DNA from: Octopus vulgaris | Lineage: Eukaryota | NCBI GenBank assembly: GCA_951406725.2 | Contig: OX597814.1 | Location: 47,802,001 to 47,866,000, forward strand | DNA: 64,000 nucleotides | Direction of reading: 5' to 3' | Part shown: positions 1-64,000 of the stretch, in pieces | Layout of the letters: each line of letters starts with the position of its first letter | How positions within the stretch are numbered: position 1 is the stretch's first letter | The notes under the pieces: model-generated | What the model was told of the DNA's origin: nothing | Databases searched by the model: none | The model's input: only the letters and a program-made list of their open reading frames with translations | Program-made: the position numbers and the translations under genes

Positions 1-71
1 ATACATAAATACATGCACACATACATACATACACACACACATACATACATACATACATACGTATGAGTGTA

Positions 72-183
72 TGTCATTATTCAGTTTATTTCAAGATTTC
101 TAACCAATAGAGAAAGAACCGGTTTCTAACCTAGATCCGAGGCTTCTTCATTGGAATTTCAACATCAACAACAGGGTATTTTT
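72..183 (-). mobile_element. Possible Penelope-like pseudo-LTR remnant with degenerate hammerhead-like motif
   Basis: Minus strand reads CCAATGAAGA-AGCCT-CGGATCT-AGGTT-A-GAAA-CCGG-TT: a stem II-like hairpin, then GAAA and the same palindromic CCGG loop as at 43966-43975. Sits between (ATAC)n and (TATG)n. Core is degenerate. Confidence 0.35.
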
Positions 184-508
184 GTATGTATGTATGTATG
201 TATGTATGTATTCCTAATTCACGATCAGTTACTTCAGTCAATTTTAGTCTAGGGATTGTAAAGAATTTAACTCGGATAGAGAAAATTGTGAAGAGGAGAC
301 TTCATGCAATACCTGATTTAGTGCCAGTCTATGCCCAATATGTTCTTTAGTGTTGCAATTCAATTGCAAACATTCTGGTCAGCTTTCCTGGTCTAAGGAT
401 AATTACCTTATATCAACGCGTTCTAGGCTTTGAAAAGAATCATAGGCGATGCCTGACACACACGCACACTACCTGACACACACGCACACTACCTGACACA
501 CACGCACG

Positions 509-551
<43 letters not shown>

Positions 552-699
552 ACAACGTCTGTGTGTGTGTATATGTATTTATGTATGCATGTACGTATGT
601 ATACATCATATGTATGTAAGCACGTACACTGCAACGTTGTTGAGCACCGTCTATAATTATGTTAATCGATCAATTGATTCAATTGAGCTATATAGTCTA

Positions 700-756
<57 letters not shown>

Positions 757-759
757 GCT

Positions 760-1713
760 ATATATGCGGAAAATCGGTGTGTGTTTGTTTGTGCTGTTGT
801 TAGCTAACTCCTCCTACATCGTTTTATTGATTTTGATGAAACTTGACACGTGAGTAGAACATATGTCTGGAAACCTCGTGTTATACTTAGATTGTTGAAA
901 AAATCGATTATACCCCACTGGAAGGATCTTTATATCTATCTCATATAACTAATGTTTTTAAAAACACCCAAGGGAAATAACCCATAGCACCTGCACTATT
1001 TTTTAATACTAAAACTGCTAAACCTTATTATTGCACTTTCTTGATGCATGTACACTTTCAAGGCCCATAATTCCGATAATTCTGCATTTTTCTAGTTAAA
1101 ATGTTTTGATTACAGTACATAAATTTTTGATTCCAGAACGTATTTAATAAGTTTGTCCCAATACAATGAACTCATACTTTGAATGTTTAAAATTCTTTAA
1201 AAATGATACCAAACTTCCACACCACATTCAATTTGGACACCCTGTATCACTTATATTTATTTTACAAATCATAATATTTATTGCTTATTTACAGTTCATA
1301 CAACATTTTCATGAAACTAATTGAGCCATCGTATTTAGAAATATTTTACAGGTTTCATTGTTTATGTTCGATTACTTTGAATATTGATTTTTTTTGTGTG
1401 TGTCCAATTTCTAATTTTTGCAGACGATATCACTTTTAATGCTTTATTTGACACGTGAGTAGAACACATGTCTGGAAACCTCATGCCATACTTGGATTGT
1501 TGGAAACAAAATCGATAATAGGGCCGCTCCAATGGATCCTTCTATCTACTACATATTACTAATATTTTATCTAAGCAACCCAAGGGAAACAACCCATACC
1601 ACCTGCAGGTTATAGCGAAGCGATCAATATTTGATTCTCACAATCAGCCGACCTAATTCCGCATTTCACTACTCAGTTTTGAACTGCTAAACATTATTAT
1701 TGCACTTCCTTGA
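760..1713 (+). repeat. Diverged direct repeat pair (843-1045 and 1448-1713), possibly a non-autonomous Helitron/Helentron-like element
   Basis: Both copies begin TTGACACGTGAGTAGAACA, share ACCCAAGGGAAA.AACCCATA.CACCTGCA and end in ACTGCTAAAC.TTATTATTGCACTT.CTTGAT. The first is preceded by GTTTGTTTGTG...CTAACTCCTCCTAC...GATTTTGATGAAACTTG, reminiscent of DINE-1/HINE-like cores (from memory). Confidence 0.5.
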
Positions 1714-1733
1714 TTTCAATCTTAAACCTTAAT

Positions 1734-1848
<115 letters not shown>

Positions 1849-1904
1849 TATATACATAAATACATACATACATGCATACATACATGGTAGACGCCATAGC
1901 CACT

Positions 1905-2092
1905 CAATAAAAATGAGTACTGGTGGAATGTCCTAGTGAGGACCCCAATAAAATGTAAGCACAACAGACATGATATAATGATTTGGGATAGAAAAGAGAA
2001 ACTGTGTACAGTTGTGGAAATGGCTGCCTAGCGGATGTTAACATAAAGCTGAAGATCAGTGAAGAAGAGAATATCTACGCTGAACTTCTCGT
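1905..2092 (+). mobile_element. Restriction-like endonuclease (RLE) remnant of an R4/NeSL-type non-LTR retrotransposon
   Basis: Manual translation gives [35 protein letters not shown], a frameshift, then GCLADVNIKLKISEEENIYAELL. This fits the NRPDI..D....C..(D/E)...PxDxN...K..EK..Y pattern of R4-group RLEs. Not in the ORF track. Confidence 0.7.
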
Positions 2093-2102
2093 GAAGGAGG
2101 AA

Positions 2103-2275
2103 TTATGACATTGATACTCTCTTTTGGGCCTTCTGTCTTGATATTTGTTCATCTAGGACCCTGGATAGCTGGAGGTCAATTTGTTTCTTGAAAACATCTA
2201 CCTCCACTTCATGAAGATCCTTCAGATGTTTTGGTATGGCGTTAAACAGCTGCAGGCCCTTGAATCCCAAGCAGT
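2103..2275 (-). mobile_element. CR1-clade LINE 3' ORF2 fragment
   Basis: GFKGLQLFNAIPKHLKDLHEVEVDVFKKQIDLQLSRVLDE matches the CR1 ORF2 C-terminus (GPxLFNxLP...FKxxLDxxL..(I/V)PD); homologous to 52988-53212. Confidence 0.75.
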
Positions 2276-2857
2276 ACATGAGTTCTATATACATATATGC
2301 ACCTTTATACATACATATATATGGAGATAAGTTCAGACAATTGTCGTGTTGATAAAGGGTACTGAAACAGAAACACGTGTCCACAATTGTCCTTTTACCT
2401 CTGTGTCCCTTTTGGAGATTTTTTTTTAATTCTGGAGTATATCTTCCTTTCTCAAGTGGAGCTGGTCTTTAATTTCCATTTGATAATTATGATACATATA
2501 TCCGATCATTCGTCTGTATATATGTGATAAGATTTATAAAGTACATTCACAAGCACGACACAAGACAGAAATAATGTAGAATTGATTGCTTTCGAGAATT
2601 AAGCTTTGTATCTGTTAAATACCTTTCGACTGCAATAACCGTTACTCCCATGTTTCCGTTATCCCTTACAATCGAACTTAGTACAAGGAAACATAACACT
2701 GGATCGCTTACCGTTGTTTAACTCCATTTTTATGGCGAACACTTTGTTGCGGCGTGTCTACATATACACATTTATATATACATCTACATATACACATCCA
2801 TATGTCTATAAACACATAAACACGTGCGCATAAACGTATATAAGGATATCTGTCAGC

Positions 2858-3199
2858 TTTTACTTGTTTCAGTCATTAGACTGTGGCTATGCTGGGGCAG
2901 AAGAATTTTCAGTGGAACGAAGCGGTCTCGGTAGTTATTATTATTTTTTTTTTAAAGCCTGGTACTTAATCTATCGCTCCCTTTTGTCGAACCGGCGTAA
3001 ATATACCAACACCAGTGAGGGACACACACACACACACACTATGGGATTCTTTCGGTTTCCATCTACCAAATCCACTAACAAGGCTTTGGTCGGCCCGAGA
3101 CTGTTGTAGAAGGCACTCGCCTAAGGTGTCACGCAGTGGGACTGAACCCGGAACCATTTGATTGGGAGCCAATCTTTTTACCACACAGCCACATCTGCA
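2858..3199 (-). mobile_element. tRNA-derived SINE, family C (CR1-type tail, internal microsatellite)
   Basis: Reverse complement aligns with 28648-29163 and 62535-62939; B-box-like GGTTCAGTCCC. Confidence 0.8.
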
Positions 3200-3548
3200 T
3201 ACGTGTGTATATATTTATGTATATACTCATACCTGCAGTTGTTTAGCTTGTATTTACATACGTGTACAGCTTAATTCTGTGATACGTATCAACAGAAACA
3301 CGTTTGCGTATCTATACATCTCTCTCTCTCTCTCTTTCTTTCTCTTTCTCTTTCTCTCCCTCTCTCTTTCTCTCTGTATATTTTTTGAAACAATATGTAT
3401 GAGTATTCACATAATCATATCCATACGAACTGACATTCACACACATACATGTGCGTCGCAAACACGCACACACATACACAAGCACAAACAAAAACACACA
3501 GACACACGCACACACGCATGCGCATATATACACACACATACACGCGGG

Positions 3549-3586
<38 letters not shown>

Positions 3587-4344
3587 AATTCAGAGCGGCC
3601 AGGGACGTGAATTCGGATAATGAAGACTAATGAAGGCATACTCAATATCGATATATCGATACCTATATCTATCTATATGTAGGTATATGTGTATAAATAT
3701 ATATATGCATGTATGCATTATGCATAATATGCATCTATGTATACATGTACATGATGTACGTATGTAAGTATGTATGCATATATTTATGTAAATATATATA
3801 TTTATATGTGTGTATATATATATGTATATATATATATAAGTATAATTATTATCTATTTATCTATATATATATATGTATGTATGTATGTATGTATATCTAT
3901 CTACCTATTTATCTATACATACATAAATACATACGTATATGTGTGTGTGCGTGTGTGTACACACACAGACATATACATACATTTAAGATGAAGAGACTAC
4001 ACTGGGAAAACAATGGTTATGTTATGAACTTGATTAGCTTACATCTATTCCTGCTATAAGATGCAGTGAACTCGTAGTTGAATGCCTGAATAACATCCTG
4101 TAACTTCATCAGAGCCTCGAATACGAAGTTCAATTTATTTGTGGAAAAAAGAAATAATTACATTTGTGCAATATATAGAGATGGCATTACCAGTGAGAAA
4201 ATCATTACTGGTGCATATAAAAAATGTATGTCCAACAAGCCAATTAGATTTACTAGTAGAAACAGTAGAAAAAATATCAGAAAAAGAATGTATGTATAAA
4301 TATATACACGTGCACCAGATTATTAGTCTCGCGATGCCTAATCG

Positions 4345-4390
<46 letters not shown>

Positions 4391-4699
4391 GTGTGTGTGT
4401 GTGTGTGTGTGTACATACGCGCACGCATATGACAGTCCTGTGAATGACTTTAAACTGTATCCAGTAGTGGAGGTGTGTTTCGGGAATTCCAAGGATTTGA
4501 GGAGAATGGAACTACCTCTCAGCCGCTATTGTTCCCTTGTCTACTAGGACTCGGAGTAGTAATACTTGTTAGGATTCCAGCTACAAGTTAGCTAGCATAT
4601 ATGATAACATATCATCTGAGCGCGAGGACGTAGGGGTACTCTTGATAGGTGTCAGGGGACTCGGTAAAACCACTGGGAGTAAGGGGACCTTGGCTCTTG

Positions 4700-4877
4700 T
4701 CTACCTCCACTTCATGAAGGTCCTTCAGATGTTTTGGCAAGGCGTTAAACAGCTGCGGGCCCTTGAATCCCAAGCAGTACATGAGTCCTAAATACATATA
4801 TGCACCTTTATACATACATATATATGGAGATAAGGTTAGATAATTGTCGTGTTGATAAAGGGTCCTGAAACAGAAAC
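4700..4877 (-). repeat. Local duplicate of 2198-2373 (CR1 fragment plus flank)
   Basis: About 177 bp, more than 90% identical by eye, from TCTACCTCCACTTCATGAAG to CTGAAACAGAAAC, including the non-LINE flank. Confidence 0.9.
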
Positions 4878-5089
4878 TCTAGGAGAGGGACGTTCTGATG
4901 TAAAACTGCGGTTTCAGATGATTACTGGTTATCTTACTTCGGTCTGTCACTAGACACTAATCATGGAGACTCAAAAAGTGGAACTGGAGTTGTACAAGCG
5001 TTTATCACTCTAACCTAATGATATAGGGATGCATCTATATAGTGACCTCATTTGTCATTCCTTCTACTGAAAGTCCTAAAGCGATGGAA

Positions 5090-5270
5090 GAGTGACGACG
5101 CATGCAGACCTAACCAGTTGGAAGCTCACAGTAAGTTGCAACTGTCACCAGTCACGTATGCTTCAAATCATGCTGATTTGCAACAGGACTTAATAATCAT
5201 TTGAGAAGTCATGGATGGAAAGTCAGAAATGCTATTGATAACGAAGAAGCCCGAGGAGACGGCAACCATC
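5090..5270 (+). mobile_element. Probable RTE-clade LINE 3' remnant
   Basis: Decayed C2H2-like end (...GLNNHLRSHG) followed by a short 3' UTR ending GGCAACCATC, as in RTE ORF C-termini. Confidence 0.4.
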
Positions 5271-5327
5271 TGTGAAGATGGAGCAAACATCATATACATA
5301 TATGTTTTGCAAAAAAAACACCATATA

Positions 5328-5595
<268 letters not shown>

Positions 5596-7252
5596 AAATG
5601 AACATGAATGTATAGCAAAATATTGTAATAGTAATAATATATGTAACCTGCAACATAAAATTTAGAGAAAAATTACAAAAATACTCTTGAAGATGTTTGT
5701 GTGCTTGTGTATGAAAAAAAAAAGAAAACACATAAAGAATAATTTAACAGGGTTATGGCCGATAGTTGAAGATTACAGAGCTTTGACCTTATCAATAAAA
5801 GAGGCGTGGAATATTATAAAAATGGAATTACAGACAGACCATATTAATGGTAGATATGTTTCATAAGAGTAAATTGCAAGGAAACAAATGCTATAGATTA
5901 TGACTCAATTAAATAGTCATTAGTAGTCCCAAGAGGAGTTAGACGCGTACCTAATGATAAAACCTCTGAATGGACTTCACATTGTGATTGCATTTTCCTT
6001 ATTACCATCTATCCATTTATCAATTCCTCCGTTTCTATTTCGTTTTTATCTATTGTATTTTGCCATACAAATTTATAAGCTAGTGATAAGAAAATCTCAG
6101 AAGATCAATTTAGATAATATAATGTGTGTGCTGATGGAATTGTCAGAATTCTTTTGAATATATTTTATTTTATGTAGCATAGTTTTAGGGGTGATAAATT
6201 CGCTTCGCTATAGAAAACGTATAACATTTGTTAAATGATATTTTGAAGACTGATTGCAACTCAGTTTCAATGAATTAATGATATTTCACCTTGAGACTGC
6301 CAACAAAAACACCAATACCAAGAGTCTATATGTATGTGATTTAATTTTAAATGAAAATTAGGTCAAATTCAAACATATATCTAGTTAATACGAATATTGA
6401 ATCTAATAATTTCTTGAAAAAAAATATCGTTGCTTTGCTGACTAATCTCATGTGTGCGATCTTTTTCTTTCTTTTTTTTGTGCAATCTTGTAAATATTTC
6501 TTGCTGCACAACAACATATATACACACACAACCCCGCCCCCTCCAAAAAACAAAACAACAACAAAACAAAACAAAACATTTGGAGTCATAAAATGAAAAA
6601 AAATCTTCATGCGTACGGGTTTTGTTCCAGCTGAGCGGTCAATGTTATTGACAGCATTTACATTGTCTATGTTAATTGATATAAGCTTCGTGACCTGTGA
6701 ATGATATTCATCATTGACCGTCGGAAAAAAAAAAGAAGAAAGAAAAAAAAAGCATTTTCGATTGTGGAACATGACTCAGTGATTGGAAGCCTAAATGTTA
6801 TTACAGAGTTGCTCTATCTCTTTTAGGTCTTTTAGTTAAGAATAAGAAAGGTTTTTCTGCAACAAAAATCTTTACTGAAAAATGAATTAGTCAGAAACAA
6901 ATATCAACAATTTATCTCTGAGATTAATATAGTTGTTAAACTGTGTTATTTATGGTATGGTTCCAGAGGAATAATTGTTGCATTAGAAAGAACAAGCAAA
7001 TATCCAGATTCATTAACAACATCATCTCCATGAACTAATACAGTTATACCAGTTTCGTCTAGGCGGTCGGGTATGATGGGAAATTTAATTATGACACCTT
7101 CATTTCGCCTTTCTTCTTCTTCTCTCGCTTTTCTTTTCATTTTTTTTTTTTTTTTTGTCGAAATGCTGCACTGCTGTCCTTAATTCGCTCCATCTCAAAT
7201 TATATCAGGGATATCGTAAATTTATATGAATAAAACCAAATAGAGTATAGAC

Positions 7253-7637
7253 AGTGGAGGCGCAATGGCCCAGTGGTTAGGGCAGTGGACTCGCGGTCAT
7301 AGGATCGCGGTTTCGATTCCCAGACCGGGCGTTGTGAGTGTTTATTGAGCGAAAACACCTAAAGCTCCACGAGGCTCCGGCAGGGGATGGTGGTGATCCC
7401 TGCTGTACTCTTTCACCATAACTTTCTCTTACTTCCTGTTTCTGTTGTACCTGTATTTCAAGGGGCCGGCCTTGTCACTCTCTGTGTCACGCTGAATATC
7501 CCCGAGAACTACGTTAAGGGTACACGTGTCTGTGGAGTGCTCAGCCACTTACACGTTAATTTCACGAGCAGGCTGTTCCGTTGATTCGGATCAACCGGAA
7601 CCCTCATCGTCGTAACCACGGAGTGCTTCCAAAAAAA
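7253..7637 (+). mobile_element. Full-length tRNA-derived SINE, family A, with 11-bp TSD
   Basis: A box TGGCCCAGTGG, B box GTTTCGATTCC, A-tail; TSD AGAGTATAGAC at 7242-7252 and 7638-7648. Confidence 0.93.
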
Positions 7638-7874
7638 AGAGTATAGACTAACCTAAAAAAATAATCAACTTTCTGAATATTATCGACACACTGTCTTATC
7701 CAGTAGCACACAATATTACCGTCTTAACAATATTATACTGTATATTATACAATTTTAACACAATACAAGTTTAGTGATGATAAATTTTAAATTTTAAGTA
7801 AATTTTAATAACTACTATACATTATTAAAGTCTGATATTTATACTGCATTTTTATTATTACCTTCTACAGTAAT

Positions 7875-8288
7875 GCTTTCTACTCTAGGCAAAAAGCCCG
7901 AATTTTTTTTTTTTTTTTTTTGGTGGTGGTGGCGGTGGTGAGGCAGTCGATTAGATCGATGCCAGTACGCAACTGGAACTTAATTTATCGACCCTGAAAG
8001 GATGAAAGGCAAAGTAGACCTCGGTGGAATTTGAACTCAGAACAGACGAAATACCCATTTCTTTACTACCCACATGGGGCTAAACACAGAGGGGACAAAC
8101 AAGGACAGGCAAACGGATTAAGTCGATTACATCGATCCTAGTGCATAACTGGTACTTAATTTATCGACCCCGAGAGGATGAAAGTCAAAGACGACCTCGG
8201 CGGAATTTGAAATCAAAACATAACGGCAGACGAAATACTGCCATGCATTTCGCCCGGTGTGCTAACGTCTTTGCCAGCTCGCCGCCTT
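7875..8288 (-). mobile_element. Composite family-B SINE (head/body, Tx1-type tail, second body, native tail) with 15-bp TSD
   Basis: Minus strand: GGCGGCGAGCTGGC head, body CTTTCATCCTCTCGGGGTCGATAAA, tail TGTCCCCTCTGTGTTTAGCCCCATGTGGGTAGTAAAGAAATG, then GGTATTTCGTC and a second body. TSD ACCTT(C/T)TACAGTAAT at 7860-7874 and 8290-8304. Confidence 0.88.
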
Positions 8289-9586
8289 AACCTTTTACAG
8301 TAATACCAGTTTCGTCTGGACGGTCGGGTCTAGTGAGAAATTTACTTATAGCACCTTCATTTCGACTTTCTTCTTCTTCTTCTTCTTCTTCTTCTTCTTC
8401 TCTTTTTTTTTTTTTTCGAAATGCTGCCCGCTGCCCTTAATTCGCTTCCTCTCTAATTATATCAGTGATATCGTAAATTTATATGAATAAAACGAAGTAG
8501 AATATAGACCAACCTAAAAATAATCAACTTTCTGAATATCATCGATACACTGTCTTATACAGTGACACATAATTTTACTGTATTAGCAATATTATAGTGT
8601 ATGTTACACAATATCAACACACAATAAAAGTTTACTGATGATAAATTAAAAGTTTAAGGAAATTTTAATAACTACTATAGATTATTAAAGTCTAAAATAT
8701 TTATTCTGCATTTTTATTAATGATATATTAATACAAATAAATTGTGCAGCCCGGAGCGGACCGCCCTCCCCGCCTCTTTGGCACGCCACTGATTTGAACT
8801 AGGAGGCAACCATCCAAAGGGCAATATTTCTCCCAGTATTAACAACCATTGCACTTTCCTTATACATTTTACATGGCATATAAATAAAATACTATGTGGA
8901 TACAGTAAGTGGGTGTATATGACTATGTGTTCAACTAATTTATTAGTGGAACACATGTTTAAACCTGATTTCAAGATGAAACACTGAAGCGTTAGTTCTC
9001 TTCATAAACTTTAGACATTTGAAACGCGAATCTGTAGACTTGTACATTACACTGGTCATAAATATAAAACTGATTATTCGTATATATAAGAGAAAACATT
9101 ACCGCTAAGTCTTCAACTGAATTACGCGACCAAAACGTGTAAAACAGTTTTTTATTTTATTTCTAACAGTTCGCTTATTATGCAGAGTGCAGGTAGATTT
9201 TCCATTCAGTTTTATGATTCTTTTGCTTTTTATTTCATTTTTCATAATACTGTGTGATGTTGTTTCGCATCTGTACTTAATCTTAATGTTACTTCTCGAA
9301 CACGTTCAAAAACTAGTGTTTTGTCTTTACTGGCCTTTTTCTACGTTTGTCTTCCAACTCAAATGCATTCAAATTTAAAGTAATATTATTAAATTAGATT
9401 CTATAATTTTTCTTTTTCTTTCACGGCACCACAGTTTTTCAACTTCTATCATCTCTCGTCCAATATATTTCCCTTCTCATTTTCTTCAGATATTGCAGGA
9501 TATACATGATTTTTTTCCTGTTAATTCTTTAAAGTGCTACATTTGTCAAGTCTTCGTTCATTTTATTCTTTCTGCCCACAACACCA

Positions 9587-10010
9587 ATATTGTTTTCAAA
9601 TTTTAGCACAAGATCAGCAATTTCGGGGAAGGAGTAAGTCGATTACATCGACCCCAGTGTTTCAGCTGATTCTTATTTTATCGACCCCGAAAGAATGAAA
9701 GGCAACGTCGACTTCGGCGGAATTTGAACTCAGAATGTGAAGACGGGCGAAATACCTATTTCTTTATTACTCACAAGGGGTTAAACATACCTATTTCTTT
9801 ATTACCCACAAGGGGTTAAACATAGAGGGGACATAGGTATTAAGTCGATTACATCGTCCCCAGTGTTTCAGCTGATTCTTATTTTATCGACCTCGAAAGG
9901 ATGAAAGGCAACGTCGGCTTCAGCGGAATTTGAACTCAGAATGTAAAGACGGACGAAATACCGCTAAAGATTTTGTCCGGTATGCTTATGATTCTGCCAG
10001 CTGGTTGCCT
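9587..10010 (-). mobile_element. Family-B SINE interrupted by an 84-bp Tx1-type 3' tail insert between 122-bp direct repeats
   Basis: Repeats 9635-9756 and 9841-9962 differ at 7 positions. Insert 9757-9840 holds two copies of TATTTCTTTATTAC(T/C)CACAAGGGGTTAAACATA. Confidence 0.9.
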
Positions 10011-10308
10011 CAAACAACAATAATATTGATTTCAAATTTTGGCTGAAGGCGGCGATTCTGCCAGTTCGCCGCCTTAAACACAATACCAATATCGAAAAGG
10101 AAGTATAACTTGCTGGAATTAAAATGCTGCCAGCTGGAATGCTGCTCTTAGCAACCAAAAGAGGTCATTCAGCCACCAGACTGACAACCTTATGAAAATA
10201 AAACTAGCAAAACTCTAAAATCGAGCATGAAAAAGGCATTCAGCAAAACCTACCCATTTTTATTTTTAATCTTTTATTTGTTTCCGTTAATGGACTACAA
10301 CCATATTA

Positions 10309-13300
10309 TATTTCTTTATTACCCATAAGGGTTTACATAGATGGGGACATTCAATGATTTGGGGTCATGTGGATGAAATGGAGCTATTTACAGGGACATC
10401 GAATGGATTATTTACAATGAAAATGAAAATGAAATTGAACAAGAACAAACAAACAAAAAGGGACATATGAAGTCAAAAGAACAGGATAGCCGACCCCACG
10501 AGCCCTGTTATTTTAACTGAAACTTTTTGGTAAGGGATCACGGCGTGTTCATGCAAGGCCTTTCACACCTAGCATCCGTGCAACACGCATCCATCTTTTT
10601 TTGAATACAGACTCTGACAGACACATTTTCTCTAGCCCCACCTTCCTTTTCAGATGGAACTTGAAAAAGTTCGTTAGGGCGGTGCCAGAGATCATGGTGT
10701 CTGACATTATACCTTTCACTCTAGTCTTCCATATAACCCCTTTCGCAACTGCTACTATCACGAGAAAGCAATGCTTACCTTCGTTCGTCATGAAACCAGG
10801 CGGGTCAATTTTTAAGATTTACTCAGACGACAGCTGTACTCTTCTTCCGTCCGACAACAGGTGTTCGGCATAAACCCACACGTCCGAAATATCCGGACTG
10901 AACAATAGCGTGCAGGACTGTTTCCACATCCCGCCCGCATCTTGGACAGACCGATGGTCCACTGTGACCATACCTTGTGAGTTTATCTCGAACGGGTAAG
11001 GCTCCTCTGTAACATTGCCAGGCCAAGGACTTCTGAAAATTATCCAGTGTCCCTGGTCCGAATGTCCTTTAGAACAGGCTGTCTAACTGATTACCATCGA
11101 GACCCAGGGTCCTTCCCAGGGTATCGTCATTTCCGGCCTCTACCAACCTGCTATAGAACGCTGCGGTGGTACCAAAGCCGCCGGCATTGCCCGTGCTGCG
11201 GAAGTGTAAGAGAGCCTTACGGCACTCCCAATACCACATACTCAATCTTAGTCTGCGACGAAACCAGGTTTCTCTACCACCAAAACTGGCAAAACTGGGG
11301 AACATCTGTTTTGCGAGTGGGGACCACACCCGTTCACCTTCTAGGTATTGCCAAAGATGCCTCAACATCAGCGCATGTCTGCGCATCAACAGCCAAGGCA
11401 TCCCTAACCCACCCTTTAACGGCTTTTGACAACAGATAGAACGTCTCATAAGAGGAGTGGAACCCTTCCACAAAAAGCGAAAGATTTGCCTCTCCATCTT
11501 GCTCAATCACGAATCCGGACAAGGGACGACGGTTAGGCGGTATATGATGACCGATGCCATGAACACATTGGCCACCTCCGCCCTCCCTTTCAAGGATAGC
11601 CACCGCCAAGACCAAGTCTTGACCACGTGAGCCACCTTGCTCGCGACCTCAGACCAGTTCTTTTCTATCTGGAGACCTGGACCAAACCAGATCCCTAGCA
11701 ATTTAACCGGGGCCTCCGTCCAGCATCCCACGATGCTATTCGAAGCGAAGGCATCGACTTGCCAACCCAGGTGCCGAGTTGCAAGCCGACTGACTTTTCC
11801 CGGTTGGTTTTTGCTCCTGACACCGTCTCGTACTCCTTGATGGTGTCTCCTACATTCTGTAGGATGATGGTGGTGTCGTCCGCATACGCTGTAACAGATC
11901 CTCCTCCTCCTGGATTTGTCGGGATGACGCTCAGCTTTCGCAGTAATGGCTCGAGAGCCATCACATATAAAAGCGGAGAGAGCGGACACCCTTGACGAAC
12001 TGACCGTTTGATGCGGAACGACCTAGAAAGTAGACCGTTCACCCGAACGATCGAGTCGATGTTGTACAACTGTATAATCCACCTGAGGAAACCAGTACCC
12101 AGCCCGAACTGTGCGAGTACAGACACCAAGTAACGATGGTTCACCCTATCGAAAGCTTTACTCTGGTCTAAATGGACCAGTGCCCCACCCTTGCCAGAGT
12201 TATTCCCAAACCCTTCTACGGTGTAACGTATAAGGTGAAGATTATCCTGAATAGTTCTTCTGGGGACTGCAAAAGTTTGTGCCTCCTCGATCAGACCATC
12301 TGCGACACGCGTCAACCTTTTCGCTAACACCTTGGCCAAAATCTTCACCTCCGCGTTCAGCAGGGTGATAGGCCTAAAGTTATCTATTCTGTTTCCCTTG
12401 TCGAGGTCCTTCCTGATCAGTGTCACCACTCCCCGGCGTACAGACCTGGGAATCCTCCCATTCTGATACCAGTTTGCGAAAACGCTGGCCAGTATTGGCC
12501 CGAACAAGTCTGGCATACTTTTATATAGTTCGTAGGGTAAACCATCGAGTCCCGGCGCCTTACCTCTGCCACAGTCGGCTATGGCCTCAGTCACCTCCTC
12601 AGGCGTGATTGACCCTTCACAGCTCTCCGCATCCCGCCCCGAGAGGCGCGGCAGCCCGGCGAGGAAGCCCGTAAGGTCCACCCTCTCATCCGGTCCACCT
12701 TCACCCCCGAAAAGCTGGGCGAAGTGCTCCTGAAAAAGTCCGACACATCTCCTCGGGTTCGTTTACCACATCGCCCTTTTCGTTCGTCACAGACTTAATT
12801 GTGGAATCGTTTCCGTGTTGAGCCTCCACAACTCGTGCCCATCCGGCGGCCTTAATTCCCTCGCACCCCATTGCGCGAACTCTAGCTCTGACGATACAAC
12901 CCATATGCTTGGTTTCGAGGTGCTGGTTTAATTCCTGTCTCTTCACCTTCACCTGGGTCCCGTCGCCAGATCTTATGGCTTCTTCTAAAGCCTTAACTAG
13001 CCCCTCTTCTTTCTTACGCCTTTTATTTGCTAGTCCCATACTATATCTAATGGACTCGTATTTTATGGCTCTCTTGAGCGCTAACCACCATTTGTTGTTA
13101 AGAATGGAACCGGTTAACGCCCTCTGAATTTGTAACCTAATCCGGCTTCTGTACTCCTCAATCGCCAAAAGGGACTTATTGAGTTTCCAGTAACCGGATC
13201 CTTTTCTACATAACTTATCTAGGTACAGCTTACCAGTGACCATCTTGTGGTCACTGTAACTGACCAAGTGAAACTGTGGACACTTAACTATGCCTTTATC

Positions 13301-14056
13301 TAGTTCTCTAATAAAAATCATGTCTATGTAAGATTTGGAAGACCCGTCGCTATTTGACCACGTCCACAGTGGAGCGTCCGGGAATTCCAGTCTGTAAGGA
13401 TCTACTAGCTGAAAGCGACTCAGTAGATCTCGTAAGCCACTGTTAGGTTTCCTATCATCTTTGGAGCCAACACTATCGACACGCGCATTGACAATAGTGT
13501 TAAAGTCCCCTAGCATCACTATGGATTTTGACGTCCCTAGAAATTTCTCCAGGTCCCGAAAGTAATCAGTCTGATGTGATTGGGGTGCGTACACCGCCAC
13601 CAGCCTGATCTCCTTACCACAACTGAAAGTCAGACCTAAGACGACCAGCCCTACCCTCTGGGTCAACAAAAATTAACTTTTTCTCTGAAACTCTATTCCT
13701 TTTAAGTAGGACCAACACCCCACTTCCGCCACCCACCTGCCGACATGGAGAAATAAATTTCTCGTAGCCATCCAGGAGCGGGAGTAGATCTCTTGGCCCT
13801 TTCAACCGAGTTTCAGTAGCTACAACAACATCTAAATCGTTTCAGTAGCTACAACAACATCTAAATCGAACTGTTTCCAGTTCGTCATCAGGCCACGCAC
13901 ATTTAAACACCCTACTTGAACAGCCATAAATCACTTACTTTGTTTCTTCTGAGTCCGGGGGGCGAGGGAGAACCGCCTCCTCTTCGTCTGGGGCCCGTGG
14001 AGTCGGCTGGATCAGGCCCTCGTACAGACGGTTCGAAACCTCCATCCGCAGAAGGC
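10309..14056 (-). mobile_element. Tx1/L1-clade non-LTR retrotransposon, 5'-truncated within ORF1, decayed
   Basis: APE, RT and CCHC domains in order; 3' UTR ends AATAAAGAAATA; TSD GGACTACAACCATATTA at 10292-10308 and 14071-14087. Confidence 0.95.
10549..13927 (-). pseudogene. LINE ORF2 (AP-endonuclease, reverse transcriptase, zinc finger), broken by frameshifts and stops
   Basis: Start MAVQVGCLNVRGL (ATG at 13927). APE motifs AVYAP, MLGDFN, SYID, SDH, WKLN (12701-13669). RT motifs KAPGLDG, FRPITLLN, DQSKAFD, QGCPLSP, YADD (11695-12681). GGLGMP. CPRC...ETVLHA (10823-11026). Confidence 0.95.
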
Positions 14057-14257
14057 CTACAACCATATTAGGACTACAACCATATTAGAGCATCACTTTG
14101 AGTAGGGTATACTCGAACAGATCGAGCTCAGTGTTTTTTCTTAAAGTCTTGTATATTTCTATAAGTAGGCGAACAGAATGAAAACACACTCTCTTTCTCA
14201 CACATACACAAACACACACACACACATGCACGCACATACACACACATATGTGCTAGC

Positions 14258-14297
<40 letters not shown>

Positions 14298-14439
14298 GAG
14301 CAAAACACCACTCCGTTCAATGGACCATGCTGAGAACTTTTAAACCAAATTTTCTCAAAACAACTCGTCCGGGTGTGTTTTTTTTTCTCTCTCTCTCTCG
14401 TCTATCTTTTCTCTTTTAAAAAAAAAAGTTTTTCCCATT

Positions 14440-14795
14440 GTTCACTATTTTCCTCTTGTTCTAGTCTAATGCCCCCCTTTTTATTTTCGTTCGGTTTCCT
14501 TGTATGTCTCCACTATCATTTTTTTGTTCTCAACTTTGACCCTCCATAAATCTAAAATTTTATTTTAGAATTTATAGGAGCAACTGTCTTTGAAGACTCA
14601 TATTGTCGTTGAATGCTCGAAATGAGGAGTAGATAGACAGCCGACAACTGATGAAGGGTTATTTCTCTGTGTTAACTTGTCCTGTTTGCGATTTTTTCGT
14701 TGTTTACGTATTTCACTAGTTTTACCCTCGTTTGGTTACGCATTTCGTGTTATTTGCACCTTGGTGACGTCCTGTTCCCTTGTATGCATATATAT
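14440..14795 (+). mobile_element. Possible Penelope-like pseudo-LTR with degenerate hammerhead-like motif (14584-14640)
   Basis: CTGTCT-TTGAAGA-...-GAAA-...-AGACAG: stem I pairing is kept but the core and stem II are eroded; T-rich flanks. Confidence 0.35.
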
Positions 14796-14802
14796 ACAAT
14801 GA

Positions 14803-14950
14803 GCTTCTTTTAGTTTCCGTCTACTAAATCTCCTTGCATAGCTTTGGTTGGATCAGGGTTATAGTACGAAACAAATGCCCAAGGTGCCACGCAACGAGAC
14901 TGAACCCGAAACCATGTAACTGGACAGCACATTTCTTACCACACAGACAT
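14803..14950 (-). mobile_element. Family-C SINE 5' fragment
   Basis: TGCCCAAGGTGCCACGCA..GA.ACTGAACCCGAAACCATGT matches the head of 62535-62939. Confidence 0.75.
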
Positions 14951-15434
14951 ATGAATTATTTTTATTTAGTTTTAATATCTACTGAAAATCATCAAGTTCA
15001 ATCTCTTAAAGTAATCAGTGTGAACATTGAAATGCACAACTTATTTCATGGTTATCACTGTGGACGTTTCAATAGAAAGCGAAAGCAATAATCTTCAGAT
15101 CATGTAAGATTTACCTTGAACATAGGATTAAATGAAAACATAGTTTGTACTGAAGGATTAATCAACGATTTAGTATTTTGTTTTGTCTGACAACCTCAGA
15201 TTTTACACATGTTTTGTTGTTGTTGTAACCACAAAATTACTCGTATTCGGAAAATGATCAATTTCTAGAGTGGGAGGTAGACGAGAATGTAATCACTGTT
15301 GCAATTTAAGTTAGTTACAATCCAGAAATCGAGCCTGTGGCGTGATTTTTATTGTTGAAGTCTTTACGCCCGTAAACAAATGTTCATTATAGATGATGAC
15401 ATTATACGCTAGCATACACGCACAAGCATCTATA

Positions 15435-15588
15435 TGAGGAGGTGCTGAAAAGATCCTGGTTTTGAGTAAAAGAAAATACAGGAGGATCAGTTAATTATGA
15501 TTTTATTGCAGTGATCCGTCAGTTTTTCTAAGATCTGTAAAAAAAAAATCGGATACTCTTAAAGCCAAGACCTTTTCAGCACCCCTAA
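15435..15588. mobile_element. Tc1/mariner-type MITE
   Basis: Imperfect TIRs GAGGAGGTGCTGAAAAGATCCTGGTTTT and AAAGCCAAGACCTTTTCAGCACCCCT, flanked by TA. Confidence 0.75.
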
Positions 15589-17519
15589 TACTCTCAAAGC
15601 TGCATCATATTCTTTCTCCAGCAACTGCTAGCCACCAAACGTCTAAATGCATCCAAGATCATGCTTGAAAACACGAATCAATAGCATCATAAGAATCAGT
15701 GGTATTCAGTGGTGCACATCAAGGGAGGATGCACAGCTCTGTCACAACAAAACATTTAATGAAAGGCAGGGTTGTCAGAAACCTTTGGAGTGTTAGCAAC
15801 AGGGATAACCGCAGTCTAAATTGGACCAATAATCGAAAGCACTACCAATACTCCCTTCTGATCCCAAATGATCGTTGTGGTAGATGTATGTAGGGAACAG
15901 AAAGTGTTGTCTGAGGAGGAATTGTTGTAGTTTGATTCATGAGGTATGTTTATGTCTTAGTGTAGGTTGCTCAAAATGCAATGGTAGCTTAATAGTAACG
16001 TTATGTCTTCTCTTATGATAAGTGTAATGTCTTTATGATCATGCAGTTTATGTCGTAATGGTAATTAGTTTATAATGTCTCTGTATTGTCTTTACATCAG
16101 GGTGAGTTGTATTTATTGAAATGTCTCTCAAAGATAGTGTTTTGGAGTGTATTAAGATATTGGAGCTTGGAAGAGAACTTAGTGGCACAGTTGGTGTTGT
16201 CATATATATATTATTTAGTATTTTAATGGTTTTCACATGGCTGGGCTGTATCCTGAATCCTCGCATTTTAAATATGTTTTCGTGTCTTATTTGTGTGCCA
16301 GTATTGTTTTGTGATATCTATGTTTTGGATGCATGAATCTATGTAATTTAAAGACTTTCACCATAGTTTTGTTTCTCTTGCTTTACCGGAGAGTACTAAG
16401 GACTTGTGTGATTTGCAGTATTTCCTCATATCATTTCAATGTGACTGCTATGTATGATGAAGTAGTATATTCAGTTTTGTAATTTTAAACTTATGTGACG
16501 TATACTGCCTATCCTGAGCAGTACTCTGTATTTTTGTTGTGCATGGGTTTATTGTTATTTTTACTCTTGTTATTCTTATTGTTGTGAAGATCATTCTTTG
16601 AGCTGGAAAATTTAATAGAAAAATAATGGTTTACTGTTTTTTGCTTTATTTTATGTTGGAATGCAGTTTATGCTTAGGACATTTTTGTTTTGTATCATAG
16701 CTGTTGCATTTAGAAATACAAATCAGCTAACACCTTGAAAGTTTCATCAACTACAGCAAATTCACCCATTACTTCGGTTGGCAGAAGTTTCATTTTCTAC
16801 ATACACGCATTTACAGTTGCCTATTTCGTTTTCACTTAAAGTGATAAATGAAATATGTTTTTCCTACTCGAGACTATCCAGGTGCCATCTACTTACATTA
16901 TGTTAACGATCAAGCTTCCTCTCTTAAAACAGAATTTTCTCTTTTGAATTAAGCTTTGTATACCATGGTTGTGCTGTTTAAATTATATTTGAATTATATA
17001 TGAAGAGGCAAATAACACCCTAAATTTGGTAAGAGAGACTGATTTGGAGTAGAAAAATTTCTATAGCTAACATATTTGTATCTCTAATTCCTGTCTGAAT
17101 AATTAATTCCCTCTTGCTTCAAGTAGAGACTGCGCATATCTGCAAAAACTTAAATTTGACTTCAAATAATAAAACGAATATTATTCTGTATGCTTAAAAC
17201 TTGAAGCTCGTATTTCATCATTCTCTATGTAATCATTCTTTGTCTAATCAATGCGTGTTCATTCTCTTAGTATTTCACCTACCAGATTCCGTAATCTAAA
17301 AATGTCAAATTATTTATCCATAATTCAATCAATTTTATGGATCCTGTCGTAGAAAACCCGAAAAGATAGCAATCATTGGATTTTTTCATTTGGAAAGATT
17401 ATGAACTTATAGAAGTTATTCCGATCAGACAAAGGATTTAAAACATTCTATTTATATATATATATGTATTTCGTATCGATGACTTATAGCATATGGTGAA
17501 TGACTACAATAAGAATAAT

Positions 17520-17920
17520 TGTTTCTAATTTAGGGATAAGGGCTGAAGTTTTAGGGAAGAGGGAAAAGCGATTACGCTGACCCCAATACTTGTCGGGTAC
17601 TTTATTTTATCGACCCCGAAAGGATAACGACAAAGTTGACTTCTGCAGTATTTGAACTCAGAATGTAAAGAGCCGGAAGAAATACAACTAAGCATTTTGT
17701 CCAACGTGATAACGATTCTGCCAGCTCGCTGCCTTATTGCTTCCAATTTTCGGTTTAAGGCGAGCAACTACAGCTGGAAGGGGTTTGTCGATTATATTGA
17801 CCCCAGTGCTCACCTGGCATTTATTCTATTGACTCCGAAAGGATGAAAGGCAAAGCTGACCACAGCTGAATATGAACTCAAAACGAAGAAAGAAATACTT
17901 AGCAGCATTTCTTCCGAATC
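17520..17920 (-). mobile_element. Two tandem family-B SINE copies
   Basis: TTTATCGACCCCGAAAGGAT...TTGAACTCAGAA...GATTCTGCCAGCTCGCTGCC, followed by a second, more diverged copy. Confidence 0.8.
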
Positions 17921-19393
17921 GCTGTCTTGAAATTGCTTAAGACATGTATTAAGTTAATTGATGTTTCTCTTTATACGTTTCACATTATTAACGTCTGTCT
18001 AGACAAGTTACGTTTCTAAGTGGTTATACAATCCATATATGCTTGTCTATATGCAAACAGCTTGTTCTCTTTACGTACTGCAATGAGAGAAGGAAGAGAG
18101 CAACAGGATAAGCTACTGGAAAACTAATCGAGAGATCATAAGTTCGAATTCTGTTACAACCACTGATAGTTAAGTGACCTAAACACTGACTTCTCAACGA
18201 TTGATGCTACCTAATGAAAACAGCCGTTTTAAGTGGCAGCAGTACTGTAAAATTGGCAAGAGGTAAATCGTTAGCTTGCTGATTTCAAATCCTCTTTTGA
18301 GCTTGGAGAATCTCGTTCCATGTCTTCTTTCTTTTAATCATTATATGAAGACTGGGTCTTCAGTGTTACTGTATCCCAATATGCATTTGTGCATCATTAA
18401 TATTATCCAACCAGAAAAAAAAATGACTCTTATCTTTACTCGTTGATGTCACTAAATCTAGTTAGTATTTGTAATTCTTTTAATAGTTTTCAACTTTGAT
18501 TTTACGTATTTGAAAAATAAATAAATTTCATTTGGTAAAGCTCATTCCCGGACTGATTCCTCACGATCTTAAGAAAAAACACTATGATAAAAGATATAAT
18601 GAAACTTTACAACAAACAATTTGTGTATAATTTTATAGCCTAAAAGCATAATCATATAAAAAAAGTGTTTGGCATTTTCTTTAAAAAAAGTTGTTATCTG
18701 GATTCTATAACTTTAAAACTTAATATATGCATCAATGAAGCCATCATAAATCTCAGAGCTCACTGTTTGTTTCTTTTATTCATTACTTTTTAATTAATCA
18801 CCCTTCACAAAAGACTGAACATGTGTATGAACTTCTGTTCAGCAGAGGAAAGTCTCAAATTACAACCCGCTACAAAGAACAAAGCGTTTATTATGAAATA
18901 GTATTATGAAGTGTACACAACTACATTCTGTGAAAATGGAAAATACTTTCTGGATAAAAAGTGTCATGGTTTTTATCTTTTATGCAAGTACATACACACA
19001 GTGCACATATACATACATATGCCAATGAGAAAATATCGATATTCTAGTTTCGCCTACGACTATAAATGGCATTGCCATTTAAAACATTTCTTTTCATGTG
19101 ACTAACATAAACAAGATGAAAGCTGAAATAAATCTTCTGGTTTTACATGCCTCTGTTTTTAATACGACTCATCGTTCAAACTTTTGTAGTTTCGAATACT
19201 CTTTTTTCACTTTTGTTATTATCAATGATCTTTTATGCATTATTTTTATTGATAGATTACTGAAAATTCTTTGAGGATCTCTTGATGAAATACGCTTTGT
19301 ATTATTTCCATTCGTTATCAACTGTACAGAATAAATATATAGTATGTAATAATATACATACATATATAGATACATTTATATATAGATAGATAA

Positions 19394-19438
<45 letters not shown>

Positions 19439-20221
19439 ATATATTTTGTCAATAGTATGTGTTTCAGTAAATAACTAGAAACTATTGCACATCAAACTTT
19501 TTCAAGTGTTTCAGTCTTATCACAACCATTCCTATCAAAATTACTCACACATCAGAACGAATATTATGAACACTTTAACTGACAGATGTTGAAGTCACAT
19601 CAGACAATTAAATGGGATCATGAAAAAAGTTCTCCGAAATAACTCTATTAACGAGTAGAGTTGGCACATATTTTTTTTGTTTGAAGTTTCTGTGGCCATA
19701 TGTTCGAAATTGCCATAGTTAATATCTGTCCAGCACATACATGGTTCTCACAATTCCACAATTGAATGATTAGACAGTGACTATTAGTGTTGTCTTTAGA
19801 TTCAAGCCACCCTTGATTGAGCAGATCTATGCTCCAAATTATTCTATATGTAACTTCGCCGTTGTTTTGTATATCTAGAACCACTTTGTCCAATGTATCC
19901 TTTCTGTTTTAAGAATACAGGGCTATGTTACAGTAAATAGATAGAGACGGAATATGTTGCTTGATAGCAGAAATAAAATTCCGTTATAGTAAGTCAACCT
20001 ACTATTCATTTAAGAGTTTTAAAATAAGTTCGAACAACATATTAGAAAAATATTTAGACAAACAAGCTGTTTTTGTATCGTGGACACAAATATTCACTGG
20101 AATATCTAACTGCAGAAACAACTACTACCACAACACGAATTTAGCTTTGTCCTTACTCCTATACAATATCAGATGATTGAGGTGAGATCCTACGAATTAA
20201 GTCATTTTAATACTTAATTTA

Positions 20222-20435
20222 GGTGATCAGTAAGCTGGAAGAATCGTTACCATGTCGGCCAAAATGATCAGCGGCTTATCTTCCGACTCTTTACGTTCAG
20301 AGTTCAAATTTCTCCGAGACCGACTTTGTCTTTTACCCTTTGGGGTCGATAAAATAAAGTACCAGTTAAGTACTGGGATAGATGTACTCGACTTACCGCT
20401 GCCTTAAAAATTACTGACTTTGTGCTATAGTTAAA
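20222..20435 (+). mobile_element. Family-B SINE
   Basis: AGCTGGAAGAATCGTTA...GAGTTCAAATT...GGGGTCGATAAAATAAAGTACCAG. Confidence 0.8.
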
Positions 20436-21091
20436 AATAATAATCAATATTGGTGTATAGAAGAAATATGTGAATGTTGTTATACTTTACGGTTTTGGGC
20501 TGAACTGAACATGTATACGAAACATGATAATATCAGAACAACCCAGTATTATACAGCCTGTCACTCTTGCGCCTGCTGCTGTTTATCATTATCATAATCA
20601 AATGCACACATAGCTGGAATAGCTATAGACGTATAACCATCAAATAAACAACGAATAGCAAAAGATCACACGCATGATGAAGCAGCTTTATTATTATTGT
20701 TGTTGTTGTTTTTTTTCTTTTGTAAAGTTATCTAATGTGGGATCAAGAACGAAGGTTTATTCAACTGACTCCAATGCATTACATATTATTTGACTGAACA
20801 TATAAGAATGGGAAACAAGGCTGAACCAGGTGGGATTTGAATGCCGGATGTCAAGTATTTAGTTTGGTGTGAGATTGCTTCCACCATCGTTCAGAAGAAG
20901 AATAAAAAGCCCATTTCTCTTTGATAACAAGCAATTTATATTTTGTTCTTTAAGGTTTTGTTGGTAGAATTGAGTTAAGATATCCAATATAGTCTACCAA
21001 AGTAGGAATAACCAAACGTATGGAAGTAGAAATTAATTCATTGTTATATCATACTAAATGCGAGTGGATACGGCTATAAATAATAATTAAT

Positions 21092-21690
21092 GATGGTCAG
21101 CTGAAAAGATCATTGGCTGATCAAGAATGGAATGTAGCAAATGAGGTTTATTTTTCAACATAATCCCCCTTACGGTCCACACACGTTTTCCATCGGTGTT
21201 GCAGTGCCTGAATTCCATTGGTGAAGACGCTTTCAGCGGCAGATATGACATCATCTCTGTGACACTGGTTCCCAGTCAAGAGTTTTTTTCATATTGATGA
21301 ATAGTCAGATGGGGCCCAAATTGGGAGAATAGGGAGGTTGTCCGTTGAAACCAAGGACTTATGTGCTGGAGCATTGTTCTGATGAAACAAGACCCATTTC
21401 ATTAGTTTTCCTGGTTGTTTGGTCTGGATTACCTTTCGTAGCTGCCTCAGCAAGTTGACATGGTACTCTCCATTGATGGTGTGACTCTTTTGAAGATAGT
21501 CATAAACACAATGCATCCAAAAAACTGAGGCCAGATGAAACGACTTTGGCCTTATTTGGAGCAGGCGAGGTGTTTTCATTGCATGGATTGTCTCTTTGTC
21601 TCTGGCTCAAAATGATAAAGCCAACACTCATCCAGGATTAGGAAATATTCAAGGAAACCAGCAGGGTCTACCTAAAACAATGTCAGATTC
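21092..21690 (-). mobile_element. Mariner transposase remnant (catalytic DD34D region)
   Basis: ASVFW...DYLQKSHTINGEYHVNLLRQLR...KWVLFHQNNAPAHKS...APSDY; TIR-like GCTGAAAAG near 21100. Confidence 0.85.
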
Positions 21691-21739
21691 TCCCGTGATT
21701 ATTTTTTTTTGTTATCGTGGTTGCTATCGACGTCATTGT

Positions 21740-21945
21740 TTAGCTTCAGTTAGATTAGGGCAGATTTATGACCAAAGGTATTCATGTCGTAAACATTGTC
21801 TTCTCTTTTTTTTTTTCATTTTCAAAGCTAAATATACTCGTGTGTATATAATCCAATATGTCCCTCACTTTTTAAGAACAGATGTAATTTGAGGGAGATT
21901 TGAATGCTATTTCTGGCAGATCGAGCGACTATGTAGAGACTCCTC
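21740..21945 (-). mobile_element. Short interspersed repeat, family D
   Basis: Reverse complement resembles 28275-28461, which ends in (AAC)n, and 45900-46075: GAAATAGC..CCAAATCT..CTCAAATTAC... Confidence 0.55.
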
Positions 21946-22584
21946 CGTTGAAATTAGGAAATGATGTTATGGTTTTCATTTCAATATACAAAATTTAAAG
22001 AAAAAAGATTTTCTTGCAAATAGAATAGAAAAGAAAAAATCTAGGAAATCTCATTTCCATACTACTTGAGTTTTTAAAATCTAATTCGGTTTGTCATAAG
22101 TTAAATTCGCACAAAATCAATTAGGAACAGGGATAATTAACTTGTAAATGAATTGGCCAAGCCTTATATCCAAAAATCTTTAAGTAAGGTAATTAATTAC
22201 TTAAACACTAAATAGTTTATTGAACTAACCACAGACACACACATACGATGTAAGAACAATGGTATACACCATACAGACGTATACAGAAAAACATATATTA
22301 TTTTTATTTCAGAAATAGTAGTATGGACAAACAACTCACATAAGGGATTTGCTAACAAAAACAGATCGAAAACATAATAAACGGATGAGATTAATCTCCA
22401 TAAGTTTATCAAATTAGCCACTTAATCGAATTACACATTTAGAGAGTTATTAACGCCACAGTTCACTATCAGAGTCATACACTTATACATGTGTACCTAG
22501 TGATGTCAATGTGTTTATACATGATTATATTGATATACATTTATACTTTATGCGAGCGTGCACGCAGACACACACACACACACA

Positions 22585-22653
<69 letters not shown>

Positions 22654-22668
22654 ACACACACACATATA

Positions 22669-22698
<30 letters not shown>

Positions 22699-22702
<4 letters not shown>

Positions 22703-22807
22703 CACATTGAAAACACCGGTTCTCGTCCGTTCACAGAAGTTAAGCAACGTCAAGCCTAGTTAATACTTAGATGGATGACCACTTGTGAAACCTAGGTGCT
22801 GTAAGCA
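22699..22807 (+). pseudogene. 5S rRNA-derived sequence missing about 10 nt at the 5' end
   Basis: ATATCACATTGAAAACACCGGTTCTCGTCCGTTCACAGAAGTTAAGCAACGTCAAGCCTAGTTAATACTTAGATGGATGACC...CCTAGGTGCTGTAAGCA aligns with molluscan 5S rRNA, including the internal control region, with several substitutions. Confidence 0.92.
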
Positions 22808-22820
22808 CCTCACACTTTTT

Positions 22821-22880
22821 AAGGCGGTGCTCCAGCATGGCTGTTTCAGTCATTTACTGAAACAGGTGAAATAATAAAAT
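22821..22880 (+). mobile_element. CR1-type retroposon 3' tail fused downstream of the 5S sequence
   Basis: AAGGCGGTGCTCCAGCATGGCTGTTTCAGTCATTTACTGAAACAGGTGAAA matches the family-C tail (29099-29163) and the CR1 end (53195-53250). Confidence 0.85.
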
Positions 22881-23283
22881 TATATATATATATATAGACA
22901 CACATAAGCATAAAGAAAGAGAGAGAGAGAGAGGGAGAGAGCGAGAGAGAGAGATTCACATGTCACAAATTAGTATTTATAATGTTTTATGTCATATATG
23001 TTAAAAGTTTTTGCGATTAATTTGTAAATATTTAATCAGATTATTAACTTTAATTCTGTTCAAAATCTTTAAATCGGAGTGTGATACTTCACCGTTTTAG
23101 TTGAATAAACTACACTTCTAGGACTGAGTGGCTAACGAAATAGCAGAAACATTTCGGCTGCTTAATTTATTGGGAGATTGTCGGGCACTCTGTATTTCAA
23201 TCGGTAACACGGTCATCAAAAAACAAAAACAAACAAGAAAAGAAATGCCCTATAGATATGCAGTTCAGGTCTTATCTTTAATC

Positions 23284-23450
23284 TTTTACGTGTTTCAGTC
23301 ATTTGACTGTGACCATGCTGGGGCACCACCTTGGAGGGTTTCAGTCGAACAAAACGACCCTAGAACTTATTATTTTTTGAAGCCGAGCGCTCATTCTATC
23401 GGGTCCTTTTGCCGGACCACTAAGTTACGGGGACATAAACACAACACGAC
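23284..23450 (-). mobile_element. Family-C SINE 3' half
   Basis: TGTTTCAGTCATTTGACTGTGACCATGCTGGGGCACC...CTAAGTTACGGGGAC. Confidence 0.8.
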
Positions 23451-23455
23451 CAAGC

Positions 23456-23530
<75 letters not shown>

Positions 23531-23540
23531 CATACATACA

Positions 23541-23576
<36 letters not shown>

Positions 23577-23748
23577 CATATATATATATATATATACAAA
23601 AATTCTATAATTATAAGCATAATTATAATTAGGGTTCAGCAAATTGCTTCACCACATATCGAAATTTAGAAATAACGGTTAAATACTATTCCTCTACCAT
23701 AAGATATCTCCCAGACAACTGTCTGTGTGTACATACACACACACATGA

Positions 23749-23779
<31 letters not shown>

Positions 23780-24168
23780 TGTATGTATGTATGTATGTAT
23801 GTATGTATGTATGTGTGTATGTATGTATGTATAGAACCAGATTGGATTAGAACGTGTACTAGCGGCTTAGCAGATTAAGGATATTATTGCTCCTGGTTTA
23901 GAACAAATTTTCCCAATTCGGAAACCATAAACAAATCTAGGATTAAGATATTTAATGACGTTTGGAAACCGAACTAATTGAAGTACTGCATAGAAATAAA
24001 TATCACAAATATAAAGTTAAATAATTTGGAAAATGTTTAATCTTAATTTATATATTGCTTAATAAATATTAGTGAAATGAATCTCAGATGAGTAATGACA
24101 GTAAATGAAAAGTGATTTTGTTCAAAGAGAGAGAGGGGAAGAGAGAGAGATAGTATGTGTGTATGTGT

Positions 24169-24205
<37 letters not shown>

Positions 24206-27002
24206 TGCGTGTGTGCGCGTGTACGTATGCACTCATGCGTGAGTTTCCGTTTGTGTGTGAGTTACTGTGTGCGTGTTTGTCGCAACAAGTGGTGGTTGTG
24301 TCCCAGCACAACTGAAAGACAGCAGAAGAATATATCGCTTTTATAACTATCTTTCATCTCTTCATTCAACTTCAGGTCCCTCTGTTTCGCAACACAAACT
24401 ATTCTTTCCGTTTCTCTTGCTGGCACTCTACTGTTAATAATCTCCAATACAGACGAATATCTTTCATCTCGGCTTTCATTTTGCTTTTCGCTATTTATAT
24501 ATAGTTTGATACTTTGATCTCTACAGCTTGTATTTTCTTTGATTTATAGCACTCTCTATATAACCTTATACTATTCGTTCAGTCATTCCCACTATTTCCA
24601 TCTCATATTGTCTCTTTGCCTTCTGCGCAATATATTTTCTTTTTTTGTTTTTTATCGCCATTTTCATTTATCCATTCTTTAATTCCATTACTTTTTTACA
24701 ACCTAACATTTATGGACAGTTAATATAAAAAGGATTTTTTTAGATATATTTTCCCTGCTATTTATTAAATTGTTCATACTATTCGATCACCCTCAACACA
24801 TTTCTAGTAAATCAGACCTAGTGAAGAAATGTTTTGTTTGTAACAGATAATTTGGCGAATACTAAGATATTTTGCCACTGCGGAGGAGGATGAAAAAGAG
24901 AAGGAGGAGGAAAAAGAATAGAAAGCAAGGAGGAAGAAGACTAGAAATGATGGGAGGGGATTATTTTAATAATATTTCCTGATGAAAGTACAGGTTCACA
25001 AATGTTAACAGCTTTTATCTTACCCACCTTGCAGAAAAAGAAGCAACGTCGACCTTTGTGTCTTTGCCTAAAGGAAGTCCCAACATTTCTTCTACTTTTT
25101 AACCATGGTGGTTAAATTCTACCATACATAACGTTTCTATAGTTGGTAAAAACGCTATTGTCAGCCTCAACATCAGCAATACTTTCGGCCATTTGTAGCA
25201 CTTAAAGCTCCAGCAATACTATCCGTTTATAGGTGTCATCTGTCCCACTCAGACCGCACCATCGCGTCCTATGCTGACTCTCTCTCTCTCTCTCTCTCTT
25301 TCTCATTCTCTCTCTTCCCCTCTTTCTCTGGTTATCATACGTTCAGAAACTTTTGTACATAAATCTTCGTCCTATTACTGTGTATTTTTATGCATTTCAT
25401 TTAATTGTATTTCTGTTAATGATTACTGTAGAACATATACTTAGCGATAAATTATAGGTGACTATGAGGCACGCTGTTGCCTGCCAGATTTTGCATCTCT
25501 ATACTGTGTCAAGCAGTTGTTAATCCAACCCGAACTATCTTGATGTGGGCAAACCTAACCTGTAGAACTGGGTAGAATCTTTTAGTACTTCAAACCTAGC
25601 CAATATTGTGACACGGGGAATGGGTGCAGTTTAGTGTCATACCCAGGGTCTTGATAACGAAATAGTGAAATACTAATGGCTAAGAGAACAAGATGATTGA
25701 AGATATCAGTCTATTCTAGCTATAGTTTACAATCATCCCGTAAGATATATCAAACACATTTCCGCCTGTTCCACCCGACTTTGGACTTCACAATAACCCC
25801 AGCATACAAGGTTAGAGAGATCATTGGCACTTACCTAACGTTCTACCTCAGGTCCCCGGAAGGAAGTGGATGGACAAAGAGTATCCTGGACGGTAGTCGA
25901 AAGAACCATCTTCATCGCTGATATTTAGACTCGAGCTTCTTTTGGGGCTGTGTATGCAGAATAAATCTTACAGTTCATTGAGAACAACGAAAATCTGCCG
26001 ACTTGGACTGCAATTCGTACTATATAATGACCAAATACATCCCGGTTTAACACAACCAGTATCGCTTATTCTTGATTATACCAACTGTGATAACGCTGTT
26101 ATAATCATACGAAATACAGTTCCAACTTCTGGGAACCTTCTCTTTCTATATTTTACCTGCAAAACATTGACCTACTAACGTTCAGGCTGGTCATCGGCTG
26201 CATCAATTTCATCGGCCTGGGAGGACAGCAAAAGTCAGAGTTCCCACTCTCCTCCTTTAATTAATTTATATAAAAAAAAAAGAGAAAGAAGAAAGATTGT
26301 TATTGAGGTTCATGTTTGTGCTTCCGTGACAGTTTAATGTGTCGAATGCAAGCAGGCTGACATTTCACGAAGGTCAATCGACAAAGTAGAAACAATGGAG
26401 TGAAAGCATTTGTTGCAATACAACTGAAGTGTACGCGTGCGCGTGTGTATAATGCGCGTGTGTGTAGATCATTATCCGTTACATATGTGATATCAGTAAA
26501 AAAGAAGAAAAAAACTACTGTTTGTAAAACACGGTTTTTAGTGTTTGTATTCTGTGTAAAGTATGTGAAATGCGTATTAATGTTTGTATTATATATATGT
26601 ATGTATATAAACACATTTCTGTACAAGATGTATACGTATGTATGTTGTCACTGAGAAATCAACTATACATTCATACATGTCTTCACAGACGTATTATGTA
26701 TGCTACACAATTATACAAAGTATTTCACAGTTAAGATGGTAAATGCCAAGCGCGTTTAGGATATAGAAAAATGTTTTATGGATGTGCAAATATACATTGA
26801 ATCAAAGAAGATAGATGGATAGATATTTGGATGAATATCCTTTGAATATTCTTTATATACACAAGAGATAAAACATCTTTATAACAATTTACAGTATGTT
26901 TCTGTTCAATACACCCATTATGCTTTTCCTTTATTCATTGTAAAACTCTTGATTATAAACTTCTATATTCAGATTCTAAATGTAATGTACAAAGACATCA
27001 TC

Positions 27003-27045
<43 letters not shown>

Positions 27046-28274
27046 TTTCTCTCTTCCTTTCGCTATGTATTATGAGATAATAAAACTAATAACTCCTAAC
27101 TATGTAATGTAATGTGTCATCCTTTCTGGGTTTTAGATGCTATAGTTTACTTTAAAAAAAGTTTTGGCTACTATTTCTTGCACGTAAGTTTCGTCCATGT
27201 CTTATCGTTGTGCTTGTTGATTTTCATGACAAAACACTTCCGACCAAATATATGTTGGCAATGGAAGCTGTCGATGGGTTAAAATTACATAACTTTATTG
27301 TCAGTTTCTAGAAATGTAAGTGAACGCGATTTTCGTCATCAGGAATATAATTTTGAAAATAATCTGGGGAACATTTGAAGAAGTGGATGGAAGAAATTTA
27401 ACAAAATCCATATTGTACTTATAGATGATTACTTGGTGCATTTGAATTATTTAGATTATTTTGCGTATGCAGTGTATGCTTAAATCTATCTATATAGCAA
27501 CGCTGGATAAAGACCAGTTTCTGTACCCTCATCAACATGCTTGAATTAAAGATTATGAAATGGAGATATGGAATTAATAGCAATAGCTTAATGTTTGTTC
27601 ACATTTTGGTATCCAGGCATGCAGTCAAGTGATCACATCACATGTTATTTCTCTTTGTATTCCTTATTCTCATACACATTTATCCACTAGGTTTACTACA
27701 CTTTATGACGATTGCTACTATAAGAACGTAACAGTATCATTTGACCATTACCATACACAGAAGTAACGTCATATAATCTTGGGATGGCCGCTTGCATATA
27801 TAATAAAAATGCATTGCAACTTTATAAATACATTTATTGTATGGAAGACGGTGAGAGAGAGAGAGGGAATAGGAGAAAGAAAGAGGAAGAGAGAAAGCAA
27901 AGTGTGTTTGAGTATTTATGTTTGTGAGTATTCGTCTGTCTGTATCTGTGTCTGTTAAATCTAACATTATGCATAATAATTCGAATTAACTGATGTGTAA
28001 TTTAGATTGGAAAGGAGTCATAGTTCTGAAATAACAATACATATTACCGAAATAAACGAAATATAAAGTTTGATATGGAATGATAATTGCCGTTACTGTA
28101 TGATAGAGTTCAGTCTTATATGACACTGTCGGAAACTTCGTTTGCAAACCAATCTGCAAGTCAATTAATTCCACGAGATCCTGCAAGGAATGAATAATAC
28201 GTGTATAAAAAACTGAAAATAGTCTTACACAAGAATCTGTATTATGAAACGAGCCAAACAGGGAGTTTCTGTGT

Positions 28275-28461
28275 GGTCGCTTAACCTGCACGAAATAGCA
28301 ACCAAATCTCCTACAAATTACAACCCTCTGCTTTAGAATAAGGAAAGATACTATGTATAATACAGTCTTAGATATGCATAAAAATAAAGGATGGTCTTGA
28401 CTAGGGTCTTGACTATGTTAGAGCTGATCTGGAGTTAAACAACAACAATAACAACAACAAC
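28275..28461 (+). mobile_element. Family-D short repeat with (AAC)n tail
   Basis: Similar to 21740-21945 (reverse complement) and 45900-46075; ends TTAAACAACAACAATAACAACAACAAC. Confidence 0.55.
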
Positions 28462-28647
28462 AGAGTGATTGCATTTGATGTGTTTGATACCATCAGAAGA
28501 ATAAAAAAACAAAGATGCTTTCGAACAGAATTCAACCTGAAAACTCTGATTTTATCAACTGCAACCGGGTTTTCTGGAATTTTCCTAAAGGTAAAATGTC
28601 TCCTCTAGCACTGTGTAATATTTATTCGCAACTTCTCAACAAGGAGA

Positions 28648-29163
<516 letters not shown>

Positions 29164-30799
29164 TGATTGTGCATGAGGTATTTCTGTACATAAAAACACA
29201 TTTGCTATACGATTCACTTCTAGTCTCATTTCGCTTATGCATCCTTAATCTCAGTCTCACTACTAAACCATCACCATTTCTGCATATATCCGGTAGTCCG
29301 GCCAGAACCTTATTTCAACCCCACTCCTTTCATCTATATGCTACGTCTCGGACCAAGTGGCACTTCAAGTTTGCTGGCTAGTCTATGTTAACTATCTCTA
29401 GAAGTTAACTATCAGAGGCAACTAAAGAGGAAGACTGAAACCATCTTCTCAACATGGCCTCTCACATCCAACACACAACCAAAACTCATGAATTCAACTC
29501 TTTATGGGTTCAGTGTTAGCTATAATACAACTACACAGACAAATGCACCGTTTATATCAGTAGGAAAAATTCACCTACATATACGAATTGAACGGGTTTT
29601 ACCTATCAGTGTAATTCCTCTAAGACCATCATCCGAAATGCGAAGGATGTCTCCGTTCATCTGCAAGCCCTCATGCTCTAGCTATGGTTGATACTTCTAG
29701 GTCCCTGTGAAAAGGATCTCTACCAACTTTTGTCTCGACATTTGCTGCTCGCATTACGCTAAATTCCATACTACACACCCAATGTAGACCTCAAAAGCTA
29801 TTTATCCTTTTCCACTTCACCAGGCTCACCATCACGTACACATGTGCTCTAAGTTCAGAAACAGCTCCGGTCGCTTCAAACAAACTAGGCTACAGATTTA
29901 TCACTCAGAAATCACAAATGCTGCTTTCATAGAACCAAATTTACCAGAGATAATTACGAGCCAATGCGGCTCCGTATGTGGTTTTGTTAGAACCAACTTC
30001 CAAAAATCACACTTGTATCAAATTCTCTCGGTTTTAAAAAGTAAAAGCACATAGGATAATGTAATTCTAAGTGAATAACATTTTTTAAAATAGGTCGTCA
30101 CAGCTGGAACACCATTGATTTTTGTTTGCGCTATCAGACTTAGGAACAATTTTAGCTTCTCTAGTTTTTCGTCCAAATGAGATTTCTGGTTATAATGAGG
30201 CTTTTTCCATTTTCTCGAAACAACTTTTTCCAGGACTGGCTTCTACTTTCACCAAACTCTACAAACGTTTCTCTTTCTGTAGATATCTATGCTCTGCCCT
30301 CAAGAAAACGGTCTATCTGTTTATCATTCTCGTGACCTATAACATCTTGAGTCCCTTTCTCTACTCAGAGATCACGAATACGGCTTCTACAAAGCCAAAT
30401 TTACTGAAAATAGTCTGCTTTCACACTTCACACACCCTTTGAGAACCTCGGCAGAAGCAATATTGCTGTTTTTTACGTCAGCAAATCTTTTGACTGTGAC
30501 TAGTACGAGAATTTCAAGACAAAGTTGTTGCTTGCTAATGGAATCCTCTTGTCGCATCTCTTGGATCAGAAATTTCCAGTCAGACTTCTCTATTACGACA
30601 AAATTACACATTGCCGTCTCAAACACACATTCTATTAACTTTGCTGCGCATCGTGATTCGGTCATCATGTAGCCACTAAATAGATTCAATAAACCACTCT
30701 CGAACACAAATAACACAGCTAATAACACATTAGAAATGATATCATTCATAAAACTAGCAACACGAAACAGAATACGATAAGAAATATATAGATAGATAT

Positions 30800-32450
30800 C
30801 GCTACGAAGCTTAGCGACTGTCCTGCCCGGTTATCCCAGCTATAACATCATTCAAATTCGATCACGACGACGGTGGGGGAGGGGGCGGTAATAAACATAA
30901 AGAATTTTGTTGCAAAAATAATACGTACATCATAAGGGAAGACAAATAACATTATAGCTATATCACAAACAATGCACCTGGACACATCTACATACTTAAA
31001 CAAGCTAACAACAAATCCCTAATCGTTATTTTCTTCTGAACACACCTTGACATCTCAATCAAATGGTACTCAGTTCCTCAACTTTCCTCCCATTACATGT
31101 TTATCATCTACACGGCATATTTGCACACTAATACACGAAACACTTTCACAATTATTTTTACAAGCCAAGTGGAACCACTTTCATTAGAAAACTGATTTAA
31201 GATGACAAGATATCAGCAACAACACATTGAATCAACACATACACTGCCATGCATACACTCAATAAAATGATTTAAAAAGCCTTCTCAATAGGCAATATAT
31301 AAAAGACAATTGAAATAGCCATCCTGATAAAAAAAAATTAGAAGCAACGTCACAACGCAACACGGTAATATCAGAATCGGTAGAAACAAACTCAACATCA
31401 AGAAACTAAATATGGAAATAAGAAAATAAGCCAAAGGAAAGTAGGAAACTAACAAATATGATAAATCACAAAACAAGCAGTAAAACGCTATAGAAACTAA
31501 TTGGCCGTATCAATAATTCCAATAAAGGCCATAGCAAATATCGTAATAACAACTTTAAGTAAGATACATCTCAACAGCAAATACTTTTACAAAATTAACA
31601 CCCACAACCACCACTAGTACTAGCACCACACAAACACAGAAACTCAAAATGCGAGATAAGTGCTTTTCATCTAATAGCAATCATGACATCTTTTTATCCT
31701 CAGATATAAGAAAAGCTATTACGAAACTCTCAACCACCAACGCTCAGATTCTGAGGCAGAGTTTAGAGACTTCGTAATAGTTTCTGTGGTATCTAGGGAA
31801 ATTACAAACGTTTAAAATCGTAGATAATGCATTCAGCTTCTCAACCTCAACTCCTGCTAAAACAAACTCCTGCAATTTTGGAATCGGGAAAAGTAGTGTC
31901 AGTTTTAAAACTCAACAAATACTTAGTATAACACTGTATCATATGAAAACCGCAGTATTACACAGAGCCAGGGCCGGCCCTAGGGTTGCTGAACTTCGGC
32001 GTGTACAAGCTGTCAGTCGTGGAAATTCCCTTGTCTTTGTCACGTCCTCCTTGGCGCCCCTTAGCATATGGCGCCCCGGGCAACTGCCCCAGTTGCCGGC
32101 ACCTTGTGCCGGCCCTGCACAGAGCCATCACGTTCATATACAGACTGCTGGATACTATATTGAGTAGTATCATACAGAGCCATCCCACTCATAGGTAGAC
32201 CGTAGTATGATACAAGGTAGTAATATCATTGAGTAGCGTCACACAAAAGAGTATGCTAGAAAAACTCATTTTCCTCTCTCAAACTCAGAATCTAATTCAG
32301 ACTTTTATACTCAACAAATACACACACTATTTACAAACATTTCTCAAAATATATATAACTGCGTCAACAATAAATAAAAAATACATAGACGCCATCCGAA
32401 CCATCAACAACATTCAGCAAAACTGTGTACGCTTTACAAAACAACACAAA
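30800..32450 (+). mobile_element. Highly decayed APE-type LINE remnant
   Basis: Scattered motifs only: PSYNII...GGG near 30835-30885, TFT...AKWNHF near 31140-31182, GKVVSVLKLNK near 31887-31921; A-rich strand bias. Confidence 0.4.
31969..32117. mobile_element. hAT-type MITE (149 bp) with perfect 8-bp TSD
   Basis: TIR CAGGGCCGGC / GCCGGCCCTG; TSD CACAGAGC at 31961-31968 and 32118-32125. Confidence 0.93.
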
Positions 32451-32980
32451 TTATTCTTGCTAACCTATTTTGCTCTCTCTATTGAGCGTCCTAACACACA
32501 CACGCAGAATTTTTCCTCTCAAAATAACTTCTCTTAAAACGCCTTGTGTCTTTAATTGTCAACTCTCTATGGCTGTTCTTAAGACAGTTTTGCTATGTGG
32601 TGGTTATGTAGAACAGTGACTGCTGCTATTAAATGACTTTCTTTCTTTATAGTTTTTATCTATTGACAAAAGCAAAGCGGTAAGATGAAATGGCTTGTTC
32701 AGCTTGAAGGGATAACTATATCAAATATCGAATGTAAACGTTGACGCTGAAACATTATACTAGTATATGAAACACCTGGAATCATGAAATGGATACTAAT
32801 TAGTATGCACATTCCAGGCCAGGCTGGGTTGTGACTTCCTCTTATTTAATTTTATTTCACTCTTTCAGTCCATACAAACACTTTAGTAAAGTTTAATAGT
32901 CAGACCTAATGTTTGTGTTATACACATACACACACACGTGCGCGCACACACGCATACACACTCTCTCACACACACACACA

Positions 32981-34182
32981 CTGGGTTGGCTAAAAAGTCT
33001 GTTCAGTTTCTGTCGACAATAAAAATTCCAGCGTTCTAATATGTAACTTCAGCCTGTCCCTCGTGCATGTACACTCGTTAGGTAGTTAGCGCTTCAACGT
33101 AGTTCCTCATGAACTTGCGACTAGAAAGATTGTATTTTGCGTGCTTGGGATCACCTTGAGAATGAAGAACCAAAACGAACATTATCAACAACTCATGTTT
33201 TTTTTAATTTTTTAAAAAGCCAGAAAACGGTGGAAACCTACAAGAATATATGCGCTGATATACGAAGGGGATGTTGTTTGTGAATCTGTATGCCAGAAGT
33301 AGGTTTCAAAATGTCGATCGGGAAACTTATCGGTTTAAGATGCGCCTCGCTCTGGCCGGTCAGCTGAGATTAACAGAGACAACAACACTCGTTATACATC
33401 CAGGATGATCGCAGATATTCTTCAGATATCTACATCGGGTGTTGATAACTATCTTCATCAGCTTGGTTACATAAGCTGTCTCGATGTTTGGGTCCCACAT
33501 CAATTGAATGAAGCTAACCTCGCCCAACAGTTTTCCATCTGCGAACCGTTACGGAAAAAAAAAGCAAACGATTCATTTTTTGAAGAGACTGATGATAACA
33601 GGGGACGAAAAATGGATCGTCGAAGCGCAAACGCTCATGTGGGAAGCGCGGCAAACCGATACAAACAACCTTTAAAGAAGGGCTTCAACCAGAAGAAGGT
33701 TATGCTTTCAATTTGGTAGGATTTGGTGCTGTTTTTTACGAGCTTCTTCACGCAGTCAGGACCATAAATTCATTTCTGTGCTGTGACCAGCGAAACATAG
33801 GAAGCACAGCACTCTACCAAATTAAGCACTGCGTCCACCACTTACTAATTGTAAGGACACTGCCATTCATCACGACAATGGTAGATTACACACTTCTTTG
33901 TAGACGCGCAGACGTTAGAGGAGTTTGGCTTGGGACTTTTGCCGCATCCTCCATATTCACCCGATATTGTGCCTTCAGATTTTCACCTGTCATTGTCTCT
34001 GAAGAACTAAAAATTCACCTGGAAGAGATTTTCGCCAGTAAAGACAAGAAATTCTTCGAGCACAGAATAATGGATCTGCCTATAAGATGGCAGAGGATAC
34101 TGAACTGAAATGGTTATATCAGTTACTGAATAAAACTTTTGCTTAACAAAAAAGAAGTGAACGTACTGTTTGACCAACCCAG
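32981..34182 (+). mobile_element. Near full-length decayed mariner transposon
   Basis: TIRs CTGGGTTGGCTAAAAAGT and TACTGTTTGACCAACCCAG-TA, about 1.2 kb apart; transposase motifs DAPRSGR, WVPHQL, KKVMLSIW, HPPYSPDIVPSDF, DLPIRWQ with stops and frameshifts. Confidence 0.92.
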
Positions 34183-34194
34183 TATATAAACACA

Positions 34195-34635
34195 GTCGTG
34201 GATGTGTGGTAAAAAGTTTGCTTCCCAACCAGATGGCTTGGGGATCAATTCCACTGCATGGAATATTGGGCAGGTGTCTTTCTTCTGATATAGCCATAGT
34301 TTGATCAAAGCTTTGTGAGTGGACTTCATAGATGGAAGCTGAAAGAAGCCTTAGTGGTTAGGATATTGCACTTACGATCGCTAGATCATGAGATCGATTC
34401 CCAGACCGGGCACCAAGTTGTGTTCTTGACCAAAACACTTTATATCACGCTGCTCTGCGATCTTTTCGACATCTGATGTGTGGTACACTTGTACACTTGT
34501 ATAATCAATATCGATTTGATGGAAGGAGTCAGATAATGTACGACACATGCATTTGATCCTATAAACAAATCATTTTTGCAAGTCTTTCAGCAACAACTGA
34601 ACGCTCATACGTCGTCTTTGACGGGAGATTCCATC
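34195..34635 (+). mobile_element. Family-C SINE 5' part followed by another tRNA-head SINE
   Basis: GTGGATGTGTGGTAA...TTGGGCAGGTGTCTT...GCTGAAAGAAGCC, then TAGTGGTTAGG...ATCGATTCCCAGACCGGGC (family-A-type head with a different body). Confidence 0.7.
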
Positions 34636-34944
34636 GCACACACACACACACGCACACACACCCACACACACAGGACTATATATATATATATATAAATCTA
34701 TATATATATATATGAGTGTGTGTGTTACTATTTCAATTGCTTACAGTTGTAAGCGAGTGTCAACTGTCATGCAAGCGTTGTCCTTCGTTTTCAGTTTTCC
34801 GAGACATATCTGATCTCGAGAAAATATCTCTTTACATAAAAGCAGGCGCGGGTTAGCGACAGAGAAAACCACTCGTCTGTAGAAAATCTGGCGCAACAAA
34901 TTCTATCCGACCCATGCGAGCATGAAAAAGTAGACTTTAAGACG

Positions 34945-35009
<65 letters not shown>

Positions 35010-35729
35010 AAAAGAATTCCAACCTTGTCTGATTTTCACGTTTTATTTACAATCTTATAATGATATATTATAAGATAATATATTATAATTGAATAAAATA
35101 AAATGAAATAGTAGAATGTTAAATATTCATTCTGATTGAACTAGTACTTTCATGCATTGAATTCTGCAATCTTCGGGTTCATGTAGTAGTGTTGACAGTC
35201 ATGCTTCACAATTTTTGACTGTAGCAAGATGAGTGATTCTGTGCTATAAATACAGCTGGGTAGGCTCCAGAGTGCTAGGTTTTGCAAACTGTATTCTGAC
35301 CAATCAGTGTGTAGTATCACTCAATTACTTAAGCTGATTGGTTGGTTGAGCTGATTGGTTTAGGCATCACGCTTTGTTGGACAGGTCAAGAGTCCTGTAT
35401 CTTGACCCTGGCCGAAGCAGCAATTGTTGGGTTATTTTTAGAAATGTTGTAAATATCCTTTGTCAGAGATTTTTATATTTTTATATTTCAATTGTCATCA
35501 TCATCATTGTCAGCACCTTAATTATTGTTGCTAGTGGTGATGGTGGTGGCAATAGAACTTTTAACCCTAAATAAGATAATTTTCCTGCTATCTTCGTCTT
35601 GATCACCTTTAGTATTGTTGTTGTTGTTAGTGGTCATGGTCGTAGCAGTGGAAGTAATACCTCTAAGTATTATTATTATTGCTTATTTAGCTTGGGTTCG
35701 AATTTATCAATAAAATTCTTCTGATTTTC

Positions 35730-35798
<69 letters not shown>

Positions 35799-35802
<4 letters not shown>

Positions 35803-36069
35803 CGGTAGTATTATCGCCAAGCAGTGTTTAGGCATAAGCAAAGTTTTCGTTAGTTAAAATATATTTGTGACATATTTCAACTGCTGAAAGGCAAATTCAC
35901 AGCAGCTACTGCGGAGAAAAATTCTCTCTTATAGTAAAAAAAAAAGTGTAAAAACATCATGCCTGTCCAGTGTCACCCAGGATTCCAACACATCGATATT
36001 TAAACATAGTTTGACTAACCTAAACTTTGCTTATGCCTAAACATTGCTTGGCGTTAATATTATGGTAAT
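35799..36069. mobile_element. MITE-like element with ~68-bp imperfect TIRs
   Basis: CGCCAAGCAGTGTTTAGGCATAAGCAAAGTTT vs AAACTTTGCTTATGCCTAAACATTGCTTGGCG (reverse complement). Confidence 0.85.
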
Positions 36070-36758
36070 TTCTACGACCTCGGTGGTCTACTGGCGCTAA
36101 TCAGTCAATGCTGTTGACTGTATTTTAGTTAAGGCTATAGCTTTGATAAGGACTATCCACAGTTGCCTCTCTTTGGTGTATCTCATTGATAACGGCTAAA
36201 GAACTAGAAATATAAAATAATAAAGGTTACAATTTGTATGCTTTCTTAGTTTTAAAAAATGAAATAAGAATGTGAAAATCTACAAACTGCTCTGTGGACC
36301 ATTTAATCCAATCCTTCTTTCCAATCCTGCAAATCACTGGAATTCTCTCTCCGCTTACTTTCTCTCTGTAGACATATAGCGGCCTACAAATGATCAAGCT
36401 GGATAACAACCGAGTCAGTCTCACAGGTCAGAGAAACCTTACAATTATCATGGGCACTGCCTCTGACTAGCTCATTTAAAATCCAAGGACGCGAAAATAT
36501 TTTCCTAATCACATTTTCGGAAATACTATAGCTGTTCAGTGTACACATAAAATGTAGATCGTCTGCGCACGCGGGTGCATGCGTGGGTGCGAAGCATGGG
36601 CTGAGAGAGAAAATCGTAGAGAAATAATGAGACATTTCCCTTCTACTACTCACCTTCCTACCTACCTACCTACCTACCTACATACCTACCTACCTACCTA
36701 CCTACCTACCTACCTACCTACCTACCTATCTATCTATCTATCTATCTATCTGATATAC

Positions 36759-36831
<73 letters not shown>

Positions 36832-37729
36832 TAGATAGATATGTGTGTGTATGTATGCATTTGAGCGTATACATCTGTGTGAGCATTTTGCGTATGCGCG
36901 TTTTCATATAACTTCCGGAATTAGGGAAAATGTCAGGTCTGTTGCTCCCATATTAAGCAGATAATAGTTTAAAGTTGGGAAAGTGTGTCTGTAGAGGCGG
37001 AAATGGGTGGAATTGCTAAATGGCCGGTACCGACAACAGAAATAATTAGAGCGTAGATGTCTTGCTCGTGAGGAATGGTTGGTCTGTGGCAATATCTTTA
37101 GTTGTAAATTATCTTCTTTTTAAACTTCCTATAAAGAGTTCATTATTCTCGTGTTCGTATTAAGGAATCACAAATGCATTCTCGCCATGATACGTCCAAT
37201 GTGCATTAATGCATTTAACAAATTCATCACGTTTTATTTCCAGTCACACTTCTATTTAAATATTCGACAAATTGGTTGTTTCTTTGGTTTTCTAACACTA
37301 CAATATACATATATATATATATATATATAACATCTAGATTTGAGCTTTCTGAAAACTGTCTAAAAATCGCATTTAGAGGTTTGTGTCGTGTTCTTAAGCA
37401 GTAAGAGCTGGCTAACCTTTAAGGTATTAATTCTCATAAAATGTTGTAAGTGTTGATTTATAGATTTTCAAATTATCTCCCTTCTTTTTTGAGCATTGCT
37501 AACAATTTCTAAGTTTATTTTCCTTCTCTTAGAGATACTATTCAGTCAATTAAATTCGTCATTCAGTACACCACAGGTACACTTATTTATTTAAATTCAT
37601 ACCATTGGCCCACCTTGGTCTTTTCTCTTAGCTCATTTCATTATTTTTTCCTATCTGTTTATGTGGATATACCTGCTATCATACTAACACATACTCCCCT
37701 ATATAGTTTTATGCAATATCTGCGCTCAA

Positions 37730-37838
<109 letters not shown>

Positions 37839-39403
37839 ATATATAGCTACATACATATATAGGTATATGTGTGTGTGTGTATTGAAATATATATATATGT
37901 ATATATGTATTAACATATTTATGTATGTATGTATGTATGTCTTAGTCCAAGCAATTTACTCTAACGCAGCTAGAACGCTGGGGACATAGATGTTCGGTAT
38001 ACTATAATTTATTGGAACAAACCATTTTGCTGTCGATAATGAAAATAAGACGAATTCAATTTCTTGCTGCCAGCCTAAAACAAATTGATTGTTAATGAGG
38101 TCCTCGATGGTAAGGCTTCGCTATTCAATTAGATATTTCATGCACACTGTACAGGATTGGCAGGCCATCATCTCCATTACAAAATTTTATCAGAAAGACC
38201 GCCCTCCGAGCGGTTTTCTGCTAGCCCCTTGATTCTCAGTTCTAATAATTTTAATATTTTACGTCTAATTATTTCTTTGTTTAATAGTGCTCACATGCTT
38301 AGTAAATATTGCTTTCATTATTTTATTATAGTCATAATCTCTCTTTTTGAAACAAACATCACGGTAGTCCATCTGTAAACTTTGCAACGTGTGTGTAAGA
38401 GAGGAGGGGAGAGAACATTGCAAACAATGAATGAAATAAACATGAAATGAAAAAAATCGTATAAATAAAAGAGCATTACTACAGATGTATACGCCCCCAA
38501 ATTTGTTGCCTCATAACATCCAGAAAACTGGATAATTTTTAACAAAGTTTTCTACAAATACCGCTTAAATGTTGTGGCTTCAGAATATATAGGGATTTAT
38601 GGGAAAGAATTTTTCCGAGGGGTGGAGAGAGGGGGTTCAGAAAATTCACACAATCTGACTTTTTTCCCTCATAACTTTCAGGAAAATGGGTATCTTTAAA
38701 TAAAAATTTATGCAAATCCCTTTCAAACTGCATAGATTATGATTATAAAGAAATTTGTGGGGAAAACTTTTTCGGGGATTTTCCCAATTTTTTTTTAAAC
38801 CACAGTCTTCGAAATGATGGGACAGGAGAGACATCTTTGTATGAAAATGTTTTAAAAAAAAGTTTTTTTACACCTTTTCCTTCATCATCCCACTCCGGAC
38901 CTATTTTGGTAAATTTTCTTTTGCACTTCAACACAATGGGAAAAGTATTTTCGGTAAAAAGTTTTTTTAATTGTTAATATTTTTTGAGGGAAAAGTGAGT
39001 GATTTAAGGGCAATTTGACTGTTGTTTCTAACAATCCAAAGACAACCCTCCTCGTTTCTTTATCACTCTCAATTATTGATGTTTTCATTACTTTTCCCCC
39101 ATAAATACATTTATATGCTATGAAAAGGAAAATTTGAGAAATAATGAATTTGTTTGCAACCCCACACCTTGCCCCCGATTGTTTCCGTTTAGAAATTAAA
39201 ATATTGGAGAGCCTGAGAAGGTCATTGCTGGTATTTATCCACAGTGATTTTTTTTAAATTACGGAGATGTACTTGCATAGCAAGTGACTTGATCTGAGAT
39301 CGAGTACTGAAACAAAATGAATTGCAGTGTGAAAGATGTTTGTAAGCCATTCAAGAACACACAAAATCCGTTAGTTTCACTTCAACATTTAAATTTCATT
39401 TGT

Positions 39404-39447
39404 GTCAAAATATTTTCGTCGCTTTGAAACCGCAACTGTTCACTGAC
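39404..39447 (-). ncRNA. Minimal type-I hammerhead ribozyme motif, G3-C8 variant
   Basis: GTCA-GTGAACA-GTTGC-GGTTTCAAA-GCGAC-GAAA-ATAT-TT-TGAC: stem I, core, 5-bp stem II, GAAA, palindromic loop, UH site. Confidence 0.8.
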
Positions 39448-39480
39448 GAAACTTCACAAAAGTGACGCAGCAGGAAGTTT

Positions 39481-39527
39481 TGTCAGTGAATAGGACGCGG
39501 TTTCAAAGCGACGAAAATATTTTGACA
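39481..39527 (+). ncRNA. Hammerhead motif, partly degenerate mirror copy
   Basis: TGTCA-GTGAATA-GGACGC-GGTTTCAAA-GCGAC-GAAA-ATAT-TT-TGACA; G3.U8 pair and a mismatch in stem II. Confidence 0.65.
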
Positions 39528-40509
39528 CAAATAAAATTTAAATGTTAAAGTGAAACTAACAGTTTTTGTGTACCCTTGAATGGCTTACAAACATCTTCCA
39601 TGCTGCAATTATTGTTGATTTAAAAAAAGAGTTATGTAAATGATAATTTATTTTAATAGCATACTTTTCCGTTAGAAAATGTTTTTTCTTGCACACACAC
39701 TCACACACACACACACGGCTTTGCTTGATTGAGGTGGGGGTAAAAATTTAGATCACAATTTATTTTGTTGTTTTTCTTCCACCAATGGACCACGTATGTG
39801 TTATTTCGGGATCATCATTCCATAAAATGCGTTCAATGGGAGAAAAATATAAAATAAAAAACATGTAAGAGTGAAAAGGGAGAGTGGTTTGGGTTATGCT
39901 AGTAACGACAGCGAAACCTCCTTTGAATTGTTCAACTTTTCTTCTGAATATACTTACAATGTTTTGTTTTTTTACCGAAAAGGCTCCATGGAGGGAGTTA
40001 AAAAGGAAAATGGCGAAAATCGGTCCAGATAGTTATTGTAAGGCGTTTCAAACTGCCATAACAACAAAATCACTTTCAATCTTTTTTTACAAAAATTATA
40101 CGGTATATTAAAAAAAATTTCATTCAATAAATAATGTTTTTACATTAAGTATACATTAATAGAATAAATTAATAAGCTGTCGGTTTTCCAAATAGCGAAT
40201 TAAAACTTGAAATGAAAACATTAAAAGAGAAAGTGAGAGATTTTGCAAATAAAAATGGAATACTCCGCTGTGAATGCAATGAATATTTAAATTTGAGAAG
40301 AATTGGACACAGTGAATGCAATGGATATTTTGCGAGAAATTGGAGTTAAAAAATTCAATATGCTTGAGAAATCGAAATTATAGGATTTTTCTTCGAACAT
40401 TCGTAGCAATTTCATGAGTAGTATCATGAAGATATTTCAACGAGTGTGACGCCATCCGTATTATTTGGATTGTGTCTGTAATAGGTTTTTACGTAATAAG
40501 GTATCTCAA

Positions 40510-41790
40510 ATGGAGACAAAGAGTTACGCTGCAGTAACGTGAAGACAAGGAGATATGGATCCAAGTTTGCTGGAGCAATATGAAGTGGATTTCAAGGCAG
40601 AATTCGTTAAGAAGTACCAAGATAGGTTACAGAGGGAGGGGTCTAACATAAAGTTGAGCCCCCCCCCCCCCCAAGAAGAAATGAAGGAAATGGAAAACAG
40701 AGATAGTATACAGAACGTTCTCGAGAAGCAAGAGAAGAATAGATATAGCAACACAGGAAGAGGTGAAAAAGTGCCTAGAGGATATTAAGGATGTTATTAC
40801 CTTTTATACAAGAGGTAGAAAGTACGGCACGGTGGTCGTCACTTTCGTCTCCAAAGAGGAGGCAAAGGAGTACTCCGCCGTGACATTACATTCGGACGAG
40901 TGGACTCTCCTGTCTACACACCTGGGCAAGCGCGTTGCCAGGGTTAGGATATGCTGGATTCCGCCTGAGATTGAGCTCGAGTAGCAGATGGCAGGGGTCC
41001 TTGATGTGGGAGACGAAGGGGGAGATGAGAGCATTAGCATCCTCCAGGTAACCCGGACCCAACAAATAAATTGGTTGGAGATGTTTTTGCGGGCCAACCA
41101 AACAGAATATGCTGGAATACCGGAGACAATAGAGCTACTCAATGGGGTAAAATTGGAAGTAATATTGGAAGGAATGCTCCCTACTTACTATTCTTTCGGA
41201 AAGAAAGGTGTCCCAAACAAGTGAAGGAGCTTGCAGAGATGGAAGCACAGGAATGTGGAGTGGAAATGGAGCAAAAGACCTGAGACGCGGAACAGGATAC
41301 AAATTTTAGAGGTAAAAACAAGAGAGATAGAGGAGGAACACACTGCCAAAAGAGGAACTACAGCAAAAGAAACATAAGACACAGGAAGAAACAGACCCAT
41401 TAAGACAAGCAACAACAAACAGAAGCAACGCGCCCATAAGTTCACCAAAAAGGAAAAACATCACAAGCAGAGTGGAATCACAAAGCAGACACACAGACAC
41501 ACAGACACACAAAAACAGACATACAGACACACAGACACAAAAACACACAGACACACAAGATGCACAACAGGGTGAAAACATATAGAAACAAAATATATTT
41601 AGTAACATATTGCACAAATCAAAAAATCGAAAGAAAAATAACGAAAATGAAAAATATTACAAGAGTAAAATTAACAGAGGATTACGACAAGGACATGAAA
41701 TGTATTTTGGTAAATGAAGAAAGGTATAGAACACTAAAAGAAGCATTTCTATTGAATGTGAATCCACTGGGGCCAGAGATGAGAAATTAA
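40510..41790 (+). mobile_element. Decayed Tx1-type ORF1 (RRM-like region plus eroded zinc knuckle)
   Basis: METKSYAAV start; YGTVVVTFVSKEEA...ARVRICWIPPEI; VILEGMLPTYYSFGKKG resembles an eroded CxxCxxxGH; low-complexity K/E/T-rich C-terminus. Confidence 0.7.
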
Positions 41791-41963
41791 CCCCGTATTC
41801 CGGTGGTAAATATGATGAGATAAATAAGGACATTAAGTGGTAAGTAAAAATTATTGAGAATTAACTTATTAGAAAAAAAAACTTAATGAATAATAAACGT
41901 TTTAAAAGGGGGAAGAAAGGAATTTTGTAGAAATATTTGAATCAATTGTAAAAACATAATCAT

Positions 41964-42860
41964 CCCAGAGTTAAGTTGCTAGCAGTCTGGTTTGGGCCAC
42001 ATCTCCAGGTAGAAAATACCTGGGCTGATGTATCGAGTAAGGTGACCCCCATAGTCAAGACCTGGTCTTGGCGGTAGCTATCCTTGAAAGGATGTGTTTA
42101 TCGCATCGGTCATCATTTACCGCCTAACCGTCGTTCCTTGCCCAGATTCGTGGTTGAGCAAGTTGGAGAGACAGATCTTTCGCCTCTTGTGGAAGGGCTC
42201 GACTCCACTTGTGAGGCGTTCTATTTACTGTAAAAAACCATTAAAGGGTGGACTAGGTGGACTTGGTTGTTGATGTGCAAACATGCGCTGAGATTGAGGC
42301 ACCTCTGGATCGTCCTGGATAGTTTTAGGGTGCGGACTTCGCTTGCGAAACGGATGTTTCCTAGGTTCACTAGTTTTGGTGGACGGGAAAACTGGTTCTG
42401 TCGAAGATCGAGGTTGGGTATCTGGTTTATAGAGTGCCGTAAGGCCCTCCCACTGTTCCGTCGCTCAGGCAATGCTAACAGTTTTGGTACAACCGCATCT
42501 CTTTATAGCAAGTTGGTAGAGTCTAGATGTGACGATACCTTAGGGGGGACCCTGGGCCTCGATACTGATCAGCTAGACAGTCTGTTCCAACGGACATTCG
42601 GGCAGAAGAAACTGGATAACTTCCAAAAGTCTCTGGCCTGGCAATATTACCGAGGAGCCTTACCCGTTCAGGATAAGCCCACAAGACACAGCCAACCCGG
42701 CCCATCGACCTGTCCAAGATGCGAGCAGGTGAGGGAAACCGTCCTGTACGCTATTGTTCAGTGTCCGGAAGTGTCAGAATTGTGGTCTTATGCAGAACAC
42801 CTGTTGTCGGATACAAGAAAATTACAGCTGTCGTCTGAGTCAATTCTAAAAATTAACCCA
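41964..42860 (+). mobile_element. Tx1-type ORF2 3' fragment, same family as 10309-14056
   Basis: HALRLRHLW...WFIECRKAL...DNFQKSLAWQYYRGALPV...CPRC..VRETVLYAIVQC is closely similar to 10800-11712. Confidence 0.93.
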
Positions 42861-42989
42861 TAATATTTCTCTTTCAAGTTCATGCTGATCCTACACGTCT
42901 AAGTTCGTATGAGAGGTCAACAGTTCGCTACCGACCCGCATGATGTTATTCATTCATTTTTTAATACTTGGCTGATGTATTTATTTATG

Positions 42990-43044
<55 letters not shown>

Positions 43045-43176
43045 AAAATAGTAAAGTGTGAAAAAACGACAGAAGGCTTAAATGTTAAAAAATATATATA
43101 TTTGTGTCAAAATGTCTGGAGAATATTGGAAAAATTTTTTTCCCTTCCTTAAAATGACATAATTTTAAAATTTTTA

Positions 43177-43216
43177 AAGAAATTACCGGTTTCGCGTGTA
43201 GCTTTTCAAATTTCTT
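43177..43216 (-). ncRNA. Minimal type-I hammerhead motif (mirror of 43943-43982)
   Basis: Exact reverse complement of 43943-43982. Confidence 0.8.
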
Positions 43217-43942
43217 GTGACGTTATGTTTATATTGCATGGAGTTATCGTTGTTTTTATTTCCAGGAGATTTCTAAATAAGGGGAGGTAGTGAGTGATTT
43301 CTTCCGGTGTAGGGGAGATAATCGCTTAAAAATTTTTTTTCCCTTTTCCTTGTTAATTTCTCTGTGTCAGTATGTTCGGATTGTTGAGTCTTTTTTCCCT
43401 TTTCCTTGTTAATTTCTCTGTGTCAGTATCTTCGGATGGTTGAGTCTGGGTTTGTACTTTTCAATGAAGAATGTTTCCTTGTTCAGTCTCATTTGTGTTG
43501 TTGATCCGAAAGCACATTGGTAAAATGGGAAGATTAAAAACAGATTGCATTCCCAGAATATAGAATGATACCTTTTAGTGAGCACATTGAGAAATGCGCA
43601 AAGCAACTACTGCCACAATTTTTAATCTTCCCATTTTACCAATGTGCTTTCGGATCAACAACACAAATGAGACTGAACAAGGAAACATTCTTCATTGAAA
43701 AGTACAAACCCAGACTCAACCATCCGAACATACTGACACAGAGAAATTAACAAGGAAAAGGGAAAAAAGACTCAACCATCCGAACATACTGACACAGAGA
43801 AATTAACAAGGAAAAGGGAAAAAAATTTTTTAAGCGATTATCTCCCCTACACCGGAAGAAATCACTCACTACCTCCCCTTATTTAGAAATCTCCTGGAAA
43901 TAAAAACAACGATAACTCCATGCAATATAAACATAACGTCAC

Positions 43943-43982
43943 AAGAAATTTGAAAAGCTACACGCGAAACCGGTAATTTCTT
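43943..43982 (+). ncRNA. Minimal type-I hammerhead ribozyme motif, U3-A8 variant
   Basis: AAGAAAT-TTGAAAA-GC-TACAC-GC-GAAA-CCGG-TA-ATTTCTT: 7-bp stem I, core, 2-bp stem II, GAAA, palindromic CCGG, UA cleavage site. Confidence 0.8.
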
Positions 43983-44156
43983 TAAAAATTTTAAAATTAT
44001 GTCATTTTAAGGAAGGGAAAAAAATTTTTCCAATATTCTCCAGACATTTTGACACAAATATATATATTTTTTAACATTTAAGCCTTCTGTCGTTTTTTCA
44101 CACTTTACTATTTTCTTATATATTCACCCACGTGCTTTACCAAACAAACTTTCTTA

Positions 44157-44199
<43 letters not shown>

Positions 44200-44771
44200 T
44201 CGAACACACACACAAATACGTGTGTGTGCGTGTGTATGCACTTGGTACCTCACCGGTTATCTTACCACCGGGACATTGAGTAAGTCCTTTATAGCCTGAA
44301 AAGCCTTCTCTAACTACCTTGAAATGTTTCCCCTCCAATCTCTTTCACCTTCAGTTCTTCAAAATTAAAATTTGCTTTATCACAAACGATAGCATTACTC
44401 AATGAATTTCTTTGTTGTTTGTTTGCAAGTCTACCACCTGCAATGATAATACCTTCCATTTGATTCACTTATTTAATACCAGAATAACTCAGTTGCGTAA
44501 CACAGTCTGATAGTTTGCTGCATTGAATATTTAGCATCGTCGTACAATCAAGGCAGTTTATTCTGACTGGCTGGAATTGCACCGGTAAGATATGAGCGAT
44601 TTGGACATATTGCAAATAGCACCATTATTGCCAATCAGCGCAATCAAACCGGTGTAAAACCAGGAAAGACTGTGAGAGTGTGTGTATATACACATTAATT
44701 TTTTTTTAACAAGTATTGTATCGACAGTGACCCCGAAGTTTCGGCTGGCTAAACCATCGTTGGATAGTCTG

Positions 44772-45074
44772 TGGAGGCACATAGCCTAGTGGTTTGAGCA
44801 GCGGACTCGCGGTCGAGAGATCGCGGGTTCGAATCTCAGACCGGGCGATGTGTATGTTCATGACCAAAACATCTAAAGTCCACGCGCTCCGGCAGAAGGT
44901 AATGGCGAACTTCTGTTGACTCTTTCGCCACAACGTTCTCTCACTCTTTCCTCCTGCATCATGCAGCTTACTTGCGACAGACCGGCGTCCCGTCCAGGTG
45001 GGTAACCTATACGCCAAGGAAACCGGGAAACCGGCCCTTATGAACCAGGCGTGGCTCGAGAAGGAACAAACATC
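44772..45074 (+). mobile_element. tRNA-derived SINE (family-A head, different 3' half) with 10-bp TSD
   Basis: TAGCCTAGTGG / GGTTCGAATCT boxes; TSD GGATAGTCTG at 44762-44771 and 45075-45084. Confidence 0.9.
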
Positions 45075-45075
45075 G

Positions 45076-45122
45076 GATAGTCTGATGATGACTTAGCAGG
45101 CCGAAACTTCGAGGTCACTGTC
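45076..45122 (+). ncRNA. Type-I hammerhead motif with canonical CUGAUGA core
   Basis: GATAGT-CTGATGA-TGACTTAGCAGGCC-GAAA-CTTCGAGG-TC-ACTGTC. A mirror copy with eroded core lies at 44723-44763 on the minus strand. Confidence 0.7.
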
Positions 45123-45235
45123 AATATTATTCGTGTTACAATAATTTGTACTCTGCAAAAGTATTGAATAATCTTTCAGTTTCATGAAAAAGTTCTTTTA
45201 TTCTAACTCGATATAAAAACAAACCTTAATATATA

Positions 45236-45410
45236 TTAAATTTTGGTACAAGGACAGCTGTTTCAGTGGAAGGGGAACATCGATTGCACCGACCACAGTG
45301 GTATTCTATTTATCGATCCTGAAAGATTGATAGGCAAAGTCAGCCTCGGCAGAATTTGAACTCAGAGAGTAAAGAAGGGAACAAATGTTGCTAAATATTT
45401 TGTCGGACGC
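45236..45410 (-). mobile_element. Diverged family-B SINE
   Basis: TTTATCGATCCTGAAAGATTGATAGGCAAAGTCAGCCTCGGCAGAATTTGAACTCAGA. Confidence 0.75.
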
Positions 45411-45434
45411 GTTATGGTATGTACGTGTGTTTGA

Positions 45435-45472
<38 letters not shown>

Positions 45473-46162
45473 ATATCCACATACACGCGCACGCACACGC
45501 ACGCACACACACGTACGCACACAAGTTGTTTAGAACGTACATAAAGGTTTGAAACGACTCCCTCACTCTCCACTACATTCAGTAATGGACCGACTGCGGT
45601 ACTTGTAGATATAAATATATGTTTCTATTATAATTAATTATTAAAGGGTTATCAGCTTGATCAGCTAATAGTTCACCATTATAAAGGATGTCTAGTTTGT
45701 GACTCAAAAATTTAAGTTGTTCTCCCTATATTATTGTATTACAACAACTGGCTTCTTTTACTTTGAGCATTTTATATTTTGCAGCTACAGTCTGGGCGTG
45801 TGATGGATAATGACTCACCCATGCAGCGTACTTTGTCCTAAGTGTAATATAATATATATATATACATATATATATAATAGTTCCAATTTCGAAGGGGAAG
45901 CCTCTGCGAGTAGTTGTAGATGCTTTAAGGAGCAGTCAAATATCTTTCAAATCATATCCTGTTACTTTATATAAGAAAGTAAAAACAAAAACCAAAGCCA
46001 AAAACAAGATGCTTACGGCTGGAATTTCTTTGGCCATAAGTCTGCTCGATCGGGGCTGACATGGGACTAAACAGTATCTATACTAACAAGAAATGCCAGC
46101 AAAATCTTCCTCAAATCCCATCTTACCGTCTTATATAAGGACAGTACACAGCAAAATAATCT

Positions 46163-46373
46163 TTAGCACGCCAGACGAAATGCTTAGCAGTATTTCGTCT
46201 GCCGCTGCGTTCTGAGTTCAAATTCCGCCGAGGTCGACTTTGCATTTCACCCTTTTGGGAATCGATAAATTAAGTACCAGTTATGCACCGGGGTCGATGT
46301 AATCAACTTAATCCCTTTGTCTGTCTTTGTTTGTCCCCTCTGTGTGTAGCCCCTTGTGGGCAGTAAAGAAATA
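46163..46373 (+). mobile_element. Family-B SINE monomer ending in the Tx1-type tail
   Basis: Body followed by TCCCTTTGTCTGTCTTTGTTTGTCCCCTCTGTGTGTAGCCCCTTGTGGGCAGTAAAGAAATA; possible short TSD AAA(A/G)TAATCT. Confidence 0.9.
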
Positions 46374-46879
46374 AGAAAAGTAATCTATCATGTCCTTGAA
46401 ATAGACCAGGTCGGCATAGTTGGAATGTCGTTGATTAAAGGTCTGCTCGGTTTGGGTTGACACCATCTCCACCACCAACAGCAACAACTTCTTGAAACGT
46501 TTCGATTCCTCTCTTCATTTCATGCGATGTTACAACAGTTATAAGTATCAAAGCACTTTGTTTTTTAAAAAAATCGTATTGGCTTTTCGAAACCGCATCT
46601 TCTATACCCATGGCAGTTGTAAATAAAAGCATGTAATGTATAAAGTTAAATAACCTTTAGATAGAAAAAAAAAAAAAAGGAACGAGGAACACTTGCCAGG
46701 CCCGAACTCGTATCGGCTGTATCCGTGACAAACATACTTACCACAACATTAAAGCAACCTGCGACCTCCCTTTCACTTGATTAAAAGCTTTGCTCTTACG
46801 AGCGAGAAAGTAAGTCGATTTACATTGTGAAAATGCCGACGCTTCGAAAAGATGTGAAATAAGTCAATAGGAGGATGAA

Positions 46880-47035
46880 CCTCCAAGTGGATACACTAAC
46901 AAGTAATAGCATGTAATATATTGGTGGCAAAAAGGTTGAAGTCTTTTTTTTTCTTTTTGTTGTTTTTTTCATCTAAGGGTTTTTATTTACTCAATATATT
47001 ACATGCTATTATTCATAGTTGTATCCACTCCGAGG
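46880..47035. repeat. Small inverted-repeat element (MITE-like)
   Basis: AGTGGATACA...TAATAGCATGTAATATATTG vs CAATATATTACATGCTATTA...TGTATCCACT. Confidence 0.75.
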
Positions 47036-48601
47036 CCCGCCGCTCTTACAATGATTTATTAAACAAGCGACTGTTCTGACCTCTTACCACACTTTGTCTT
47101 CAACGAATCCTTGGTGAATGACCTTTCTACTACATACAGATAAACATGTTCATACATACACACAAAGTCCGTTATATTTTCTACTCTAACTCCTTAGTTG
47201 ATTTTATAAAATTGAACTTTGACTTTTTTTAAACTAAATTTCGTTAATGCAGTGACCAAAATACAATTAGAATACTGTCGCTATAATGGTTATTGCTTTA
47301 TTGCGCCTGTTCACATCCTAGTATTGCAAAGCCATCTGTCATCTGAAACTATATTTACGATAAGAAAAAAAGTTTGCATTTTAGTTTATCTGTTTCTGAT
47401 GAAATCCCACGGTTATTTGGCAATTGCGTTTTTACCACGGTCTTTACGTGTTTGAGATTGTATTTGCCAGCGAGTGTGAGAATTTTATATCGGCCATCAC
47501 AAAACACCACTAAAATCTTGTAACGATTTAATTGTGAATAATGCTAACTCTACAAACTATCTCCCTCCCTCTCTCTTTCTATCTCCCTACCTCCTTCCTT
47601 CTTTCTCTCTCTCTCTCGCTCTCTCACTCTCTTTCTAACGTTCCATCTCTATATTCCTTGTTTAAATCTCTCTCGTTATGTATCACGAAGTAAAGCTGCA
47701 AACCACTCTTAAAATAATCTTATTTTCACAAATACATTAATAAGAGTCTGATAATTATGCTTGCCATTTACTATATTATATGTAATAACTGAACTGCATA
47801 AAAGAAACAACTGCCAAAATGTGGTGGACACAACTTACAGAAAACTTTGGTAAAAAGTTATTCCTGATGATGTGTCTATCAACAGCATTAATAAATAGTT
47901 ATGGATAATGCAAGAGATATTAGCATAAAATCATGCATGTGTTGCTTTCGTATGTCTGTCACAAAACTGTCATGCAATCAAAATATTCATAACCGACTGC
48001 GAAATTAAATTACGAACAATAGTTTGTTTTCAATTTAATATAACTGAATTAAGTGTTTTACAAGCCAAATCTAAATTTTCATAATTGGACAATAATGATA
48101 TTTTGTGAAGGTCCACAACATCAGCAACTTAGAACTTGCTTTTACCTTAGATTTTGCTTTGTTTTTATTATTTTACTTTATATTCTTTTGAATAGTGCCA
48201 CGAGCGCCGTAGAGATAGCAGTAAAATACCTAGTCGAAACGGTAATGCAGTTTTAATCTCGGCTAACGACGTTTTACTAGCTTTCATTTATGATTTCATT
48301 TAAGCCACTAATATCCTTCATTAAATTTACCTTTAACTGGAATATTGGAATGATGAGACATCTTTCAAAGCATTGTTCCTTAATTCTTTCAGTTTCACTT
48401 ATTCAGCAGATTTCATCATTTAACTCCATCGAAATCTTCCCTCTCGTTTAATTACCTATCACTTTATGAAACTGGAAATGTCTACCGCTTTATACAAGAC
48501 ACTCTAGAATATTAGTTACAACCTCATCGTGTTTAAGATCGACAGCTTACTCATTCGGTTATTTGTAACATCAAAAGTCCTCCAGTACGATACTACGTTT
48601 C

Positions 48602-48992
48602 AATATTTACAGCGGCGAGCTGGCAGAATCGTTAGCACGCCGGACAAAATGCTTTGCGGCATTTCGTCCGTCTTAGTTCAAATTCTGCCAAGGTTGACTT
48701 TACCTTTCAACCTTTTGGGGTCGATAAAATAAGTACTAGTTGAACACTGGGGTCGATGTAGTCGACTTATTCCTTCCCCGAAATTACTAACCTTGTGCCA
48801 AAATTTGAAACTAATATTTACAGCGGCGGGCTGGCAGAATCATTAGCATACCGGATTAAATGCATAGCGGCACCTCGCACGCCTTTACGCTCTGATTTCA
48901 ATTCTGCGAAGTCGACTTTGCCGTTCATAGTTTCTGGGCCGATGAAATAAGTACCGAAATTGCTGGCTTTGTGTCAAAATTTGAAATCAATA
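48602..48992 (+). mobile_element. Head-to-tail pair of family-B SINEs with native tail
   Basis: Both units start AATATTTACAGCGGCG.GCTGGCAGAATC and end TTGTG.CAAAATTTGAAA. Confidence 0.88.
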
Positions 48993-49360
48993 TCTAAAGT
49001 CCCAGTTATGACATTAACAACATTAATTATTCCAAGTGTGATTCAGTAAGTAACAATTTAGTACTTGTCATTATAATATAATTTTCTGTATTCCTCGTCA
49101 ATCCCCGCCCCCGTCCCCACACAATCACGAGATGTATTGCAAATAAATTTAAAATCAATGTTTAAATCAGTAAAGTTCCACTGTTTTTTTCTGTATATAA
49201 AAGAAATTAGCATTGCTATCATGCTTCTACAAAATCTGTATGCATCAAAATAGTTTCTCATTGTAAATAAATTTCACATGCTTACATACATACATACATG
49301 TATACGTGCATATATATTTAAGTATGTATATATAGAGAGAGAGACATATATAATCGTAGT

Positions 49361-49734
49361 ACTCCGTCGGTTACGACGACGAGGGTTCCAGTTGGTCCGG
49401 TCAACGGAACAGCCTGCTCGGGAAATTAACGTGCAAATGGTTGAGCACTCCACAGACACGTATACCATTAACGTAGTTCTCATGAAGATTCAGCGTGACA
49501 CAGAGTGTAAAAAAGCTGGCCCCTTGAAATACAGGTACAGCAGAAACAGGAAGAAAGAGTGAGAGAAAGTTGTGATGAAAGAGTACAGCAGGGCTCGTCA
49601 CCCCCCTCCCCGCCGGAGCCTCGTAGAGCTTTGGGTTTTCCTCTCAATAAACACTCACAACGCTCGGTCTAGGAATCGAAACCGTGATCCTACAACCGCA
49701 AGCCCACTGCCCTAACAACTGGACCACTGCGCCT
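49361..49734 (-). mobile_element. Family-A SINE
   Basis: Reverse complement aligns over the full length with 7253-7637. Confidence 0.92.
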
Positions 49735-49769
49735 AAATATGTATATATACTCTCTTCTTTCAGGGGAAC

Positions 49770-49870
49770 CGCTCACAGCATCTAACAATATCAAAGACCT
49801 GGGTATAATTGTAGATAACAATCTCAGTTGGAGTGCCCACATCAACAATAAGGTCGATATAGCTCGTTGC
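49770..49870 (+). mobile_element. CR1/L2-group RT fragment
   Basis: LTASNNIKDLGIIVDNNLSWSAHINNKVDIAR fits the KDLG..D..L.W..HI motif. Confidence 0.75.
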
Positions 49871-49879
49871 TTGTGTCCA

Positions 49880-50386
49880 TGAGTTGAGCGGTGACGAGCA
49901 AGCAAACCAGAGGCTCGTTGATTTTTGTTGTTGTCACTTAAATGCTCCATACTTCTGAACTTTACCCATCGAGTGAACATGCTTCTCTAAGGAAGTGTGG
50001 GAGCATTCCATTTTATCTGCCAGTTCCCTTGTCATTTGACGAGAATTTTCGTGCAAAAGTTGGTTTAATCGCTCTTCATCGAACTCAACTGGACGGCCAG
50101 AACGAGATGCGTCTTTGAGGTCAAAATATCCATTTTTGAACTTAGCATACCAATCACGAGCTGTTCTTTCAGCTATGGCACCCTCTCCATACACAGCACA
50201 AATGTCGTGAGCAGCTTTTGCGGCCTTAGAACCTTGATTAAAAGTAAAAAGAAGAAGGTGTCGAAAATGCTCGTTTTCCTTAACGTGACATTCCATTTTA
50301 ATGATCTGAATATAAACAAAAATTAACTAGAAAAAAAAAAAATTCCAAAATTTAAAAAAACCGCGGGAACTTAGTTGCCAACCCAA
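49880..50386 (-). mobile_element. Mariner 5' fragment (TIR plus HTH DNA-binding domain)
   Basis: TIR TTGGGTTGGCAACTAAGTT next to TA; ORF 49934-50296 MECHVKENEHFRHLLLF...ICAVYGEGAIAERTARDWYAKFK...SRSGRP. Confidence 0.92.
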
Positions 50387-50408
50387 TATATACATATATA
50401 TATAAATA

Positions 50409-50444
<36 letters not shown>

Positions 50445-50699
50445 TGTATGTATGTATGTATGTATGTATGTATGTATGTATGTATATATATATACACATA
50501 TATGTGTATATACATATATATATATATATGGTTATCAGTAATAATAAAAGGGTGAAATTAATTACTATATATATATATATATATATACATAGACACACAT
50601 ATATATACATATATATAAATTCATATCTATATGTATATATATATATACATATATATTTGTATATATATATATGTATATATACATATATATGTATATACG

Positions 50700-50732
<33 letters not shown>

Positions 50733-50845
50733 ATATATATATATATATGTGTATATGTATGTATGTATATATATATATATGTGTGTGTGTATATATATGT
50801 GTATATATATGTTTGTGTGTATATGTATGTATGTATATATCTATA

Positions 50846-50882
<37 letters not shown>

Positions 50883-50905
50883 ATATATATATATGTATGT
50901 ATATA

Positions 50906-50964
<59 letters not shown>
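50387..50964. repeat. Long degenerate (TA)n/(TATG)n microsatellite tract
   Basis: Directly visible; similar tracts at 51581-51730, 53270-53770 and 54104-54426. Confidence 0.97.
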
Positions 50965-50966
<2 letters not shown>

Positions 50967-52449
50967 TGTTTAAATTTATTAATTACTTCGACAGCGTAAA
51001 TTGTAGAACTTCTATCGTAATTTTCTAAATCAAAAAATTACTGATTTCTGGACGAAATAATCAGCTCACGAACAATAATACTTAACACAGAGAAGTAATT
51101 AACCAACATGTATTTAAAATGAAGCAACTTCATAAACTTTTATGTGTTATTATTTTAGCAAATCCTGTTACATTTTATTGATTTCTTGAACAATAAATTT
51201 TTGAAAACAGAATCAAAGTCATTTTACTAATTTTGGTTTGAGATCAATGATATTCTGTGAAATTGAGGAACATCAACAAAACTGCAAACAATTTTTACAT
51301 TTAATTTGTATCATTACACACCAATATTTGTATCAAGCATAGCCAATAAGGTTATTTGCAATCAAGTAAACAAAAAACTGTGCTGTGAATTCTAACATAA
51401 TGTTGGAAAATTTATGTGACGAGTGGGTATTTCATCCAGAATAACTGAACAAACAAGGCAGATTTTCTAATTAAGAGATGATGATATGATTTCTCAGATC
51501 ACAAAGAGATAAAATTGTTGACCATGCTACTTAATTAAATTTCTTTACATATTGAAAATTGGAAAGCGTGCGCCTTTCAATACATACATACATACATACA
51601 TACATACATACATACATACATACATACATACATACATACATACATACATACATACATACATACATACATACATACATACATACATACATACATACATACA
51701 TACATACATACATACATACATACATGCATGCATACATATGTACGTACGTGTGTGTATGTGTGCGCTGAAGGCTAATTCAGGATGGGTCTCCGTCGGTTTC
51801 GACGATAAGTATTCTATTCTTCGATTAAATGAATTACCTGCTTACCGAATTTGCAGCTTGCCACAGACATGTGTATCCTTGAGGTAGTTCTCGGTGGAAT
51901 TAGCGTGGTAGAATGTGTTACAATGGTATAACTATCAATGACAAGGTGAGTCCATCTGACATGCTACGCAGTGAAACCATGTGTGCGAGTGTGTTTGTGC
52001 GTGTATTTGAATTTACAACAAGAAAATAATCGAGAGAGATCTAGAGTGTCTATGTTTATTGTAATGCTGAGAAGAATTTCTGTTGCTAGTCAAAATTTTG
52101 CACGTATCACTGATCAGGTAACTAATTTCTGAAATGAAAAATTATATTTATGTATTTATAATAAGGATAGAATGTATGAGCTACCATTGAAATGGAAAAA
52201 TGATAACGAAAGAATTGTGTATGTGTGTGTGTGTATTTAGTTTATGCGTATGCGCGTACATTTATATATATATTTATAAACATATGTGTGTGCGTGTGTA
52301 TTTATAAACATATGTGTGTGTGTGTTCTTTGTGAGTCAAGCCCGTTCTAGTTCAGGCTTCTACCGCTGGTAGCCATTTGATGCGACTTTGGATGATGTAC
52401 AGTCACGTGGTGTGTCTTTATTTTGCTTCTCCCCTGTTCGTCGATTATT

Positions 52450-52980
52450 GCGAAACGAAGAAACAGCGGGCCTCTGTGAAATTCTGTTTTCTGCTAGGGA
52501 AAACGACGGCTGAAGCAGTTCTCATGCTTCAAACAGCTTACAAGGGCGCTGCCATGAGCAAAGCACAAGTTTAAGAGTGGTTTTCCTACTCTAAGAATGG
52601 AGACTTCTTGCTTGAAGACCAATCTCGTTCAGGGCGACCGTTGATATCTCGAGCGATTAGAAACATCATGAAAACTCATGAACTGATCTTGGAGGGCCGC
52701 TCCGAATGATTGACGAACTTGTTGATATGACTGGTGTGTTCTGGAGCTCCTGCCAATGAATTTTGAGCGAAGAATTGCAAATAAAAAGAGCTACAACAAA
52801 ATTTGTATCGCGTTTGCTCACGGAAGATCAAAAGCAGTTACGACTGAGTGTGCGTCTTGAACTGAAAGAACAGTTCAAAGTTGATCCGAACCTTTCTTCG
52901 AAGATCATCACTGTTGACGAAAGCTGGTGCTACGGCTACAACCCGAAAACAAAGCAGCAATCAAGTCAATGGAAGCATTC
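52450..52980 (+). mobile_element. Mariner transposase remnant (N-terminal half)
   Basis: QRASVKFCFLLGKT...TAYKGAAMSKAQV*EWF...RSGRP...KIITVDESWCYGYNPKTKQQSSQWKH. Confidence 0.9.
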
Positions 52981-52987
52981 AGGTGAC

Positions 52988-53250
52988 CAGGGCCCGAAAT
53001 TGTTCAACATCCTTCCAGGCAACCTTAGAGATCTACATGGTGTTATTGTGGAAGTTTTCAAGGAACGTCTGGATAGGTTTCTATCTGAGATACCAGATGA
53101 ACCCACTTCGCGGGTGGAGACGCAAAGAAGAGCAGCTCCATCCAACTCGCTACTTCACCAAAAACAATATCGGAAACAACACCGAGTAACTACAGGTGGG
53201 GCACCAGCATGACCTCAGCCCTGAGCTGAAACCAGTAAAAGATAAAAGAT
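52988..53250 (+). mobile_element. CR1-clade LINE 3' end with intact tail
   Basis: QGPKLFNILPGNLRDL...FKERLDRFLSEIPDEP...NSL...GGAPA*, then the hairpin TCAGC-CCTGA-GCTGA and (TAAAAGA)n. Confidence 0.88.
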
Positions 53251-53285
53251 AACAGATACATATTTGTGTACACACACACTCACTC

Positions 53286-53329
<44 letters not shown>

Positions 53330-53651
53330 ACACACACACACACACATACACGTATGTATGTATGTATGTATGTATGTATGTATGTATGTATGTATGTATG
53401 TATGTATGTATGTATGTATGTATGTATGTATGTATGTATGGATGGATGGATGGATGGATGGATAGAATGTATGTATGTATGGATGGATGGATGGATGGAT
53501 GGATCAGTCAATCTATCCACACACACACACCAGTTTTTCCATTTCGGTGAACTTCCTAAAGATGTGTTAAAAATACTGTTTCTTCTCCAGCGATACATGT
53601 CAAACACGTTGTAATTTCAGCGGTGTAATATATATATATATACATACATAC

Positions 53652-53714
<63 letters not shown>

Positions 53715-53783
53715 CATACATACATACATACATACATACATACATACATACATACATACATACATACATACGTGTTTGTATAA

Positions 53784-54096
53784 GTGGCTTAGTAGTTAGG
53801 GCATTCGGTTCGGGATCATGAAGTAGTGAGTTAGATTCCTGTCGGTGCGTTCTGTCCTTGAGCAAGACACTTTATTTCACGTTGCTCTAGTTCAGTCAGC
53901 TGGTAAAAATGAGTAGGACGTGTAATTCAAAAGGTCCAGCCTTGTCACATTCTGTGTCGCACTGAATCTCCCTCAGAACTACGTTAAGGGTATGCGAGTC
54001 TGTGGAGTACTCAGCCACTTACACGTTAATTTCGCGAGCAGGATGTTCCGTTGATCGGATCAACTAGAACACTCTTCGTCGTAGCCGACGGAGTCT
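53784..54096 (+). mobile_element. Family-A-related SINE
   Basis: TGGCTTAGTAGTTAGGGCA head; 3' half AGAACTACGTTAAGGGTA...GTTGATCGGATCAAC matches 7500-7625. Confidence 0.85.
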
Positions 54097-54103
54097 CTAC
54101 GGT

Positions 54104-54228
<125 letters not shown>

Positions 54229-54309
54229 CATATATATATATACATATATATATATACATATATATATATACATATATATATATATACATATATATACATA
54301 TATATATAT

Positions 54310-54342
<33 letters not shown>

Positions 54343-55161
54343 CATACATATACATATACATACATACATACATACATACATACATACATACATACATACA
54401 TACATACATACATACATACATACATACGTAGATGAACTTGAACGCTACGGTTATCTGTTCACCCACTCATATATATATGAGTGAACACATAAACGTAGCA
54501 GTCAAGTCCAACTACGTACGTATTCAGAGTTCTTTTTTTTCCTTAGGAAAAACAAATATAATTGAAATAAAATGTTGACTTGATGTTGTCATGCGTTAGT
54601 AAGCCGAGTGTGATGACGTGCCTATCAAAGGGTAATTTACTGAATTTCAGTGCAAAATAAATGAAGTGTCAATTAGAGATAAAAAAATCTTTAAAAAAAG
54701 ACAGCTTATTAAACTTACTTCAAGCATACTAATAAGGATTTCTAGTATAAGTACAAAAAGCCACACATTTGGAGGTGTATGGTCGATTTAATCGACTTCA
54801 GTACTTGAGTGGTACTTAATGTACCGGCGGGATATGAATTGAGAATGTAAAGGGATGTAACTATCTGCAACAGAATTTAGTTCTAACGATATTGCCACCG
54901 TGTCGCCGTAATAGCAGTAGCATCAGCAGCAGTAGTAGCAGTAAAACCAGCAGCAGCAGCAGCAGCAGGCGTTCAAGAATTTGAACCTGGAGATCTCCAT
55001 TTCCAGCGACTTCGAGGGCCGCCTCCCAGTAGTGTCGGGCGTCAATGAAGAGCCCTCGACTACAACAAGACGACCAAAGTTTTTTTTTTTTCCCAAGGTC
55101 TGGGGTCTCCCGCCCCTAAGCCCTAGACCATCCCCTAATCACCCTTACCCGTCTTGTTGCT

Positions 55162-55210
55162 TAACAACAACAACAACAACAACGACAGCAGCAGCAGCAG
55201 CAGCGGTAGC

Positions 55211-55270
<60 letters not shown>

Positions 55271-55283
55271 TGTTGTTGTTGTA
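55162..55283. repeat. Compound trinucleotide repeat (AAC)n(GCA)n(GTA)n(GTT)n
   Basis: Directly visible. Confidence 0.97.
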
Positions 55284-55639
55284 ATATGAACAAACGCCAG
55301 CACAGTCAAAATAATATTCAGTAACCATTAGTGAAAGTCAGGTATGAATTATAGGAGTACATTCATTCAAGACAGTGTTGGATATTTGAGGTCCGTGTTT
55401 GACAGGAGGTTTCTTTTGCATGGTTCTGAAAAATTCCCAGCAGCGAACATTCTTTCGCTGTCTTGTAGAGTCCTTATTTCGGTCAGTATCTGCCAGCTGG
55501 TTAACATCACTAGAAACCAAATTTTCTTCAGACTTATTGGAGTTACCTTTTGTATCAATATTGTCCTTTGAATCAGATGCTGTTGCGGGAATATTGTCTG
55601 GTGCTTCTCTCAACAATAACTGTCCAGTTTTTCAGTATT

Positions 55640-56220
55640 TTCAGTCACGTCCAAAACACAACCTCTTTTGCAACAGCCACCGGCCGAGAGGAGGCAACAG
55701 AGCAACTTTCACAATGGAGTCGGCCGATAACTGGGTCCGTTCCACATGCGATAGCAGCTGTTCAACATAAGTCTGCAAGTCAGCAATTCTACCTATATTC
55801 CCGCAACTGCTTTTGGCTTTTCACAAAATTCCACCTCTTTCGAGAGTCGCAATGGGCCGTTGAGGTAGGTGTTGAAATCCATTCTGCGTTCCGGCCCCCA
55901 ACTCATCGCGAACACTGAAGCAAAGTGCTGTTCAAAGGCCGCACAGATCTGTTTGGTGTCGAGTAACATGCGCCCGTTTTGGTCTACCAAAGACCTAATT
56001 ACGGCTTTGTTACCACGTTGCACCTCTGCCATTTGGTCCCATTGAACAGCTTTCGTCCCTTAAAAGCACGCGTCTAAGCTCTGACAGCATAATCTTCATG
56101 CTTCCCATTGAAGAACTGGTTGCATGCCAAACACCCTGTGAGCTCCTCAGGTGTGATGCCTTTCTTAAGCACCTTTTCTAAGTTTTTAAGTAAAGCCTCT
56201 CTCTATTCGAGTTTTCTCTA
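55640..56220 (-). mobile_element. Internally deleted, more distant Tx1-type ORF2 remnant
   Basis: AEVQRGNKAVIRSLVDQNG...ICAAFEQHFA...YLNGPLRLS..EFCEKP (APE-RT linker) joins directly to YVEQLLSHVERTQLSADSIVK and VAVAKEVVFWT (ORF2 C-terminus); both are homologous to 10309-14056. Confidence 0.8.
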
Positions 56221-56530
56221 TCGCTATAACCTTACTGAACCTTAATATTTGTGAAAATGGGTTTGAAAGCAAAAATTACTAATGAATAATTAAAGTTTGG
56301 TATAGTTAACTGTGGCCCTACTTCATAGCCTAAAAAGAGATAAAATGTTAATTTTTTTCATATCATTTTGCCAACATCTGGTGTCATGTTAGCGTCATTA
56401 TTGTTATTTTATGCTTATATCTAACATTTATATTTAATGGCATTATTGAGGTTTTGTGCATTCAAATACTTAAACCTACTAGAATTATACTCGCGAAAAT
56501 TTTGCATTTGATTAATCTCTTATTCCTGCC

Positions 56531-56644
56531 AAAATAGGCCGGGGACCGCGAGGCCTCCAAAAAATGGCCAGGGGACCGCGAGGCCTCCAAAAAATGGCCA
56601 GGGGACCGCGAAGCAAAACTTTCGAAAAAGGTTGAGAGCCACTG
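56531..56644. mobile_element. hAT/Charlie-like terminus with 30-bp subterminal tandem repeats
   Basis: GGGGACCGCGAGGCCTCCAAAAAATGGCCA x2.3 (56541-56610), then AAAAAGGTTGAGAGCCACTG (reverse complement CAGTGGCTCTCAACC). Other end not found. Confidence 0.65.
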
Positions 56645-58203
56645 GTCTAGATAACATCTTGATGGCCCAATGCAGATTATCCATGTTCACAATATGTGGG
56701 AGACCATCGTAAATATATAGCTTTGAATTACAGATACCATCCATCGAAAAAGAGATAAGCTACCCTTATAGTGGACTAGTTCTTTATTGAAGCACCAATA
56801 GAATGAAATATAAGGTGACATCAGTATAGTTTGAACTCGAAACGTCAAGAGCCGTGACGAATAATACGAAGTTATCTATCCGACGCCTTAACGATTCTAC
56901 CAATTCACCATCTGACAATTATGGGTATCTTCAATAATAGAAATCGTTTATTATTTCAGTTTCAAAATTCATGGAATGTTGGAAAGGACGTGACTATTCG
57001 ACTGCCAACATTACCAAAGCAACATTTCTCTGGACATCAATTTGTACCGAAATACTGAATACATTAGTATTTATGAAAGTGCACGAAGTATAATATAATT
57101 GCACGATCTTAACGGATCTGAATGATATGTGGTCTGTAACAGATCGCCAGCTGTAAAACTCTAGCTTCCTCTTTCCTTTCTATATAAACATGATAATTAC
57201 GTACGTGCACGATCTCGCTTACAGGGAGACACGAAAACACACATACTTAACATACTAAAACACACGTATACATATGCTACATAATACACACACGCCCACA
57301 CGCACTCACACATGTGCGCACGGCTGTTTTTATACATAACTATGCGCAAAAATAAACATGAATATATTATGTATAAGAATGTATATGTATATAATCATAC
57401 ATAAAAAACAAGCACACACCAAACATACACACACACATACACACACATACACACACACACACACATACACTCAAACACACACATGAATATATATAAATTT
57501 ATGAGCATGTGCGTGCGCTCACGTATGTGTCGCATGCCGGAGTGTGTAGTGCGGTGATCAGCTAAACAGAGAGAAGTTATAGCTGGAAGGTAGGGTATCT
57601 GTGGGTCAGGCTTCGTCATTCGATCAGCTATCTACTTGCTATAGAACTACTCGATCAGGGTTGACCCTGGGCTGCACAATAACTACATCAACAAGTGCCT
57701 CATGACATCATGCACTGTAATGATTGCCATATGATATCAGATGCTTTTCTAAGCTTTCAGTCGTTATCTATTATTCCTTTCAACCCACTGATGAATAGGT
57801 AGGCTGCACGAAACATTTAAGCATGGGTTTGTAATCTTGGTTACCGCATATACATATATCCATAAATAGATGCAAACATACGCACAGTCATACATTCATC
57901 CACGCAGAAATACATATAAACACACACACATACAAGTACTCATAAAAAACATACAATCATACATACACACATGATTTTTTTTTTTTTTCTTTCGATCTGC
58001 TTCTTTCGATATCTGCTCGATACAGATCATAATAAAGTTCACAAAAGAGAATTTGAGTGCTATGAGATGAGAATCCATATGTTTTTGGAGAGGGCGTTTC
58101 GTCAACGATAATTTGATTAGACATTATTATTTTCAATAATAGTTTGAACCGAAGTCTCAGTCATCTAATACATTGAAATGGTCTGCATAAATACTAAGGG
58201 GTG

Positions 58204-58207
<4 letters not shown>

Positions 58208-58277
<70 letters not shown>
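58208..58277. repeat. (TC)n microsatellite
   Basis: Directly visible. Confidence 0.98.
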
Positions 58278-58280
<3 letters not shown>

Positions 58281-58514
58281 GATATTACGATAACTTTTCT
58301 CCAATATTTTACTAATATTAATCACATCAAAACTAAACATAAAAATCCACCTTTTCCTCGTACTTATCTCCATCAAAACCGGTGAAGTGAGATATTTATA
58401 ACCCATACTTTATGCTGTATATCGACCTTTAATTTCCGTTTTGTTTATTTCCATCCTTTAAAATATTCAGCGACAGAACTCGTTTCTTTTCATATCTTCG
58501 GTGAATTAAGAACA

Positions 58515-58641
58515 GAAGAACAGGCAGAAGAAGAAGAAGAAGCAGAAGGGGAAGAAGCAGAAGCAGAAGAAGAAGAAGAAGAAGAAGAAGAAGAAGAAGA
58601 AGAAGAAGAAGAAGAAGAAGAAGAAGAAGAAGAAGAAGAAG

Positions 58642-58671
<30 letters not shown>
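58515..58671. repeat. (GAA)n microsatellite
   Basis: Directly visible. Confidence 0.98.
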
Positions 58672-58672
<1 letters not shown>

Positions 58673-61600
58673 TAAATGGAACTTCACTTTTACCTGTGCA
58701 TTCAACTGGCAAAAATCGTCCTAGGAAAACATCAGCGAATATTATCTTTACGAAAATGTCCATTAGTAAATAATTGTGCTTCTATTTAAACCAGTACAAT
58801 AAGCTTACTCAGACATTTATTCGGGGAAGTTTGGGATGGATGATAAAAATCCTATAGAATAATGGTGTTTTTTTTTTCTTTACAAGACAGTAGATGGAAT
58901 AGTTTGGAATGAACCACTAAAGCAGAACTCGGGTGAATTCTGGAATTCTTAGGATCTATATATAAAAAAAACACATAAAGGAAGTAAGGGTGGGGTCAGA
59001 ACTGGGATTTAAATGTATCAGTGTATATAATTCTAAAAAAGAATTTGAACGTAAATATAAAAGAGACGGGGAAGAGAAGGAGAAGGAGAGAGAATGATTT
59101 CGTGAATTATTTTAAATTAGAGGTTATCACTAATGCACGACAGAACTTGGCAATGAGATGGATTCTTATATACAGCGATTATTAAGTAATTATTTTAAAA
59201 TGGAAGTGTGGAGGTAAATGGTGAAACACATTAAGCCGAAGATATCATTCATAGAGGAAGTGCTGAAAATCACTAGCATGGCGGTTTTTATCGTTGGATT
59301 CAAGGATCTATAGTCGTTGTTTAGTCAGATGAACTCTGATCAGACCTTTAATATATGTTGACCAAGAGATTTTCACTCAGACAAAAAACACAGTATCATA
59401 CTTTTCAATTGTGCATATACATGTACCATGATATACAGATGGCGATATTAACTTAATGCTGTTTTAATTGCGTTCATTTAGTTTTTTGCAGCCAAGTAAG
59501 CTTTCAGAAATACTAGTGAATATATTATTCTCTGCTTCTTATATATCGAAACACGAAATTCGTCTAAGCAAGTAACAAATAGGTTGCACGGCTTTGAGAA
59601 AACCCCCAGATGGGAGAAACGTGTCTGTCGTTCACGTGAGTCACTGCTGCGATGATGTTCACCTCGCTCTGATATATATCAATCTGTGTTTTTAAACTTC
59701 TGTGAAGAGATTTCCTCTCAGACAAAAACTACAGCATTATACCTTTAAACAGTAGATATACGTTTAGTATGATACCCAAATGGATATATATATATATATA
59801 TGCGTATATATATATATGTATATATATTTATATATATATAGAGAGAGAGAGATGAGCATATATGGGCATGTGTACATATGTGTGTGTTTGTGAGTGTGTG
59901 CATGCGTGTGTGTGTGTAAAGAAGATGCTTCCCCTTCATTTACCTTTAGTGAATGTAACATTGACCAGAAAAAATTGTCTTCTTCAGACGGTGTCCAATA
60001 ATTGTTGATTGTTTCAAGCCTGCCGCACGTGACCCCCGACCCCCGTTGATGGATCGGCAGTGGTGATCAAAACACTTCTCGTCTTCTACTTTCCAGTTTA
60101 ATTCATTCCTCTTACTCTGTATCCATAATTTTTTGGATACACTGTCTCCATTATTTTTTTCGCTGTCAAGTGTATTTCTGAAGATAGAGATAATCTTGTT
60201 CAATGAATTTGTATTATGAATACAGATACCTGATGTCCATTATTCAGGAATAATGTTAAAATTTCTACATTAATATATTCCTCCATGAATGCACTTCATT
60301 TCTATGAATATTCTTCCGCATTATGAACATAAGTTTGTTTGCAGCCCCTCTTTCTATTCACTCTGCCATTTCTACATCATTTCTCTTTGCTTTCTTTTGC
60401 AACGTCTTAAGAGCATTTTTCTCGATCGTTTTCTCTATTTTACAATTAGTTGTTGCTAATAGCAAAAATTATCCATTGGATTAATTTTTACTTGGGAATT
60501 GAATATTCTTTTCCCTCATACTGCCACTTCGGAACAGTATTAAATAACGGAAGGAAAATTGGAAGTTCAGATTTAATAATCGTAAAAGATTTCTTTCTCT
60601 AGCGCTGAGTATCAGTAACTCTGAATTTTTCAAATTACTGAAATAACTTTTCCTTTTTCTGCACTTTTATTAAATGAATTTCTTTTTCTTTCTTTCATTA
60701 AATGATGGACGTCGTCTCGATAAATAGCATTTTGGGCAAAGCAATTAAATTAAGAAAGTAAAATTCTTTTTTTTTTTTTTATCGTATTAATCAAGTTCTG
60801 TGTATTGCTCACTGGGTGGGAAATTATAAAATCTTTACAATACTTTTGTGTAGGCTATTCGATGACAACTTTCGATAATACGTGCATTGTCATCGTAATC
60901 GCTGCTATAAATTTGCTATAGCAATTGTAGTTGTTGCAACTGTTGTTGCTGCTGTTGTTATTGTCGTTATAGAGATGATATTGGTAGTCTTGTCGTATTT
61001 TTTCCAATGTGGACACTTTTTTTTTTCATATTTATTCCTTTATCTTCTTTTTTTCCCCTATAGAAATCGCTATGTCCAACAAATTACATTAAGAAAGACA
61101 GCGTATATAGGGAAAATAATGAAGAACGAAATAAAAAGGATCTGTTGCCGGAGAAAAAAATGTGGTAAAAAATACACACACAAACAAAAACAAAAATCCT
61201 TACCCCATTCGATTTATATTCGTCATCAATACAGCATAATTATCATCATTTTTATTTATTTATTTAATTTTATTTATAATTTTTTTTAGTAGAATTCTTC
61301 CTTTTCACTAGATTTCAATATTAATCGGAAACTTATCTTCTAGCTACAAAACAAAATTCTAGATTTATGAAAATTTCATGGTTGAATTCCAATATTACTA
61401 TAAATATCGACATAATATAAGCACGTGAGCAATACATTCAAATGATTGTTCGTTTGTATTTGTGCCCCTTTGTGTGGGATGACGGTAGGCGTTGTGTGCG
61501 TATTTGTTTGTATATTATGTATAAATGTAGTGTGCGTACCTATGTGTGAGGCATGTACGGTGTGCATACCTATGTGTGAGGCATTCGTTCAATTCATACA

Positions 61601-62534
61601 GTATTCATTGCGTGTTCCGTGTCGATTAATTGAAATCAGTCTGCAGCAGTGGAAAATAGGTTCTTTCCCAATGGTATAAGAAATGTACCGAAGTGCTTCT
61701 ATAAGTTGGATAAATTACCAGAAATGCGACGATTGGTAATCTGATTGCAATCATCCAATACGAAAGTCGATACTGATTGACTTCAGATCTTTTAAACTTT
61801 TATTGTATGGGTATTTTAAGTGCAGTAAGTGAATTTAGAGTTAACATTCATTCTTATACAGACATAAAATCTCAATTTTCAAAGAATTTATTGAAGGAAA
61901 GAGGGGAAAAATGGAGAAATTAAAATGAGAAACCATATTGTTGGCGTCGTGGTGTCGGTGATAATGCGGATGATGATGACGATGATGAGAAGGAGGAGGA
62001 AGAAGAGGAGGTGTAGGAGGCGTAGGAGGAGGACATCAAGGACGATGACGACGGACGACGGCTACGACGATGGTGATGAAGACAACGACGATGGTGGTGC
62101 AATAATAACAATATAAGAGAAATATTTTTGCAACACAACCACAATATAACTCTAGGCTCCTTCAAATGGCGCCAGTGAGATTTATATTGTTACTTAATTT
62201 ATTTAAAAATTACTAAACCGAAAATTATACAATTATAACTTTCAATATCACGAAAGAACATTTAAACATGCTGTGGTCAGAGGAACAGTTTGCAAATACT
62301 TGCAAATATTTAAGAATGATAATCAGATAAGAGTTAAATCTCATTCGGGCTAAGACACAAGTCTACCGCATTTAATATTCCCAGAAGATTAGATAGTTTG
62401 GTTATTAAAGTGTACTGAATCAAGTGTTTTGCTCGGGAATAAAAAATATGCCTGTATTAGTTTTTGGTTGAAGCTCATTGAAATGTTAATCCAACATTTT
62501 ATCAGTCATTACAAAATCACAGCAGCCAGTCTCC

Positions 62535-62939
62535 CTTTACTCTCTTTTTACTCTTTTACTTGTTTCAGTCATTTGACTGTGGCCATGCTGGAGCACCGCC
62601 TTTTAGTCGAGCAAATCGACCCCAGGACTTATTCTTTGTAAGCCTAGTACTTATTCTATCGGTCTCTTTTGCCGAACCGCTAAGTTACGGGGGCGTAAAC
62701 ACACCAGCATCGGTTGTCAAGCAATGTTGGGGGGTACAAACGCAGACACACAAACACACACACACACATATATATACATATATACGACGGGCTTCTTTCA
62801 GTTTCTGTCTACCAAATCCACTCACAAGAGTTTGGTCGGCCCGAGGTTATAGTAGAAGACACTTGCCCAAGGTGCCACGCAGTGGGACTGAGCCCGAAAC
62901 CATGTGGTTCGTAAGCAAGCTACTTACCACACAGTCACT
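62535..62939 (-). mobile_element. Near full-length family-C SINE
   Basis: Reverse complement aligns with 28648-29163. Confidence 0.92.
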
Positions 62940-63239
62940 ACAAAAATGTAGAGTTATATGTCATACAAAAGTATTACATAAAATTAACGCTATCTCTATA
63001 TCAATAATTTAGTTTAATCTACGAATTATTTATTAACAAAAATGATAAAAGCAATTTGTAAAGAAGGAACATTATGATAAAAAATAACACTTGTACGAAA
63101 ATGTGTATAAAATATAGTTCATGCAACTAATCGATCAGATTATAAAGGCTGCATGACTTTTAATTTTAGTTTTATTACTTCATCGATAACTGTTATATCG
63201 TCCTATAGTTGCTTTGATTTCCACGTCACGTCTTTTCTC

Positions 63240-63400
63240 GTCTTGTACCTCATTGAATCTATCCTCACTAGATCTTGCTCTTCCCTCACAAAACGTCGTC
63301 CCTCTGGAATTTCTTCCTTCCCCATGACTTTCTTGCAGTTTTCCACTTGCAACTATTTATAAGGAGTCGCCTTATTAACTGCGCCGACCTCACAAGTGTC
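63240..63400 (+). mobile_element. Decayed CR1/L2/Jockey-group LINE 3' fragment
   Basis: KTSSLWNFFLPHDFLAVFHLQLF resembles the ..T..LWNxLP..VFP..Y.L..FK ORF2 C-terminus. Confidence 0.5.
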
Positions 63401-64000
63401 GGAGTATGTACTATGACTGTGGGAACACCTCCTTCTACCAGACAAATCAACGAAAATTAGAAGAAAAAAACCGGTCGAATTTTTTGAGATATGAACCAGT
63501 TCAATAGTTGAATAAAAAAAAAATAATGAGGGAATTACACGAAGCAGAAAATAAAGCATAAATCTGTTTATGTACCAAGTTGTAATACAATAACAAAATA
63601 TCGTTGCGTGATAGTTTTTTCTCACTTTAACTGGTGTATATGATTGCGTAACAAATTGAATCTATAAATATCGTATATCTTAATGCAGAACTCTTGATAT
63701 TAGTCTCATTTCGCTGCACAATATGTTACACTCAAGGAAACTAGCTATTAGTCTACATACAACTAGTACATTACTAATGACTGATATGAAAGGAACGGAT
63801 AAAATTGACAAGAAAATGCGTCCGTCTGGCCATATGTGGATTATATTTAAATTATATCGGTGACTTAGTGACATAAATAACTTAGAAGATAGATAGTACA
63901 AGCATCTGGGAAGGAAAATAATACAGAAACATTTCAATAACAAGGATAAAAGTTATAAAATGAATTATTGCTAGTCGAAAATACTTTATTCATAATCTAC

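What the first reader, a model, noticed from the sequence alone, without database searches (positions are those of the whole stretch)
7875..8288. Second case of a Tx1-type tail joined to GGTATTTCG inside SINE B
Seen: on the minus strand the tail ...GTGGGTAGTAAAGAAATG is followed immediately by GGTATTTCGTC and a repeat of the SINE body (7945-8055 vs 8121-8238). The breakpoint is the same as at 9756/9757, but the insert is longer and different, and the SINE subtype differs (AAATTAAG vs AAAATAAG). Inference: an independent event at the same nucleotide, supporting target specificity. Alternatively the whole dimer moved as one unit, since it has an outer 15-bp TSD.
Basis: partly seen in the sequence, partly recalled or inferred. 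Interest (0 to 1): 0.7.

Follow-up and report, generated by a model that had tools for sequence, protein, structure and literature searches.

The report
SINE chains at a LINE landing site
This is one ordinary copy of a very common doubled short repeat whose internal joint occurs about 45,000 times in the genome; that joint is also the exact spot where a family of long jumping genes lands and where young copies of the repeat land inside older ones, likely helped by a few landing-site letters carried on the element's own RNA.

Summary
The sequence is as described. 7875-8289(-) reads head, core, 65-nt LINE-like tail, core, second tail, with a 14/15 outer TSD. The 'insert' is the standard tail of SINE subfamily A, and the joint has 44,891 exact genomic copies. 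This locus shows no sign of insertion in place: the two cores are different subfamilies, there is no inner TSD, and the left unit is not younger. It probably moved as a unit. The site-specificity idea holds at genome level, but not for the LINE in this window (0 of 56 tails at the site). A sister Tx1-like family (RT 73% identical) sits there in 72 of 86 tails, in older SINE hosts. Young SINE A copies also land there in older SINE B copies (right cores older, p=0.0002; seven nested cases). Landing letters follow the element's lineage, which points to RNA 3' tags helping to aim. The scan noted this LINE/SINE system before on other DNA of this genome, and I checked one such note. The closest known case is crocodilian Tx1-Mar/SINEU, but here the target is the SINE itself.

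The parts
8290..8304 (-). 5' copy of the outer target-site duplication (15 nt)
   Evidence: 14 of 15 identical to 7860-7874
8240..8289 (-). SINE head, A-type, with an A-box-like motif (motif recalled); its 3' end forms a hairpin with the first core letters
   Evidence: fold (z -1.7, weak)
8121..8239 (-). left core, subfamily A (contains the B-box-like motif, recalled)
8056..8120 (-). tail T1, 65 nt; last ~45 nt shared with the 3' ends of two Tx1-like LINE families
8047..8065 (-). joint J1 (tail | GGTATTTCG); same nucleotide as the landing site of the site-specific LINE family
7945..8055 (-). right core, subfamily B2, 8-nt deletion near its start
7875..7944 (-). second tail T2 (not Tx1-like; partner LINE not identified), here with CCA-repeat and A-run expansion
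7860..7874 (-). 3' copy of the outer target-site duplication
9594..10013 (-). comparison locus: old B1-type SINE whose core is duplicated around a short tail, GGTAT and a partial tail; local event
10309..14070 (-). Tx1-like LINE (endonuclease and RT pieces, frameshifted), 17-nt TSD, not in a SINE; its family does not use J1

Best explanation
The element is a dimeric SINE (head-core A-LINE-like tail-core B2-tail 2) that likely retrotransposed here as one unit, and its internal joint is a landing site that is used again and again, likely by Tx1-like machinery helped by a short RNA 3' tag. Shown: chains head-(core-tail)n-[core-tail 2] share one fixed joint; a LINE family and young SINE A copies sit at that nucleotide inside older SINEs; landing letters follow the element's lineage. 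Inferred steps: (1) the LINE enzyme nicks resident SINEs between the A and B boxes; (2) transcripts of chained SINEs or landed LINEs run a few letters past the tail into the old landing site, and this tag pairs with the nicked strand, so the same joint is rebuilt; (3) the new cDNA often anneals to the host's homologous head, hiding the inner duplication; (4) finished chains are then copied elsewhere as units, and longer chains also grow by local duplication. I estimate roughly half of A-B dimers formed in place. This is rough, from 33 pairs and 10 monomers.
For: 44,891 joints. 33 of 72 tail hits in 864 kb of unselected DNA run into a core, 31 at core position 1. Site-specific LINE: 30 of 30 top loci including the query, 72 of 86 tails, SINE head upstream in 20 of 20 full-length copies, hosts 3.0% vs LINE 0.5% diverged. 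Right cores older than left: 4.62 vs 2.31 changes in 39 pairs, p=0.0002; control A-A pairs 1.93 vs 2.30, p=0.26; B2 only 4.03 vs 2.27, p=0.0013. Nested cases L027, L177, L227, L250, L257, L298, L311. Tag evidence: free ends of T-subtype tails read GGTA 20 times and AGAA once among 54, C-subtype tails GGTA 2 and AGAA 8 among 24, p=5e-5, matching the joint each subtype mostly carries. Where a TSD was found, the target already had GGTA in 8 of 11 and AGAA in 5 of 8 cases, the rest being overwritten. The young LINE clade has a C joint and the older copies a G joint. Unit movement here: TSD 14/15, A-type head, left 7 vs right 2 changes.
Against: Nothing here separates endonuclease specificity from RNA pairing for the LINE. 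L375 has host letters that mismatch the supposed tag, and L177 and L370 have true host-borne duplications. An outer TSD cannot distinguish unit movement from insertion into an older host. Few first cores of T2-ending chains are B-type (8 of 80 against 58 A-type), fewer than step 3 predicts if half formed in place. Hidden B2 sub-subfamilies could inflate the age of right cores. The tag counts come partly from loci chosen by joint patterns, and I dropped 4 ends that were probably truncated joints. Which LINE mobilises the SINE is not shown: its tail resembles both families.
Confidence: 0.6

Rival explanations
1. Pure endonuclease targeting: a sequence-specific Tx1 endonuclease cuts before GGTATTTCG, and every joint, including this one, is a separate insertion into a resident SINE; RNA tags play no part.
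For: LINE family at the site in 72 of 86 tails while a close sister family never is (0 of 56; endonucleases 70% identical). Host breaks cluster 11-23 nt into the core. Right units are older on average.
Against: 34 of 72 tail hits in unselected DNA (SINE and a few LINE tails) end in no SINE module. Landing letters differ by SINE subtype and LINE lineage. The 5' and 3' copies of the 16 target letters differ in 14 of 20 LINE loci. This locus has an older-looking left core.
Confidence: 0.25
2. Single dimeric or multimeric master: the joint arose once and was amplified; unit number varies by internal priming and DNA slippage; there is no recurrent targeting.
For: 80 of 91 tails are 65 nt. Outer TSDs flank 25 of 51 and 17 of 29 chains. 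8 of 30 internal neighbour pairs share 2 or more rare alleles, showing local duplication. Fits this locus.
Against: Right units are A, B1 or B2 and often far older than the left (11 vs 0 pairs differing by 5 or more in the B1-selected set). Nested insertions and a LINE family use the same nucleotide.
Confidence: 0.1
3. DNA-level recombination or gene conversion between SINE copies transfers the tail and joint into resident SINEs without reverse transcription.
For: Cores with A 5' halves and B 3' halves, and the reverse, are common after the joint. The 9756 locus has a host-core duplication longer than a normal TSD.
Against: It does not explain 5.4-kb LINEs at the site, 11-23-nt target duplications, or GGTA/AGAA tags at unrelated genomic sites.
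Confidence: 0.05

Closest known systems
Crocodilian Tx1-Mar LINEs and SINEU (Kojima 2015, PMC4494074; passages and section 14 read)
   Same: A Tx1-clade LINE group and a SINE share a preferred site inside another repeat; tandem SINEs arise by sequential insertion; the SINE's preference is weaker in some families (23%, 13%) than others (90%).
   Different: The target there is a Mariner DNA transposon. Here it is the head of the tail-sharing SINE itself, so each insertion rebuilds the site, and landing letters track the element's lineage.
Xenopus Tx1 in Tx1D (as cited in PMC4494074, passage)
   Same: Tx1-clade LINE specific for a non-autonomous repeat.
   Different: The target is a piggyBac derivative, not a SINE.
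Tailless retropseudogenes and internally primed Alu monomers (PMC5322556, passages)
   Same: Target complementary to 2-18 nt of the RNA; monomers keep a few letters of the next unit.
   Different: L1-driven and dispersed; the passages read describe no fixed site being rebuilt.
Octopus OR1/OR2 CORE-SINEs (Ohshima and Okada 1994, not read; named in PMC4824008 and PMC4758252, passages)
   Same: Probably the same SINE group (octopus-like genome, abundant tRNA-type SINE); this link is recalled, not tested.
   Different: No sequence was available to compare; dimer structure in that paper is unknown to me.
SINE-derived satellites of squamates (PMC10702118, abstract only)
   Same: Tandem arrays of SINE portions.
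   Different: Those are satellite-like and likely subtelomeric; these are short dispersed chains with TSDs.

Membership tests
SINE (SINEBase definition, PMC3531059 passage) | short (<1 kb), interspersed, at least 100 copies | tested here: met
   414 nt; 101,678 exact tail matches
SINE (SINEBase definition, PMC3531059 passage) | head derived from tRNA, 7SL or 5S RNA | tested here: inconclusive
   A/B-box-like motifs by eye (recalled); ARAGORN found no gene, Rfam no tRNA hit
SINE (SINEBase definition, PMC3531059 passage) | target-site duplications | tested here: met
   14/15 here; 26 of 33 monomers of type A vs 0% control
SINE with LINE-derived tail | 3' end shared with a LINE | tested here: met
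   last ~45 nt align with both LINE families
Octopus OR1/OR2 CORE-SINE | identity to the published consensus and CORE domain | not testable with these tools
   1994 paper not held; no consensus available
Tx1 clade (site-specific LINE family) | ORF1 with zinc knuckle; ORF2 with APE endonuclease and RT | tested here: met
   zf-CCHC; Exo_endo_phos, RVT_1, zf-RVT in 1,134 aa; best solved relative L1 ORF2
Tx1 clade (site-specific LINE family) | RT tree placement with reference Tx1 elements | tested here: inconclusive
   no tree built; one named hit 'Transposon TX1 uncharacterized 149 kDa protein', 37% identity, E 1e-75, rank 92 of 120 listed
Target-specific Tx1 family | most copies at one site in independent hosts | tested here: met
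   72 of 86; hosts older and varied
Target-specific Tx1 family | the LINE in this window targets the site | tested here: not met
   0 of 56; 0 of 29 full ends
Target-specific Tx1 family | endonuclease cleaves the site in vitro | not testable with these tools
   needs biochemistry

The most novel reading that the evidence does not exclude
A self-renewing, RNA-guided landing system: each element inherits a few letters of its last landing site on its RNA 3' end, these letters choose the next site, and so LINE lineages and SINE subtypes using near-identical enzymes keep separate addresses inside the SINE head. Target specificity would then be inherited in the RNA tag before, or instead of, in the endonuclease.
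Probability: 0.3. Interest if true: 0.8.

Novelty: new variant of a known kind. Interest (0 to 1): 0.5.

Why it matters
It explains a large class of octopus-type repeats (tens of thousands of chained SINEs) as products of repeated landing at one site, not as fixed subfamilies, which affects repeat annotation and SINE dating. Two LINE families 70-73% identical in endonuclease and RT, one site-specific and one not, give a natural pair for testing whether specificity lies in the enzyme or in an RNA tag. The locus itself is ordinary.

Tried and rejected
(1) My reading, that no LINE targets the site, rested on the window's family only and was overturned. (2) 120-nt 'giant TSD' for this locus: rejected, since the cores are different subfamilies with no shared rare alleles; it fits 9756 only. 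(3) Outer TSD as proof of unit movement: not diagnostic. (4) Folding: no significant tail hairpin in this copy (z +0.63); the fold at 10331-10400 missed the last 22 nt of the LINE and says nothing about its tail. (5) Public DNA runs: no contig spans the locus and no empty or monomer allele was seen; both outer junctions appear in other runs; inconclusive. (6) A genome-wide count of joint plus 3' core haplotype was not obtained; 5' haplotype counts were 228 (B1-like) and 2,638 (B2-like) after the joint and 994 for both after the head. (7) Loci L334-L336 (ORF1-only arrays from earlier notes) showed no J1 site and were not followed. (8) Atlas search gave only generic RT names. (9) Paper searches listed no paper on a LINE targeting its tail-sharing SINE; subscription journals and Repbase were not searched and no supplements were read.

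Full report
Observation. The minus strand of 7860-8304 reads: 15-nt target copy, SINE head (8240-8289), core (8121-8239), 65-nt tail (8056-8120), core starting GGTATTTCG (7945-8055, 8-nt deletion), second tail (7875-7944), target copy with one mismatch. The 9756 joint is at the same core position. The genome is 2.8 Gb in 227 contigs. I take it to be an octopus from its size, from recall of the SINE, and from an Argonauta hit; this is inference.

How common the joint is. The 19-mer joint has 44,891 exact matches against 0 for the control, and the tail end 101,678. Elements parse as head-(core-tail)n with or without a final core-tail 2, n mostly 1 to 4. In 800 kb of unselected DNA plus the window, 33 of 72 tail hits run into a core: 31 at core position 1 and 2 that start with GGTATT and then diverge. 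Of 99 exact joints, 91 had a measurable tail and 80 of these were 65 nt; 7 of the other 8 also had a core upstream by eye, and none had a LINE. So the 'insert' at 8055 is the standard tail of subfamily A. A second joint type, tail|AGAAWCGTTAGCA, has 3,288 exact copies.

This locus. The left core is type A and the right core type B2. They share no rare alleles, and no inner duplication is visible. Non-CpG changes are 7 left and 2 right, the most reversed of 33 A-B2 pairs, about 6:1 for equal age over an older right unit. Unit insertion is therefore likelier, though an early insertion into a then-young B2 copy cannot be excluded. Public contigs did not settle it. The 9756 locus differs: both cores are old B1 type and share a 25-mer found only twice in the genome, both times there. 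Its tail is doubled with GGTAT in between.

Do SINEs land at the joint? Yes, in part. Right cores carry more changes than left ones: 4.62 vs 2.31 in 39 pairs, p=0.0002, with 9 vs 0 pairs differing by 5 or more. A-A pairs do not differ (44 pairs, p=0.26). These loci were mostly chosen for an exact joint, and the first 21 columns were dropped. Against a B2-specific consensus the values are 4.03 vs 2.27 (33 pairs), with B2 monomers at 5.5 (n=10), which suggests a mixture. Among 589 parsed elements, 16 full heads directly followed another SINE piece. In six (L027, L177, L227, L250, L298, L311), and in L257 seen, a host head or joint plus 11-23 core letters precedes the new element, and its last tail resumes at the joint. 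Against frequent formation in place, only 8 of 80 first cores of T2-ending chains are B-type. Longer chains also grow locally: 8 of 30 internal neighbour pairs share 2 or more rare alleles, against 0 in controls. Outer TSDs flank 25 of 51 and 17 of 29 chains but fit either route.

Does a LINE target it? The LINE in this window (10309-14070) does not: 0 of 29 full 3' ends among 30 loci and 0 of 56 tail matches. An earlier scan note led me to L333, where a LINE-derived insert sits at this site. Its family is at the site in 30 of 30 top loci including the query and in 72 of 86 tail matches, with 3 ambiguous and 11 off-site (counted by eye). All 20 full-length copies fetched have a SINE head upstream. 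Downstream cores are 3.0% diverged against 0.5% for the LINE (LINE copies were top hits, so biased young). ORF1 has a zinc knuckle and ORF2 endonuclease, RT and zf-RVT domains. The two families are 73% identical in RT and 70% in the endonuclease region. Tx1 membership rests on architecture and one named hit, not a tree.

What aims the insertion. Three results point to landing-site letters on the RNA. First, free ends of T-subtype tails, which mostly carry the GGTA joint (149 vs 3), read GGTA 20 times and AGAA once among 54, after dropping 4 probable truncated joints. C-subtype tails, which mostly carry the AGAA joint (19 vs 8), read AGAA 8 times and GGTA twice among 24 (p=5e-5; background 0.25% and 0.7%). 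Second, where a TSD was found (19 of 32), the target had the full tag in 13 cases and was overwritten in 6. Third, the joint base follows LINE lineage: 49 C joints, of which the 20 loci sampled from that class form one young clade, and 20 G joints in older copies. Upstream heads are a minority variant in 19 of 21 young LINE loci against 17 of 80 SINE A heads, and the two target copies differ in 14 of 20. Against a tag-only model, L375 has mismatching host letters and L177 and L370 show true host duplications, so a positioned nick is probably also involved. I cannot apportion the two.

Comparison. The closest case is crocodilian Tx1-Mar with SINEU (PMC4494074; passages and section 14 read), where tandem SINEU-3 copies are read as sequential insertions into a Mariner. 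Complementarity-primed insertion is described for tailless retropseudogenes (PMC5322556, passages). OR1 and OR2 are listed as octopus CORE-SINEs (PMC4824008, PMC4758252, passages); the 1994 paper was not held. PMC13282606 (passages) reports 11.6% SINE and recently active L1-Tx1 in O. vulgaris, with no 'dimer' in the main text. I also saw passages of PMC3531059 and PMC3747384 and the abstract of PMC10702118. Eight searches listed nothing on a LINE targeting its tail-sharing SINE. Repbase, subscription journals and supplements were not seen and may describe it. The scan reported this system at other places in this genome; those notes are leads, and I verified one.

Verdict. The locus is an ordinary dimer. 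Interest 0.5.

Noticed in passing
L032, L035, L059 (3' flanks); C29 rows: Copies of the window's own LINE family end just upstream of reading frames that look like histone H3 and H2B starts (recognised from recall), and five C29 copies share another downstream flank; possibly multiplied with a histone gene array.
   Followed up: no
L171-L200; genome-wide: Second fixed joint, tail|AGAAWCGTTAGCA, in the A-box region of the head; 3,288 exact copies, often mixed with the first joint in one chain. No LINE upstream in these 30 loci.
   Followed up: partly
window 9594-10013 (-): Old B1 SINE with about 100 nt of its own core duplicated around a doubled tail containing GGTAT; looks like an aborted and restarted reverse transcription at the site.
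   Followed up: partly
L116, L118 (two), L122: Related LINE-like tails followed directly by (TATC)n; perhaps a microsatellite-targeting sister family.
   Followed up: no
window 14054-14087 (-): The LINE's 5' end starts with a 16/17 repeat of its own target duplication.
   Followed up: no
L390, L401: Site-specific LINE tail followed by about 14 target letters and then another element: stacked insertions at the site.
   Followed up: no
window 7040-7860 and 8300-8725: The dimer sits at the boundary of two tandem copies of another ~440-nt repeat, one of which holds a further insertion at about 7250-7625.
   Followed up: no
window 43036-43540 and 43619-44123: 505-nt inverted repeat, 99% complementary, 78 nt apart.
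   Followed up: no
L334-L336: Arrays of a ~2-kb ORF-bearing unit (from earlier notes); no match to the J1 site.
   Followed up: partly

What the first reader, a model, noticed from the sequence alone, without database searches (positions are those of the whole stretch)
43041..44118. Near-perfect 1.08-kb palindrome: Penelope GIY-YIG end with mirrored U3-A8 hammerheads
Seen: 500-bp arms, two mismatches noticed, a 78-bp spacer coding for part of a GIY-YIG C-terminus, and a hammerhead with core UUGAAAA and loop CCGG in each arm. Known: 5'-truncated Penelope-like elements often carry an inverted pseudo-LTR, and long near-perfect palindromes are unstable. Inference: a very recent insertion. Transcription from either side would give a 500-bp dsRNA hairpin, a strong ADAR or Dicer substrate (coleoid cephalopods edit RNA heavily), that would also sequester the ribozyme.
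Basis: partly seen in the sequence, partly recalled or inferred. Interest (0 to 1): 0.75.

Follow-up and report, generated by a model that had tools for sequence, protein, structure and literature searches.

The report
Mirror-image Penelope insertion with one tail
This 1.1-kb palindrome is an ordinary footprint of a young jumping gene, two truncated copies joined head to head, but nearly every such insertion in the genome has a short tail on exactly one end, which likely means both copies were made from one RNA in a single event.

Summary
Observation confirmed: 500-bp arms, three mismatches (not two), 78-bp spacer, GIY-YIG C-terminus, and a U3-A8 minimal hammerhead motif in each arm. It is a 5'-truncated head-to-head insertion of a Neptune/Nematis-type Penelope-like element (unit ~3,994 bp, hundreds of near-identical ends). 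This layout is the family's usual form (56 of 108 end clusters on three contigs), so it is neither rare nor likely an assembly fold-back. Layout, tail and U3-A8 core are all in print. What is added is quantitative: 89 of 90 two-armed insertions have one tailed and one untailed end; arms share a haplotype; either arm can be longer (27:24); near-equal arms are in excess. Best reading (inferred): both target strands prime reverse transcription at two adjacent sites of one RNA, and the cDNAs join by microhomology. The ADAR/Dicer idea has no support here: no transcription shown, no A-to-G excess in copies. The parent also has an ORF1 and a conserved -1 slippery site. The scan found similar palindromes in other families of this genome before.

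The parts
42992..43040 (.). Left (TA)n target microsatellite
   Evidence: sequence
43041..43540 (-). Inverted arm: 500-nt 5'-truncated 3' end of the element, untailed end at 43041
43177..43216 (-). Mirror copy of the minimal type I hammerhead motif (U3-A8 core)
43335..43447 (-). Mirror copy of the 56-bp tandem duplication
43539..43540 (.). Head-to-head junction, 2-nt microhomology shared by both arms
43541..43618 (+). 78-nt spacer: the part by which the tailed arm is longer; codes for part of the GIY-YIG C-terminal half
43541..43750 (+). Remnant of ORF2: last 69 codons of the RT-ZnF-GIY-YIG frame plus stop
43619..44118 (+). Direct arm (ORF end + pseudo-LTR), tailed end
43712..43824 (+). 56-bp tandem duplication (two copies here; three in the closest relatives)
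43943..43982 (+). Minimal type I hammerhead motif: helix I 7 bp, core UUGAAAA (U3-A8), helix II 2 bp, palindromic helix III; predicted cut after 43975
   Evidence: cleavage untested
44119..44158 (+).
44159..44197 (.). Right (TA)n target microsatellite
   Evidence: sequence

Best explanation
This is one insertion of an endonuclease-positive Penelope-like retrotransposon into a (TA)n repeat, two 5'-truncated copies of its 3' end joined head to head, likely made by twin priming: each cut target strand would prime reverse transcription on the same RNA, one at the end of the tail and one 40 nt upstream at the end of the pseudo-LTR. Shown: identity of the element, one-sided tail, (TA)n flanks, 2-nt junction microhomology, shared haplotype of the arms, and the one-tail rule across the family. 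Inferred: nicking of both strands; use of each start site once (helped by the UAUAU that ends both sites and can pair with the TA primer); one RNA rather than two; joining of the two cDNA ends by microhomology, with part of the second arm possibly copied from the first cDNA by fold-back. The palindrome is a by-product with no function shown. The hammerheads are passengers of the pseudo-LTR and are predicted not to cut here, because a transcript would carry only one sense copy, paired with its antisense twin.
For: One-tail rule: 51 of 51 two-end head-to-head clusters and 5 of 5 three-end clusters on C1-C3 have one tailed and one untailed outer end (exact patterns; 0.5^51 = 4e-16 if ends were independent). 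Over all two-armed loci inspected, 89 of 90; one is tail-tail, none untailed-untailed. One template: arms differ by 0.68% within and 1.96% between insertions. At family-polymorphic sites arms agree on the minor allele 111 times and disagree 16 times, 10 of these at one error-rich locus, against 19% agreement between loci. In 3 informative tandem-plus-inverted loci the inverted arm matches the outer, not the inner pseudo-LTR (L075 dropped as a duplicate). Either arm can be longer: tailed 27, untailed 24 of 51. Near-equal arms (35 nt or less apart) in 8 of 51 against 2.1 expected, p about 0.0006, as if both copies ran off one RNA end. One inverted arm consists of tail sequence only (L088). Microhomology of 2 nt or more at 9 of 14 measurable junctions (22 tried) against 15% by chance. 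In vitro, a related element cuts and extends both strands and starts at two adjacent sites that bound the tail; a dimer is predicted (PMC11167929, parts 1-2 of 4 read).
Against: No intermediate was observed; everything is read from finished insertions. PMC11167929 saw no difference in start site between the two strands, and no homology between target and start site, unlike this family. Near-equal arms and shared haplotypes are equally predicted by fold-back. Gene conversion or assembly polishing can homogenise or alter arms: L072 and L075 are the same insertion with the same flank, yet their inverted arms differ. Single-armed insertions exist with and without tail (11 of 17 fetched singletons stayed unpaired). 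One tail-tail case exists (L084). The junction of this copy could not be confirmed in independent reads.
Confidence: 0.58

Rival explanations
1. Self-priming or fold-back: one strand (first cDNA, or an antisense RNA as proposed by Arkhipova et al. 2013) folds back and is copied into a hairpin, and the endonuclease then trims the tail from one end when it resolves the intermediate.
For: Explains the shared haplotype, junction microhomology and the excess of near-symmetric palindromes. Proposed in PMC3846280 (Discussion read). PMC8557442 ascribes the tail to endonuclease-mediated resolution (passage).
Against: The simple form (tailed first strand folds back) needs the tailed arm to be the longer one; the untailed arm is longer in 24 of 51. 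A fold-back from an untailed first strand cannot gain a tail without a second priming on RNA. Most loops are large (median 497 nt). The in vitro data show target priming on sense RNA.
Confidence: 0.24
2. Two RNAs from the same source locus are copied by an asymmetric protein dimer, one subunit fixed to each start site.
For: Gives the one-tail rule and either arm longer. A few loci have discordant arms (L036, L048, L049).
Against: Several haplotypes were active, yet arms nearly always match. Arm lengths are correlated (Spearman 0.37, p 0.008), with an excess of equal arms.
Confidence: 0.12
3. Assembly artefact (fold-back chimeric read).
For: No independent contig was seen to bridge the junction with 31 nt on each side; the lists were cut and the test was inconclusive. 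The assembly holds at least one error-rich duplicate locus.
Against: The flanks are not mirrored and the tail is on one side only. The arms differ at 3 sites. The same tail asymmetry holds at 56 of 56 clusters on C1-C3, which a fold-back read cannot produce. The layout is described from other animals.
Confidence: 0.03
4. A functional or selected dsRNA source (ADAR/Dicer substrate, or ribozyme switch) at this locus.
For: Predicted hairpin of 516 pairs, -859 kcal/mol. Penelope copies yield small RNAs in rotifers (PMC3846280 Discussion). Database names point to an octopus, where heavy editing is recalled knowledge.
Against: No transcription shown. The 40 frames scanned gave only transposon domains. 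Dozens of equivalent palindromes occur per chromosome. Locus-private A>G changes in copies run at 4.7 per 10,000 against 5.9 for T>C, so templates that retrotransposed carry no editing footprint.
Confidence: 0.03

Closest known systems
Inverted 5'-truncated insertions of EN+ Penelope-like elements with one-sided tail (Craig et al. 2021, PMC8557442, Fig. 2 legend and passages; Arkhipova et al. 2013, PMC3846280, passages and Discussion)
   Same: Inverted 5'-truncated copy at the 5' end, 30-40-bp tail often at one end only, (TA)n targeting, partial tandems forming pseudo-LTRs, hammerhead in the pseudo-LTR.
   Different: The passages read call the tail optional or often one-sided and give no counts. 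Here it is one-sided in 89 of 90 two-armed insertions, with same-template arms and no bias in which arm is longer.
Neptune/Nematis clades of EN+ Penelope-like elements
   Same: [quoted passage not shown]
   Different: Clade not placed on a tree. The parent has a separate 451-aa ORF1 with no Pfam hit and enters the RT frame at a conserved -1 slippery site. The Fig. 1 legend of PMC8557442 says an ORF1 can be separated by a frameshift in some PLE types, but the figure could not be seen, so this is probably known.
Minimal hammerheads of metazoan PLEs, U3-A8 variant (Cervera and de la Pena 2014, PMC4209133, parts 1-2 of 4 read)
   Same: Type I topology, U3-A8 core (about 1,300 hits in Schistosoma), G10.1-C11.1 pair, small palindromic helix III that needs a dimer.
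   Different: Helix II is only 2 bp here (7-8 bp in Schistosoma). Some sister copies have U3 with G8. Cleavage is untested.
Poseidon element PAc in vitro (Frangieh et al. 2024, PMC11167929)
   Same: Two adjacent reverse-transcription start sites bounding the tail; AT-rich target; both strands cut and extended.
   Different: Other clade and single ORF. Its hammerhead overlaps the start codon, whereas here it lies ~143 nt before the pseudo-LTR end. Its start sites lack target homology, whereas both sites here end in UAUAU.
LINE-1 twin priming (recalled, no call)
   Same: Both target strands prime on one RNA and give an inversion joined by microhomology.
   Different: In LINE-1 the second priming is far upstream, so the inversion has no duplicated 3' end. 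Here the two sites are 40 nt apart, so the same stretch is copied twice.

Membership tests
EN+ Penelope-like element | RT with C-terminal GIY-YIG endonuclease | tested here: met
   Parent frame of 811 aa: RVT_1 E 2.9e-7, GIY-YIG E 0.069. 3 of 3 relatives scanned pass the GIY-YIG cut-off. Window peptide 67/68 identical to its end.
EN+ Penelope-like element | CCHH motif, two Cys between GIY and YIG | tested here: met
   Both cysteines and the downstream histidines are seen in alignment A1; the window fragment keeps the last histidine.
EN+ Penelope-like element | Pseudo-LTRs from partial tandems, direct or inverted | tested here: met
   25 pseudo-LTR/ORF1 junctions in the genome; period ~3,994 bp.
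EN+ Penelope-like element | 30-40-bp tail at one end | tested here: met
   44119-44158 on the right end only.
EN+ Penelope-like element | Target-site duplication | tested here: inconclusive
   Both flanks are (TA)n, so no duplication can be told apart.
Neptune/Nematis clade | CX2-5CxxC finger between RT and EN | tested here: met
   C-X4-C-X2-C in the parent, conserved in the 22 aligned relatives.
Neptune/Nematis clade | (TA)n insertion preference | tested here: met
   Ends listed run into (TA)n or a TA-rich repeat with few exceptions; 310 exact untailed ends are followed directly by (TA)n.
Neptune/Nematis clade | Placement on the RT tree (Neptune versus Nematis) | not tested
   No labelled reference sequences were at hand.
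Minimal type I hammerhead of PLEs | Core boxes with a 3-8 pair, GAAA, UH | tested here: met
   101 of 113 matched arms carry the window's motif unchanged. 2,064 genomic matches, 0 in the reversed control; of 100 listed, 98 have U3 (89 with A8, 9 with G8), none C3.
Minimal type I hammerhead of PLEs | Helices I and II kept while their sequence changes | tested here: met
   A sister family has the same core and CCGG with different helix I and a 4-bp helix II; two families only, no formal covariation count.
Minimal type I hammerhead of PLEs | Match to an Rfam hammerhead model | tested here: not met
   No hammerhead row among 150 of 162 shown; not unexpected for so reduced a motif.
Minimal type I hammerhead of PLEs | Self-cleavage (as a dimer or with protein) | not testable with these tools
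   Needs an in vitro assay.
Non-LTR retrozyme | Non-coding tandem monomers, each with a hammerhead | tested here: not met
   The copy is the truncated end of a coding element and is not a tandem array.

The most novel reading that the evidence does not exclude
The head-to-head palindrome is the normal product of Penelope-type integration: one protein complex nicks both strands of (TA)n and starts two reverse transcriptases 40 nt apart on one RNA, each site used once. This single rule would explain the inverted pseudo-LTR and the one-sided tail together, and would replace the antisense self-priming model. I found no statement of it in the searches.
Probability: 0.5. Interest if true: 0.65.

Novelty: new member of a known kind. 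Interest (0 to 1): 0.4.

Why it matters
The locus itself is common transposon debris. Its value is as one of hundreds of young copies in a chromosome-scale assembly that let the Penelope integration mechanism, still called undefined in PMC8557442, be tested by counting. The one-tail rule, same-template arms and unbiased arm length give sharp predictions for an in vitro system that already exists for a related element. Practical point: such palindromes should not be discarded as fold-back artefacts; the one-sided tail tells them apart.

Tried and rejected
Rfam scan: no hammerhead hit shown. Pfam on the 68-aa peptide alone: no hit; solved with a profile of relatives. Sequencing runs: no RNA holder listed, which says nothing on expression. 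Two read-laying runs on contig runs neither bridged nor refuted the junction (lists cut, repeats break contigs), and the empty site could not be tested because (TA)n breaks contigs. An apparent bias towards longer untailed arms (26:14) came from loci chosen for length and vanished in the unbiased set (24:27). L075 first looked like a two-template insertion; it is an error-rich duplicate of L072 with the same flank and was dropped from counts. A circular monomer template is not favoured: inner and outer pseudo-LTRs differ at shared polymorphic sites in L064, L070, L072, L078, L081, and 5' ends do not pile up at the predicted hammerhead cut. A-to-G footprint in copies: none. The monomer energy evaluation was invalid (2-nt loop) and is not used. 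No clear stimulatory structure was found after the slippery site (about -9 kcal/mol, pseudoknots not modelled). Arkhipova 2017 (Terminons) is not held. Figures and supplements of the papers were not seen and may bear on the ORF1/frameshift and tail claims. No complex or structure prediction was run.

Full report
Observation. The palindrome is real in the sequence: arms 43041-43540 and 43619-44118, a 78-nt spacer, and three mismatches rather than two. The + strand frame from 43541 is 67/68 identical to the end of an 811-aa frame in a longer copy. That frame has RVT_1 and a weak GIY-YIG hit, and 3 of 3 of its database relatives scanned pass the GIY-YIG cut-off. A profile of 22 relatives, without this family's protein, finds the window peptide at E 1.5e-19 and the spacer alone at 3e-5. 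Each arm has the hammerhead-like motif and a 56-bp duplication. The arms meet at a 2-nt microhomology.

The parent element. A search of the own genome gave 1,660 candidates, of which 40 were scored. Exact end patterns count 383 tailed and 310 untailed ends. The unit is about 3,994 bp. ORF2 carries RT, a C-X4-C-X2-C finger and a GIY-YIG domain with two cysteines between GIY and YIG. These are the marks that PMC8557442 (Introduction and passages read) gives for Neptune and Nematis; I built no tree. Upstream lies a 451-aa ORF1 with no Pfam hit and 4 database relatives; two of these are named Octopus proteins, which is my basis for calling the host an octopus. ORF2 is entered in the -1 frame at a U UUU UUA site present in 36 of 36 copies matched. 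ORF1 is open up to it in 20 of 24 full copies, and both frames are open in 7 of 24. In sister families (ORF1 about 40%, ORF2 52-60% identical) the same heptamer sits in frame 66 nt before the conserved ORF2 start motif in 4 of the 7 loci where that motif was found, of 14 fetched; by my count the distance is also 66 nt in this family. Programmed frameshifting is inferred, not shown.

The palindrome is the family's usual form. On C1-C3, where both pattern lists are complete, 97 tailed and 76 untailed ends fall into 108 clusters; 56 contain a head-to-head pair. Of 17 of the 48 single ends fetched, 6 proved to have a mutated partner end. The layout and the one-sided tail are described in PMC8557442 (Fig. 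2 legend) and PMC3846280 (passages and Discussion read). An assembly fold-back is unlikely: flanks are not mirrored and the tail is one-sided. Independent short-read contigs were inconclusive. Age: the arms differ by 0.6%; the median of 35 comparable insertions is 0.4%. So the copy is young but not among the youngest.

A strict rule. All 51 two-end clusters and all 5 three-end clusters on C1-C3 have one tailed and one untailed outer end; the patterns would have shown tail-tail or untailed-untailed pairs equally well. Adding 6 rescued singletons, L070 and L072, 14 loci on other contigs and 12 full-length loci gives 89 of 90, with one tail-tail case (L084); L075 was dropped as a duplicate of L072. 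Arms come from one source: 0.68% divergence within against 1.96% between insertions; 111 shared against 16 discordant minor alleles, against 19% agreement between loci. The window's arms share the four substitutions and the two-copy repeat that separate them from their closest relatives. In the unbiased set the tailed arm is longer in 27 and the untailed in 24. Near-equal arms are in excess: 8 of 51 within 35 nt against 2.1 expected. Junctions show microhomology of 2 nt or more in 9 of 14 measurable cases (22 tried; chance 15%); by BLAST overlap 25 of 51 overlap by 2 nt or more and 9 of 51 have inserted bases.

Mechanism. PMC11167929 (parts 1-2 of 4 read) showed that a Poseidon protein cuts and extends both strands and starts at two adjacent sites that bound the tail. 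Combined with the counts, the simplest reading is twin priming. Each target strand starts one cDNA on the same RNA, one at the tail end and one at the pseudo-LTR end; both sites end in UAUAU, which can pair with a TA primer. The two cDNA ends are then joined by microhomology. This is inference (0.58). Against it: that paper saw no strand difference in start site; fold-back also predicts shared haplotypes and equal arms; gene conversion or polishing can alter arms; single-armed and one tail-tail insertion exist. Pure fold-back from a tailed first strand is contradicted by the 24 longer untailed arms. The antisense self-priming model of PMC3846280, with endonuclease trimming, remains the main rival (0.24).

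Hammerhead. The motif is unchanged in 101 of 113 matched arms. A looser pattern has 2,064 genomic matches and none in the reversed control; 98 of 100 listed have U3, 89 with A8 and 9 with G8. A sister family keeps core and CCGG with different helices I and II. The U3-A8 variant and the need for a dimer are described in PMC4209133 (parts 1-2 of 4 read). Rfam shows no hit. A transcript across this locus would hold one sense motif paired with its antisense copy (hairpin -859 kcal/mol), so it is predicted not to cut. In the Poseidon assay, ribozyme mutants did not affect insertion.

ADAR/Dicer. Nothing here shows transcription. Of 62 longer frames in the window, 40 were scanned and gave only transposon domains; short exons would be missed. 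Locus-private A>G changes in the fetched copies are not in excess over T>C (4.7 against 5.9 per 10,000). The idea stays possible but unsupported.

Novelty. Layout, tail and ribozyme variant are known, so this is a new member of a known kind. Searches for the twin-priming reading and for a frameshifted ORF1 in Neptune found no explicit statement. However, the library lacks several key papers, figures and supplements were not seen, and the Fig. 1 legend of PMC8557442 already mentions a frameshifted ORF1 in some PLE types. Other papers were seen only as search listings, apart from part 1 of 5 of bioRxiv 2026.07.22.740005 and passages of PMC5408684. Earlier notes of this scan describe similar palindromes in other families of this genome, one with a strict end rule; I had reached the rule before that look-up, and those notes are not independent support. 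Interest 0.40.

Noticed in passing
L077:3885-5240 and downstream (parent element; also L082, L084, L085, L090): The parent has a 451-aa ORF1 without Pfam hit and a U UUU UUA site at which the RT frame opens in -1; the site is kept at the same distance in sister families, suggesting programmed frameshifting in an endonuclease-positive Penelope-like element.
   Followed up: partly
L072 (C2) and L075 (C1): The same insertion with the same junction and right flank occurs on two contigs; L075 is rich in small indels and its inverted arm has a different, older haplotype (duplication or haplotig, with gene conversion or polishing error).
   Followed up: partly
L084; L088:5159-5187: L084 is the only tail-tail insertion seen; in L088 the inverted arm is only 29 nt of tail.
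   Followed up: partly
L126, L162 junctions; L182:522-660: Short locally templated insertions at the centres of near-symmetric palindromes; in L182 both arms start at the same position with 140 nt of foreign sequence between them.
   Followed up: no
L065, L066, L067, L069, L080: Inner pseudo-LTRs of five full-length copies begin within element positions 3896-3913, about 85-100 nt before the pseudo-LTR end; possibly a transcription start.
   Followed up: no
L052, L061: Internal inversions without a second 3' end, resembling LINE-1-type twin-priming products.
   Followed up: no
L074; genome-wide pattern: An older subfamily carries U3 with G8 in the hammerhead core; no C3 among 100 listed matches.
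   Followed up: partly
window 10517-13672 (-) and 42234-42860 (+): Decayed APE-RT LINE, and a 75% similar 3' fragment with a zf-RVT domain just left of the palindrome, in opposite orientation 31 kb apart.
   Followed up: partly
window 22689-22807 (+): 5S rRNA-like sequence (69 bits) directly after a TA repeat; likely a pseudogene or 5S-derived SINE.
   Followed up: no
window 44738-45070: Very high-copy repeat (summed contig depth above that of the Penelope arms), SINE-like, right of the insertion.
   Followed up: no
window 21292-21606, 49937-50326, 41440-41787: Fragments of mariner-type transposases and a weak DDE_Tnp_1_7 hit.
   Followed up: no

What the first reader, a model, noticed from the sequence alone, without database searches (positions are those of the whole stretch)
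44723..45122. Third inverted hammerhead pair, split at its symmetry axis by a SINE
Seen: removing the SINE (TSD GGATAGTCTG) leaves GACAGTGACCCCGAAGTTTCGGCTGGCTAAACCATCGTTGGA-TAG-TCTGATGATGACTTAGCAGGCCGAAACTTCGAGGTCACTGTC. This is a hairpin whose arms are two back-to-back hammerheads, with a canonical CUGAUGA core on the plus strand and a near-palindromic stem III. Three unrelated inverted ribozyme pairs with three different 3-8 pairs thus fall within 6 kb. Inference: inverted hammerhead doublets are a recurrent Penelope integration product, and the hairpin tip was a nick-prone site used by the SINE.
Basis: partly seen in the sequence, partly recalled or inferred. Interest (0 to 1): 0.7.

Follow-up and report, generated by a model that had tools for sequence, protein, structure and literature searches.

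The report
Back-to-back Penelope ends, SINE-split
This is an old, decayed pair of jumping-gene ends joined back to back, a known layout, later interrupted by an unrelated short repeat probably by chance; the one unusual point is that such pairs in this family almost always join at one base that is predicted to be the element's transcription start.

Summary
The structure is real: a tRNA-like SINE (44771-45072, 11-12-nt target duplication) sits at the axis of two head-to-head copies of the 3' end of an old Penelope-like element, each with a type I hammerhead motif. The family is genome-wide: 34 of 102 and 48 of 89 sampled arms form such doublets. Both arms of a doublet share subfamily letters, so doublets arose repeatedly. 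Head-to-head Penelope ends and opposite-strand hammerheads are in print, and this scan found them in other genomes.

Corrections: the 'canonical' CUGAUGA core is a CpG decay product of an ancestral CCGA core. The left arm is dead, and both motifs are predicted to be locked in the long hairpin. The SINE at the tip is unreplicated (none in the other doublets; one genome-wide pattern hit, itself). Doublet centres are, however, hotspots for small indels (25/34 against 2/23).

Not found in my searches: the join lies 31 nt below a TATA box, on an initiator-like CAGT. This suggests the doublets record the RNA 5' end (inferred, untested).

The parts
44690..44765 (-). Left arm: inverted short copy of the Penelope-like element's 3' end (outer boundary approximate, truncated)
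   Evidence: 65/83 identical to family majority; sequence
44723..44769 (-). Left hammerhead motif, decayed: core CCAACGA (G5 lost at 44761), two mismatches in stem I
   Evidence: 44761 is C in orthologous contigs of runs X11, X12, X13
44760..44770 (+). Left copy of the SINE target duplication (-6 to +4 of the axis); axis base at 44766
44771..45072 (+). tRNA-like SINE with A- and B-box-like motifs (read by eye, consensus recalled) and an AAC-type tail; at least 4264 candidate copies, best others 92-93% identical
   Evidence: ARAGORN finds no tRNA gene
45073..45083 (+). Right copy of the target duplication; axis base at 45079 (predicted +1 of the element's transcript)
45076..45122 (+). Right hammerhead motif, type I: stem I 6 bp with one wobble, CUGAUGA (U4 from CpG decay), extra U, weakened stem II, self-complementary stem III, predicted cut after 45116
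45080..45229 (+). Right arm: full short copy of the element's 3' end, ending in TA
   Evidence: 114/135 identical to family majority; outer end compared by eye
43036..44158 (.). Neighbour, other family: young head-to-head Penelope-like insertion, 505-nt arms 99% complementary, U3-A8 hammerheads, 35-nt tail on the right arm only (44124-44158)
39380..39620 (.). Neighbour, other family: G3-C8 hammerhead-like pair around a fixed asymmetric 18-nt centre inside a high-copy repeat

Best explanation
The site is a head-to-head pair of short 3'-end copies of an old Penelope-like retrotransposon, joined at a base that is likely the element's transcription start, and later interrupted by a SINE whose position on the axis is probably chance. 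Shown: family membership, recurrence, fixed join, TATA box 31 nt upstream of the join in longer copies, CpG origin of the U4, instability of centres. Inferred mechanism: the element's enzyme cuts TA-rich DNA and primes reverse transcription from both target strands at a fixed point about 150 nt downstream of the join. On a transcript starting at the element's own promoter each cDNA runs off the RNA 5' end just upstream of the hammerhead core. The two cDNA 3' ends, self-complementary over ACWGT, anneal and are filled in, giving a perfect palindrome without promoter or ORF. The hammerheads are passengers, predicted to be masked by the long hairpin. The perfect centre then often gained small deletions or insertions. 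Much later the SINE inserted by ordinary target-primed reverse transcription.
For: Family and class: 126 and 232 exact motif hits, controls 0. L302 holds RT, CxCX5C linker and GIY-YIG remnants between an arm ending at the axis and a sense arm (tblastn E 1e-7 to 3e-3); L187 holds the endonuclease C-terminus. Recurrence: arms of one doublet agree at subfamily letters (+59: 54 of 59, p 2e-11; +58: 55 of 60; +46: 63 of 71) but not at CpG sites (p 0.24-1); shared non-majority letters exceed 3000 of 3000 permutations. Fixed end: 48 of 89 centre-anchored arms are doublets, 30 of them intact at the same axis; L302 and L325 join an arm ending at the axis to 2.5 kb and 0.5 kb of body. Promoter: in 43 body-bearing copies TATAAAG starts at -31 and the axis is the A of CAGT. 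The six-base ATGCAT palindrome at -9 and the TATA palindrome were not seen as common joins, as expected if the template ends first. Both-strand priming and internal initiation are shown in vitro for another PLE (PMC11167929). Centre indels: 25 of 34 doublets against 2 of 23 body copies, p 1.7e-6. SINE: and the rival below.
Against: No transcript end was observed; the start site rests on motif spacing recalled from general knowledge, and an all-A/T box may look conserved because it mutates slowly. The young neighbouring family has no such fixed join (27 head-to-head pairs, 131-7245 nt apart), so the rule is not general. Its symmetric joins lie on small palindromic words, which alone could explain a preferred join. 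Matching arms fit fold-back self-priming equally well. The one-sided tail and an insertion duplication could not be found for this family. Pfam and PDB did not recognise the reference ORF. Centre indels cannot be dated to birth or later; the same scan gave 20 of 23 in one arm window (-92 to -82), which I take for a reference artefact without having checked it, and 4-14 of 19-34 in the others.
Confidence: 0.55

Rival explanations
1. Fold-back self-priming: one cDNA, or an antisense template as Arkhipova et al. proposed, folds back at the small palindrome in the 5' strand of stem I and copies itself; the join marks a sequence feature, not an RNA end.
For: Arms match by subfamily. Joins lie on palindromic words here (ACWGT, TGCA, AATT) and in the young family (ACGT, TA). 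Proposed in PMC3846280 (passages).
Against: ACWGT is a 2-bp stem with a 1-nt loop and cannot fold as a hairpin; better palindromes upstream were not seen as common joins; short arms ending at the axis are also joined to unrelated body positions (L302, L325) or stand alone (18 of 89).
Confidence: 0.25
2. The doublet is itself a non-autonomous mobile unit (palindromic mini-element or MITE) copied from a few masters.
For: Constant axis and constant outer ends; only about three subfamilies are resolved. The neighbouring family at 39380-39620 does look like this.
Against: The same arms continue into RT/GIY-YIG body in 19 of 89 and about 23 of 102 loci; no left-right asymmetry shared across copies was seen; mixed short-long pairs exist; the doublet lacks the promoter.
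Confidence: 0.12
3. One reading: the extruded hairpin tip was nicked and the SINE used that nick.
For: The duplication spans -6 to +4/+5, nearly centred on the axis; centres are indel hotspots; palindrome centres are known to break (PMC8701086, passages).
Against: No long insertion at the centre in the other 34 and 48 doublets (sets overlap slightly; 1.5-kb flanks); a full SINE copy sits in an arm in L281; genome-wide pattern: 4 hits against 3 control hits, only this one in the family, sensitivity about one third; the rough chance expectation is 0.07-0.3 such events; duplication length and tail are ordinary for this SINE; both duplicates share two centre mismatches, so the tip was already imperfect.
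Confidence: 0.2
4. The plus-strand hammerhead is an active ribozyme freed by the SINE insertion.
For: All core bases canonical; stem I pairs 6 of 6; stem III can form a homodimer duplex of -9.5 kcal/mol.
Against: Stem II has an A-C mismatch; the isolated 48-mer folds no better than shuffles (z 0.15) and not as a hammerhead; with the SINE in place the arms still pair and hammerhead pairs have probability near 0.
Confidence: 0.07

Closest known systems
EN+ Penelope-like insertions with inverted pLTR (Adineta vaga Pen2/Pen2a/Pen3a, PMC3846280; Craig et al. 2021 Fig. 2, PMC8557442)
   Same: Head-to-head arrangement, palindrome at the join, inverted 5'-truncated copy beside the 5' end, TATA and initiator-like motifs in the terminal repeat.
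   Different: Here both copies are cut down to about 150 nt and the join falls on the initiator-like base itself, excluding the TATA box, in a third to a half of sampled arms; no tail or insertion duplication was found.
Hydra clade of C-terminal EN+ PLEs (PMC8557442, section read)
   Same: CxCX5C linker, CxxC and CxH near the C-terminus, insertion in (TA)n, hammerhead present.
   Different: Assigned by motifs only, on decayed copies; no tree; RWK and DKT motifs were seen only in the young relative L224.
Minimal type I hammerheads of metazoan PLEs (Cervera and de la Pena 2014, PMC4209133)
   Same: Extra base between 9 and 10.1, G10.1-C11.1, palindromic stem III, U3-A8 variant, and pairs on opposite strands 100-700 bp apart already reported.
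   Different: The ancestral core here has C at position 4 family-wide (U4C is cited only as a weak viroid variant in PMC3088659); stem III is longer (10-nt palindrome); the pairs overlap at one base.
Poseidon element of Anolis (PMC11167929)
   Same: Internal reverse-transcription start downstream of the hammerhead, AT-rich targets, extension of both strands: the basis of the inferred mechanism.
   Different: There the ORF starts at stem II; here the ORF ends some 500 nt upstream and no ORF start was found at the ribozyme.

Membership tests
EN+ Penelope-like element | Reverse transcriptase in the linked body | tested here: met
   L302 matches the RT region of the intact L224 ORF (E 2e-7, 3e-5); one L224 homologue carries a source label 'Reverse transcriptase domain'; Pfam and PDB blank
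EN+ Penelope-like element | C-terminal GIY-YIG endonuclease | tested here: met
   L302, L187; Atlas hits 0.85-0.89 named GIY-YIG, a lead only
EN+ Penelope-like element | Tandem or inverted end repeats carrying a hammerhead | tested here: met
EN+ Penelope-like element | 30-40-nt tail on one end only | tested here: inconclusive
   Not discernible in this old family; clear in the neighbouring young family
EN+ Penelope-like element | Placement in an RT phylogeny | not tested
   No tree built
Hydra clade | CxCX5C linker; CxxC and CxH near the end; (TA)n targets | tested here: met
   L302 linker, L187 and L119, flanks, against the text
Hydra clade | RWK and DKT motifs | tested here: inconclusive
   RWR and DKT in L224; region missing from the copies of this family that I hold
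Type I hammerhead ribozyme | Core boxes and three stems | tested here: met
   Plus-strand copy; the family majority differs by C at position 4; minus-strand copy fails (G5 lost)
Type I hammerhead ribozyme | Covariation or selection on the stems | tested here: inconclusive
   Copies decay neutrally; no compensatory pair among the variable columns
Type I hammerhead ribozyme | Self-cleavage | not testable with these tools
   Folding predicts masking
DNA-transposon MITE | Inverted repeats not derived from a retroelement body, with fixed target duplication | tested here: not met
   Arms continue into RT/GIY-YIG body
Non-LTR retrozyme | Head-to-tail tandem units with one hammerhead each | tested here: not met
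   Head-to-head pairs and single copies dominate; a direct neighbour was seen in L137 only
tRNA-derived SINE | Pol III boxes, simple tail, variable target duplication, high copy number | tested here: met
   box consensus recalled; superfamily not determined

The most novel reading that the evidence does not exclude
These doublets are fossil 5'-end maps. Two reverse transcriptases primed from both ends of one cut each run to the capped start of a Penelope transcript, and their ends anneal through the first strand of the hammerhead. The ribozyme would then begin at the first bases of the RNA and could remove the cap, and this family spread with a naturally weakened U4C core. Any family's doublet axis would predict its start site.
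Probability: 0.35. Interest if true: 0.6.

Novelty: new member of a known kind. Interest (0 to 1): 0.32.

Why it matters
The locus itself is a dead repeat. Its family bears on an open question, how Penelope elements make head-to-head insertions (self-priming on an antisense template against two primed cDNAs). A join fixed on a predicted start site gives a testable prediction. It is also a caution: CpG decay can create a canonical hammerhead core from a non-canonical one, so motif scans can miscall both activity and ancestry.

Tried and rejected
Rfam: no hammerhead among the 150 matches shown of 230. My first descriptor scan missed the site because stem II has a mismatch; the stricter scan found one arm of the 39.4-kb pair only. 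Sequencing runs: no RNA holder listed; contigs of X11-X13 carry the SINE at the same place, and no empty site was among the joints shown (50 joints not shown). No hammerhead was found for the young L224-L229 family, so it could not test the start-site idea. A young 215-nt hammerhead mini-element gave no adjacent doublet in 30 copies. Ribozyme cleavage as the cause of the join was rejected: the cut is 37 nt from the axis. A splice acceptor at the axis was considered (CAG|T) and set aside because CAG is retained and no foreign exon appears. In one search the 'WC pairs 8 of 44' count and the L005 line are misregistered and were not used. Lunse et al. 2017 is not held; it, or supplements of the papers read, which I did not open, may already list U4C or inverted pairs.

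Full report
Observation. A 302-nt repeat at 44771-45072 has at least 4264 candidate copies, a G-TGGAGG start, an AAC-type tail and variable duplications of about 8-16 nt in most of the 29 other copies viewed. Its ends are fixed by loose-end pile-ups in other runs. The duplication here is 11 nt (12 with an ambiguous G), not 10: 44761 is C in orthologous contigs of X11, X12 and X13, making both copies identical. Those contigs run into the SINE, so the insertion is shared; no empty site was among the joints shown. With the SINE sliced out in a script, the site folds at -63.4 kcal/mol, z -13.5.

The family. The window lies in a 2.8-Gb animal assembly; earlier notes call it octopus (unchecked). Two motifs gave 126 and 232 exact hits with 0 control hits; their overlap suggests roughly 4,000-11,000 arms (1 of 89 and 6 of 102). 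I examined 102 of the 126 and 89 loci from the first 100 listed rows of the 232 (9 rows not fetched, one dropped as the second arm of one doublet, two rows in one locus). In the first set 34 have an adjacent inverted partner, 25 were scored as running into element body (one probably mis-scored, one a duplicate) and 43 neither. In the second set the script called 42 doublets; six more are doublets with large deletions on inspection, 19 run into body, 4 have a more distant or partial partner, and 18 have none within 1.5 kb.

Class. The body holds a GIY-YIG-type C-terminus about 500-700 nt upstream of the hammerhead (L187). L302 joins an arm that ends at the axis to 2.5 kb of sense body with RT, a CxCX5C linker and endonuclease remnants, then a sense arm. 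These motifs and the (TA)n flanks fit the Hydra clade as described in PMC8557442 (section read). Pfam and PDB did not recognise the intact 955-aa relative L224; one of its 78 homologues carries an RT label. No tree was built.

Recurrence. In 93 distinct doublets, the two arms agree at subfamily letters (+59: 54 of 59; +58: 55 of 60; +46: 63 of 71; +49: 54 of 63) and not at CpG positions (earlier 31-doublet permutation, 0 of 3000). About three subfamilies each make doublets at the same axis. With the short-long pairs (L302, L325, L286) this argues for formation at insertion, although gene conversion or a few masters is not excluded.

The axis. In 43 body-bearing copies (some duplicated) a TATAAAG starts 31 nt upstream of the axis base, which is the A of CAGT. 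That is the spacing of a polymerase II core promoter (recalled knowledge). A start two bases earlier would also fit and would coincide with the first base of stem I. Inference: the join is the RNA 5' end; two cDNAs primed from both target strands run off it and anneal over ACWGT. PMC11167929 shows internal initiation and extension of both strands in vitro (passages and part of the main text). Against generality, the young neighbouring family has 27 head-to-head and 0 tail-to-tail pairs among 100 listed of 690 hits, 131-7245 nt apart, with no fixed join, and its symmetric joins lie on small palindromic words.

The ribozyme. Position 4 is C in 91 and T in 40 arms, position 5 G in 108 and A in 28, with no agreement between arms (p 1 and 0.42), like the other CpG sites. 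The ancestral core is therefore CCGA, and the CUGAUGA at 45082-45088 is most simply a deamination product. PMC3088659 mentions U4C as a weakly active viroid variant (passage; the only paper listed for that search). In the window the left core has lost G5, the right stem II has a mismatch, the isolated right motif folds like shuffles, and in context hammerhead pairs have probability near zero with or without the SINE.

The SINE at the tip. The duplication spans -6 to +4/+5 of the axis, which is suggestive, but the nicks it implies are in the stems. Both duplicates share two departures from the family majority, so the centre was already imperfect; the SINE differs from its majority at about 17 of 302 sites (read) while arms average 84% identity. 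No other doublet is split by a long insertion at the centre; L281 has the SINE in an arm. A pattern for the SINE tail 12-42 nt before the GAAAC box found 4 hits against 3 controls, only this one in the family, at about one-third sensitivity. My rough chance expectation is 0.07-0.3 events. So enrichment is neither needed nor excluded. What is enriched is small indels: 25 of 34 doublets within 5 nt of the axis against 2 of 23 body copies, p 1.7e-6, and 18 of 48 in the set selected for an intact left side. Arm windows gave 4-14 of 19-34, plus one window of 20 of 23 that I take for a reference artefact. Asymmetric deletions at palindrome centres are known (PMC8701086, passages); whether these arose at birth or later is open.

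The other two pairs. 43036-44158 is a young textbook insertion with a one-sided 35-nt tail and U3-A8 cores. 39380-39620 has G3-C8 and nearly the same asymmetric 18-nt centre in all 29 copies displayed of 30, about 10 with a full left arm, which looks like one master (the query included the centre, so the sample is biased to it). With hundreds to thousands of copies per family, three within 6 kb is not remarkable; I did not test this formally.

What is known. PMC4209133 (parts 1-2 of 4 read) reports minimal hammerheads in PLE ends, U3-A8, the extra base, and pairs on opposite strands 100-700 bp apart. PMC8557442 (passages) and PMC3846280 (passages) describe inverted 5' copies, head-to-head joins with palindromes, and TATA plus initiator-like motifs. 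PMC2377424 (passages) finds a TATA-less internal promoter in Drosophila Penelope. PMC6765202 and bioRxiv 10.64898/2026.07.22.740005 were seen as passages. Nine searches showed no paper placing the join at a start site; Lunse et al. 2017 and all supplements were not seen. This scan noted similar doublets in other genomes, two with joins inside the ribozyme's first stem (unchecked).

Verdict. Real, a new member of a known kind; first inference right but published, second unsupported. Interest 0.32.

Noticed in passing
window 39380-39620: G3-C8 hammerhead-like pair with UUU at the cut triplet; nearly the same asymmetric 18-nt centre in all 29 copies shown, and about 19 have only a 20-nt left arm followed by other sequence.
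   Followed up: partly
window 43036-44158: Young Penelope-like family with U3-A8 core: 690 exact motif hits, 27 head-to-head against 0 tail-to-tail pairs in 100 listed, tail on one arm only, symmetric joins on small palindromic words.
   Followed up: partly
L350-L379 (e.g. L224:1310-1530): Young non-coding element of about 215 nt with a canonical minimal hammerhead and a fixed 5' end, single copies in (TA)n, 98-100% identical, 1327 candidates; 2 of 30 carry C at core position 4.
   Followed up: partly
L224:1614-4481: Intact 955-aa Hydra-clade-like ORF with a long asparagine-rich stretch between RT and endonuclease, as described for Adineta; 3' region over 2.6 kb; no hammerhead found by my scan.
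   Followed up: partly
L289, L334, L138, L009: Doublets joined a few bases upstream of the usual axis, on AATT or TGCA words of the body.
   Followed up: partly
family position +19: An A/T difference in the stem II loop region often differs between the two arms of one doublet (window, L008, L015, L312), unlike the other subfamily letters; seen by eye only.
   Followed up: no
window 22689-22807: 5S rRNA-like sequence (Rfam 69 bits) after a TA repeat, probably a 5S-derived repeat.
   Followed up: no
window 11069-13672 (-) and 40800-42860 (+): Fragments of a non-LTR retrotransposon with endonuclease and RT frames; two related copies in opposite orientation.
   Followed up: no
window 21289-21606, 33339-34108, 49934-50326, 52760-53212: Mariner-like transposase fragments, recognised by eye.
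   Followed up: no

Follow-up and report, generated by a model that had tools for sequence, protein, structure and literature searches.

The nearest published system to the one described here is crocodilian SINEU together with Tx1-Mar. In the portion of that account drawn on here (Kojima 2015, PMC4494074), SINEU was likely moved by Tx1 machinery and prefers a site inside another repeat. The resemblance to the octopus SINE analyzed below lies in the likely use of Tx1 machinery, in a target internal to a repeat, and in tandem insertions arranged around a short duplication. SINEU differs, within the same portion of text, in its snRNA heads, its poly(A) tail, its Mariner target, and the lack of homology to a LINE 3’ end. 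The octopus SINE, in contrast, has a LINE-homologous tail without poly(A) and targets itself, at two positions.

Two further groups of systems offer partial parallels. In stringent SINE-LINE pairs, the SINE takes its 3’ end from the partner LINE, and a conserved, structured 3’ end is described for an L1 lineage of plants together with its SINEs (PMC3747384, in the sections consulted). The octopus SINE departs from these pairs in carrying three different tails on one body, and in self-insertion accompanied by tail conversion. As for priming, read-through RNA of R2Ol is described as annealing to the target (PMC6795142), and L1 as priming with 4 nt (PMC3649969). In both, as far as the cited passages go, reverse transcription starts where a short run of RNA, located at the 3’ end or just behind it, has base-paired with the nicked target, much as we propose here. 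Those results are experimental and concern autonomous elements, whereas for the octopus SINE we infer the pairing, and it would be the following SINE unit that supplies the word.

Dimeric SINEs are described as being retroposed as units (PMC3531059), and SINE-derived satellites as short tandem arrays of SINE parts (PMC10702118), in the parts of those papers used here. The octopus arrays differ from such satellites in being dispersed, joined at fixed junctions (positions 48 and 15), and flanked by target-site duplications (TSDs). Ohshima and Okada reportedly described the octopus tRNA-type SINEs OK, OR1 and OR2 in 1994. OR2 is classed as a CORE SINE in the relevant passages of two later papers (PMC4758252, PMC5804259). 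Given its abundance, the family described here may well be one of these three, or may already be present in repeat libraries. An octopus repeat annotation lists 13 L1-Tx1 families as active and 893 SINE families as unclassified and, in the parts consulted, does not describe tails. Repeat libraries and the 1994 octopus SINE paper aside, the literature that we searched holds no published account of this family’s tails, arrays or targeting.

The copy at 46163-46373

The window is a 64,000-nt stretch of Octopus vulgaris DNA on contig C1 of a 2.8-Gb genome. The flagged copy occupies 46163-46373 on its forward strand and consists of a SINE body (46163-46308), which covers consensus positions 22-166 and carries T-subfamily alleles, followed by a 65-nt Tx1-type tail without poly(A) (46309-46373). 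Here and below, positions refer to a 231-nt unit consensus in which head and body span 1-166 and the tail spans 167-231. The body lacks the A box, and includes a long hairpin (46172-46201) and a B-box-like motif (46214-46226); the tail contains a 4-bp terminal hairpin at 46349-46361. A 13-bp TSD encloses the copy, all on the forward strand. The 3’ end of its 5’ member (46150-46162) overlaps SINE positions 17-21, which amounts to microhomology at the point of truncation, and the 3’ member (46374-46386) starts with AGAAA. The 3’ member differs from the 5’ member by two mismatches, both of which match the read-through word of SINE position 15, in a comparison made by eye at this one locus.

A sequence-only reading of the window had described this copy as a body joined to a Tx1-type tail, without a second body and in a different flank. 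That description stands: the tail agrees with the one at 8056-8120 in 58 of 65 positions, the flank is unique, and a second body is absent. The same reading had proposed that the copy was possibly the product of an insertion with a long TSD, which would have rebuilt an intact Pol III head and body upstream of the tail. This second proposal fails at the locus, where a T-type body without a head and without a second body is enclosed by a 13-bp duplication. Because the copy starts at consensus position 22, the first 21 nt, including the A box, are gone and no intact Pol III head is present. Nothing about the flagged copy is out of the ordinary for its family, which is huge and young.

Copies with native tails had been singled out for comparison. 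Native tail A is indeed carried by the copies at 48612-48812 and 48823-48990, which lie within a pair of head-to-tail class-A monomers (48602-48998, forward strand), and it is also present at 9594-9634. The stretch 9587-9634, however, does not represent a free native copy: it forms the downstream half of a composite, and the half upstream of it has a Tx1-type tail.

Family size, age and alternative tails

Searched genome-wide, a 24-nt pattern taken from the end of the tail gave 101,678 exact matches and its reversed control none, and the best full-length matches to the 231-nt unit are spread over many contigs. Class frequencies come from a body-profile search of 80 evenly spaced 10-kb stretches (800 kb). 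The loci of our other searches (L-numbered) are enriched for young T copies, that is, copies with the Tx1-type tail, and the 800-kb sample alone is unbiased. It contained 187 bodies, of which 85 were T-tailed, 34 had native tail B and 32 had native tail A, the remainder being truncated at the 3’ end (20) or unclassified (16); none of 935 shuffled flanks was given any tail class. The native tails are of two kinds, A and B, and one body is therefore found with three alternative tails. Sorting the copies by tail was a check suggested from the outset, and T proved to be the commonest class. Scaled to 2.8 Gb, 85 copies per 800 kb correspond to an estimated ~300,000 T units.

Two expectations of the sequence-only reading were confirmed. 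Of the three tail classes, T is the youngest, with a median non-CpG divergence from its class consensus of 0.046 (n=83), against 0.092 for B (n=32) and 0.167 for A (n=30; p<1e-10), and on these values we reject the Tx1-tailed form as ancestral. The tail-switch point is also fixed, with the tail starting at the same offset (0) in 216 of 228 units. A fixed offset is what a single origin of the tail would lead us to expect. The exact switch point is uncertain by ~7 nt, since the match between LINE-type ends and the tail begins at the tail’s 8th base. The body most similar to that of T is the B body found in dimers, the consensus lines of the two differing at five sites over positions 48-166.

The head contains A- and B-box-like motifs, identified by eye against the box consensus; ARAGORN found no tRNA and Rfam returned no tRNA match. 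The central region may resemble the Nin domain of Nin/Deu-domain SINEs. Positions ~31-60 (window 46172-46201, with the equivalent present in all classes) form a hairpin of 12-13 bp, with z scores of -2.9 and -2.3 in two of the three copies folded. The insertion site at position 48 coincides with the loop-stem boundary of this hairpin. One RNA run, when mapped, had the same depth in either direction, and neither this run nor one mapped contig set revealed a start or end shared among copies.

The tail and its Tx1-type relatives

On its reverse strand, the window contains a Tx1-like LINE (10295-14087) that is 5’-truncated and frameshifted, and that retains endonuclease and RT domains. The element at 10309-14056 is bounded by a short duplication of ~14 bp (10295-10308 and 14057-14070) at a site that is not within this SINE. 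Its domains match PF14529/PF03372 (AP endonuclease) and PF00078 (RT), to which relatives add zf-RVT. One match is to the ‘Transposon TX1 uncharacterized 149 kDa protein’ (41%, 1e-72), the best named relative of the RT is from Argonauta, and the ESM Atlas returned a generic RT label only. A second Tx1-like fragment, at 41960-42863, is 3’-truncated, has a zf-RVT match, and is ~75% identical to the first.

The SINE tail matches the last 50 nt of the window LINE at 38 positions. Closer LINE-type ends are those of L359 (41/48) and L343 (51/59, counted from the tail’s 8th base), near neither of which was an ORF2 found. The tail motif lies downstream of ORF2 in L032-L055, L175, L190, L193 and L195. 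The suggestion that the SINE tail is common to the 3’ ends of Tx1-type LINEs is upheld by these matches. Of 39 distinct LINE-type ends, 29 have a short terminal hairpin in which changes compensate one another, against 23% of shuffles, and most T tails have it too. Folding of single tail sequences did no better than shuffles (z -0.6 to 0.4), and the evidence for the hairpin is thus comparative. Our searches of this genome did not find an autonomous partner, in the sense of a LINE that combines an intact ORF2 with exactly the tail of the SINE. The LINE-type upstream motif followed by a SINE-type tail has four matches genome-wide, and the two tested had no ORF2 within 1.5 kb. No LINE donor for native tail A or B was present among the fetched loci.

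Insertions of Tx1-type elements into the SINE were sought by several routes. None of the 30 closest 3’ ends of window LINE relatives was followed by this SINE. At L365:7217-9439 (oriented; C1:105.51 Mb), an element of 2.2 kb, which has an ORF of 303 aa and whose 3’ end is Tx1-like, has entered the SINE at position 15 with a duplication of 0-1 bp, and none of the 13 of its 40 relatives whose flanks were inspected, over 35 nt each, lay inside this SINE. Tx1-type insertions found by pattern are at SINE position 15 in five of six matches. In addition, a Tx1-like ORF2 fragment at L370 (C5:136.98 Mb) has its 3’ end at SINE position ~34, a third site; its 5’ junction was not found.

Two sets of candidate insertions were rejected. 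L173, L174 and L223, in each of which a LINE-like end precedes a SINE body, had suggested a Tx1 family specific to position 48; they are duplicates of one locus, and other relatives have unrelated flanks. Twelve matches near position 35, on C7 and C31, all stem from one duplicated region (nine inspected). A block of several kb recurs there with its SINE arrangement unchanged, 11 times on the small contig C31 (L372-L379) and once on C7 (L371), and what appeared as an 81-bp duplication at these loci is two different SINE copies.

Tx1-like elements elsewhere in the genome have settings of their own. Relatives of the window LINE at L033, L035 (C10), L052, L056 and L057 (C29) end just 5’ of histone H3/H2B coding starts, recognized by eye from the translation; several are clustered, and a histone-gene target is possible. 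A Tx1-like family with ORF2 upstream has its 3’ end directly in (TCTA)n microsatellites (L193, L195). Head-to-tail arrays with a period of ~1780 bp and a Tx1-type tail occur at L178-L185 (C1:64.24-64.26 Mb) and L198-L200; a search for ORF2 within 1.5 kb of them gave no match.

Target duplications, arrays and dimers

T copies generally have short TSDs. Among copies ending in non-SINE DNA, a TSD was detected in 79 of 167, with a median of 16 bp and a 5-95% range of 12-21, at a score for which the chance rate is 1.7%. The per-locus test of TSD asymmetry described below excluded six duplicated loci (L174, L201, L202, L221-L223), copies whose tail did not end cleanly, and flanks made up of simple repeats. 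Full-length copies nested in other units at position 48, the GGTAT site, have duplications of 15-16 bp (L211, L269, L340). A host head lies upstream of a full-length T copy in 5 of 99 chains, these three loci among them.

The T tail is followed by another SINE unit in 40 of 78 cases in the unbiased sample and in 147 of 317 overall. The downstream unit joins at position 48 in 107 of the 147, and at position 15 in 26. The left edge of the apparent duplication varies, at position 48 or 15, whereas the tail junction does not, which does not support the idea that the tail-switch point is tied to the edge of a long TSD. In composites that run from a T unit to a native one, the alleles at position 141 differ in 24 of 29, T in the first body and native in the second; four have T alleles in both bodies and one has native alleles in both. 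The two bodies of these composites differ by a median of 14%. Since the bodies belong to different subfamilies in 24 of the 29, those composites are not duplications.

The window contains one such T-B dimer (7875-8286, reverse strand). Its first half (8056-8286) is a Tx1-tailed full-length unit with head, T-type body and tail; its second (7875-8055) is a body from position 48, with B-type alleles and native tail B, that differs from the first body at 16 of 111 sites. The dimer is flanked as a whole by a 15-bp duplication (8290-8304 and 7860-7874), and short duplications flank many whole T-B dimers elsewhere. B bodies in dimers are younger than solitary B (0.061, n=26, versus 0.120, n=44; p=2e-6). 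We infer that T-B dimers are retroposed as units, although T copies that inserted in register into young B copies would leave a similar picture. At L110, L255, L264 and L340, native tail B runs into position 15 of the next unit, its last bases overlapping AGAAT. Going by such joints, microhomology between element end and target may be a property of all tail classes.

Target words and priming

In T copies with unique flanks, the TSD starts with GGTAT in 33 of 167, a 275-fold excess over background, and with AGA in 17. Across the unique flanks, positions 1 and 2 are coupled as words (p=4e-13). TATAT, GATAT and TGTAT flanks together make up another 36 of the 167, which suggests a looser enzyme preference as well. 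GGTAT is the word at SINE position 48 and AGAA the word at position 15, and both trail the tail in arrays. At L303, a T copy lies at a GGTAT made by mutation near host position 155, indicating that the word matters and not the position.

Moreover, the word tracks the tail variant. In unique flanks, CA tails are followed by AGA in 12 cases and by GG in 6, and TG/TA tails by AGA in 2 and by GG in 68 (p=7e-9). The arrays follow suit: CA tails join position 15 in 13 of 16, and TG tails join position 48 in 79 of 93.

Two explanations of this pattern deserve consideration. The first, which we favor, is that short read-through RNA beyond the tail takes part in priming at the target. The second is that the endonucleases of at least two partner Tx1 families, one cutting at GGTAT and one at AGAA, alone set the words, with arrays forming as these words occur in the SINE itself, in the manner of SINEU and Tx1-Mar; we regard it as unlikely, while taking it seriously. 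Several observations speak for the enzymes. Tx1-type elements are themselves found at SINE position 15, in the five of six pattern matches given above, and near position 34, and other Tx1-like families have recurring flanks of their own (histone 5’ UTRs and TCTA repeats). AGAA flanks occur in 5 of 13 relatives of the Tx1-derived family of L365, some members of which have a CA tail, and enzyme specificity could therefore explain the AGAA class. RNA templating would leave a per-locus asymmetry in the TSDs, and the one seen falls short of significance: 15 loci have the 3’ copy nearer to the read-through word, 8 have the 5’ copy nearer, and 3 are ties (p=0.21). This test replaces a per-position count (23 versus 7), which had included duplicated loci and non-independent sites.

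The main SINE target, GGTAT, is harder to attribute to enzymes alone. None of 56 LINE-type ends was followed by GGTA, and a genome-wide pattern, which limits the comparison to ends of that form, turned up no end of LINE type abutting position 48, where the single match reads as a T tail variant. These absences favor priming by read-through RNA. Enzyme-set words would, furthermore, require different partners for tail variants only 2 nt apart, and at L074, L212, L284 and L304 more than one base of the 3’ TSD copy is changed toward the read-through word.

The long duplication at 9578-10011

The composite at 9578-10011 (reverse strand) contains an in-register duplication of the kind that the model of the sequence-only reading predicts. 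A class-A host head and body come first (9841-10011), of which 9841-9962 is the upstream copy of a 122-bp duplication. They are followed by the inserted Tx1-type tail, internally shortened and then continued by a partial second tail copy (9757-9840). The last segment (9578-9756) holds the downstream duplication copy (9635-9756), native tail A (9594-9634), and the host’s own short TSD. The bodies on either side of the tail, within 9635-9962, are identical at 115 of 122 positions and have private mutations and class-A alleles in common. An internally deleted class-A SINE, with its head nearly joined to its tail end, adjoins the composite upstream (10024-10073).

The duplication is thus real, and its role is likely not the one that the model assigns to such events. 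The inserted tail opens at 9840 with the junction sequence of the SINE ‘TA’ subfamily, which is absent from every LINE end examined. It follows that a Tx1-tailed SINE predates the insertion and that the incoming RNA was likely T-SINE. The event turned an old copy to an existing tail and was not the tail’s origin, the 122-bp duplication being likely a by-product. T-SINE cDNA can pair with the host strand for as far as the homology extends; on this view the tail switch would determine where the duplication stops, and not the reverse.

Traces of similar events are rare elsewhere. At least two rare alleles are shared in 5 of 50 T-to-native pairs, compared with 22 of 5000 random pairs. By eye, the shared tracts end at different points (~112, 135, 146 and 168), and native alleles extend through positions 141-144 in 2 of 50. 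Long duplications that are rare and variable in length fit a need for homology between cDNA and host, which LINE RNA lacks. The native allele at position 141 is found in 8 of 365 T units, from which it appears that conversions have seeded no visible subfamily.

These observations bear on the earlier model, in which a Tx1 LINE tail entered a native SINE at GGTAT with a ~120-bp TSD, in a single event that founded the Tx1-tailed family. A real 122-bp duplication with the tail between its copies is what this model describes, T is the youngest class, the junction is fixed, and position 48 is the main downstream junction. The T-B dimer even has the layout of the postulated founder, and the T body is nearest to that of dimer B. 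The model is nevertheless improbable. Its best case opens with a SINE-specific junction; Tx1-type insertions here have TSDs of 0-1 bp (L365) or ~14 bp, and we observed no Tx1 LINE that had entered this SINE with a long duplication. The scarcity and variability of long duplications and the lack of a subfamily founded by conversion weigh against it as well.

That the arrays and shared alleles arose mainly at the DNA level, through unequal crossing-over, gene conversion and slippage on a few founder arrays, we consider highly improbable, for although some T-T neighbors are nearly identical (1-4%), 9 of 104 share at least two rare alleles, and SINE-derived tandem repeats are known (in the part of PMC10702118 cited above), such events leave unexplained the GGTAT and AGAA words with TSDs at unique flanks, the full-length nested copies with 15-16 bp TSDs at position 48, and the class-A head on the T-tailed unit 9841-10011. 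Shared alleles between neighbors could still come from later gene conversion, which may add to the sharing and cannot supply that head.

A proposed model for targeting and tail conversion

Taken together, our preferred reading is that 46163-46373 is a 5’-truncated copy, with a 13-bp TSD, of a young SINE family of more than 100,000 copies whose tail matches Tx1-type LINE ends, whose copying is likely the work of Tx1 enzymes, and whose priming probably involves a short piece of read-through RNA immediately behind the tail. We hold this reading, taken as a whole, to be probable. Its observed foundations are the abundance and youth of the family, the fixed junction, the short TSDs, the homology and hairpin of the tail, the arrays at positions 48 and 15, and the tracking of words by tail variants.

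A sequence of events that would produce this pattern can be proposed. A B-like SINE may have gained the tail once, likeliest through template switching or recombination with Tx1 RNA. If the source loci were arrays, Pol III transcripts would run past the tail into the next unit, beginning with GGTAT at position 48 or AGAA at position 15. This read-through could then pair with the nicked target, so that insertions would land at GGTAT or AGAA, other SINE copies included. Where the target is a SINE, cDNA homologous to the host may join in register; the host head would be kept, 15 to ~120 bp would be duplicated, and the old copy would receive a Tx1 tail, as presumably happened at 9578-10011. Retroposition of whole array transcripts would, finally, yield T-T and T-B dimers such as 7875-8286.

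It is tempting to extend this model and to speculate that the SINE programs its own target. Array read-through RNA would steer Tx1 priming to words inside the SINE, and homology between cDNA and host would duplicate up to ~120 bp. Older relatives would in this way become promoter-intact, Tx1-tailed copies equipped with a priming word, in a self-reinforcing drive of tail conversion. We advance this extension tentatively, with somewhat more doubt than belief. If true, it could explain the family’s take-over of the genome and perhaps the beginnings of Tx1 target specificity.

Whichever way the words are set, the family offers a natural experiment on whether the enzyme or the RNA’s 3’ read-through determines the target of a non-LTR element, with two tail variants, 2 nt apart, going to different words. 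The window catches an old copy that was given a new tail in register, which bears on how SINEs swap LINE partners. Should RNA steering hold, a 5-nt change would retarget Tx1-driven insertion, which would be useful for understanding and engineering site-specific retrotransposition.

Other features of the window

A repeat search of the whole window was dominated by microsatellites. ORF fragments at 33339-34108, 49934-50326 and 52760-53212 seem to resemble mariner transposases. A 505-bp inverted repeat at 43036-44123, with arms 99% complementary and a spacer of 78 nt, is likely a young foldback or MITE-like element.
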